The position numbers and the translations under genes were made by a program. This document shows, in pieces, positions 1-64,000 of a stretch of DNA of 64,000 bases. The stretch is from the NCBI RefSeq assembly GCF_006345805.1, contig NC_043025.1, forward strand, positions 186,001 to 250,000. Reading direction: 5' to 3'. This DNA comes from Octopus sinensis (Eukaryota). The notes under the pieces are model-generated. The model saw only the letters and a list, made by a program, of their open reading frames with translations. It was not told the DNA's origin and ran no database searches. Within the stretch, counting starts at the first letter, position 1. Each line of letters begins with the position of its first letter.

Positions 1-14567: not shown

Positions 14568-15184
14568 GGTGGGTGGGTGGGTGTGTTTGCGAGAGAAGGG
14601 AGTGGGAGGAGAGAGGAAAGCATGGGAGGTTGGAGTAATGCAGTAATAAGCTCTATAGAACATCCTTACATCGAATCTTTTAACAGTTTGCTCTTCACCC
14701 TGGATTCCCTTCATTCATTGGATTGTGGCCATGCTGGAGCACCGCCTTCAAGATTTCTGACGGGTTAACCGGACCTATTTATTTATTTATTTGTAATTTC
14801 TCCTTATTCTTCCGTCCTGTATTGCTGAAAGTTGTTTATAGAGACATAAACAAAGCAACACCGTGTCAGGCTGCAATCGTAGGATAAGGACACGCATAAA
14901 CATGAACACACACACACCTAGAGACTTCACAAGCTCCTAAATAAATAGAACTGTATGTTTTAACGCCCATCTCCAAACTAAGTTTTTTCTTCATGTTTAC
15001 ACTCGATGTAGGGAGTTTAAATGTTTACATCCTGTCATCGAATTGGAAATAAGGGCTTTTCCTCAATGACCTCGTGTCGCTTAATTTGGATGTGGTAGTA
15101 GTTAGAGAAACCTGGCTGAGTGGACTGACAAGCATTTCTCCCCGCCTAAACTGCAACGAGAAATTTATTTCTCCTTGTCACCCA
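12769..15184. repeat. Old nested inverted repeat: outer arms 12769-13270 / 14715-15184, inner arms 13275-13420 / 14105-14293
   Basis: ggtgaacaggagaaaaaaattctcgtagcagtttaaggaggggagaaatgctt (12769) matches the reverse complement of 15130-15184. Homology continues through a SINE-B-like half and GT/CA tracts. Confidence 0.8.
13700..14100 (+). mobile_element. CR1-group LINE RT fragment
   Basis: LYLDVAKA, FLKDRSQVVV, GVPQGSVLGP, YADDTK. Confidence 0.85.
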
Positions 15185-15194
15185 GAATGTGAAG

Positions 15195-15650
15195 AGGGGC
15201 AGTCGTAATTCTGCTCAAGAAAAACTGCATTTAGCATCAAGAGTAATCTTTATTGATCCGAGGGTGGGAGTAGACTGGGTATTTGATGTAAAACCATCAT
15301 TGATAAGTCTTTCAGGCTGGGGGGGTGTTTATAAAACTCCGACGACCGGACAGTTAGACGATTTTCTAGACTAGAGAATTTTCTAGGTACGTCACACTCA
15401 TTAGTGGATTGTGTTTGCTCGAATACAGATAGGAGGAAAAACACGTACCTCTTCGATCTGCTTAAGCGTTTTTTGCTGGCAAATCCGTATATACTGGAAC
15501 ACCCAGACGCTCCAGTGTGGACATGGATGAATAGCGATGGGTCTTCTAGATGTATAGATAAAGATTTATGTAACTACAGTGATCAGAAGCCTGTGGCCTC
15601 AAAGTTTGAACTCGATAGGTTACATAGGCAAGGTCCCGGTGACTAGAATC
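15195..15650 (+). mobile_element. L1/Tx1-like APE endonuclease relic with internal deletions
   Basis: Across frames: GAVVILLKKN, RVIFIDP, RLENFLGTSHSLV, EHPDAPVWTWMNSDGSSR, YSDQKPV...RQGPG, resembling the SDH...GxGxWKLN region of L1-clade APE. Confidence 0.6.
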
Positions 15651-15889
15651 TCCTTAGTTACCTTGGATTTCTTTAATTCATTGGATTGTGGCCATGCTGG
15701 GGCTCCGCCTTGAAGAATTTTCGTCGTTTTAACTGGACCTATATATTTATTTATTTACTTGTAATCTGTTCTTATGCTTCCGACCTGTAACGCTAAACGT
15801 TGCTTTATAGTGACATAAACAAAGTAACAACGTGTCAGGTTGCGATCAGAGGACAGGCATACACACAAAATATCTCAGGGACGCATGCA

Positions 15890-16232
15890 CCACACACACA
15901 CACACACACACATACATACACACACCCTTAATACATAGACGCATTCAGATATGAATGCACTTGCATTCATCCATGCCTGCGTATATTCATACATACATTT
16001 ATACATATATACATACATACACATATATACATATATACATACATACATACATGCATCCATACACACATACATACATACATACACGCATGCATATACATAT
16101 ATGCATGCAAACATACCTACATACATGCATACATACAGTCGCACATGCATGCATACATACATGCATACATACATACATACATATATACATACATATATGC
16201 AATCACATATATATATATATACATACAGACAC

Positions 16233-16267
<35 letters not shown>

Positions 16268-16304
16268 AATACATACATACATATATACGTATATATACAT
16301 ACAT
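15890..16304. repeat. Compound (CA)/(TACA)/(TA) microsatellite
   Basis: Direct reading; the source of several spurious ORFs. Confidence 0.9.
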
Positions 16305-17022
16305 GCATCGTTTTCTGACTACGAAGATGACTCATGAATCCAGCTTTACTGAGGCAGGGTCTTGCACAGACATCGCATGTCAGAATCAAAGGAAGACCCT
16401 TCCCTTCTGGAAGTGTACCAGCGATGCCCTTCCTGACATCCCTCCTTACTTTCTCATGTGCAACTCGAAATTTCTGAAATGTGGCTGTCCCCTCATGCAC
16501 AATCCTTCTCCACCTGCTACGATCAATAGCTATGCCTTCCCATGTGTCAGGAGAGATGCAAGCATCTCTTAAGGAAGCTTTCAGCAAGTCCTTATACCTC
16601 TTTTTTGGTTTATGTGGAGGTCGTTCTCCTTTAGCTAACTCTCCATAAAAGAGTTGTTTTGGCATCCTTGAATCCTTCATTCTGACCAGATGACCACTCC
16701 ATCTGAGCCTTTGCTTTAACACAAGAGCTTCTACACTTTCACACCGAGAGCCTTCGAGTATTTCAAGATCACCGATGCGGTCCTTCCACTTGATGCCATA
16801 GATCCGTCTGAGGCACATCTGATGGAAACATTGCAGTTGTTTAAGGTGGTATCCATATATGACCCACGTCTTGCAGGCAGAGAGAAGAGAAGGGAACACA
16901 CATGCCTTGTACACCTTTATCTTTGTCTTTCTGCATATGTATCGCGGACTCCATGGGCGCTTTTCTAGCCTTCCGAAAGCAACACTTGCTTTCCTAATTC
17001 TATATGGAATTTCATCATCCAC
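16305..17022 (-). mobile_element. Second copy of the RTE family (RT C-terminus to first C2H2 finger), next to the gap
   Basis: ORF 16117-17022: DDEIPYRIRKASVAFGRL...RLRWSGHLVRM...CDVCARPCLSKAGFMSHLRS; closely similar to 7380-8100. Confidence 0.92.
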
Positions 17023-17037
17023 ATTCTATATGGAATT

Positions 17038-17137
17038 NNNNNNNNNNNNNNNNNNNNNNNNNNNNNNNNNNNNNNNNNNNNNNNNNNNNNNNNNNNNNNN
17101 NNNNNNNNNNNNNNNNNNNNNNNNNNNNNNNNNNNNN
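17038..17137. other. Assembly gap (100 N)
   Basis: N run; ttctatatggaatt is duplicated just before it. Confidence 1.
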
Positions 17138-17566
17138 ATGTGGGTGTATATAGAGTTGTTTACTGTGATAGAAGTATAATTTTTTTTCTTTATAAAAGCG
17201 ACTTCAGTTGTTAATGTTAAGTCAAGTGTAACAACACTCTTCGCTTATTGTGGCATAAGTCACACAAACACCTTTTCTTCGATTCGCAACACACAGGCAC
17301 ACTGTTCATACTAACAATTACTACTAGAGACACACTCAATGACTTGTTAGTAATATTATATAACTATTCCTTGGTAATTTACATTCTGGGTTCGAATCCC
17401 GTCACCTTTTATCATTTGAGGGTCGATACAATTCTCTCAAGATTAACTTTGGCGTCGATATAATTAATTAGCAAAAGTTAAAACCTTATAATTGTAGTAA
17501 GCAGAATTATTTGTAGCTCGAGGTGCAACTTGTAGATGATTATTCTATTTATATAAGGACGTAGGG

Positions 17567-17880
17567 TGTAGGCGCGTGGCTTAGTGGTTAGGGTGTCAGC
17601 ATCATGATCGCATGATTGTGGTTTCGATTCCTGGACGGGGCGACGCGTTGGGTTCTTGAGCAAAACACTTCATTTCACGTTGCTCCAGTCCACTCAGCTG
17701 GCAAAAATGAGTAACGCTGTTCTACTCTTTCGTCCCAACTTTCTCTCTACTTCTTCTGTTTCTTTGGTAACGCTGTGATGGACTGGCGTCCCGTCCGGCT
17801 GGGGAACACATATGCCACATAAACCGGGAAACCGGGCCCATGAGCGCTGACTAGGCTTGAAAAGGGCGCATAAAAAGATA
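17567..17880 (+). mobile_element. tRNA-derived SINE, family C-like head with a different body
   Basis: A-box tggcttagtgg, B-box ggtttcgattcc, then cttgagcaaaacacttcatttcacgttgctccagtccactcagctg. Confidence 0.7.
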
Positions 17881-18316
17881 CGGACAGAGAATGGCACAGA
17901 GAGAACGAGTGTGAGTGAAAGAGAGGGAGAGTTTGAGTGAGGGAAAAACAATCTCATAAACCCCACTCCCAAGGAAGAGAAACTATGAGTTACTTCTACA
18001 CATCCTCTTGGAGATTATGTGAAGTTAATTTCACATGTGCCCCCGTCCAACTCCCGCATCTGGAGCCCACTTCTCTCTTGACTTCCATACCTCTGTATCT
18101 ATTCTTGGCCTTTACTTTTCACGGGTTGCACCCTATAGTATTTCTGTTTTACTTCCATCAAATCAGTTATGGTCATTTCCACCATGGTAACAAGCTCCTA
18201 TCTTCTTCCTTACTAATTCTTCAGATCCTTTCAACCAAAACAGCTTCGTCATCAACATTTATTCTTGTTAGATAGTAACATTATCGTTAATAATATTTAT
18301 ATATCTTGTATATATA

Positions 18317-18712
18317 GGCGCAGGAGTGGCTGTGTGGTAGGTAGCTTGTTTACCAACCACATGGTTCCGGGTTCAGTCCCACTGCGTGGCACCTTGGGAA
18401 AGTGTCTTCTACTATAGCCTCGGGCCGACCAAAGCCTTGTGAGTGGATTTGGTAGACGGAAACTGAAAGAAGCCCGTCGTATATATGTATATATATATAT
18501 GCGTGTGTGTGTTTGTGTCTGTGCTTGTCCCCCTAGCATTGCTTGACAACCGATGCTGGTGTGTTTATGTCCCCGTTACTTAGCGGTTCGGCAAAAGAGA
18601 CCGATAAAATAAGTACTGGGCTTACAAAAGAATAAGTCCCGGTGTCGAGTTGCTCGATTAAAGGCGGTGCTCCAGCATGGCCGCAGTCAAATGACTGAAA
18701 CAAGTAAAAGAA
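18317..18712 (+). mobile_element. SINE family B, full length (reference copy)
   Basis: Head ggcgcaggagtggctgtgtgg (A-box-like), ggttcagtccc (B-box-like), internal TA/GT tract, tail ...gtcaaatgactgaaacaagtaaaag; more than 10 copies in the window. Confidence 0.9.
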
Positions 18713-18844
18713 ACGAATAAAAGAAAAGAAACGAATATATAGATATATGTGTGTGCGTGTACATATATACTACTATGGCACTCCGTCGGTTGAGACGAAG
18801 AGGTTTCCAGTTGATCCAGTCAACAAGACTACTCATGAAATTCT

Positions 18845-19418
18845 TTTCTACTCTAGACACAAGGTCCGAAATTTTAGGGGAGTGGGCCATCGATTAGATC
18901 TACACCAGTACGGAACTTGTACTTGATTTATCCACCCCGAAAGGATGAAAGGCAAAGTCGACCTCGACGGAATTGGAACTCAGAAAGTAAAGACAGACGA
19001 AATACCTACTTCTTTACTACCAACAGGGGGCTAAACAGAGAGGGGACAAACAATGACAGACATAGGTATTAAGTCGATTATATCGACCCCAGTGCGTAAC
19101 TGGCCCTTATTTAATCGACCCCGAAACGATGAAAGGGAAAGTCGACCTCGGCGGAATTGGAACTCAGAAAGTAAAGACAGACGAAATACCTATTTCTTTA
19201 CTACCAACAGGGAGCTAAGCACAGAGGGGACGAACAAGGACAAACTGATTAAGTCGATTATATCGACCCCAGTGCGTAACTGGTACTTAATTTATTGACC
19301 TCGAATGAATGAAAGGTAAAGTCGACCTCGGCGGAATTTGAACTCAGAACGTAGCGGCAGACGAAATACTGCTAAGTATTTCGCCAGGCGGGCTAACGTT
19401 TCTGCCAGCACGCCGCCT
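18845..19418 (-). mobile_element. SINE family A trimer: head + two core/tail-1 units + terminal core/tail-2
   Basis: Head ggcggcgtgctggcagaaacgttagc at 19418; three copies of gtcgacctcg(g/a)cggaatt(t/g)gaactcaga about 180 bp apart. Confidence 0.85.
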
Positions 19419-20010
19419 TAGACTCTTCGTGAAATTAATATGCAAGTAGCTGAGTACTCCACAGACACGTGTACCCTTAACGTAGTTCTCGGTGAGATTC
19501 AGCGTGACACATAGTGTGACATGGCTGGCCCCTTTGAAATACAGGTACAACAGAAACAGGAAGACAGAGTGAGAGAAAGTTGTGGTGAAATAATACAGCA
19601 GGGTTCGCCGCAAGCCCTTGCTGGAGCCTCGAAGATCTTTACGTGTTTTAGTTTAATGAACATTTGCGATGAGTTGGACTTTATTTCACATTCCTTGACA
19701 AGAATGACTCACCCTGCGATGGACTGTTGTCCCGTCCATATGCGGAATATATATGCCAAGGTAGACTGTTCCCATGCGTCTAGCTGCCAACAGAAGTAAC
19801 TTTATTTACTATTTATATATGTATATATATGTGTATGTATATGTGCGTATATATGTATGTATTTGCATGCTTTTTAAATCTAGTAGTTATTCTATCGGTA
19901 TCTTTTGCTGAACCGCAAAGTTACGGGGACGTAAACACTACAGCATTGGTTGTGAAGCGATGGTGCGGTGACAAACACAAACACAAACATATATATATTA
20001 TATATATATA

Positions 20011-20446
20011 TACATCCGATGGGCTTCTTTCAGTTTCCATCTACCTAATCTACTCACAAGGATTGGGTCAGCCCGCGGCTATAGAATAAGACACTCACCA
20101 AAGGTGCCTCGCAGTGAGATTGAACTCAGAACAATGTGGTAGGTAAGCAAGCTTCTCACCACACAGTCACGTGTCACTTTTCAACTTTCTATATATGAAT
20201 GTATATATTTGTCTATATAAATATATTGTTATGAGCACACGTACATCGAGCAATGGATATATATATATATATATATATATAAAAAGTTAAAAGTGACACG
20301 TGACTGTGTGGTGAGAAGCTTGCTTACCTACCACATTTTCTGATTCAATCTCACTGCGAGGCACCTTTGTGAGTGTCTTATTCTATAGCCGCGGGCTACC
20401 CATCCTTGTGATAGATTAGGTAGATAAACTGAAAGCCCATCGGATG

Positions 20447-20448
<2 letters not shown>
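20011..20448. repeat. Palindrome of a SINE-B 5' half (arms 20011-20187 / 20283-20448)
   Basis: The right arm is the reverse complement of the left arm, with several 1-3 nt deletions. Confidence 0.9.
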
Positions 20449-20477
<29 letters not shown>

Positions 20478-20480
20478 ATA

Positions 20481-20534
<54 letters not shown>

Positions 20535-20535
<1 letters not shown>

Positions 20536-20777
20536 ATTTATATAGAGGGCATCATACATACATGCCAGGAGGCATTCTACATACACGCCATACGCTAAGA
20601 GGACAATCAGTCATTTCTACCAAAATATTACTAATCCCACCGAATGCAATTTTTCAAAGAAATACATTCGGTGGGATTAGTAATATTTTTGGTAGAAATG
20701 ACTGATTGTCCCTCTTAGCGTATGGCGTGTATGTAGAATGCCTCCTGGCATGTATGTATAATGCCTATATATAAATT
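20535..20777. repeat. 243-bp near-perfect palindrome (MITE-like), 18-nt loop at 20647-20664
   Basis: ...ctaatcccaccgaatg / cattcggtgggattag...; the arms differ mainly by homopolymer indels. Confidence 0.9.
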
Positions 20778-20884
20778 AATATGTTCAATAGAAATATTAT
20801 TTTCGAAATTTTTTCTCTATGAGGTTTTACGCTATCTACCTGACAATTCTTGTTAAGTTTTCCTTTAAGTATTGTCCTTAATTG

Positions 20885-20936
<52 letters not shown>

Positions 20937-21289
20937 ATACATGCACAGATATACAGAAACACAACACAACAAATCGAAGTAGTCGCCACACCATGCACGG
21001 CACACACACACAAGCGTCAATTACTGCTATGTCTTGATAACCATATCCTGTTGGTATATTTATAGTTATTTGCTGGAAGCCTACATTCTGGGTTCGAATT
21101 CTATTATTCAACACTAAATTATCATTTCAGGGTGACGAAATAACAACTATGAAACTATAAAATATATAAGTATGTATGAAAGTATATATTCATCCACTCT
21201 CACTAATGAGGGTGGGTAAATGTATGTGTATATATATATATAATATATATATATATATTATATATATATATATAGACATATATATTTGC

Positions 21290-21324
<35 letters not shown>

Positions 21325-21339
21325 TATATACATACATAT

Positions 21340-21384
<45 letters not shown>

Positions 21385-21744
21385 TAAGTCTAGTAGTTAT
21401 TCTATCGGTACCTTTTGCCGAACCGCAAAGTTACGGGGACTTAAACACAACAGCATTGGTTGTGAAGCGATAGTGCGTTGTTAAACGCTAGCACAAACAC
21501 ATATATATACATCCGATGGGCTTCTTTCAGTTTCCGTCTACCAAATCTACTCACAAGGATCGGGTCAGCCCGTGGCTATAGAATAAGACACTCGCCAAAG
21601 GTGCCACGCAGTGAGATTGAACTCAGAACAATATGGTAGGTAAGCAAGCTTCTCACCACACAGCCACGTGTCACTTTTCAGCTTTCTATATATGAATGTA
21701 TATATTTGTATATATAAATATATTATGAGCACAAGTACATCGAG

Positions 21745-21798
<54 letters not shown>

Positions 21799-22059
21799 GA
21801 GAGAGTGTGATAGATAGATATATATATACATACATACATGCGCATATATATACACATACACAAACACAAAAAATCGAAACAGTCGCCCACACGCATGCAC
21901 GGGCACACACACACATAGCCTCAATTACTGCTATGTCTTGATAACCACATATCCTGTTGGTATTATTTATAGCTATTTGCTGGGAGCCTACATTCTGGGT
22001 TCGAATTCTATTAATGCCAACACTACTTTATCATTTCAGGGTTGACGAAATAACAACGA

Positions 22060-22142
22060 TGAAACTACATATATATATATATATAATAATATATATTATA
22101 TATATAGATATATATAACCATATAATAATATTATATATATAG

Positions 22143-22192
<50 letters not shown>

Positions 22193-22231
22193 ATATATAT
22201 ATATATATATTCTATATACATACTATATACA

Positions 22232-22269
<38 letters not shown>

Positions 22270-22460
22270 TATATACTTGCATGTATATAAATATATATAT
22301 ATACATACACATATACATACATATATATATATGCACACACACATATATATATATATGTAAATATATAGATATATATATACACACATATATACATGTATAT
22401 ATATACACACACACACATATATATACATATATATATATAAATAAATATATATATATATAT
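22060..22460. repeat. Long compound (TA)/(CA) microsatellite
   Basis: Direct reading. Confidence 0.95.
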
Positions 22461-23109
22461 TGTTAAAATCATCATAGCATATTTCTAAGGTGTTGTTTTG
22501 CTGCTATTTCTAGCATTTAAATTGTCTTCCACAATGTCCTTCTTTGCTGGGAGAGAGTCAGACAGAGAGTGAGGAAGAGTCAAAAAGAGAGTGAGAATGA
22601 ACATTGAACAGCTTTATAGAGAGGGGGATTAGATAAACTAGATTGTCTACCTGTTTTATTCTCTCCCTCACTCTAAGTCTAATTATATATGTATCTATTT
22701 CTCCCCTCTGCCTTCCATTCTATCTATTTCACCCTCTCTTGATCTCTTATTCTATTACTCTTCCACTCTCTCTCTCTCTATCATTCTCACCCACGCATTT
22801 TCTTGTCGCTTTCCATAAAATTTTAAACATGGAGAGTAGACAAAAATTTAGATTTCAATACATATGGCTTCTATTCGTCTGAATTGTTCAAACACGCCCC
22901 AGCTGGAACATGTTATATACATATACCACATATAATTATACACAAATCATGTATATATATACACGAAATTATTAAAATTATGAAAAAGAGTATCTAAGAG
23001 ATACCATCATACTAGACATAGCAGCCAAAACTTGAGTCTAAAACCACATTAAATGTTCACACCAGGAGAGAAGAGAAGAGAGACAAAATAAACTAACAAA
23101 ACAGATAAT

Positions 23110-23395
23110 AATAACAAACTCGTTTGCTAGTTAACGCCAACCACTCCGTGAGTGTAGTGGGTGCTTTTTATGTGCCAGGGGAGGCTGGCAACGACCACGA
23201 TCGGTTGGTGCTTTTTTCGTGCCACGGCAATCATCATCATCATCACCACATACCGTCCACCTTCCATGCATTTATGAGTAAGATGGGTGACAGGAGCCAT
23301 CCAGGTAGAAAAAACTACCCTGGGCTACTGTCTATTTTGGCATGGATTTTACAGCTGGATGCCCTTCCAAACGCCAACCACAAGTTTTGGCCCAC
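23110..23395 (-). mobile_element. SINE family D fragments ((GAT)n-tailed)
   Basis: aacgccaaccactcc and acagctggatgcccttccaaacgccaacc match the reverse complement of 56150-56490. Confidence 0.65.
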
Positions 23396-23423
23396 TGTAT
23401 GACACCTTGGGCAAGTACCTTCT

Positions 23424-23474
<51 letters not shown>

Positions 23475-23980
23475 TTCCATTTGCCTTTACCGAAAATTGC
23501 TCAGGTATGAACGATGAGATTATCATTTTCCCTGTTAATAGACAAACCATTGGAATAAGTGATCCCTTGAACAACAGGTAAGGGTTAATAACATGAAGAG
23601 GATCCAGATGCAGAAAGAATGGATCAATATTATACTTATACAACCCATGGTAGTATGGAGAAAAGGTGTAAAATGATTGCTTTATATGCATAAACGTACA
23701 TATATAAGTCTATGTATGTGTATTCTCGTTTACATGTGTGAGTAGCTGTATGGCATAGTGATTCGGGTGTTACCCTCACAACAGCTAGATCGTGGGTTTG
23801 ATTCTTGCAATGCCCTTCCTTTCCCAAGACTTCCGAATGTTCGCCTGCTTTCCTAACCAGTGGAGTGGCATCATTGAAAACGTAAAACGATGCAAAGCAC
23901 ATTGTGACCAGTGATGTGTAACATCTGACACAGTGAAATCGATCATTTAATTACATGATGATATATAATATATATATATA

Positions 23981-24013
<33 letters not shown>

Positions 24014-24063
24014 ATGTATGTATGTATGTATGTATGTATGTATGTATGGATGGATGGATGTTA

Positions 24064-24615
24064 TACCTTCAGCACATCGTTCAGTGAGGTGAATGCTCTC
24101 CATCCTGCTCTTAACCTTCGCGACATCTCATTCTCCATCTCTCGCCTCTAGTCACTTCTTGACCAAGATACACATCGCTGTCCATCTCTTCTATTTCATC
24201 GCCCCGACTGATGGCTGACCAATTGGTGTGCCTTCAGACTGTGTGTACTTGGTTTTCATAAGATTGATCTTAGAAGCCGAGTGCCGAACCCCTGAAATTT
24301 AGTTCGTCCATCATGGTCTGCAGCTGGTCGCTGTTCTCTGCTCTCAGCGCTATGTTGTCAGCGAGACTTAGAAGCTAGACAAGGCCATTCACACCAATCA
24401 CTTCAGCAGCACACACTTTCCTGTAATGCTATACACATGTGAGACTTGGGCCTTACAGCGCAGAGATCCATGGAAACGTTGATGTTGGGAATCTGGCCAA
24501 GAGATCACACCTGGAACGCGGATATCAATGAAGTGAAGGACATCGTCGCAGAATACCCCCACACAAATCTACGATGGTCCCCTCAAGTCGCAAGTGTTAC
24601 AAACCGTGCAGTTGT
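24064..24615. mobile_element. RTE fragment with an internal inversion (24064-24366 minus; about 24371-24615 plus)
   Basis: Minus: LADNIAL...KINLMKTK...VYLGQEV...RRLRAGWRAFTSLNDVLK. Plus continues KLDKA...FPVMLYTCETWAL...QRSMETLMLGI...LRWS. Confidence 0.8.
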
Positions 24616-25030
24616 AAGGTGATCGAACACACAGTCAGAGGTTACACATCATTAAACACAATGCGCTTTGCATCATTTTAGCATTCGGATGATGTTACCC
24701 CACTGGTTAAGAAAGCAGGCCAACATTATGAAGTCCAGTCTGTCGTAGGGTTAACCATTTACAGCAATGGGAAAGGAATTGTATATTTTCTTTCTGACTA
24801 CATCTCCGCCACTCAATCCTTTCTGTCGAAGAGCGAAGGCTCCGATCAACAAAGACTTCTCCATTTTCCCGAGTGTCAAACTCATACACCTTGTTGTGCC
24901 ATCACCTGACCTGTCTTCGTCTTTTGTTTCCTGTAAATTTGTATATACATATATATGCTTTTAATATATATATATATATATACAATATATATATATGTTG
25001 GTGTGTGTGTGTGCGTGCGTGTGTGTGTGT

Positions 25031-25345
25031 ATGGAGGCAAAGTGGCCCAGTGGTTAGGGCAGCGGACTCGCAGTTGTAGGATCGCGATTTCGATTCCCAG
25101 ACCGGGCGTTGTGAGTGTTTATTGAACGATAACACCTAAAACGCTCCACGAGGCTCCAGCAGGGGGTGGTGGCGATCCCTGCTGTACTCTTTCACCACAA
25201 CTTTCTCTCACTCTTTCTTCTGTTGGCCTGCTCGCTTAGCCAGTGGGGTGGCGTCATTCGAAGGCTGAAACAATGCGAAGCGCATTGTGACCAGCGATGT
25301 GTAGCAACGTCTGATAGCCTGGTCGGTCACAGTGATCACGGTGAT
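25031..25345 (+). mobile_element. SINE family C, full length
   Basis: tRNA-like head agtggcccagtggttagggcagcggactcg...tttcgattcc; tail ggtcggtcacagtgatcacggtga. Confidence 0.88.
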
Positions 25346-25365
25346 ACACACACATACACACACAC

Positions 25366-25434
<69 letters not shown>

Positions 25435-25884
25435 ACATATACTTTTAAAAATCAAAGTTTGTACGTTGACCGCTATTTTCACCAGACAAAAATTACTAAG
25501 AGGTCAGTTGTTTCGTGTGATTTCAATTGACGTGACCTTCATTAGTCTGTCAAAACGGGTTTGGTGTCGGGAAATTACCTTTACAATTTGAAGCTCGAAA
25601 GTGTGGAAGTTGTAAAGATATTTTATGGACAGGTCAGTTACGCTGGGGAAAAAAGAAAGCTAAAACAACAAAAGGAGTGGGAGGGAGTTACAGTTAGAGA
25701 CGCTAAATACAGGCAACATGACGTCATCGGTTTCACACACTCAAAGGCACACACACACATACACACACACGCCCACATACACACGCACACATATACACAC
25801 ACACACACACACGCGAACGCACGCACAAACACACGCACGCACACACGCACACAAGCGCACACACACTCACATACCCACACGCAA

Positions 25885-25915
<31 letters not shown>

Positions 25916-26278
25916 TACACACGCGCGCCCTCACACACAAACACACACGCATGCGTATTCTTATTTTTTATTGTTTTACTTGTTTCGGGCATTAGACCGC
26001 AGCCATGCTGGAGCACCGCCTTCAAGGGTTTTGGCAGAACAAACCGACCCCGGTGCGTTTATTCAGCCTAATACTTATTTCATCAGTATCTTTAAGCGAA
26101 CCACTAAGTTATGGGAGTGAAATGCCATAGTTTGACGGGATCGAACCCGGAACCATATGGTTGGTGACTAAATATAAAAATATATACATATATGAACTGT
26201 TTTTTTTTTGTCTTGGGAGGGTCATATGCCAACATTATTAACACACGCACTGGTTCAGTTTCAGTCCTTTATTATTAG

Positions 26279-26993
26279 TCTATACTAAATTAATCTATTT
26301 CCTATGCATGCACACATACATACACACACATAAACATACAAATGTATATATAAAGATAGAGGAACATTTACTGGACCGATTTTTATGAAGTTTGGTAAAC
26401 GAATGAAATAAAGTCACGTGAGTGAATTTATAAACGACAAAAATGAATTGCATGTTACGGGATTTATTTTTGATGTTTTAAACATTTTACTTCAGGACAA
26501 ACAGTATGAATCGTAGAAGATAACATAACATTTTTCTGTCATCCGAAGCCCAACGCTCCGAAAGTCGAAGGGTTATGGAAACACAAGAAGAAAGACAGGC
26601 ACCAGTGTAAGGGACAAAGAAATGCCGTGGAGATACAACAGCAACGAGAAGTAAAAAGGCCAGTTTCAAACGAGTAGACAAGTCCACCAGGTGTGACACG
26701 AAACACCAGGGGAGAATTGACAAAGGTTGGAGTCTGAAACCAATAGAAAAACCAGCTTAACTGAATATACGTTAACAGAACAACTTCAAAGTAACGCAGA
26801 TAGAAATGAATGTTCCAGAGAACAGGAAATATCTGACCAACTGCAAGTCAGTTTGCAATTTAGGACGTTTTCTTGTGAAGAGTGGCGACTAGTAGCCTTT
26901 AGCTGAGATTTTATAGATAAGCATTACGAAAGATGCCTTTTGAAGAGATTTGTGTACAGTGCATACCGAGGCGAAGGCCGGGTGACTTGCTAG
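26279..26993 (+). mobile_element. Non-autonomous Helitron with an STPR-like relic
   Basis: 5' TCTATACTAA; ggaccgatttttatgaagtttgg; ETQEERQA at 26578; imperfect 3' hairpin ccgaggcgaaggccgg; CTAG|T at 26990-26994. Confidence 0.6.
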
Positions 26994-27091
26994 TATGTAT
27001 ATTCTAAATACACATATTTGTATATTAATATATACATGCTATATATATGCATACAAAGAACTTACGTTATTTATATATATATATTAATATC

Positions 27092-27126
<35 letters not shown>

Positions 27127-27208
27127 TAATATATATATACATATATACATACATATATACATATATATATACATATACACACATATATATACACACATAT
27201 ATATATAC

Positions 27209-27263
<55 letters not shown>

Positions 27264-27608
27264 GATATATATATATTTACACATATGCATATATATATAT
27301 ACTTATATATATAATAATAAGAGTAAGTAATTCCTATAATGGTTTTTAAAAAACCAACAATTATTTACTGGTAGAATTCGGTATGTAAATATAACCGATG
27401 AACGGTAGGAACTTCTGTAAAGTTTAGTATAAATATTGTATATAAATAAATGGGGCAGGCAACAGGTTCCTTGGCCGCATACCAAAAAATTAGAAATAGC
27501 AGTCAAAACTGTTTATTTATATTTTCTACAAGTGGGACACCACATACGACATATCCCTGTAATTCACCACTTGTAGAAAATAGGAATAAACAGTCATATA
27601 TATATATA

Positions 27609-27771
27609 GGCGCAGGAGAGGCTGTGTGGTAAGTAGCTTGCTAACCAACCACATGGTTCCAGGTTTTCAGCGTCCCCATCTTGGCGTGTCATCTGCTATA
27701 GCCCCGGGCCGACCAATGTCTTGTGAGTGGATTTGGTAGACGGAAACTGATAGAAGCCTGTCGTATATATG

Positions 27772-27802
<31 letters not shown>

Positions 27803-28019
27803 TTGTGTGTCTGTGTTTGTCCCCCTAGCATTGCTTGACAACCGATGCTGGTGTGTTTACGTCCCCGTCACTTAGCGGTTCGGCAAAAGAGACTGATAGA
27901 ATAAGTACTGGGCTTACAAAGAATAAGTCCCGGGGTCGATTTGCTCGACTAAAGGCGGTGCTCCAGCATGGCCGCAGTCAAATGACTGAAACAAGTAAAA
28001 GAGTAAAAGAGTAAAGAGT
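27609..28019 (+). mobile_element. SINE family B, full length
   Basis: ggcgcaggagaggctgtgtgg...caagtaaaagagtaaaagagtaaagag. Confidence 0.9.
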
Positions 28020-28055
28020 ATGTATTTATATATATATATATATACATATATATAT

Positions 28056-28089
<34 letters not shown>

Positions 28090-28128
28090 CTATATATATA
28101 TATACATACATATATACATACATATATA

Positions 28129-28280
28129 TCACGTGACCGACCAGACCATCAGATGTTGTTACACATCCCTGGTCACAATGCGTTCGCATTGTTTTAGCCT
28201 TCGAATGACGCCTTCGAATCGAAACCGCGATCCTTCGACCGCGAGTCCGCTGCCCTAACCACTAGGCCATTGCGCCTCCA
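28129..28280 (-). mobile_element. SINE family C, internally deleted (head joined to tail)
   Basis: Tail tcacgtgaccgacc...gaatgacgcc is fused to the head gaatcgaaaccgcgatcc...ccattgcgcctcca. Confidence 0.8.
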
Positions 28281-28337
28281 CACACATATATATATATATA
28301 CAAACATATATATATGTATACATATATATACATATAT

Positions 28338-28398
<61 letters not shown>

Positions 28399-28459
28399 AT
28401 TATATATATATATATAAATACACATTTATATATACATATATATGTATATATATGTACTA

Positions 28460-28772
28460 AAGAATCATCTTCGTAGTCATAAAGCGAGTCAGATGAGTGA
28501 CAACCAGGCCACTGGTGGTGGTGTAACACACCATACTAATCATATCTGTCGGGCATGGGGAAGAGAGTGTAATTCGGCAGGAGGACTTAAACGATATGCA
28601 AAGGTACATGAAGCCCAGTTACAACTACACCTGGCTATTACCAGTAAAGGTTTTAGTTGCCAATTCTGTACAAGACAGGCTAAAAAGTCACATTCGATCA
28701 CAGCACCAGTAAGAGTTAAGCTTCGTGCAATGGGTATACTCGATAACGAGGAGGCAGCCATAATATATATGT
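28460..28772 (+). mobile_element. 3' end of the RTE family (third copy), complete terminus
   Basis: Matches the reverse complement of 7145-7400 and extends to ...gataacgaggaggcagccataatatatat. Confidence 0.9.
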
Positions 28773-29195
28773 ATATATATATATATACATATTCATATAT
28801 ATATAGTGTAGTGTAGTGTATATATTCATATATATATATAGTATAGTGTAGTGTATATATTCATATATATATAGTATAGTGTAGTGCCTCTGTTGAACTG
28901 GACGGACGTCTATTTGTTTCTCTCCCAAGTCAGTAGCAAGCTACACAGCTTCAAAACTTTTCTGACCTTAAATATATATATATTTGTAACCACGTGTTTG
29001 CCTACAAACCCGTAAGTACGTTTTTATTTAACTACAAATTGTTATATACACTTGTTTTTCTTTTAATATCCTCAAACAACCAAATAATCAAAAACTCACA
29101 CCCTTAAGAGAGACCATTTATATATAGATACACTTCTTTAACTCCCAAGAAAGAATATATATATATATATATCAAAAATCAAAAGAAAAACAAAC

Positions 29196-30401
29196 ATGAC
29201 TAACTTGCAGGCCTGCAACAGACGAAATTGGTCTGATAATGAAATTGATGTTTTAATAAACACTTGGTTCTCTCTTTCCCAAACAGAAAATTTAAATGTT
29301 TTGTGTTTGAATGAGATTGCCGAAAAACATCACAAGTGATCAACACACGATACGTCAAACAGATTCGTAGCAAACTGAAACATATCGAAGTATCTTTCAA
29401 ACTGACAAAAGGCCATTTTGAAAAGCTTCTTTATATTTTCACTGTTCAAGAACAGCAACAGCTAGAAAATCAGCAGCCACAGCAACAACAACTACAGAAT
29501 GAACCACTCCTGGTTCCCAGCACAATGGCTGACCCTAACATCGGTCAAGCACAACAACAACAACAACAGCCACTCCTCAACTCTAGCATACTAGATGATT
29601 CACTAAATGCCAGTATCTTTTCACCGCTCTCACGGCAACCACCACAATTATCATCATCATCATCACCACCGCTGCCACCATCGTCTTCTATCACCAAAAA
29701 TACCAACAAAAAACCAAATAAGAAACCACTGCTCTCTTCCCCCACATCACCATCTCAATACTACTGCAGTAACAAAAACTTAAAGAAACATAGGAAGCAG
29801 AATGCGCCCCCCCACGGCACAAACAAGAAACCCCAAAATATGCCGCTATTCACTGCGCCAGAGACTCTGCACAAATAGTGACTGCATCTTCACGCATCTA
29901 CCCGGCACTAGACGCACTACCGGCCAAGGCCAAAGCATGCATCCCACAATAACATCAACACCACCAAATAGTAAATCGAAATTCAAAACACACACAACTC
30001 GGATTCCCAAAATCTGCCGGTATTCCCAACGTGAGACAACATGTCTGCTGAGTGACTGTCCCTTCACTCATCTTCCAGGGACCCGACGCACAAACAGAAA
30101 CGGGGCTTCAAGCCAACACACAAACCTGAATAAAGATAAAGATAGAAACACACCATGCTGCAGTAATGCTGGTCCAGTCTTTTCAGGAAGACACAAAAAC
30201 AACAACAACAAAAGTGGAAACTACAACCCCATCCAACAGTGCAACCACACCTCCAGCCAAAAACAGCTCCCTAAGCAGGAAAATTCTTTTTTAGCCATGT
30301 TGAACATGGCAAAAGAGATACACAAAAATATTCTAGCCATCACTCAACACCATCCTATGCTATTACCCCAGTGCACCAATTTCCCACATTGCTGCCACTA
30401 A
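29196..30401 (+). pseudogene. LINE ORF1 with two frameshifts: Myb/SANT-like N-terminus, Q/S/P-rich linker, two CCCH fingers
   Basis: ATG 29196: MTNLQACNRRNWSDNEIDVLINTW...EIA; shift near 29320 into INTRYVKQIRSKLKH; shift at the C-run near 29810; C-x8-C-x4-C-x3-H at 29841-29897 and 30015-30071. Confidence 0.7.
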
Positions 30402-33400
30402 CACACACAAAAAATCCAAACCCCCTGCAACAGTCAAAACCAGCCACTACACTAACCTCCACATTTCTACTCAATGCACAAGGTGTCAGCCCTTCCATCA
30501 ATGCACAAAAATGGAAGGTCCAATTCATTGAAGACTGGGTTGGTAACCATTCACACCACATCCCTTTCTTCATTCTCACTGAGACCCACCTTGACAACTC
30601 CCACTTGGAAGCCGAAGTGAGAGTGAAGAATTTCACAACCATCCGCGCGGATCGTATCGGCAGGAGGAAGGGTGGAACTGCCATTTTCCCGCATGATTCA
30701 TTTACGGCAGATGGAAATAGTATATTCTCCAACGGCTACCGTGAATCAGTCACCGTGCACAACAAAGCCAATGACCTGACAGTAGCTGGGCTCTATAGGC
30801 CGCCCCAAACACTCATACTGTGCTTTAAAGAATGCATCAACAGCATTAAGTGCTTTATTCAACAGTGCCATTCTAGCAACCTACTCATGATGGGAGACTT
30901 CAATCTACCCTGTGTTGACTGGACTACAAACTGTTTGAAACCAAGCACTCCCGCCTCAACCGCTGACAAAGAAGCAGCAGAGTCACTTTTCGACTTTACG
31001 AATGAGTTTTTCTTGTCCCAACTTGTCCTTGCACCAACAAGACATCAGAACATTTTGGACCTAGTGTTTAGTAAGCACACTAACACCATACATAATGTTA
31101 CAGTGGAAAAAACCCTTCTTTCAGACCATGACATGGTTCTCTGTAACATGAAATTCCACCAGCCGAAAGCTAATCCTAGTGACCTCCCTCCAGCCCACCC
31201 ATTTGACAACATGGATCTCCATAATGCCAACTGGGATGCAATCAGGAACGAGCTATCACATGTTGACTGGTCCGTTACACATACACACATCTCCACCAAC
31301 CATAAAACATCTTGGCAGATCTTTGTAGACACTGTCACAGACATATGTGCAAAACACTCCCCATCAAGACCTGTGAACAAAAAGTGCAGAATCCCCCAAA
31401 ACAGAAAAACCATTATGAGAAAAATAAAAAGAACAAACAAAAAAATTAACAAACTAAAGTACTGCCAACAGCAACACACACATTCGCCTGCTATCGCACT
31501 GCTTGAATCCAAAAAATATAACCTCCAACAATGCATGAAGACCCTCATCAATAACCAAAGATCAGCTGAGGAGAAGTGGGCCATTGAAAAAATCAAACTC
31601 AACCCCAAAGTGTTCTTTTCATTTGCGAGGAAACGCAGGGTCACTGTCTCCATTGTTGGACCTCTAATTGATGAAACTGGCACTCTCCAAGATAATGCCA
31701 AATCCATGGCCGAGATACTGCAGAAACAATACTGCTCTGTTTTCAGCAATCCTGATATGGCCGATCTGGGCTGTATCAGTGATGTCAACCCCCAACACAC
31801 TATATCGGACATAACGTTTAGTGCCCCTGATGTCTTAGCGGCGATAAACGAAATAAAACACAATTCAGAAGTAGGCCCCGATAGGTTCCCGGCTTGTGTC
31901 CTGAAGGTGTGTCGACACCAACTTGCATCTCCCCTTGCTAATCTGTGGAGAAACTCACTGGATGCTGGCTATATTCCAAAAAACCTTCTGTCCCAGTCTG
32001 TTGTCCCAGTTTTCAAAAAGGGAAACAAGTCCCTTGCTGTGAACTACCGTCCGATCTCACTCACCTCTCATATCATCAAGGTATTTGAGAGGGTGGTGAG
32101 ATCTCGAATAACCCAATTTCTGGAAAGCAACAGACGGCTGATCTCCAACCAACATGGGTTCCGTAATGGAAGGGACTGCCTAACGCAGCTCCTGCATCAC
32201 TTTGATGACATTTTGAGAGCTTTGGGAGAGGGCTCCAACACCGATGTCATCTACCTTGATTTCAGTAAGGCCTTCGACAGGGTCGATCACAAGATCCTAT
32301 TGAAAAAACTATCCAACATTGGTGTCTCTGGAAAGTTACTGAAATGGATCAAGTGTTTCCTGACAGACAGATCTCAACATGTTGTAGTTGAAGGGGTAAA
32401 ATCAAGCCCAGCCAAAGTCAGTAGTGGCGTTCCGCAAGGTACTGTGCTGGGCCCACTTCTTTTCATCATCTACATTAATGACATTAATGACATCATCAAG
32501 CACAGCAACATAAAAATCTTTGCAGATGATTCCAAGCTACAGAAGGTCATAAATGAGGCGAGTGACCGGACATGCCTTCAGTCAGATCTACTGGTTGTTA
32601 TCCAATGGGCAGAAAAAAAACAATATGCTGCTGAACGAGGATAAATTTGAGTTAATCCACTTTGGAAAAGAGGATGCCCTGAAACTCCCATACTCCCTTC
32701 CTTCAGGTGAAACTCTCGCGGCGTCCAACAACATCAGAGACTTGGGAGTAATTGTGGACAACAACATAAGCTGGGCCACTCATATAAACACCAAAGTTGA
32801 CATGGCCCGCAGAATGTGTTCCTGGATTCTCAGAACTTTCCAGTCGGGAGATATCCACACCATTATCCTTCTCTTCTCCACTTTTGCCCGACCCCACCTT
32901 GAATACTGTTGTCCACTGTGGTCTCCCCACACAATACAAGGTATCATAAAAGTTGAAGCACCTCAAAGGGCAATCACAAAAAAGATAGATGGCATGACAG
33001 GCCTCGACTATTGGGTCGACTAGAAAAGCTGAAACTTTATTCTCTCCAACGTCGTCGTGAGCGCTACATCATCTGCATGATGTGGAAAATATTCCATCAG
33101 CATTGCCCAAATGATGTTGGCATCACCTTTAAGGTACATCCAAGGCTTGGGCCCCGTGCCATCCGCCCAAAACAAAAATTGCACTCTCATCTCATAACAA
33201 CAATACGGCACAATTATTTCACCTCAATTGGCCCCGCTCTCTTTAACATTACACCAAAACACATTAAAACAGAAACTGACCCTATAAGGTTCAAGAAGTC
33301 TTTGGACAGATTCCTTCAAGAAATCCCGGATAAACCCCCTACACCCGGATATGTCTCTGTAAACAATAACTCTCTACTTGAGTGGGCCATAGTGCCCAAA

Positions 33401-33406
33401 TTTTGA
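30371..33406 (+). pseudogene. LINE ORF2 (APE + RT) with two single-base frameshifts (A-run near 32615, G-run near 33015)
   Basis: 757-aa uninterrupted ORF 30371-32644, continued by ORFs 32553-33023 and 33011-33406. Confidence 0.92.
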
Positions 33407-33495
33407 CTTGAAAGACTTCACCAGATGGTGCTATTAAGTTAGACATGGCCTGGGCCAATAATGGCCGAAACCTATCAAAGTATCAAAGTATCAAA

Positions 33496-33555
<60 letters not shown>

Positions 33556-33640
33556 ATTCATATATATACATATATATATATACATATATATATACATATA
33601 TATATATAAACATATGTATATATATATGTATATATATATA

Positions 33641-34024
33641 CTAGCAGTATCGCCCGGCGTTGCTCGGGTTGTAAGGGAAATAACTATATAAGCATTTTTA
33701 GAGAGTTATAGCCAAAAAATAGCAAAAAAATGCATTAAAAATTGAAAAAAAATTAAGGTAATTTTTTTTTTAAATCGTTGACACATTTAGAGAGTTACTT
33801 CCCTTATATAAAAGCGAAAAAAATGCATTAAAATGGAAAAATATGATGGTAAATTTTTTTTAAATCGTAGACTCATCGTAGACGCACGCTAATACCCAGA
33901 AGGGCTCGATATGAATCACGACTATAAGATACCCGCTTTTGGTTAAACTGCACCGCAAAATGTGGGAGTAGTTAGGAATCTAAATCGTAGGAGACAGACA
34001 CACAACTTCACTCTTATATAAAGA
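33641..34024 (-). mobile_element. Non-autonomous Helitron
   Basis: Minus strand A|TC...cccgagcaacgccggg hairpin...CTAG|T; near-identical to 61299-61677. Confidence 0.85.
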
Positions 34025-34039
34025 TGCTTTTTTTTTCAG

Positions 34040-34353
34040 TCATAGAGTTAGATTTATGAAGGTCTTCAGTAGAAAATCCTTCGAATTCTGACTCGCTGCT
34101 TGATATAATGAAATTCGTATCCATTTTTTGTCAGAATTACAAATTTTGAAAACACAATAGGAACAAATTTCGGAAAAAAATCTCCCATAATTCACGGAAT
34201 TAAAATTACACTTCGATTTTTGTACAAAACTGTAGTTGAGGTGTTTACGAAGTATAATACGTGTTTTCACGAATGTACTAAAGAGATTTGATCTGATATT
34301 CTCATTTAAATATGAATAGGTAAATTCGGGCGGCTTGGTAACGAAAGGGTTAA
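34040..34353. mobile_element. Possible piggyBac-type MITE right end
   Basis: Ends ttggtaacgaaaggg|ttaa (TTAA-CCC terminus); the other end was not found. Confidence 0.45.
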
Positions 34354-35237
34354 ACGGATGCATACATTTATTAATCTCTTATTATAATAACTATATATAA
34401 GTGTCGTCTGTTTATACATAAACACTGTTTCATACTGCAATTATATATACATATATCTATATATAATATTATATAATAAAATATATACAGAGTAAAATAA
34501 AAACCAATTTACCTTTTCTGTCCGTCCGTGTGTCTTTGCAAATGTGTTGGAATGATAAGTGAGTTGTGTTTTGGCGCCTTTTTTACTAATAACAAACACA
34601 CACGTGTTTGTATGTAGTTGTATGTGTATGTAGTTGTATGTAGTTGTACATGTATGTGTATGCGTGTGTGTGAGGAGTGACACACACACACTCACGCACG
34701 CACACATGTACATCAATGCTTTCGGAGTGATATGTTAAAATATTGAGTTTTCTCGAATTTTGTCTTAATTGGTGGTAAAATTGAAAGAAATTTTTTATGG
34801 CATCACCCACTGAAGTACTCTGAAAAATCATTGGTACACTCTAATTGAAGAAATTGTGTGAGGAGTGAATCGTTATGTATTTATTTGTTTCTGTTTGCAG
34901 TGTTTTTTTATTTTTTGAGTAGTGGTTTAAATACTCTCAGTTTAGTCTTCCTCAAATCACTCTGTCGCTATTTACTTTCAGTTTATTCGTTGCACACTGT
35001 GTGTGTGCGTTTGCGTGTGCTGTAAACCAGACTAAGAAAAGCATTTGACATACACACCAGAATGTGAGTTTTCTGTAAATTTTGCTTAATTGGAGTTTAA
35101 ATTTTAAAAACTGGACCTGGCATGACCCGATGCATTCTACTCTTAAAAATGCTAGGTAAATTGTAATTGAAGAAATCCTATATCGTAGATTTCTATAACT
35201 CCCAAAGGGAGGCAGATAAAATCTGCCTTTTATAATA

Positions 35238-35272
<35 letters not shown>

Positions 35273-35406
35273 CATTGTTATATTTCGGAATGGTTATTTT
35301 GTATATATCATATACACACATGTAAACATATATCATATAAATATATATATAAACATATATATCATATACATACATATGGGCATATATATACAAACTTATA
35401 CTTATA

Positions 35407-35900
35407 TCTGTTATATAAAATCCGTTCTGTGTGTGTGCGTGTGTGTGTGAGTGTGTTCTATCCGATTGCGCTCAAATTTGGCGGTATCAGGGCGTGTGTA
35501 AGTCTTGAAAAAATTACAAAAATCGATTCCAGGTGAGAATGCGATCGATAAGACCGTGGGAACGTGCATTTGTACGCGCAAGTACATCAGCTGTTGCGAT
35601 CCATACTACGCGTACGCGAGAATAATGCACGTGCACTTTGCGCTAAAAAGTCCGGCTGGCTTGAAATAATGCCACAAAATGCAGTATATTTAAGAGACCG
35701 AAATGAGATATTTTCTTCAAACTTGGCATGAAGGAAGGAAAGACTCTTTGCTTTCTCAAGATATTTTTTTGGCTTAACTTTGTTGAACAAAACTAAAAAA
35801 TTTATTGAAATAAAGGCATGATTAATTATATCTTAATAAAAAGAAAACACTGATTGCTTTTTATTCAGCAGATGTGTGATTAGCACCGTCCAGTGGACTG
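35407..35900 (+). mobile_element. Possible Helitron-like relic
   Basis: A|TCTGTTATATAAA start, GT tract, ccgattgcgctcaaatttgg; no CTAG end seen. Confidence 0.35.
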
Positions 35901-35938
35901 GGGGGGCGTTTTATTCGTACATATATATAAACATATAC

Positions 35939-35982
<44 letters not shown>

Positions 35983-35984
<2 letters not shown>

Positions 35985-36398
35985 TCTTTTACTCTTTTAC
36001 TCTTTTACTTGTTTCAGTCATTTGACTGCGGCCATGCTGGAGCACCACCTTTAGTCGAGCAACTCGACCCCGGCACTTATTCTTTGGAAGCCCAGTACTT
36101 ATTCTATCGGTCTCTTTTGCCGAACCGTTAAGTAACGGGGACGTAAACACACCAGCATCGGTTGTCAAGCAATGCTAGGGGGACAAACACAGACACACAA
36201 ACACACACACACACACATATATATATACATATATACGACAGGCTTCTTTCAGTTTCCGCCTACCAAATCCACTCACAAGGCATTGGTCGGCCCGGGGCTA
36301 TAGCAGAAGACACTTGTCCAAGATGCCACGCAGTGGGACTGAACCCAGAACCATGTGGTTGGTTAGCAAGCTACTTCCCACACAGCCACTCCTGCGCC
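35983..36398 (-). mobile_element. SINE family B, full length
   Basis: Reverse complement of the 18317-18712 type; (CTCTTTTA)n tail. Confidence 0.9.
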
Positions 36399-36487
36399 TA
36401 TATATATATATATATTTAATAAAATTAATAAATTTCACCTAGTAGATTAATCGGTATGGAAAAGACCATATTTGGTAAGAATTATAT

Positions 36488-36730
36488 TAATTATAATAAA
36501 GGGTTAATTGCAACAAGTTGCTCAAAACCACATACCGAAAGTATTAGAAATAGCAGCTAAATTGATCACTATTTCTTCTACGAATAAAAAAGTATCCACA
36601 AACAAATTCTGTTTGTTTGTGGGGACATTTTTATGAGTAGAAGAAATAGTGATCAATTTAGCCGCTATTTCTAATATTTTCGGTATGTGGTTTTGAGCAA
36701 CTTGTTGCAATTATCCCTTTATTATAATTA
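36488..36730. repeat. 243-bp near-perfect palindrome (MITE-like), loop near 36607-36611
   Basis: taattataataaagggttaattgcaacaagttgctc... / ...gagcaacttgttgcaattatccctttattataatta. Confidence 0.9.
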
Positions 36731-36757
36731 GTATATATATATATATATACATAATAT

Positions 36758-36799
<42 letters not shown>

Positions 36800-36803
<4 letters not shown>

Positions 36804-37115
36804 CGTGATCACCGTGACCGACCAGGCTATCAGACGTTGCTACACATCACTGGTCACAATGCGCTTTGCATTGTTTTAGCCTTCGAATGACGCCACCCCA
36901 CTGGCTAAGCGAGCAGGCCAAAAGAAGAGAGAGTGAGAGAAAGGTGCGGCGAAAGAGTACGCCAGGGATCGCCACCCCCCCCCCCCTGCCGGAGCATCGT
37001 GGAGCTTTTAGGTGTTTTCGCTCAATAAACAGTCACAAGGCCCGGTCTGGGAATCGAAACTGCTATCCTACGACCGCGAGTCCGTTGCCCTAACCACTGG
37101 GCTATTGCGCCTCCA
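36800..37115 (-). mobile_element. SINE family C, full length
   Basis: Reverse complement of the 25031-25345 type. Confidence 0.88.
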
Positions 37116-37446
37116 CACACACACACACAACACACACACACACACATATATATACACACACACATATATATATACACACACACATATATATATATACGTA
37201 TATATATATATATATATACATTTATATACGTATATATATTCCTCCACTCCGTTTTTTTATATGTGCATGTATATATTAATATATGTGATTCTATGTGAAT
37301 GAATACGTATATATGTGTATGAGTGTTTCTCTGCGCGTACGTATGTGTAAGGTCCATGTTTTCGGGTGTGTAGACGTCTCTTTATATACCTGTTTATGTA
37401 TTGGTATATATGTGTGTGTGTGTCAGTGTTTGTATGTGTGCGTGTA

Positions 37447-37641
37447 CTCTTTTACTTGTGTCAGTCATTTGACTGTGGCCATGATGGAGCACCACATTTA
37501 GTCGAGCATTTCGTCCCCAGGACTTATTCTGTCGAAATCTTTTACCGAATCGCTAAGTTACGGGGACATAAACACGCCAGCATCGGTTGTCAAGCGATAT
37601 TGAAGGTGACAAACACAGACACACAAGCATACACACACACA

Positions 37642-37679
<38 letters not shown>

Positions 37680-37868
37680 ACACACAGATATATATACATA
37701 TACATATATACGACGGGTCTCTTTCTGTTTCCGTCTACCAAATCCACTCAGAAGGATTTGGTCTGCCCGAGGCTATAGTAGAATACACTCGCCAAAGGTG
37801 CCACGCAGTGGGACTGAACCCGGACCCATGTGGTTCGTAAGTAAGCTACTTACCACACAGCCACTCCT
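37447..37868 (-). mobile_element. SINE family B
   Basis: ctcttttacttgtgtcagtcatttgac...ccacacagccactcct. Confidence 0.85.
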
Positions 37869-38190
37869 AGTTGGTAATTAAATACCCCCTAATTAAACAA
37901 TGAATAATAAAATCTAAATCATCAGTCTGATGATCGCTCTTAAGTAAGTAATGGGTCTAAGATATTTACCCCCCTGGACAATAACCCCCCCTCCACCTGC
38001 TAGGAGAATCACCCCTGAGGACATCAGATGATTATTTAAATCTTCTTAATATATTATAGAAGGGGTAATTAACCAAGTGGCGTAATTGTCCTAGAGGCTA
38101 ATTGTCCTGATACAGCGAGGAACTCTTATCTGTCACCTTTCCTAACGAGAAAAACTATTTCTATTCATTTTATTTTTCGAATATATAATA

Positions 38191-38391
38191 CAGTGCTTTT
38201 CAACATTTTTGCTGGAGCGGAACCCCAAGGAAACATTCCACTGGTTCGAGGAACCCCTGTGCAATAATTTAATAGTCTTATGCACACATATCTGCACAGG
38301 AGAATTAAAATTTACTGCCGATTTTAGCAGTTTTGTAACTTCTTGCGGAACCCCTGGACTGTACTGGCGGAACCCTGGTTGAAAACCACTG
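38191..38391. mobile_element. hAT (Charlie-like) MITE, 201 bp
   Basis: TIRs cagtgcttttcaac / gttgaaaaccactg; perfect 8-bp TSD ATATAATA (38183-38190, 38392-38399). Confidence 0.92.
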
Positions 38392-38430
38392 ATATAATAT
38401 ATAACAAATGCAATCTATAAGCATATATTT

Positions 38431-38495
38431 ACCAGGTGGCTGCTATAAGGTTAGACATGGCCTGGACCAATCTTTGGTCGAAACATATCGAAGTT
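38431..38495 (+). mobile_element. Extreme 3' tip of a CR1-group LINE
   Basis: ccaggtggctgctataaggttagacatggcctggaccaatctttggtcgaaac matches 33421-33472. Confidence 0.75.
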
Positions 38496-38505
38496 TATCT
38501 ATTAT

Positions 38506-39013
38506 ATATTTCAAATATATTTTCTGCTTATAAAAACTATTTTAATGTTTTAATATTTCAACTTAATAAGGTGGTGAGGTGGGAGTAACAACTGGACTTG
38601 TTTAAAATTTGAACCAGTTTTGCAACTTTATTGGTTTGGTGCATAATTATTGCGGCGTTTTTTCAACAAATTTTATTCAACAAATACAATAACGATATTT
38701 AACAAAAACATCTTTAAATGATTATTCCGGAGCATATTCACCATCTACTTCAATTACTGCTTCTCAATTGCTTGGCAGACGGTCAGACCGTCATTTAAAG
38801 ATGTTTTTGATAAATATTTTTATTGTTTTTGTTGAATAAAATTTGTTGAAAAAACGCCGCAATAATTATGCACCAACCCAATATTTTTTAAAGTTGCAAA
38901 ACTGGTTCAAATTTGACACAAGTCCAGTTGTTACTCCCACCTCGCCAACTTATTAAGTTGAAATATTTAAGCATTAAAATAGTTTTTGTAAGCAGGAAAT
39001 ATATTTGAAATAT
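38506..39013. repeat. Compound palindrome: a palindromic element (arms 38506-38630 / 38882-39013) split by a mariner MITE
   Basis: atatttcaaatatattt...ccagttttgcaacttta / ...aaagttgcaaaactgg...aaatatatttgaaatat. Confidence 0.88.
38631..38881 (-). mobile_element. Mariner MITE, 251 bp
   Basis: Long TIRs ttgg(t/g)ttggtgcataattattgcggcg; TA flanks; minus strand keeps the transposase C-terminus DRLPSN*EAVIEVDGEYAPE*. Confidence 0.9.
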
Positions 39014-39141
39014 GGCAATTACATCTGTTCAAAATATATAAAAATTTACGTTTCCTACTGTCAGGGTTCAACTTAATTCTTACCTAGCAACTCCAGCCAT
39101 GACTCGCCCGCAAACACTCATTGTCTAACATGTTTAATTTA

Positions 39142-39440
39142 TGGAGGCACAAGGCCTAGTGGTTAGAGCAGTGGGCTCGTGGTCGAGCGAACGCGGCTTC
39201 GAATCTTTGACCGGGCGATGTGTGTGTTTATGAGCGAAACACCTAAGCTACACGCAGCCCAGGCAGAAGGTAATGGCCAACCTCTGCTGACTCTTTCGCC
39301 ACAACTTTCTCTCACGTTTTCCTCCTGCATTTTAAAGCTCACCTGCGACGGACCGGAATCCCGTCCAGGTGGGGAACCTATACGCCAAGGAAACTGGGAA
39401 ACCGGCCCTTATGAGCCAGGCATTGCTCGAGAAGGAACAA
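39142..39440 (+). mobile_element. SINE family C variant
   Basis: atggaggcacaaggcctagtggttagagcag...cttcgaatc; tail gggaaaccggcccttatgagcc is shared with the 17567-17880 copy. Confidence 0.75.
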
Positions 39441-40099
39441 ATAAATGTTTAGTTCATGTAGCAGTTTATAATCTCCGTTGTTAGATATAATTAAAGTTTA
39501 TAATAATTCCAGGCATTTTGAAATAATTGCCAGAAGTCATCCATCTGATAAATAATATTCAAGAAGAGAAAACATATTTAATGCATCCCGCATTAAAAGG
39601 TTAACATGTTAACCTGGGATAAACATATATGCGTGTGTATGTATGTGTATATGGTGATTAAAAGCAATATGCTGTCACAAAACCATTTTATATTCACACA
39701 ATCCTTCTTTAATTACCAGAACTATTACATTTAAATTCAAGATTAAATATTTGTTTCAAATGTTGGCACAAGGCCGGTAATTTCAGGGGACGAGATAAGT
39801 CTATTAAGCTATCCCCTATTTTAACAGGATCACATGATCCTGGATTCCTTTTAGCAGAGAATTTTTTCTGTTTATGCATTCGTGTGGGTCTCGTGTTTTG
39901 GGACTGTCTTCCTCCCACTCGCCACTCTCAAAGACCCATGTAAAAAAAACGAGGGTTATAGGCAGGGGCTTTCTCAACTGACAAACATTACGGAAATGAA
40001 ATTTATAAAAAATAACCAATGAATTTTTAAGCTATAAAACTGATTTACAAATTCTAAATCTCATTTGTGAATTGGGAATCCATCATAGACTAACTAAAA

Positions 40100-40590
40100 T
40101 GCTGGATGATTAGAGGACCATTATGTGGTATCTGGGGAGAGTCATTCTCTTTTAGTACCTTATAATTTAACACACTCACCGGTGAAATTATAAGGCAATA
40201 AAAGAGGATGACTCACTCCAAGCACAACAGAATATGCTTTAATACACGAACTCACATAAAGAATCTTGCAAACCAAATCCAAAAACGAAATAAAGGAAAA
40301 TCTTTTTTTCGTTTAATTTCCATCATTTTACATAGTTATAAACAAATTAGATTTCATATTATATTCTGGAAATGTAAATGAAAGAGAGAGTCAAAACCTT
40401 TGAAAAGGTTGCAGGACGGAACGAAAATTTTGGAAAAATAAAAAAGAAATAAGTGGAAATTTTACAGGTGAGTGCGCTAAATTATAAGTCACCCAAAAGA
40501 GGATGACTCTCCCCAGACACAACAGAATATGCTTCAACACACAAAAAATACATAAAGAATCTTGCAAACCAAATCCCAAAGCGAAATAAA
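40100..40590. repeat. Locally repeated AT-rich module (inverted about 40110-40190; direct about 40200-40300 and 40460-40590)
   Basis: aaagaggatgactc...cacaacagaatatgctt...cataaagaatcttgcaaaccaaatcc occurs twice; ggggagagtcattctctttt is the inverted form. Confidence 0.7.
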
Positions 40591-41166
40591 TGAAATGTTT
40601 TGTTACCAGAGGTTTTCGCAGTTTCTTGTCTGTAAAATACCGTATGAAATTAAAATAAAGTTCAATATAAAAGTATATTTATGTTTGAAATTGTTGTAGT
40701 GAATGTTTAACGATGTAAATGTGTAAATACAATAATATTTAGGTTTCAATATCAGGCTGATGTCCGTTTAACGTCTTGCGAGTTCTGTTCGTTGAAACAG
40801 CAGAGAGAATTATGAGACTCCCAACTGTCGCTGGTTTATATATAATGTAGCAGAAAGACGTTTATAAATGTGTGGGTGTTACTTGGACATATTTGTGTAT
40901 ATCTTTGTTTAAATGTCTTTGTTGTAGTGTCTCTGTTGGTGGATGTGTATATTGCTGTGTGTATATGTTTGATTAAAGGATGTGTGTGTGTGTGTGTTGC
41001 AGTGTATATGTATGCTGATGTTATCCAGTATTCCCACACACCGTGTGAATATATCTTTCCCGTATCTCCTATTCCTGTCAACATACATTCTTTATCTCAA
41101 TGCTTACGTCATCTTCAATATTCTTTTCTATTCTAGGCCCAAGGCCCGAGCTTTTGGGTGAGGGGC

Positions 41167-41408
41167 TGTGGTGTATGCGGAAGGTTCCCTGTGGTTGGCT
41201 CCAGTGCAAAAGACCGGATCAGTTCCTGTTGCTACGTGACTGGCAAGGAATAACTCAAGTTCTCATCCCAGCAGAAAAGCAAGACATACTTTTCCCTTAC
41301 TTTGTCGAAGTGCTCACACATCCAGCACTGACGGCTGCCCCAATCGAAAAGGCCCCCTGCGCCCTTCTTCTTCAGGTCAGCTCCCCAGCTGCTGACGTCA
41401 TCCCACAC
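41167..41408 (-). repeat. 3' LTR, 242 bp
   Basis: TGTGG...CCACA ends; purine-rich tract aagataagggtggcg just upstream on the minus strand. Confidence 0.85.
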
Positions 41409-44260
41409 GCCACCCTTATCTTAAAGAACATATTCTCTCTACTCCACGTCGAAGTCCACTATCCAACCGGGAGGGCACCTTGCGCGTCGAGATTTTCTCG
41501 GGCTAGGCACCTCGTTCTCCTCCTCTCCACAATCGTCATCCGACTAAGCGACAATCCTGCGAAGGTCCAAGACATGTCACGGCATTCCATCCACGGAGAC
41601 ATTGTTTCTGGAATTGACCGCCGTCTCCATTGATACGTACAGCGCGCCTTCGGTGGCTTAACCCAGACTTCCTCCCCTATTTTCACGCAGGCGTGTCTCT
41701 TCTCTTCTTCGTGACACTCCGCCGCTTTACTCGATGCCTCCATTCGTATTTAAATAGCGCTCTGTGTGGCACGGATTCTTCAGCTTTTCCGGATCGGAGA
41801 GACATGTTGTACCAGAAAACTGCTTCCAGCGGCGAAATGTGTCCTCTTTCCGCTATGACCTTGACTGTCCGATGGTTCCTCTCCACGATTCCGTTACTGT
41901 TCGGCCTATATACTGCTCTGAACAAGCGATGCAATTTTCGCCGTCTGAGCATATCCCTCAACGCTTCCGAACGAAACGCCGCCCCGTTGTCCATTAGCAG
42001 TTCTTCCACGGGCCCTCTCTCTAAAAATATCCCGTTCAAAATCTGCGCAATCTCGTCAGTAATGCCCGTCCTCAACTCCCTCCAAATGGCCAGCTAGCCC
42101 GGACTGCAGTCGACCATGGAGAGATACTTTCCCTGTCGTTAATGCGTCACAACCACAGCAAGTCACTTCCAGTTGTGCTCCACCGAAAGGTTTCCTTGCT
42201 GATGCTCACACGGAGCAGGGTCAATGGGCTGACACTAGTCGCGGCTCCCGACCACTTTCCGGGTGCTTCTCCTAGTGACGTCAGCATCAATCATCTTCGC
42301 AAGATATTGGATCCTGTTCACACCTAAGTGATGCATAGCGTGCAGTCTCTTCAGTTCGGAGTCACCCAACCGACACGCCGCAGCTATCCCTTTCTGTGCC
42401 TCCTCCGGCTCCTCCAACCACGCCCTTTTCACCCTGGTCAGTGCGTCTGCCCTGTTTCTCTTGGAAGGCACGAAAACCACGTTTAGCTTCAGTCCGAACT
42501 CGGCAATCAATTCTCCTAGATCTCCTAGACGTCGCTTCACCAACATCTCCGCGGCACCTTTCGTCCGATCTCTTCTCTCACCGATGAGCACCGATCCTAC
42601 CCAGCCAAGCATAGTGGCCGGATTTCGATTGACCGCAGCCCCCTTTTAAAGGGCTAAGTTCACCCCCTTCAGCATCTAGTCTAATTCGGTAACATTGGTG
42701 TGGTTAAAGCCGTCTGCTTTCCGAAGCCAGGCCGCGACCTCCACCTCAGTGCCTTCGATCTCCAACACAACCCCTATCGCTATACTGCTATCCTCACACC
42801 AGACGGTCCCGTATTCCGTTTGGGCACATACCAGTTCCCCCTGACCGGGTCTTCCGCTCTCGTCCTCTCTAGGATTTCCCACATCATCGCCACCTTGTTG
42901 CCTTAACTCTCCCCTTCCGCCCGTCTCTTGATATAACTGCACGCTGTGTGCAGCCATCTAGCGATCGAGTAGTGACCGACCGACTTCCCACACACCGAGA
43001 ACAGCTCTCTCCTGCTGACGCTGGAACTCAGCTTTGGGATTTCATTTCCTTTTCGGGACACCAACTCTCTCGATCTATCTCTTCGCAGCTTCAGCCCCAG
43101 TGCAACTCCCCCTTCCATCGACTCCGGTGGTTTCGCAATCAGTCCGAACTTCTCCAGATGTCTCACTACCTCGTTGGCTGGCACTACAGTTTTGTCCACC
43201 AAAATGTTGTCTATGTAGGAACTGGTGTCCTTTCTAATCTTGTCCTCCTTCTTAAACAGTACGCCATGCCCTTGTACCGCACCATCTGATATCGCGACAG
43301 TTTGTCGCTTACATGGAGCTGCAAGTATGCCGATTTCAAGTCAACAATCGTCGCTGCCTTGGTCGACTGTCTCCACACACATAACACCTCGCCACAAACG
43401 TCGGTTGCCTTGCCACCCGTGTGGAACGATATATTCGCGTTTAGCTCTCTAAAGTCCAGCACTAGTCTGACTTTTCCCTTCGTCGGCTGCACCACCGCCT
43501 AAGAGGTAGCACTCCGCCCACTACCTCCTCCTCCCACGGAGCAACGACTCCTTCCTCGATCCACCTCTCTATCTCGTCTTCGAACTCAAGCCTGGCGTGA
43601 CCGTTCAGGGTACGCTGGTAGCAGCTCACCCTGTTCTTCAGCATCGGGGGCTCGTCTTTCCATCACCACTCTATCGTCCACCGCTGACCATCGAATGCCG
43701 CCTGAAAATCCTTGTCCTCGATGGTGTAAGTGGCGCAGTCCCTCGCGGGGCTCTGCTTTCTATGGCGACCCTGACTCACAGCGCACGACACCCCCACACT
43801 TCCGAACGTGATCTCATCTCTACAATACTGACGCCACCGAGGCGGTTGATAGCGTCCACCCCCATCACCACATCAACCCCGTCTATTACGCGTTCAACCA
43901 CAATTACCTGCAGCCTTAGCGTCGCGCCTCGCACCTCTATCTCTACCTTGCTGCTGCCTTTGCAACGGATTTCGCTGCCGTCGACCGCCCGGACGCTACT
44001 TGCCCCATTCCATTTCTTCGTCACCCTTGAATTCCCGAGGCTGGTCGTGCAACCCGTATCTAGAGTCAACGTGCTCCCTTCCAAACAGAGTGCCATAAGG
44101 CTGGCCACATCGCTAATGCCCTGCAATCTCGCCACAATCCTAATTTTACGCATCCAGGCCACTACATCGCCCTCATCATTAGATGGTCTGATAACGTCGC
44201 TGGCGATTCTGATTTTAGCTGCCATCGTGTTGACGACGTATGTGGAGTGCCGAAATAGCG

Positions 44261-44549
44261 TGTGGTGTAAGCGGGGAATTAGAAGTAAAGACACCTACCT
44301 TCTCTTCGACAACGCAGAACTCCCCGGTGGTAACGCATCCGTCCACGTGGCCCGATCCGAACGCTAAAAATAGCAGCTGCTTTTCCCTTACCTTGTCGAA
44401 GCGCTCACACGTTCAGCACTGTCGGTTACCCCGATCGTCCCTTGCCTGCGCGCGCGTCACTCCTGCACCTTACCTCTTCCGGTCAGCTCCCAAGTTCCGG
44501 TCAGCTCCCAAGTTCCGATCAGCTCCCCAGCTGTTGACTTCATCCCACA
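44261..44549 (-). repeat. 5' LTR, 289 bp, with 3 copies of an 18-bp unit (ccggtcagctcccaagtt)
   Basis: Shares tgtggtgta(a/t)gcgg, cttttcccttac...cagcactg and tcagctccccagctg..gac.tcatcccaca with the 3' LTR. Confidence 0.85.
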
Positions 44550-44835
44550 GGGTCCAGTCGATTAGATCGACCCCAGTACGTAACTGGTATTTAATTTATC
44601 AACACCGAAATGATGAAAGGCAAAATCGACCTCGGCGGAATTTGAACTCAGAACTTAACGGTAGACGAAATACCTATTTCTTTACTACCCACAAGGGGCT
44701 AAACATAGAGGCGACAAATAAGGATAGACAAACGGATTAAGTCGATTATATCGACCCCAGTGCGTAACTGGTACTTATTTAATCGACCCCGAAAGGATGA
44801 AAGGCAAAGTCTACCTCGGCGGAATTTGAACTCTT
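44550..44835 (-). mobile_element. SINE family A dimer, split by the Gypsy insertion (rest of tail at 41131-41166)
   Basis: ctaggcccaaggcccgagcttttgggtgaggggc | element | gggtccagtcgattagatcgacccc rebuilds the tail-2 sequence seen at 18845-18900 and 59500-59555. Confidence 0.85.
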
Positions 44836-44845
44836 AGCTGCGGAG

Positions 44846-45332
44846 GATGACATGAAAAGCCTTGACTATTGGCATCGACTCAAAAAGCTCAGGCTTTGCT
44901 CCCTCCACGGCCGCTGTAAGCTCTATATCATCTGTATGATGTGGAAAATATTTCATCAACATTGCCCATCTTTAAAATTCGTCCGAGGCTTGGCCCTCGT
45001 GCCATCCGTCCACTACAGAAATGTTCGTGTCGTATCACAACACTATGACAGAACTATTTCACCTCAATTGACCCTGCTCTCTTCAACATCGTGTCAAATA
45101 CACACAAAGGAGGAAAGTGACTTCGCGGTATTCAAACTATCCCCAGATGATTACCCCAACAAATACCAGATAAACCACCCACACCCAGTTATGCCTCTGT
45201 AAACAATAACCCTCTGCTTGAATGGGCTACGGTTCCCCAGAGCTGACTGTGTATCTTTTCCAGGTGGTGCTATTAAATTAGACATGGCCTGAGTCAACTT
45301 CGGCCGAAACTTATCTAAGTAATCTAATCTAG
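44846..45332 (+). mobile_element. 5'-truncated CR1-group LINE, sister subfamily
   Basis: LDYWHRLKKLRLCSL...YIICMMWKIFHQHCP; 3' UTR aligns with 33330-33496. Confidence 0.88.
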
Positions 45333-45770
45333 GCTGTAACCTTTTAATCAAAGCGTGACAACGTGGGTAGAGGCTGATATCTTAACATTTCTGGCGGTCT
45401 TAAGTATAAAAAAAAATTATTAAATATTTATATAGAACTACATTGAGTGTATGTCTATAATCGATTGTGTTTAGACCTGGTTTCTATCCTCAAACTGTTC
45501 AGTTTTGTAGATGCAATTTTGTTTTTAATAAGGTACTCCGAAATTAGAAAAATCAAAAATCTGCAACAATCTCGGTCCCATGAGTATCGGATAATGGATT
45601 TTCAACTGTGTAAAGAAACTGATTGTGGTGATCGTAGTTTTGACGGCGATTGGTGGTGAAAGCAGAGACAGTGTTGATGATGACGATGGTCGAGATAAGT
45701 ATGGAGGATAAAATAGTATCGATGGTTAGATTGGCGACAGGAGCGGTGTGATGTGTGATGCTGAGGTGAT

Positions 45771-46007
45771 GGTGGTAATGCTGGCAGAATCGTTAGCACG
45801 CAGGGCGAAATGCGTAGCCGTATTGCGTCTGCCGTTACGTTCTGAGTTCAAATTCCGCCGAGGTCAGCTTTGTCTTTCATCCTTTCGGAGTCGATTAAAT
45901 AAGTACCAGTTACGCACTGGGGTCGATGTAATCGACTTAATCCGTTTGTCTGTCCTTGTTTAGCCCTCTGTGTTTAGCCCCTTGTGGGTAGTAAAGAAAT
46001 AGGTATT
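45771..46007 (+). mobile_element. SINE family A monomer (reference copy)
   Basis: gctggcagaatcgttagc (A-box region), gagttcaaattcc (B-box), tail ending aaagaaataggtatt. Confidence 0.88.
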
Positions 46008-46019
46008 GCAGTGGTTATA

Positions 46020-46319
46020 AGGTTGTGGTGGTGAAAGTGACTGGCAAGGTAACCGTCATTATAACGTTGATGGCGGTGTATGTGGTTGAAGTGGAAGCCA
46101 TGACAGTGCTGCTGCTGATGGTGGTGGTCGTGGTAGGATAGTTGTGGTGGTGAATGTGATATGGTGGTGGTGGTGAATGGTGGTGATAGTGGTAGGATAG
46201 TTGTGGTGGTGGTGGTGGTAGTGGCTGGTGGTGATAGTGGTAGGATAGTTGTGGTGGTGGTGGTGGTGGTGGCTGGTGGTGGTCGTGGTAGGATACTTGT
46301 GGTGGTGAATGTGATATGG

Positions 46320-46350
<31 letters not shown>

Positions 46351-46360
46351 GGCTGTGTGT
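46020..46360. repeat. (GGT)n-rich degenerate repeat
   Basis: Repeats of gtggtaggatagttgtggtggtg; related to 48770-48900 and 52030-52155. Confidence 0.85.
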
Positions 46361-46397
46361 GTATCACTCAACTTTTAGGTAATTGTTGTTTCTTTTT

Positions 46398-46710
46398 AGG
46401 CGCAGGAGTGGTTGTGTGGTAAGTAGCTTGCTTACCAACCACATGGTTCCGGGTTCAGTCCCACCGCGTGGCACATTGGGCAAGTGTCTTCTGCTATAGC
46501 CTCAGGCCGACCAAAGCCTTGTCTGTGTTTGTTCCCCCTAACATCGCTTGACAACAGATGCTGGTGTGTTTACGTCCCCATAACCTAGCGGTTCAGCAAA
46601 TGTGACCGATAGAATAAGTACTATTCTTACAAAGAATATGTCTTGGGGTGATTTGCTTGTTTAAGGCGGTGCTCTAGCATGGCCGCAGCCAAATGCCTCA
46701 AACAAGTAAA
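46398..46710 (+). mobile_element. SINE family B with an internal deletion
   Basis: ccaaagccttgt|ctgtgtttgttccccc junction removes the central TA tract. Confidence 0.85.
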
Positions 46711-47296
46711 AAATTTTTTAAAAAATCAAGTTGTATGGTTAAACTAGGTTCCTCTTATCATTGATGTATAAAAACTGATTCAGATGATTCCTGTTTTTAA
46801 AGGATTTTTTTTTTAATCATATGACTGTATTAATTTTTTTTTTACCCCCGCCAAGGAGGTTATATGCTTGTCTGAGAAATTGGGCGATTTTAGGCATTCA
46901 TGCTAATGGGTGGAAATAAGCTACTTGGCGAAGGTTTTCTAGTTCATTCTAATTTATTCTTTTATTTATTCGATATTCTCTCGCTTCGAACCAAGCAGTT
47001 TCGTCTGCGCACATGCATCAACATGTGAACACCGTCTGCTGCTCATTTAGACGCATTCTTTTATTGTATTAGGTTCGCCCGGCTTGAAACAAACTTTCCC
47101 ACACTATGAATAGTTGATTGTGTTGAATATATTTTCTTTGAAAAGCCGGAAAGCTTTACGGGAGAATAAGACATGAGGCTATTCTTTCATTTAACAGGGG
47201 TGTGCGTACATACATGCATGCGCACCAATATATAAGCGTATACATAGATATACACACTTACACATACACTTGCACACACACGGAGATGTCACTCAG

Positions 47297-48766
47297 ATAA
47301 AAGGCAAAGTCGACTCCGGCGGAATTTGAACTCAGAAGGTAACAGCAGACGGAATACCTATTTCTTTACTACCCACAAGGAGCTAAACACAGAGGGGACA
47401 ATTGAAGAGAGACAAACGGATTAAGTGGATTACATCGACCCCAGTGCGTAACTGGTACTTAATTTATCGACCCCGAAAGTATAAAAGGCAAAGTCGAACT
47501 CGGCAGAATTGGAACTCAGAACGTAACAGCAGACGGAATACCTATTTCTTTCTACCCACAAGGGGCTAAACGAAGAGAGGACAAACAAGGACAGACAAAT
47601 GGATTAAGTAGATTATATCGAAACCAGTGCGTAACTGGTACTTATTCAATCGACTCCGAAAGAATAAAAGGCAATGTCGACCTCGGTGTATTTTTGAACT
47701 CAGAACGTAACAGCAGGCGGAATACCTATTTCTTTCTACCCACAAGGGGCTAAACGAAGAGAGGACAAACAAGGACAGACAAATGGATTAAGTAGATTAT
47801 ATCGAAACCAGTGCGTAACTGGTACTTATTCAATCGACTCCGAAAGAATAAAAGGCAATGTCGACCTCGGTGTATTTTTGAACTCAGAACGTAACAGCAG
47901 GCGGAATACCTATTTCTTTCTACCCACAAGGGGCTAAACGAAGAGAGGACAAATAAAGATAGACAAACGGATTAAGTAGATTATATCGAAACCAGTGCGT
48001 AACTGGTACTTATTCAATCGACTCCGAAAGAATAAAAGGCAATGTCGACCTCGGTGTATTTTTGAACTCAGAACGTAACAGCAGGCGGAATACCTATTTC
48101 TTTACTACCCACAAGGGGCTAAACACAGAGAGGATAAACAAGGACAGACAAACGGATTAAGTAGATTATATCGACGCCAGTGCGTAACTGGTACTTATTC
48201 AATCGACTCCGAAAGAATAAAAGGCAATGTCGACCTCGGTGTATTTTTGAACTCAGAACGTAACAGCAGGCGGAATACCTATTTCTTTACTACCCACAAG
48301 GGGCTAAACACAGAGAGGATAAACAAGGACAGACAAACGGATTAAGTAGATTATATCGAAACCAGTGCGTAACTGGTACTTATTCAATCGACTCCGAAAG
48401 AATAAAAGGCAATGTCGACCTCGGTGTATTTTTGAACTCAGAACGTAACAGCAGGCGGAATACCTATTTCTTTACTACCCACAAGGGGCTAAACACAGAG
48501 AGGATAAACAAGGACAGACAAACGGATTAAGTAGATTATATCGAAACCAGTGCGTAACTGGTACTTATTCAATCGACTCCGAAAGAATAAAAGGCAATGT
48601 CGACCTCGGTGTATTTTTGAACTCAGAACGTAACAGCAGGCGGAATACCTATTTCTTTACTACCCACAAGGGGCTAAACACAGAGAGGATAAACAAGGAC
48701 AGACAAACGGATTAAGTCGATTATATCGACGCCAGTGCGTAACTGGTACTTAATTTATCGACTCCC
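47297..48766 (-). repeat. Tandem array 1: 8 SINE-A-derived units of 183-185 bp
   Basis: ccagtgcgtaactgg at 47441, 47624, 47808, 47992, 48177, 48362, 48547, 48732. Confidence 0.97.
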
Positions 48767-48971
48767 AATGGTGAAAAGCTATGGTGGTATATGTGGTCGA
48801 AGTGGAAGCAATGATAATACTGATGATAATGTTTGTAGTCGTAGTGGTGGTGTTAGTGGTAGGATATTTGTGGTGGTGGTGGTGGTGGTGGTGGTGATGT
48901 ATTTAATTGCTTCAAATGATTCCTGTTTTGAAAGGGTTTTTTTTTTTTAATTATATGGCCGTGTTATCTTT

Positions 48972-49105
48972 TTTTACCCTCGCCAAGGAGGTTATATTTC
49001 TGCTGATGTTTGTTTGAGAAATTGGCTATTTTTGGGGCATTCGTGTATATGGGTGGAAATGGGTTGCTTGGCGGAGGTCTGCGCTCTTTGGGTGCCTTTC
49101 TAGTT
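48972..49105 (+). mobile_element. Helentron/Helitron2-type short element (HINE-like); copies at 46841-46944 (deleted) and 52228-52361
   Basis: Sub-terminal inverted repeat ccctcgccaag / cttggcggagg; 3' hairpin gcgctc-ttt-gggtgc; ends ctagtt; T-rich site. Confidence 0.55.
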
Positions 49106-49457
49106 CATTCTAATTTATTCTTTTATTTATTCGATATTCTCTCGCTTCGAACCAAGCAGTTTCGTCTGCGCACATGCATCAACATGTGAACACCGTCTGC
49201 TGCACATTTAGACGCATTCTTTTATTGTATTAGGTTCGCCCGGCTTGAAACAAACTTTCCCACACTATGAATAGTTGATTGTGTTGAATATATTTTCTTT
49301 GAAAAGCCGGAAAGCTTTGCGAGAGAATAAGACATGAGGCTATTCTTTCATTTAACAGGGGTGTGCGTACATACTTGCATGCGCACCAATATATAAGCGT
49401 ATACATAGATATACACACTTACACATACACTTACACACACACGGAGATGTCACTCAG

Positions 49458-52026
49458 ATAAAAGGCAAAGTCGACTCCGGCGGAATTTGAACTCAGAAGG
49501 TAACAGCAGACGGAATACCTATTTCTTTACTACCCACAAGGAGCTAAACACAGAGGGGACAATTGAAGACAGACAAACGGATTAAGTGGATTACATCGAC
49601 CCCAGTGCGTAACTGGTACTTAATTTATCGACCCCGAAATTATAAAAGGCAAAGTCGAACTCGGCAGAATTGGAACTCAGAACGTAACAGCAGACGGAAT
49701 ACCTATTTCTTTCTACCCACAAGGGGCTAAACGAAGAGAGGACAAATAAAGATAGACAAACGGATTAAGTAGATTATATCGAAACCAGTGCGTAACTGGT
49801 ACTTATTCAATCGACTCCGAAAGAATAAAAGGCAATGTCGACCTCGGTGTATTTTTGAACTCAGAACGTAACAGCAGGCGGAATACCTATTTCTTTCTAC
49901 CCACAAGGGGCTAAACGAAGAGAGGACAAATAAAGATAGACAAACGGATTAAGTAGATTATATCGAAACCAGTGCGTAACTGGTACTTATTCAATCGACT
50001 CCGAAAGATAAAAGGCAATGTCGACCTCGGTGTTTTTTGAACTCAGAACGTAACAGCAGGCGGAATACCTATTTCTTTCTACCCACAAGGGGCTAAACGA
50101 AGAGAGGACAAATAAAGATAGACAAACGGATTAAGTAGATTATATCGAAACCAGTGCGTAACTGGTACTTATTCAATCGACTCCGAAAGAATAAAAGGCA
50201 ATGTCGACCTCGGTGTATTTTTGAACTCAGAACGTAACAGCAGGCGGATACCTATTTCTTTACTACCCACAAGGGGCTAACACAGAGAGGATAAACAAGG
50301 ACAGACAAACGGATTAAGTAGATTATATCGACGCCAGTGCGTAACTGGTACTTATTCAATCGACTCCGAAAGAATAAAAGGCAATGTCGACCTCGGTGTA
50401 TTTTTGAACTCAGAACGTAACAGCAGGCGGAATACCTATTTCTTTACTACCCACAAGGGGCTAAACACAGAGAGGATAAACAAGGACAGACAAACGGATT
50501 AAGTAGATTATATCGAAACCAGTGCGTAACTGGTACTTATTCAATCGACTCCGAAAGATAAAAGGCAATGTCGACCTCGGTGTATTTTTGAACTCAGAAC
50601 GTAACAGCAGGCGGAATACCTATTTCTTTACTACCACAAGGGGCTAAACACAGAGAGGATAAACAAGGACAGACAACGGATTAAGTAGATTATATCGAAA
50701 CCAGTGCGTAACTGGTACTTATTCAATCGACTCCGAAAGAATAAAAGGCAATGTCGACCTCGGTGTATTTTTGAACTCAGAACGTAACAGCAGGCGGAAT
50801 ACCTACTTCTTTACTACCCACAAGGGGCTAAACACAGAGAGGATAACAAGGACAGACAACGGATTAAGTAGATTATATCGAAACCAGTGCGTAACTGGTA
50901 CTTATTCAACGACTCCGAAAGAATAAAAGGCAATGTCGACCTCGGTGTATTTTTGAACTCAGAACGTAACAGCAGGCGGAATACCTATTTCTTTACTACC
51001 CACAAGGGGCTAAACACAGAGAGGATAAACAAGGACAGACAAACGGATTAAGTAGATTATATCGAAACCAGTGCGTAACTGGTACTTATTCAATCGACTC
51101 CGAAAGATAAAAGGCAATGTCGACCTCGGTGTATTTTTGAACTCAGAACGTAACAGCAGGCGGAATACCTATTTCTTACTACCCACAAGGGGCTAAACAC
51201 AGAGAGGATAAACAAGGACAGACAAACGGATTAAGTAGATTATATCGAAACCAGTGCGTAACTGGTACTTATTCAAACGACTCCGAAAGAATAAAAGGCA
51301 ATGTCGGCCTGGTGTATTTTTGAACTCAGAACGTAACAGCAGGCGGAATACCTATTTCTTTACTACCCACAAGGGGCTAAACACAGAGAGGATAAACAAG
51401 GACAGACAAACGGATTAAGTAGATTATATCGAAACCAGTGCGTAACTGGTACTTATTCAATCGACTCCGAAAGAATAAAAGGCAATGTCGACCTCGGTGT
51501 ATTTTTGAACTCAGAACGTAACAGCAGGCGGAATACCTATTTCTTTACTACCCACAAGGGGCTAAACACAGAGAGGATAAACAAGGACAGACAAACGGAT
51601 TAAGTCGATTATATCGACGCCAGTGCGTAACTGGTACTTAATTTATCGACACCGAAAGAATAAAAGGCAATGTCGACCTCGGTGTATTTTTGAACTCAGA
51701 ACGTAACAGCAGGCGGAATACCTATTTCTTTACTACCCACAAGGGGCTAAACACAGAGAGGATAAACAAGGACAGACAAACGGATTAAGTCGATTATATC
51801 GACGCCAGTGCGTAACTGGTACTTATTCAATCGACTCCGAAAGAATAAAAGGCAATGTCGACCTCGGTGTATTTTTGAACTCAGAACGTAACAGCAGGCG
51901 GAATACCTATTTCTTTACTACCCACAAGGGGCTAAACACAGAGAGGATAAACAAGGACAGACAAACGGATTAAGTCGATTATATCGACACCAGTGCGTAA
52001 CTGGTACTTAATTTATCGACCCCGAA
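49458..52026 (-). repeat. Tandem array 2: 14 SINE-A-derived units of 182-185 bp
   Basis: ccagtgcgtaactgg at 49602, 49785, 49969, 50151, 50334, 50519, 50701, 50884, 51068, 51251, 51435, 51620, 51805, 51990. Confidence 0.97.
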
Positions 52027-52750
52027 ATGGTGAAAAGCTATGGTGGTGTATGTGGTCGAAGTGGAAGCAATGATAATGCTGATGATAATGTTTGTAGTCG
52101 TAGTGGTGGTGTTAGTGGTAGGATATTTGTGGTGGTGGTGGTGGTGGTGGTGATGTATTTAATTGCTTCAAATGATTCCTGTTTTGAAAGGGTTTTTTTT
52201 TTTTAATTATATGGCCGTGTTATCTTTTTTTACCCTCGCCAAGGAGGTTATATTTCTGCTGATGTTTGTTTGAGAAATTGGCTATTTTTGGGGCATTCGT
52301 GTATATGGGTGGAAATGGGTTGCTTGGCGGAGGTCTGCGCTCTTTGGGTGCCTTTCTAGTTCATTCTAATTTATTCTTTTATTTATTCGATATTCTCTCG
52401 CTTCGAACCAAGCAGTTTCGTCTGCGCACATGCATCAAAATGTGGACACCGTCTGCTGCACATTTAGACGCATTCTTTTATTGTATTAGGTTCGCCCGGC
52501 TTGAAACAAACTTTCCCACACTATGAATAGTTGATTGTGTTGAATATATTTTCTTTGAAAAGCCGGAAAGCTTTGCGAGAGAATAAGACATGAGGCTATT
52601 CTTTCATTTAACAGGGGTGTGCGTACATACTTGCATGCGCACCAATATATAAGCGTATACATAGATATACACACTTACACATACACTTGCACACACGCAA
52701 AAATTCACCTACATTCTCTCTCCCCTCCCACTGCTCTCTCACCTTGTCTC

Positions 52751-53010
52751 ACCTCATTATATATTACTGTATGCTCCCCCTTTCTTGCTTTCTCTCTCCC
52801 CCTCCCACCTCATTATATATTACTGTATGCTCCCCCTTTCTTGCTTTCTCTCTCCCCCTCCCACCTCATTATATATTACTGTATGCTCCCCCTTTCTTGC
52901 TTTCTCTCTCCCCCTCCCACCTCATTATATATTACTGTATGCTCCCCCTTTCTTGCTTTCTCTCTCCCCCTCCCACCTCATTATATATTACTGTATGCTC
53001 CCCCTTTCTT
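52751..53010. repeat. 56-bp minisatellite, about 5 copies
   Basis: acctcattatatattactgtatgctccccc at 52751, 52807, 52863, 52919, 52975. Confidence 0.95.
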
Positions 53011-53161
53011 TTCTCTCTCTCCCTTTCGATCTGTATATTGCTACGTCATTCCGCTTTTCTTAATCTCCCTCCTACCTCATGCTCTCTCTATCTCTCTCCC
53101 CCACTCATATGTATTACTATATCATTCCGCCTCATCTATTCTCTTACCTTATACCCTCTCG

Positions 53162-53200
<39 letters not shown>

Positions 53201-53520
53201 TCCCTCCCTCCTACAACACACAACAATCGACACATCCCTCTTTGTCTCTCAGCCCCTCATAATATATCTTTTTTAACCACTCCGCCTCCCTTGCTTTATC
53301 TCTTACCTCACCCTTACCCTCAATTTCTCTATCTCAGTCTCTCCCTGTCCCTTCATATGCAAGTCTGTCTGTCTGTCTCTCCCTCTCCCTCTCTCCCTCT
53401 GTCTGTCTGTCTCTCTTTCTCCCTTCCTTTCTTTCTTCTTCTCCCTCCCCTCTCTCTTTATTACCTCATTATATATTAACACTTTTTTCTCTTTGTCTCT
53501 CTACTCATACTGTCCCCCCT

Positions 53521-54257
53521 CTTTTACTTTTATTGTGTGGCCATGCTGGAGCACCGTCTTTAGTCGAGCAAATCGACCCCAGGACTTATTCTTTGTAAGC
53601 CTAGTACTTATTCTTTCTTTCTCTTTTTCCGAACCGCTAAGTTACGGGGACAAACACAAACAAACATATACACTCACATACATATATATATACATATATG
53701 CAACGGGCTTCTTTCAGTTTCCGTCTACCAAATCCACTCTCAAAGCATTGGTCGGCCCGAGGCTATAGTAGAAGACACTTGCCCAAGGTGCCACGCAGTA
53801 GGACTGAACCCGTAACCAGGTGGTTGGTAAGCAAGCTACTTACCACACAGCCACTCCTGCGCCCCCTCTTTTACTTTTACTTTTATTCTGTGGCCATACT
53901 GGAGCACCGTCTTTAGTCGAGCAAATCGACCCCAGGACTTATTGTTTGTAAGCCTAGTACTCATTCTTTCGTTCTCTTTTTCCGAACCGCTAAGTTACGG
54001 GGACGTAAACACACCAGCATCGGTTGTCAAGCGATGTTGGAGGGGGGGACAAACACAAACAAACATATACACTCACATACATATATATATGCATATATGC
54101 AACGGGCTTCTTTCAGTTTCCGTCTACCAAATCCACTCACAAGGCTTCGGTTGGCCCGAGGCTATAGTAGAAGACACTTGCCCAAGGTGCCACGCTGTGG
54201 GACTGAACCCAGAACCATGTGGTTCGTTAGCAAGCTACTTACCACACAGCCGCTCCT
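53521..54257 (-). mobile_element. Tandem pair of SINE family B copies (local duplication)
   Basis: Both share private variants (caccgtcttt; acatatacactcacatac; gcaacggg); the first lacks about 50 bp. Confidence 0.85.
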
Positions 54258-54641
54258 AAGTTTCTTTCCTTATTTCTTTCTCTCTTCCTTTAATTCTTAC
54301 TTCCTTATTTACTTTGTCTTTCCTCTCCCTCCCTTTCCTTGTTTCCTTCTTCCTTCCTTCCTTACCTCCTTTCTTCTTTCCTTCATTTATTTCCTTCTTC
54401 CTTCCTTTAATTATTTCTTTCATTCTTTTTTCTCTTCTTTATTTCTTTCTTTCTCTCATTCCCTTTCTCATTTTTTCTTTCACTCTTATGTCATACTTTA
54501 TGACAGAATAACGTCGCGTTTTCCCCTCCCTCCTCTCTCCTTCTTTCTTTCTTCATTTCATTCTTTTCCTTTCTCTTCTTCTTCCTTTAATTCTATTTTC
54601 CTTCCTTTCTTTCTCCCCCTCTCTCTCCCTCACGCAATCTA

Positions 54642-54893
54642 TTGGGTTGGGGCATAATTATTGCAGCTTTTTTTAACAAATTTTATTCAATAAAAATATT
54701 ATAACAACATGTAACAAAACCATCTTTAAATGATTATTCCGGAGCATATTCACCATCTACCTCAGTTACTGCTTGCCATTTGCTTGACAGACGGTCAGAC
54801 CGTCATTTAAAGATGTTTTTGTTAAATATTGTTATTGTTTTCGTTGAATAAATTTTTTGGAAAAAAAAAGACAATAATTACACCCTAACCCAA
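54642..54893 (-). mobile_element. Mariner MITE, second copy, 252 bp
   Basis: TA|ttgggttggggcataattattgc...aataattacaccctaacccaa|TA; minus strand reads DRLSSKWQAVTEVDGEYAPE*. Confidence 0.88.
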
Positions 54894-55346
54894 TAATTAT
54901 CTCCTTCGCATAATTATTTCGGCCTTTGTTAGAGAAACTGACCTCTATATTGTCTCGCATCATTCCGGAAGCAGCAAGCAACGACTTGTAGCGGCACAAG
55001 CAGCAAGCACCATATTGGATGAGATCTCGCGGCAGCCATTGCCATCTACGAGACCTGAGCGATACCCCACCTGTATCCATTTGCCATGCGCGAGGTCACA
55101 ACGAGGCTCGCGATGGAAACTATATAAACGGAAAACCGATTCAGACCTGTCTCTTTTGGCGCCACCCCCACAGCAGCACTGGCTGAGGCTTTCTACCTGT
55201 CCATCTTCAGAGGAAATGCGCCCACACTATCGGAGCTTAAGATGGTAGCTGAGAGCAGCACACTTCATTTTGCCTTCCATTATTAAAGACTTTCAAATTT
55301 GTAATGTTTTTCATATTGTTTGGTCTGTCCTTTTTGTAAATTCTAA

Positions 55347-55349
<3 letters not shown>

Positions 55350-55387
<38 letters not shown>

Positions 55388-55650
55388 TGTGTGTGTGTGT
55401 GTGTGTGCGCGTGTGTGTGCGCGTGTGTGTGTGTGTATGTTTGTGTGTCTGTGTTTGTCTCCCCAACATCGCTTGACAACCAATGCTGGTGTGTTTATGT
55501 CTCCGTAACTTAGCGGTTAGGAAATAGATACTCATAGAATAAGTACTAGGCTTACAAAGAATAACTCCCGGGGTCGATTTGCTCTAGTGAAGGCGGTGCT
55601 TCAGCATGGCCACAGTCAAATGACTGAAACAAGTAAAAGAGTAAAAGAGC
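55350..55650 (+). mobile_element. (GT)n plus SINE family B 3' half
   Basis: gtgtttgtctccccaacatcgcttgacaacc...caagtaaaagagtaaaagag. Confidence 0.85.
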
Positions 55651-55689
55651 ACAATATGCTTAAGCCATGTTAAAAAAGAAAAGCAGTTA

Positions 55690-56120
55690 TTGTTTTATAC
55701 AGTCGTCACAACTGTCCAGAGCCTCTTTGAACAGGGGAGTGGTGGGCAGTTGAATGACATCTTGTGGTAGCTTGTTCCACGGGGCTGCGATACGGATGGA
55801 GAATGTAGCCTTTTGCCTGTTGAGTCGAAAGTGTCGGGGATAGAGTTTCCAATCGTGCTCACGAAAACCCCTATCCGGCGCAGGGGTGAAAAACTCCGCA
55901 AATGGTAGATTTATATTCCCGTTGAAGATGTTGAAAGCTGGGATGAGTTCTCCCCGCATTCTCCGTTGTTCGAGTGAAGGTAATGCCAGCCGTTGGAGAC
56001 GTTCCTCATCCGTAAGCTTAGACAGGCCCACGATCATTCCGTTGGCTAAGTGTTGAACCCGTTCTAGGTGCTGAATGTCTTTCTGGAGATATGGGTTTGA
56101 GGCCTGGATGCATAGTTACC
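55690..56120 (-). mobile_element. CR1-clade LINE C-terminal fragment (a different family)
   Basis: PYLQKDIQHLERVQ...EERLQRLALPSLEQRRMRGELI...FSIRIAAPWNKLP...FKEALD. Confidence 0.88.
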
Positions 56121-56149
56121 GTTTTTATTAAATATTTTGAGATCATTTG

Positions 56150-56490
56150 GAGATCAATTGCTTTTATAAATACTTTGGAAACCTTTCGAGCGTGATCGTT
56201 ACCAACGTCACGTCACTGACCTCCTGTGCCGGTGGCATGTGTAAAAAGATTTGCGTGAGGTCATTGCCAGTACCGCCTGACTGGCCCCCGTGCCGGTGGC
56301 ACGTAAAAATCACCTACTACACTCTCGGAGTGGTTGGCGTTAGGAATGGCATCAAGTTGTAGAAACTCTGCCGGATCAAGATTGGAGCCTGGTGCAGCCA
56401 TCTTGTTCACCAGCCCTCAGTCAAAATCGTCCAACCCATGCTAGCATGGAAAGCGGACGTTAAACGATGATGATGATGATGAGGATGATG
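56150..56490 (+). mobile_element. SINE family D with (GAT)n tail
   Basis: gtgccggtggcacgtaaaa...ggagtggttggcgttagg...gcatggaaagcggacgttaaacgatgatgatg. Confidence 0.75.
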
Positions 56491-56886
56491 ATTTGGAAAC
56501 ATCCTTCAATTCTCATATGAAAAACAAACAAAATTTGAAGTCATTTGGTTTCTGTTTCTAGCGTGAAGATTGATCACATGTAGGAAATGTTCTAATACAT
56601 GCTTCTTAAACTGTCCTTCAATTGAAAGTAAATGCAAGTTTGAAGGTAATTGGTTGTATTTTCTAGCAGGATATGAAATCATATGTGGGGAAATATTTTT
56701 GTAGTTGATCTGTAAAGTGTCCTTTAGAGAGAGAGAGAAAGATATGGGGAGAGAGAGATAAAGTGAGAGAAGAGAGGGAGTGAGAGAGAAGGAAAAGAAA
56801 GTGGAACATAAAGAGACAGAGGGTGAGAGAAGGGGAGGGATATATAGTTTAGCGAGAGAGGGAGGGGGTAAAAGTATATATATATA

Positions 56887-58982
56887 CTAGCAGCATAGCC
56901 CGGCGTTTCCCGGGTATGTAAGAGCCCCTAGTAGGCAACGACTAATCCCAATCTAGTCCTTTCCCTCTAGGGAACGAAGGTGCGTGTGTAGGTTGCAATG
57001 TCTTCTCTTCACTCCCAAATAACTATCAAACAGCTATCGATAATTCAACCCAACCAATTCCTACTAGGAAGAAATTACGTTCGAGACTTTAACCCCAACA
57101 CCGCCACTTCTGCTGCAGCCGCAAGTTATTCGAATACTTTTTTTGTTTAAACTTTCTTTATAACTACCACCCCAAACGTTTTACCTTAAATTTTTGATGT
57201 ACCCTAAGGGTCCTCGGACGCTACTTGCAAACTCTTGGTTTATTATAAACCGCTTTTGTCGTGTGCACCAAAAACCTTTTCCATTTGTTTGTTCAGTTTG
57301 GTCACTTTTGACTTTTTCGTTGTTGTCACTCACATTGCTGCCCGCTTTTTTGCCATTTTTGTACATTTTTATACATTTTGGGATACTTACCCCACATGTT
57401 CCGAGAGTTAAAAAGGTCGAGTTGCGTCCCCTAGACAGTCTGTAGAAAATGTGTTGCATATAAAAAGCTTAGATTCTCGACCCCATGTCGAATTTATCGA
57501 TTTTTTTTCAGAACTGGGGGAACTTTTTAAAATTTTCACTGCGTTAGTTTTGAATTATGACATTGGGCTATGTGCGTGTCAAGTTTCATCAGAATCGGTT
57601 GAAAGCCGTGGTCAGGGTGAGGGTACAACCTGACAGACACACACTTGCAAGTCGGGTAGAACGGTCGCTAGTAGTTTCAGATGCCTGAGCAGCGGCATAA
57701 CGGGAAGCTGTTTGCGAGAGGCGCAAGGCGGTTTCCTCGTGGGTCTCGCGTGCCCTTCTAGCCCTAGCAGCCGATGCCTTGGCCGTCCGAGGGCTGAGGA
57801 GGGTCCTTCTCTTCTTGGGTGGCATTTTGGTGGATAGCAATGTGTTTGGCAAAGGTGTAATAAAAAGGAACACGTGGGGTAAGTATTTTGGTGGATAGCA
57901 ATGTGTTTGGTAAAGGTGTAATAAAAAGGAGCTCGTGGGGTAAGTATCCGAAAATGTATAAAAATGTACAAAAACGGCCAAAAAGCTGGCAGCAATGTGA
58001 GTGACAACAACGAAAAAGTCAAAAGTGACCAAACTGAACAAACGAAAGGAAAAGTTTTTTTGGTGCACACGACAAAAGTGTTTTATAATAAACCAAGAGT
58101 TTGCAAGTAGCGTCCGAGGACCGTTAGGGTACGTCAAAAATTGAAGGTAAAACGTTTGGGGTGGTAGTTATAAAGAAAGTTTAAACCCAAAAAGTATTCG
58201 AATAACTTGCGGCTGCAGCAGCTATTAGCAGAAGTGGCGGTGTTGGGGGTAAAGTCTCGAATGTAATTTCTTCCTGGTAGGAATTGGTTGGATCGAATTA
58301 TCGATAGCTAAAAAGGTCAAGTTGCGTCCCCTAGACAGTCTGGTTTGTGTTTAATACACAAATTTGTTTGCTATGTGTGCCACATATGATTAAATTAACC
58401 GATTTTTTCCAATAATGTATCCTATTGGAATAAAAAGGGCTATATAGCTCCTTGGAGCAGACATGATGCTCGTTGTGAAAAAAAAAAAGATTCCTGCCAA
58501 TTTGTGAAAGATATTGTCGAAAATATGTCATCTTGAATTTGAACGCGATTTCCCAAAATGGCATGATTTTATCGATTGTTTCTGATGGTAAGGTATTGCA
58601 TGGAAAACTAACGTCAGAATTGAGTTTCTTAGGGTAACATTAAGCTTCACCATGAGTTTGGTGAAAATCGATTGCAAGTTGTGAAAACTACCATTGCATA
58701 AACTACCGTTGCATAAAAAAAGCTTAGATTCTCGAGTTGCGTCCCCTAGACAGTCTGTGGTTCATGTTTATGATTCTCGACCCCATGTCGAATTTATCAA
58801 TTTTTTTCAGAACTGGGGGAACTTTTCAAAATTTTCGCTTCGTTAGTTTTGAATTATGACATTGGGCTATGTGTGTGTCAAGTTTCATCAGAATCGGTTG
58901 AAAGCCGTGGTCAGGGTGAGGGTACGAGAAAACAGACACACAGAAGCACGCACAGACAAACTGCCGTTTATATATAGAGAGA
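56887..58982 (-). mobile_element. Composite non-autonomous Helitron, 2.1 kb, with a duplicated head, an internal inverted repeat and a RepHel N-terminal relic
   Basis: Minus strand A|TC start (58982); cccgggaaacgccggg hairpin and CTAG|T end (56887); 57446-57645 repeats 58720-58940; 57031-57395 is inverted vs 57936-58310; MPPKKRR...ETHEETALRL...ETTSDRSTRL at 57825-57643. Confidence 0.82.
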
Positions 58983-58987
58983 TATAT

Positions 58988-59390
58988 ACTCTTTTACTCT
59001 TTTACTTGTTTCAGTCATTTGACTGCGGCCATACTGCAGCACCGCCTTTAATCGAGCAACTCGACCCCGGGACTTTTTCTTTTGTAAGCCCAGTACTTAT
59101 TCAATCGGTCTGTTTTGCCGAACCGCTAGTTGACGTGTACATAAACTCACCAGCATCGGTTGTCAAGCAATGCTAGGGGGACAAACACAGATACACAAAC
59201 ACACACACGCATATATATACATATATACGACGGGCTTCTTTCAGTTTCCGTCTACCAAATCCACTCACAAGGCTTTGGTTGGCCCGAGGCTATAGTAGAA
59301 GACACTTGCCCAAGGTGCCATGCAGTGGGACTGAACCCGGAACCATGTGGTTGGTAAACAAGTTACTTACCACACAGCCACTCCTGCGCC
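58988..59390 (-). mobile_element. SINE family B, full length
   Basis: actcttttactcttttacttg...cagccactcctgcgcc. Confidence 0.9.
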
Positions 59391-59400
59391 GAAATATATA

Positions 59401-59560
59401 TATTTCGTCTGTCTTAATGTTCTGAGTTCAAATTCCGCCGCAGTCAACTTTGTCCTTTACCTTTTCGGGGTCGATAAACTAAGTACCAGTTGCTTACTGG
59501 GGTCGATCTATTCAACTGGACTCCTCCCCCAAAATTTTGGGCCTTGCGCCTAGAATTTAA
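59401..59560 (+). mobile_element. SINE family A, 5'-truncated, tail-2 type
   Basis: tatttcgtctgtc...gagttcaaattccgcc...cccccaaaattttgggccttgcgcctag. Confidence 0.8.
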
Positions 59561-59592
59561 AAGACTCTGTGTGTGTGTGTATGTGTGTGTGT

Positions 59593-59649
<57 letters not shown>

Positions 59650-59676
59650 AATGTGTTTTGAAAGGCACAAGAAAGC

Positions 59677-59864
59677 ACTATAATAACTGTTATAATTTAA
59701 TCATCCATAGTTTGATACAAAATTTCGGGATATAAAAATTCCTTCTTCAGATATCCCTAGGAATTGATCGAGTCACTGCTACAATCGGTTTTCCAATGGT
59801 TTTTTCTATATTCCGAAATGTTGTATCAGACTATGGATGATTAAATTATAACAGTTATTATAGT
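59677..59864. mobile_element. MITE-like element with about 55-bp TIRs
   Basis: actataataactgttataatttaatcatccatagt / actatggatgattaaattataacagttattatagt; no TSD identified. Confidence 0.7.
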
Positions 59865-59960
59865 CCATAGTTGTTATTATAGTGCACTGTTGTGCCATTC
59901 AAGACACTTTATATTTTTTACAAACAATATACAATGCTTCAAGCGAATGACAATACACTC

Positions 59961-60011
<51 letters not shown>

Positions 60012-60114
60012 ACAGAGAAAGAGAGAGAGAGAGAGAGAGCAAATGTTATAAAGGTTTTAGTAAGAGTGTGGGAGAATGTTGTGTTGGAGAGAAGGCAGAA
60101 GTAGCGGTGTTTCT

Positions 60115-60500
60115 CGAAGTGTCCTTCCAGTTACAACTGAAAAACTATAAACTTTGAAGGACTTGCTTTCTGTTTCTAGTAAGATGTGAGAAAATATGTT
60201 GGTCTCTTTCTTTTATAAATTCTTCTCAATTGTCCTTCAAATTTTTATATGACAAACATAGTGAATTGAAAGTCACACGGCTTCTATTTCTAGAATGAAG
60301 AATACCACATATGGGAAAAGATTTTTAAAATGCTTCTTAATGTCCCTTTTAATTATTTAATGGAAACAAATGTAAATTTGTGTGCAGTTGGCTGTTATTT
60401 CTAGCATAATGTGAAATCATGTAGAGGACAATTATTTTAATAAATGCTTCTTAAATTGTCCTTCAATGCTTGCACTATTTAATTTCTTCAATTATAAACT
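60115..60500. repeat. Degenerate tandem repeat, 110-116 bp period (related copy at 56495-56725)
   Basis: tttCTAG at 60176, 60290, 60401; gtcc(t/c)t at 60121, 60232, 60342, 60458. Confidence 0.7.
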
Positions 60501-60872
60501 TACAAAGTATTTATGTAATTAGTCATTAGTTAAATAATTAATTATTTAAATTAAGCTGCACCAAAATTTAAATCAGAGAATTGTTAGAAATAAAAGAGAG
60601 GAAGAGGAGAGGGAGGGTAATAATATAATGAAGAGGAGGAGGGAGATAGAGAGGAAGAAAGGAAATAGAGATGGATACCTAGGGAAGGGGAGGGACACGT
60701 TAATGTATGAGGTTAGAGAGAGGAAGAGAAACTGATATATAGTATCAGTAAGTGAGGGAGGGGATGAGGTGAGCGGTATGGCAAGGGAGGCGGGGTTTAA
60801 AATAAATATATAATGAAGTGGAGGAGGGAGAGAGGAGACAAAGAGGGAGAAGTCGATTGCTATGTTTTGTAG

Positions 60873-60912
<40 letters not shown>

Positions 60913-61298
60913 GGATGGAAATAGAAGGCAAGAGAGGGAGAGGCACTGTAATATATAATGAGGCGGGAAGAGAGATACTGTTAGCTACAGAGAGAGAAGG
61001 CAAACGATAAATACATTTACTAATAGAGGAAGGGTAAGAGGTAAGAGGGGTGGAGTCAGTCCACATTAAATGGGGTGAGGGTGTTTACTGAGAGAGGGAG
61101 AGTCAGAGGTAAGGAATATATAACGAAGGGCGGGGAAGTAGAGAGTCAGAGCAAGGATAATAACTCTTACCACAACCCTTTTTGCTTTAAACTGTTTTCC
61201 TTTTTATTGAGTCTAATGAAATCTGTTTTCTTGCGCAAACTCTACAGGTTTCCAAATATGATTTAATGAGAATAACACATCGATGTGTTTATAACACA

Positions 61299-61677
61299 CT
61301 GGCAGTATCGCCCGGCGTTGCTCGGGTTTGTAAGGGAAATAACTGTATAAGCATTTTTAGAGAGTTATAGCCAAAAAATAGCAAAAAATGCATTATAATT
61401 TTTTTTTAAATCGTTGACTCATCGAAGACATTTCTAGAGAGTTACTTCCCTTATATAATAGCGAAAAATGCATTAAAATGGAAAAAAATGATGGTAATTT
61501 TTTTTTTAATCGTAGACTCATCGTAGACGTACGCTAATACCCAGAAGGGATCGATATGAATCACGACTATAAGATACCCGGTTTTGGTAAACTGCACCGC
61601 AAAATGTGGGAGTTGGGAGTAGTTAGGAATCTAAATCGTAGGAGACAGACACACAACCTTACTTTTATATATAAAGA
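61299..61677 (-). mobile_element. Non-autonomous Helitron, same family as 33641-34024
   Basis: ctggcagtatcgcccggcgttgctcggg ... tttatatataaaga|t; terminal CTAG mutated. Confidence 0.85.
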
Positions 61678-62529
61678 TTATCAATAAATATCGAACACCT
61701 TTCTACGTCACTGATTCGTTTTTCGCTTGACATCTCACAATTTCGCTTTTTTACACTTTCGTTTCTTAGTCTTTAATTAGTTTCCAGGGAACACAAATTA
61801 AGGAAAAGTATTAAGTTAGCCTCTCTTAGCAACACACAACACACGCTTTCTGTCTCGCAACCCCCATCGACACATACACACATCCATATCCATTTCTCTC
61901 TCTTTCACTTTATGCTGCCTCAAAGTCTGTCATTTTCACCTACGAAAATAAATAAATAAATTTTAATGAATTTACCGAGCGCTGTAACTTAACAGTTGAT
62001 TAAAGTGACATTTCCCCGAGTTATATCGAAGGATCGCCTATATGTGTGTATGTAGTAGTTGAGAAATGTATCATAAGATTTATAAATGTATTATTATCAG
62101 CTGATTAAGAGAAATTCACTCAAAGGACATTTCCCCAGGTGTCAACAGCAAGTAGGAATCACGTTCAATCTCCTCTGAAATATTTCTGACAGTTAACCTT
62201 TCTTATGCCATTAATTATATTTATATGTTTCTTTGAGTATTAATATCTGACTGTACTGATTCATTCTATCGGATGCTGTTACACGTCGCTGCTCACGATG
62301 CCCTTCCAGTTCTTTCTTGATTGGGTCATTCTGTGCCATCTTCGCCCAAATATTTCAACTGTCTTGATGTCTTCATTAAATCATTCTCGCAAAATCATGT
62401 CTTAACTAGACATGTCTGTATTGTTATGAGAACATAACTATATAAATGTGACACTTCAAAACGATAGGCATTTTTACCTCCGCCTAAATTCGGGGGTTAG
62501 TTTCGTAGATTTTAAACACAGCAACAATT

Positions 62530-64000
62530 AATCCATTCGTTGTAGCTCGGAAAGAAAGAAAGAAAACACAAAGAGAGAGAAAGAAAGAAAGAAGAAAGAA
62601 AGAAAGAAATAAAGAAAGAAGAACTAAAGAAAGAAAGAAAGAAGAGTAAAGAAAGAAAGAAAAGAAAAAAAGATAGAAAGAAAAAAGAAATTAAGTAAAA
62701 GGGAAACAAAAGAAATAAATAAAAGAAAGAAAGAGAATAGAAAAAAGAAAGAAAGAAAGAATGAGATTAAGAAAAGAATGAGAGTGGAGAGAGAGAGTAA
62801 AAGAAGAAAGAATGAAAGAGAAAGAGAGAGGGAGGAAGAAAGAAAAGAGAAAAAGAAGGAATGATAGAAGGGAGGGGGAAGGAAAAAAGTAATGTGATTC
62901 TGTAATAATACATGAAATGAGAGCGGAAGAAATAAATAAAGAAAGAAAGAAAGGAAAAAGAAAGAAAGAAAGGAAAAAAGAAAGAAAGTAAGAAAGAAAT
63001 TAAGAAAGAAAGAAAGAAAGGGAGAAAGAAAGGAGCAAGAAAAGAAAAAGAAGGAAGGAAAGGTAGAAAGAAAAGAAAGATAGAAAGGGAAAAGAAGGAA
63101 ATTTAGAAAGAATGAAACAAAAATAGAAAGGAGGAAAGGGGAAAGAAAGGAAAGAAGAAAAGATAGAAGGAAAAAGAAGGAAAGATAGAAAGAATGAAGG
63201 GAAGAAAGAAGGAAAAAGAAGGAAAAAAGAAGGAAAGAAAGAGAGAAAGATAAGAGCTGGGCGAGAGGGAGAGAGAGAAAAAGGAGAAAAGGAAAAGAAA
63301 ACAAAGAAAAGCAACGAAACAACGACGAAAAAAAGAAAGGAAGAAAAAGAAAAGAAGCAAAGGAGAAGGAAAGATAAGAGCGAAGAAAGAAAAGAGAATG
63401 AAGGGAAAGAAGAAGGAAATGAAAAACTGAAAGAAAACTAAAGAAATAACGAAAATGAAAGAAGGAAACAGAAAAAGATGAGAGAAATGAAAGAAGAAAT
63501 AAATAAAGAAAGAAAGAAAGGAAGGGGAATGAATGAAAGAAAGAAAGAGTAAGAAAGGAAGAAAGAAAGAAAGAAAAAAGAAAGAAAGAAAGAAAGAAAA
63601 AAGAAAGAAAGAAAGAAAGAAAAAAGAAAGAAAGAAAGGAAATTGAAAGAAAGAAAGAAAGGAAATTGAAAGAAAGAAAGAAAGAAAGGAAGAAAGAAAG
63701 GAAGAGAGGAAAATGAACGAAAAAAAGGAAGAAAGAAAGAATAAGAGAGAGATAGAAAGGAAGGTGACGTAATTCTGTAAAAATGATAAGATGTAAGAGG
63801 GAGAGGGAGAGAGAGAGGAGGAGTATGAGATGAGAGAGAAAGAATAAAAAGGTGGAGCATTAATATATAATAAGGTAATAGAGAGAGGGAGAGGGAGAGA
63901 GGGAGAAAGAGAGAGACAGACAAACAGAGACACGGAGACAGAGAGAGAGACATGAGAAGCGAGAGGGAGAAAGAGAGAGACTGAAATAGAGAAATGGAGA
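62530..64000. repeat. Purine-rich (GAAA/GGAA/GA)n tract with embedded conserved motifs
   Basis: About 1.5 kb of near-pure purine on the plus strand; motifs shared with 53200-54640 on the minus strand. Confidence 0.9.

What the first reader, a model, noticed from the sequence alone, without database searches (positions are those of the whole stretch)
29196..30401. CR1-group LINE ORF1 with a Myb/SANT-like domain plus tandem CCCH zinc fingers
Seen: a 47-codon frame too short for the ORF track (ATG 29196: MTNLQACNRRNWSDNEIDVLINTWFSLSQTENLNVLCLNEIA) joins by a 1-nt shift to (RKTSQV)INTRYVKQIRSKLKHIEVSFK. A Q/S/P-rich linker and two C-x8-C-x4-C-x3-H fingers (29841-29897, 30015-30071) follow, each with a shared LPGTRR tail. 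Inference: W-x3-E-x3-LI-x2-W...IA...R-x3-QIR-x-KL fits Myb/SANT-like (trihelix/MADF-type) DNA-binding domains. Knowledge: described CR1-group ORF1 modules are mainly PHD, esterase, RRM and CCHC, while Myb/SANT-like proteins are typical of PIF/Harbinger. A DNA-binding fold joined to RNA-binding CCCH fingers could be an undescribed ORF1 architecture, possibly for target selection or autoregulation.
Basis: partly seen in the sequence, partly recalled or inferred. Interest (0 to 1): 0.82.

Follow-up and report, generated by a model that had tools for sequence, protein, structure and literature searches.

The report
LINE ORF1 with Myb-like and CCCH domains
A decayed jumping gene (a CR1-like LINE, probably in an octopod genome) encodes a first protein that joins a Myb/SANT-like DNA-binding-type domain to two CCCH zinc fingers, a real, repeated domain combination that the surveys of LINE proteins I could search do not list.

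Summary
Window 29196-33496 (+) is one CR1-like LINE: ORF1 (29196-30401, two frameshifts), APE+RT ORF2 (to 33406, two frameshifts) and a (TATCAAAG)3 tail.

- **N-terminal domain.** The ORF1 N-terminus is Myb/SANT-like by sequence profiles. The window copy scores 20.4 bits against Pfam Myb_DNA-bind_4, below the cut-off of 27. A sister copy scores 31.7 bits. hhalign against bona fide repeats gives 93.8% probability.
- **Fold.** A fold search gave nothing, so the fold is not confirmed structurally.
- **Not flank.** Two independent contigs (L008, L010) carry the same colinear Myb-like / linker / CCCH / C-terminal helix ORF1. Window versus L008 gives E 6e-42, end to end.
- **CCCH module.** C-x8-C-x4-C-x3-H followed by LPGTRR is a conserved ORF1 module. 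Sister LINE families (gadid fish, marine plankton) combine it with a PHD finger. The octopod lineage replaced the PHD half with the Myb-like domain.
- **Exchange.** L008 carries this ORF1 on a distant ORF2 (25% identity), which suggests ORF1 exchange.
- **Novelty.** I found no paper describing CCCH or Myb/SANT in a LINE ORF1. Repbase and Dfam could not be checked.

Verdict: a new variant of a known kind. Function (RNA binding plus DNA or chromatin tethering) is inferred only.

The parts
28890..29195 (+). Possible 5' UTR; the 5' boundary is not determined. It contains a (TA)n tract at about 29155-29173.
   Evidence: There is no other copy of this stretch in the window. The upstream repeat ends at 28723. 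C>G and A>T strand skew typical of the element begins at about 29000-29075.
29196..29321 (+). ORF1, first half of the Myb/SANT-like domain (MTNLQACNRRNWSDNEIDVLINTWFSLSQTENLNVLCLNEIA).
   Evidence: Pfam Myb_DNA-bind_4 profile positions 1-22. The WSDxExxxLIxxW motif is shared with P0126, P0127 and P0128.
29323..29327 (+). Frameshift site 1, an A5 run; one base is missing relative to the reading frame.
29324..29440 (+). ORF1, second half of the Myb/SANT-like domain (KTSQVINTRYVKQIRSKLKHIEVSFKLTKGHFEKLLYIF).
   Evidence: The Pfam hit spans the join (residues 9-75 match profile positions 1-72 of 89). hhalign. AF2 helices 14-28, 35-48, 51-67 and 72-87.
29441..29806 (+). Q/S/P-rich linker, low complexity.
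   Evidence: A Q-rich linker also follows the domain in P0126 and P0127. The TSPxxY motif is shared with the Argonauta copy.
29807..29813 (+). Frameshift site 2, a C7 run.
29841..29915 (+). CCCH finger 1 (C-x8-C-x4-C-x3-H) plus its LPGTRR tail.
30015..30089 (+). CCCH finger 2 plus its LPGTRR tail; an old tandem duplicate of finger 1.
   Evidence: The two finger units are about 63% identical in DNA over 152 columns. L008 has a single finger that matches both.
30282..30341 (+). Conserved C-terminal helix of ORF1 (NSFLAMLNMAKEIHKNILAI); a candidate oligomerisation segment.
   Evidence: F and L are invariant in all ORF1s aligned. It is conserved in L008 and present in L004, L006, L007 and P0125.
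30399..30401 (+). ORF1 stop codon, after ...PHCCH.
   Evidence: L008 has the same ...PQCCH* end.
30470..33406 (+). ORF2: APE endonuclease (about 30524-31129), reverse transcriptase (about 32021-32800) and a C-terminal HLEYC-type domain. Frameshifts lie at the A8 run 32613-32620 and at 33013-33015.
   Evidence: Pfam Exo_endo_phos_2 at 1.4e-14 and RVT_1 at 1.2e-26. Frames.
33407..33472 (+). Short 3' UTR.
   Evidence: About 71% identical to the 3' fragment at 44846-45321.
33473..33496 (+). 3' tail of three TATCAAAG octamers, with no poly(A).
   Evidence: Relatives have analogous 8-10-nt tandem tails.

Best explanation
Window 29196-33496 is one copy of a CR1-like non-LTR retrotransposon. It is either dead or mis-assembled at homopolymer runs.

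Its ORF1 is a single modular protein of about 400 aa with four parts:
- an N-terminal Myb/SANT-like (Pfam Myb_DNA-bind_4, trihelix-type) helical domain;
- a Q/S/P-rich disordered linker;
- two tandem CCCH fingers, a duplication of the last finger of an ancestral three-finger array;
- a conserved C-terminal helix.

Shown here: the architecture is real, repeated and colinear in independent copies. The CCCH plus C-terminal-helix half is inherited from a broad LINE clade whose other members carry a helical domain plus a PHD finger in front of it. The Myb-like domain is unrelated to that N-terminal half and replaced it in the octopod lineage.

Inferred: ORF1p works as the element's RNA-packaging protein. 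The CCCH fingers bind single-stranded LINE RNA and the C-terminal helix drives multimerisation. The Myb/SANT-like domain takes the role that the PHD finger (a chromatin reader) plays in sister families, holding the RNP on DNA or chromatin at or near the integration site. Sequence-specific target choice is possible but not indicated by the few insertion sites seen.
For: **Anatomy.**

**Myb/SANT-like assignment.**
- Pfam PF13837 gives E 6.9e-4 (20.4 bits) across the repaired join.
- An exhaustive HMMER search of 1.84 billion proteins returned only four hits. Three are LINE ORF1 N-termini (P0126, P0127, P0129). The fourth is a 6x Myb_DNA-bind_4 protein (P0128, E 6.4e-5).
- P0126 passes Pfam's cut-off (31.7 bits against 27, E 2e-7).
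- The profile-profile comparison with the six P0128 repeats gives 93.8% probability, E 1.7e-7, over 63 columns. The control against the N-terminal domain of sister ORF1s gives 0.08%.
- AF2 with a 4-sequence alignment gives an all-helical domain, pLDDT 75.6.

**Part of the element, not flank.**
- In L008 the Myb-like ORF lies 5' of a CCCH finger, the same C-terminal helix, the ...CCH stop and then an APE+RT ORF.
- Window ORF1 versus L008 ORF1 is colinear over residues 9-402 and 12-368, E 6e-42.
- L010 has the Myb-like domain, an S/P linker and two decayed fingers.

**The CCCH module is ancestral.**
- Fingers with the same spacing and a basic H-L/I-x-G-x-K/R tail close the ORF1 of L001, L003, L004, L006, L007, P0122 and P0125.
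- The ligands are invariant in 11 of 11 fingers.
- The only PDB sequence matches are the CCCH RNA-binding fingers of MBNL1/2 and Nab2, and they are weak (E about 1).
- In the ORF2 tree, the window and Argonauta copies nest among these PHD-CCCH families.

**Background.** Myb domains bind target DNA in R2 elements (PMC12503042). ORF1p is regarded as an RNA chaperone (same source).
Against: - The window copy's own Pfam score is below the gathering cut-off.
- Foldseek of the AF2 model against the PDB found no Myb/SANT/trihelix structure (best E 1.7). The single-sequence model also gave nothing. A phmmer search of the N-terminal sequence against PDB chains also found no Myb protein.
- The Pfam CCCH families are only sub-threshold (E 0.012).
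- No copy seen has the Myb-like domain and the fingers in one uninterrupted frame. The window has a frameshift in the linker, L008 has a frameshift plus a stop, and L010 has several. The Argonauta copy is 5'-truncated before the domain.
- GC content drops from 0.44-0.49 to 0.27-0.34 across the Myb-like segment. This fits a foreign origin for the module.
- No biochemical function was tested.
- (TA)n flanks the window copy on both sides, but the Argonauta copy and the fragment at 45321 are not followed by (TA)n. Such tracts occur about every 735 bp in the window. There is therefore no evidence for target specificity.
Confidence: 0.7

Rival explanations
1. There are two genes rather than one. A short upstream ORF0 encodes a free-standing Myb/SANT-like protein with a Q-rich tail. 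A separate ORF1 starting at ATG 29802 encodes the CCCH protein (199 aa, intact). The apparent second frameshift would then be the natural arrangement.
For: - The 199-aa finger ORF 29802-30401 is intact and starts with an ATG.
- In the window, L008 and L010 the Myb+linker part and the finger part are never in one open frame.
- The Myb+linker frame ends at 29878, overlapping the finger ORF.
Against: - The frame offset differs between the window (+1) and L008 (-1).
- L008 has no ATG and has an in-frame stop five codons before its finger.
- In the Argonauta copy the linker and both fingers are in one intact 267-aa ORF. It shares the linker motif TSPxxY, which in the window lies upstream of the C7 frameshift.
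- The window's shift sits in a C7 homopolymer, a typical lesion or assembly-error site.
Confidence: 0.12
2. The N-terminal domain descends from a Myb/SANT-like fold but does not bind DNA here. It would serve as a protein-protein, histone-tail (SANT-type) or RNA-binding or oligomerisation module of ORF1p.
For: - The fold search found no DNA-binding Myb structure.
- The domain is highly diverged (30-41% identity among copies). It lacks the Gly and Cys that are invariant in the P0128 repeats.
- From general knowledge, SANT domains bind histone tails rather than DNA.
- Other ORF1 N-termini, such as the P0125 coiled coil, are oligomerisation modules.
Against: - The positions that define the family are kept: W-S-D-x-E-x3-L-I-x2-W, and Q-I-x2-K-L-K in helix 3.
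- Helix 3 is basic.
- In sister families the equivalent position holds a PHD finger, another chromatin-directed module.
Confidence: 0.25
3. The Myb-like segment is unrelated flanking sequence (a host exon or a fragment of a Harbinger-type Myb gene) that lies by chance in front of a 5'-truncated LINE.
For: - There is a GC-content step at about 29450.
- The Argonauta relative shows no such domain.
- No second copy exists in the window.
Against: - L008 and L010 carry the same domain in the same position before the same fingers, in different contigs and sequencing runs.
- The end-to-end colinear alignment has E 6e-42.
- P0127 (L009) has the same domain and Q-rich linker.
Confidence: 0.02

Closest known systems
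CR1/L2-lineage LINE ORF1 with a PHD finger (type III of Khazina & Weichenrieder; Metcalfe & Casane 2014, PMC4120745)
   Same: The ORF2 clade and overall layout are the same: ORF1, then APE-RT ORF2, then a short tandem-repeat tail. The nearest ORF2 relatives (42-46% identity) have an ORF1 with a PHD-like finger followed by the same CCCH fingers and C-terminal helix.
   Different: The window's ORF1 has no PHD, RRM, CCHC, esterase or transposase-22 match. The PHD-bearing half is replaced by a Myb/SANT-like domain and a low-complexity linker. The two N-terminal domains are unrelated (hhalign 0.08%). The survey's text mentions neither CCCH nor Myb/SANT.
Pfam PF13837 Myb_DNA-bind_4 (Myb/SANT-like, trihelix/GT-1 type) proteins, such as the 6-repeat protein P0128
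   Same: The sequence signature is shared: W-S-D-x-E-x3-L-[IL]-x2-W, an I-[AS] helix 2, and Q-[CI]-x2-[RK]-[IL]-K-x-L-x3-[FY] in helix 3. A helix pattern of three plus one is predicted.
   Different: Here the domain sits at the N-terminus of a retrotransposon ORF1 and is fused to CCCH fingers. It lacks the conserved Gly before helix 3 and the Cys in helix 3. The window copy scores below Pfam's cut-off. No structural match was obtained.
N-terminal zinc-finger plus Myb DNA-binding module of R2 elements (PMC12503042)
   Same: It is a non-LTR retrotransposon protein carrying a Myb-type domain next to zinc fingers. In R2 the module recognises the target DNA.
   Different: R2 has a single ORF with a restriction-like endonuclease. 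Its Myb is a canonical Myb and its fingers are of a different type that binds DNA. Here the domain is in ORF1 of an APE-type element, the fingers are CCCH (RNA-binding type), and no target specificity is evident.
Tandem CCCH RNA-binding fingers (Nab2/ZC3H14, MBNL)
   Same: The ligand spacing C-x8-C-x4-C-x3-H falls in the CCCH range. Sister ORF1s have closely abutting tandem fingers (H-P-x-[LI]-C). The only PDB sequence hits of the finger profile are Nab2 and MBNL1/2, and Pfam's best hit is the Nab2-type zf-CCCH_2.
   Different: All matches are sub-threshold (E 0.006-1). The family-specific basic tail H-L-P-G-T-R-R is not a feature I know from those families.

Membership tests
CR1-group LINE (CR1/L2 lineages of the Jockey superfamily) | ORF2 with an N-terminal APE-type endonuclease and a reverse transcriptase | tested here: met
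   Exo_endo_phos_2 at 1.4e-14, Exo_endo_phos at 7.9e-6 and RVT_1 at 1.2e-26.
CR1-group LINE (CR1/L2 lineages of the Jockey superfamily) | 3' end formed by a few copies of a short (about 8-nt) repeat, with no poly(A) tail | tested here: met
   (TATCAAAG)3 at 33473-33496. Relatives have (TATCTAAGTG)2, (ATCAAAGTGT)2, (TCAATAGGT)2 and (ACCCTAGGT)2. The octamer tail of CR1 is described in PMC2612034.
CR1-group LINE (CR1/L2 lineages of the Jockey superfamily) | RT domain groups with reference CR1-clade sequences in a phylogeny | not tested
   No named reference RTs (Repbase/RTclass1) were available. The tree of unnamed relatives shows only that the window groups with PHD-type-ORF1 families. The HLEYC...W.P motif after the RT resembles CR1/L2 from memory only.
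Myb/SANT-like DNA-binding domain (Pfam PF13837 Myb_DNA-bind_4) | Score at or above the Pfam gathering cut-off (27 bits) | tested here: inconclusive
   The window copy scores 20.4 bits (E 6.9e-4), below the cut-off. Homologous copy P0126 scores 31.7 bits (E 2e-7), above it. P0127 scores 15.5 bits and P0129 gives no hit.
Myb/SANT-like DNA-binding domain (Pfam PF13837 Myb_DNA-bind_4) | Profile-level homology to bona fide family members | tested here: met
   hhalign of A2 against six repeats of P0128 gives 93.8% probability, E 1.7e-7. phmmer hits P0128 at E 6.4e-5 in 1.84 billion proteins. The negative control gives 0.08%.
Myb/SANT-like DNA-binding domain (Pfam PF13837 Myb_DNA-bind_4) | Three-helix Myb/SANT/trihelix fold | tested here: inconclusive
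   AF2 (4 sequences) predicts helices 14-28, 35-48, 51-67 and 72-87 at pLDDT 75.6. Foldseek against the PDB gives no match with E below 1.
Myb/SANT-like DNA-binding domain (Pfam PF13837 Myb_DNA-bind_4) | Binds double-stranded DNA | not testable with these tools
   This needs EMSA, SELEX or a complex structure.
CCCH (C3H1) zinc finger | Ligand pattern C-x7-8-C-x4-5-C-x3-H, with the ligands conserved among homologues | tested here: met
   Both fingers are C-x8-C-x4-C-x3-H. C, C, C and H are invariant in 11 of 11 homologous fingers.
CCCH (C3H1) zinc finger | Significant match to a curated CCCH profile | tested here: inconclusive
   zf-CCCH_2 gives E 0.012 and 16.5 bits against a cut-off of 25.8. 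Relatives give E 0.006-0.036. PDB hits to Nab2 and MBNL have E about 1.
CCCH (C3H1) zinc finger | Zinc coordination and single-stranded RNA binding | not testable with these tools
   This needs metal analysis and RNA-binding assays.
Described LINE ORF1 types I-IV (RRM+CCHC; coiled coil+RRM+CTD; PHD; esterase) | Presence of RRM, CCHC knuckle, transposase-22, PHD or esterase domains | tested here: not met
   None of these was reported by Pfam for the three ORF1 pieces at E up to 10. By that scheme the ORF1 would fall in 'type V, unclassified' (PMC4120745).

The most novel reading that the evidence does not exclude
The Myb/SANT-like domain makes this ORF1p a sequence- or structure-specific DNA binder that steers the LINE RNP to preferred sites, for example AT-rich or microsatellite DNA. 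That would be the first case of target selection delegated to ORF1 in an APE-type LINE. The whole Myb-CCCH ORF1 would also be a portable cassette that has moved between distant ORF2 lineages (window-type versus L008-type).
Probability: 0.12. Interest if true: 0.8.

Novelty: new variant of a known kind. Interest (0 to 1): 0.55.

Why it matters
ORF1 is the least understood LINE protein. The published catalogues I could search list RRM, CCHC, coiled coil/CTD, PHD and esterase modules only.

This locus adds two points.

- **A CCCH-finger ORF1 class.** It seems widespread (cephalopods, gadid fish, marine plankton contigs) but goes unmentioned in those catalogues.
- **A lineage-specific swap.** A PHD half was replaced by a Myb/SANT-like domain. 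The RNA-packaging protein therefore carries a domain of a DNA-binding family.

If the domain binds DNA or chromatin, the system becomes tractable for asking how ORF1 proteins contribute to nuclear or target engagement. It is also a further example of module shuffling between LINE lineages. The value is to transposon biology. The copy itself is a dead or nearly dead insertion with no evident effect on the host.

Tried and rejected
- The word-indexed protein search with the joined ORF1 found nothing at E up to 1. The exhaustive HMMER search was needed.
- A single-sequence AF2 model had pLDDT 56 and its Foldseek search gave only generic helical repeats. It was discarded.
- The AF2 model built from four sequences had pLDDT 75.6, but Foldseek still gave no significant hit. 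The structural test is therefore inconclusive, not supportive.
- phmmer of the N-terminus against PDB sequences gave one spurious hit at E 0.35.
- I considered that the N-terminal helical domain of sister ORF1s ('FSKDELLIGKLK...KHMKAAFKLL') might be a diverged homologue of the Myb-like domain. hhalign rejected this at 0.08%.
- I considered (TA)n microsatellite targeting, because the window copy is flanked by (TA)n on both sides. I rejected it as unsupported. The Argonauta copy and the 45321 fragment are not followed by (TA)n, and the window has 87 perfect (TA) tracts of 6 or more units.
- The Argonauta copy could not test the N-terminus, because it is 5'-truncated or interrupted at about L002:4935.
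- An exact look-up of the window's 199-aa ORF found no record, so the source species was not identified.
- The run accessions of L008, L009 and L010 appear in no searchable paper.
- L011, a relative of L008's ORF2, has only 500 bp upstream and a PHD at the start of ORF2. It was uninformative about ORF1.
Full report
**1. What is in the window.**

Reading 28600-31200 and all three forward frames of 29100-33500 shows one non-LTR retrotransposon on the + strand.

ORF1 runs from the ATG at 29196 to the stop at 30399-30401 and is broken twice:
- at the A5 run 29323-29327;
- at the C7 run 29807-29813.

ORF2 follows from about 30470 to 33406. It matches APE (Pfam Exo_endo_phos_2, 1.4e-14) and RT (RVT_1, 1.2e-26). 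It is also broken twice, at the A8 run 32613-32620 and at 33013-33015. No in-frame stop codon is present.

The element ends in three TATCAAAG octamers (33473-33496), followed by a (TA)n microsatellite.

Every coordinate and peptide in the finding is exact. Three of the four frameshifts lie in homopolymers of 5 or more bases. They may be slippage mutations or assembly errors, and I cannot tell which.

**2. The fingers are real and ancestral.**

CRYSLRQRLCTNSDCIFTH and CRYSQRETTCLLSDCPFTH are the only non-microsatellite C-x7-8-C-x4-5-C-x3-H matches in the six-frame translation of the 64-kb window. The two finger units are an old tandem duplication, about 63% identical in DNA over 152 columns.

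ORF2 relatives were found at 40-51% identity, and I read their contigs:

- **Argonauta hians copy (L002).** ORF2 is 51% identical. It has two fingers, CRESIAKRLCMDPACRYTHLKGTRR and CTNSANKRICTNPHCTYAHLPS, and the same C-terminal helix.
- **L001, L003, L004, L006 and L007.** Related ORF1 proteins (P0123, P0124) come from gadid fish, and L006 is a Tara-type marine metagenome contig. Their ORF1s are built as a helical domain, a PHD-like finger, three CCCH fingers and a C-terminal helix. The last finger has the same C-x8-C-x4-C-x3-H spacing and a basic H-[LI]-x-G-x-[KR]-[KR] tail.
- **P0125.** It has a coiled coil, several CCCH fingers and an exact THLPGTRR.

The four ligands are invariant in 11 of 11 aligned fingers.

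Curated profiles match only weakly. Nab2-type zf-CCCH_2 gives E 0.006-0.036. A profile of the fingers finds only MBNL1/2 and Nab2 in the PDB, at E about 1. The CCCH class is therefore supported by pattern and conservation, not by a significant profile hit.

**3. The N-terminal domain.**

Joined across the A5 run, residues 9-75 match positions 1-72 of 89 of Pfam Myb_DNA-bind_4. The match has E 6.9e-4 and 20.4 bits, below the 27-bit cut-off.

An exhaustive HMMER search of 1.84 billion representative proteins with the 95-residue N-terminus returned exactly four hits:
- P0126 (E 7.6e-7, 40% identity), P0127 and P0129. These are short ORFs with the same NWS[DE]xE[IV]DxLIxxW...RxxxQIxNKLKxI...KHxxKL...EQQQ layout.
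- P0128, a protein with a TINF2_N domain and six bona fide Myb_DNA-bind_4 repeats (E 6.4e-5; Pfam 1.4e-93).

P0126 itself passes Pfam's cut-off (31.7 bits, E 2e-7).

A profile of the four LINE N-termini against a profile of the six P0128 repeats gives 93.8% probability, E 1.7e-7, over 63 columns. The same profile against the N-terminal domain of the PHD-type sister ORF1s gives 0.08%. That result serves as a control. It also shows that the Myb-like domain replaced the ancestral N-terminus rather than diverging from it.

The structural test did not help. AF2 on four sequences predicts four helices at pLDDT 75.6, but Foldseek against the PDB has no hit below E 1.7.

I therefore call the domain Myb/SANT-like on sequence-profile evidence only.

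**4. It belongs to the element.**

They do not.

- **L008.** P0126 lies at the 5' end of Logan contig L008. Downstream, in another frame, come NPIICRYSLRERICLQQDCTFTHLPGTRR, TPCCGDAGQ, NSFLDMLNLVKEIQRSILSI and ...PQCCH*, then an APE+RT ORF.
- **Window versus L008.** The window's ORF1 and L008's ORF1 align colinearly from residue 9 to the last residue, at 32% identity and E 6e-42. DNA identity is 69-77% in the finger and C-terminal parts.
- **L010 (P0129).** It shows the same domain, an S/P-rich linker and two decayed fingers.
- **L009 (P0127).** It has the domain and Q linker, followed by a piggyBac-like fragment.

No second copy of ORF1 exists in the window.

One weakness remains. No copy seen has the domain and the fingers in a single open frame. 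The intact 267-aa Argonauta ORF joins linker and fingers in one frame and shares the TSPxxY linker motif, which in the window lies upstream of the C7 shift. I therefore favour one fusion protein. I keep a two-ORF reading at about 0.12.

**5. What kind of LINE.**

- The octamer tail without poly(A) is the CR1 hallmark (PMC2612034).
- Relatives share analogous 8-10-nt tandem tails.
- In a neighbour-joining tree of ORF2s, the window and Argonauta copies nest among the PHD-CCCH-ORF1 families.
- PHD-type ORF1s are described for the CR1 and L2 lineages (PMC4120745).

I had no named reference RTs, so 'CR1 group' is supported but the clade is not formally placed.

**6. A side result.**

L008's ORF2 is only 25% identical to the window's. 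Its best relatives are the most distant hits of the window's ORF2, at about 30%. One of them, L011, has a PHD at the start of ORF2 and a (TTAC)n tail. In the tree L008 sits in that remote clade.

The same ORF1 type is thus attached to two distant ORF2 lineages, with homology ending at the ORF1 stop. This fits the ORF1 exchange between CR1 and L2 lineages proposed by Metcalfe & Casane. A chimeric short-read contig cannot be excluded.

**7. Mechanism (inferred).**

By analogy with ORF1 proteins in general, regarded as RNA chaperones (PMC12503042), and with CCCH fingers as single-stranded-RNA binders (general knowledge), I propose three roles:
- the finger pair binds the element's RNA;
- the conserved C-terminal helix mediates multimerisation;
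- the Myb/SANT-like domain engages DNA or chromatin.

The last role rests on two arguments. The domain occupies the place of a PHD finger, a chromatin reader, in sister families. In R2 elements a Myb domain next to zinc fingers recognises target DNA.

Nothing indicates site specificity. (TA)n flanks the window copy on both sides. The Argonauta copy and the 3' fragment at 44846-45321 are not followed by (TA)n, and such tracts occur about every 735 bp here.

The GC content of the Myb-like segment (0.27-0.34) is well below that of the rest of the element (0.44-0.49). This is compatible with capture of a host or transposon Myb-like exon.

**8. Novelty.**

Full-text searches for CCCH/C3H or Myb/SANT together with ORF1 and non-LTR elements returned only host restriction factors (ZAP, ZCCHC3) and unrelated papers. 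The dedicated survey of Jockey-superfamily ORF1s contains neither 'CCCH' nor 'Myb' nor 'SANT'.

Repbase and Dfam could not be queried, so prior deposition of such consensus sequences cannot be excluded.

I rate this a new variant of a known kind. It is a modular LINE ORF1 with a previously unlisted domain pair. It is of solid interest to transposon specialists but not a new category.

Noticed in passing
L008:354-4563 (Logan SRR29346471) versus window 29196-33406: The same Myb-CCCH ORF1 (E 6e-42, colinear) is joined to an ORF2 only 25% identical to the window's, placed in a remote clade of the ORF2 tree. Homology stops at the ORF1 stop codon. This suggests ORF1 exchange between LINE lineages, or a chimeric contig.
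   Followed up: partly
window 29323-29327, 29807-29813, 32613-32620, 33013-33015: All four reading-frame breaks of the element are single-site frameshifts with no nonsense codon, and three sit in A5, C7 and A8 homopolymers. The copy may be intact in reality if these are assembly errors, or it may be very young.
   Followed up: partly
L001:333-1484, L003:385-1818, L004:460-1845, L006:175-1803, L007:2622-4037; P0122-P0124: Sister LINE families have an ORF1 built as a helical domain, a PHD-like finger, three CCCH fingers and a C-terminal helix. Related ORF1 proteins P0123 and P0124 are from gadid fish, and L006 is a marine metagenome contig. The three CCCH fingers are not mentioned in the ORF1 surveys I could search.
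   Followed up: partly
window 44846-45321 (+): A 3'-terminal fragment of a related LINE family, 71% identical to 32988-33482. It ends in two degenerate octamers (TATCTAAG TAATCTAA) and is not followed by (TA)n.
   Followed up: partly
window 29150-29450 versus 29450-33400: GC content steps from 0.27-0.34 over the Myb-like segment to 0.44-0.49 over the rest of the element. This is compatible with a separate origin for the N-terminal module.
   Followed up: no
window 29155-29173 and 33497-33640: (TA)n tracts flank the element on both sides. The window holds 87 perfect (TA) tracts of 6 or more units (3% of bases), so this may be chance.
   Followed up: partly
window 28453-28723 (+) and 7145-7417 (-): A 270-bp repeat, 90.8% identical between its two copies. 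Its translation contains a C2H2-like motif (CRAWGRECNSAGGLKRYAKVH). It is probably the tail of another transposable element, lying just upstream of the LINE.
   Followed up: no
window 27800-28084 and at least 12 other places (e.g. 35918-36203, 18508-18767, 58969-59201, 55438-55649): A short interspersed repeat of about 200-290 bp at 71-94% identity, on both strands. It is SINE-like and very abundant in the window.
   Followed up: no
window 299-835 (+), 8379-9269 (-), 13767-14006 (+): Further reverse-transcriptase fragments of other LINE families, detected by tblastn with L008's ORF2.
   Followed up: no
L009:400-1273 (Logan SRR11869391): A copy of the Myb-like ORF1 5' part and Q linker is followed by a piggyBac-transposase-like reading frame. 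This looks like a nested insertion or a rearrangement.
   Followed up: no
L002:4500-4568 and 4873-4935 (Argonauta hians BAAFZT010000203.1): An inverted duplication (peptide KHVYRIRASFLRTNIRQY on both strands) lies directly upstream of the 5'-truncated LINE copy. It may be a foldback or MITE-like element at the truncation point.
   Followed up: no
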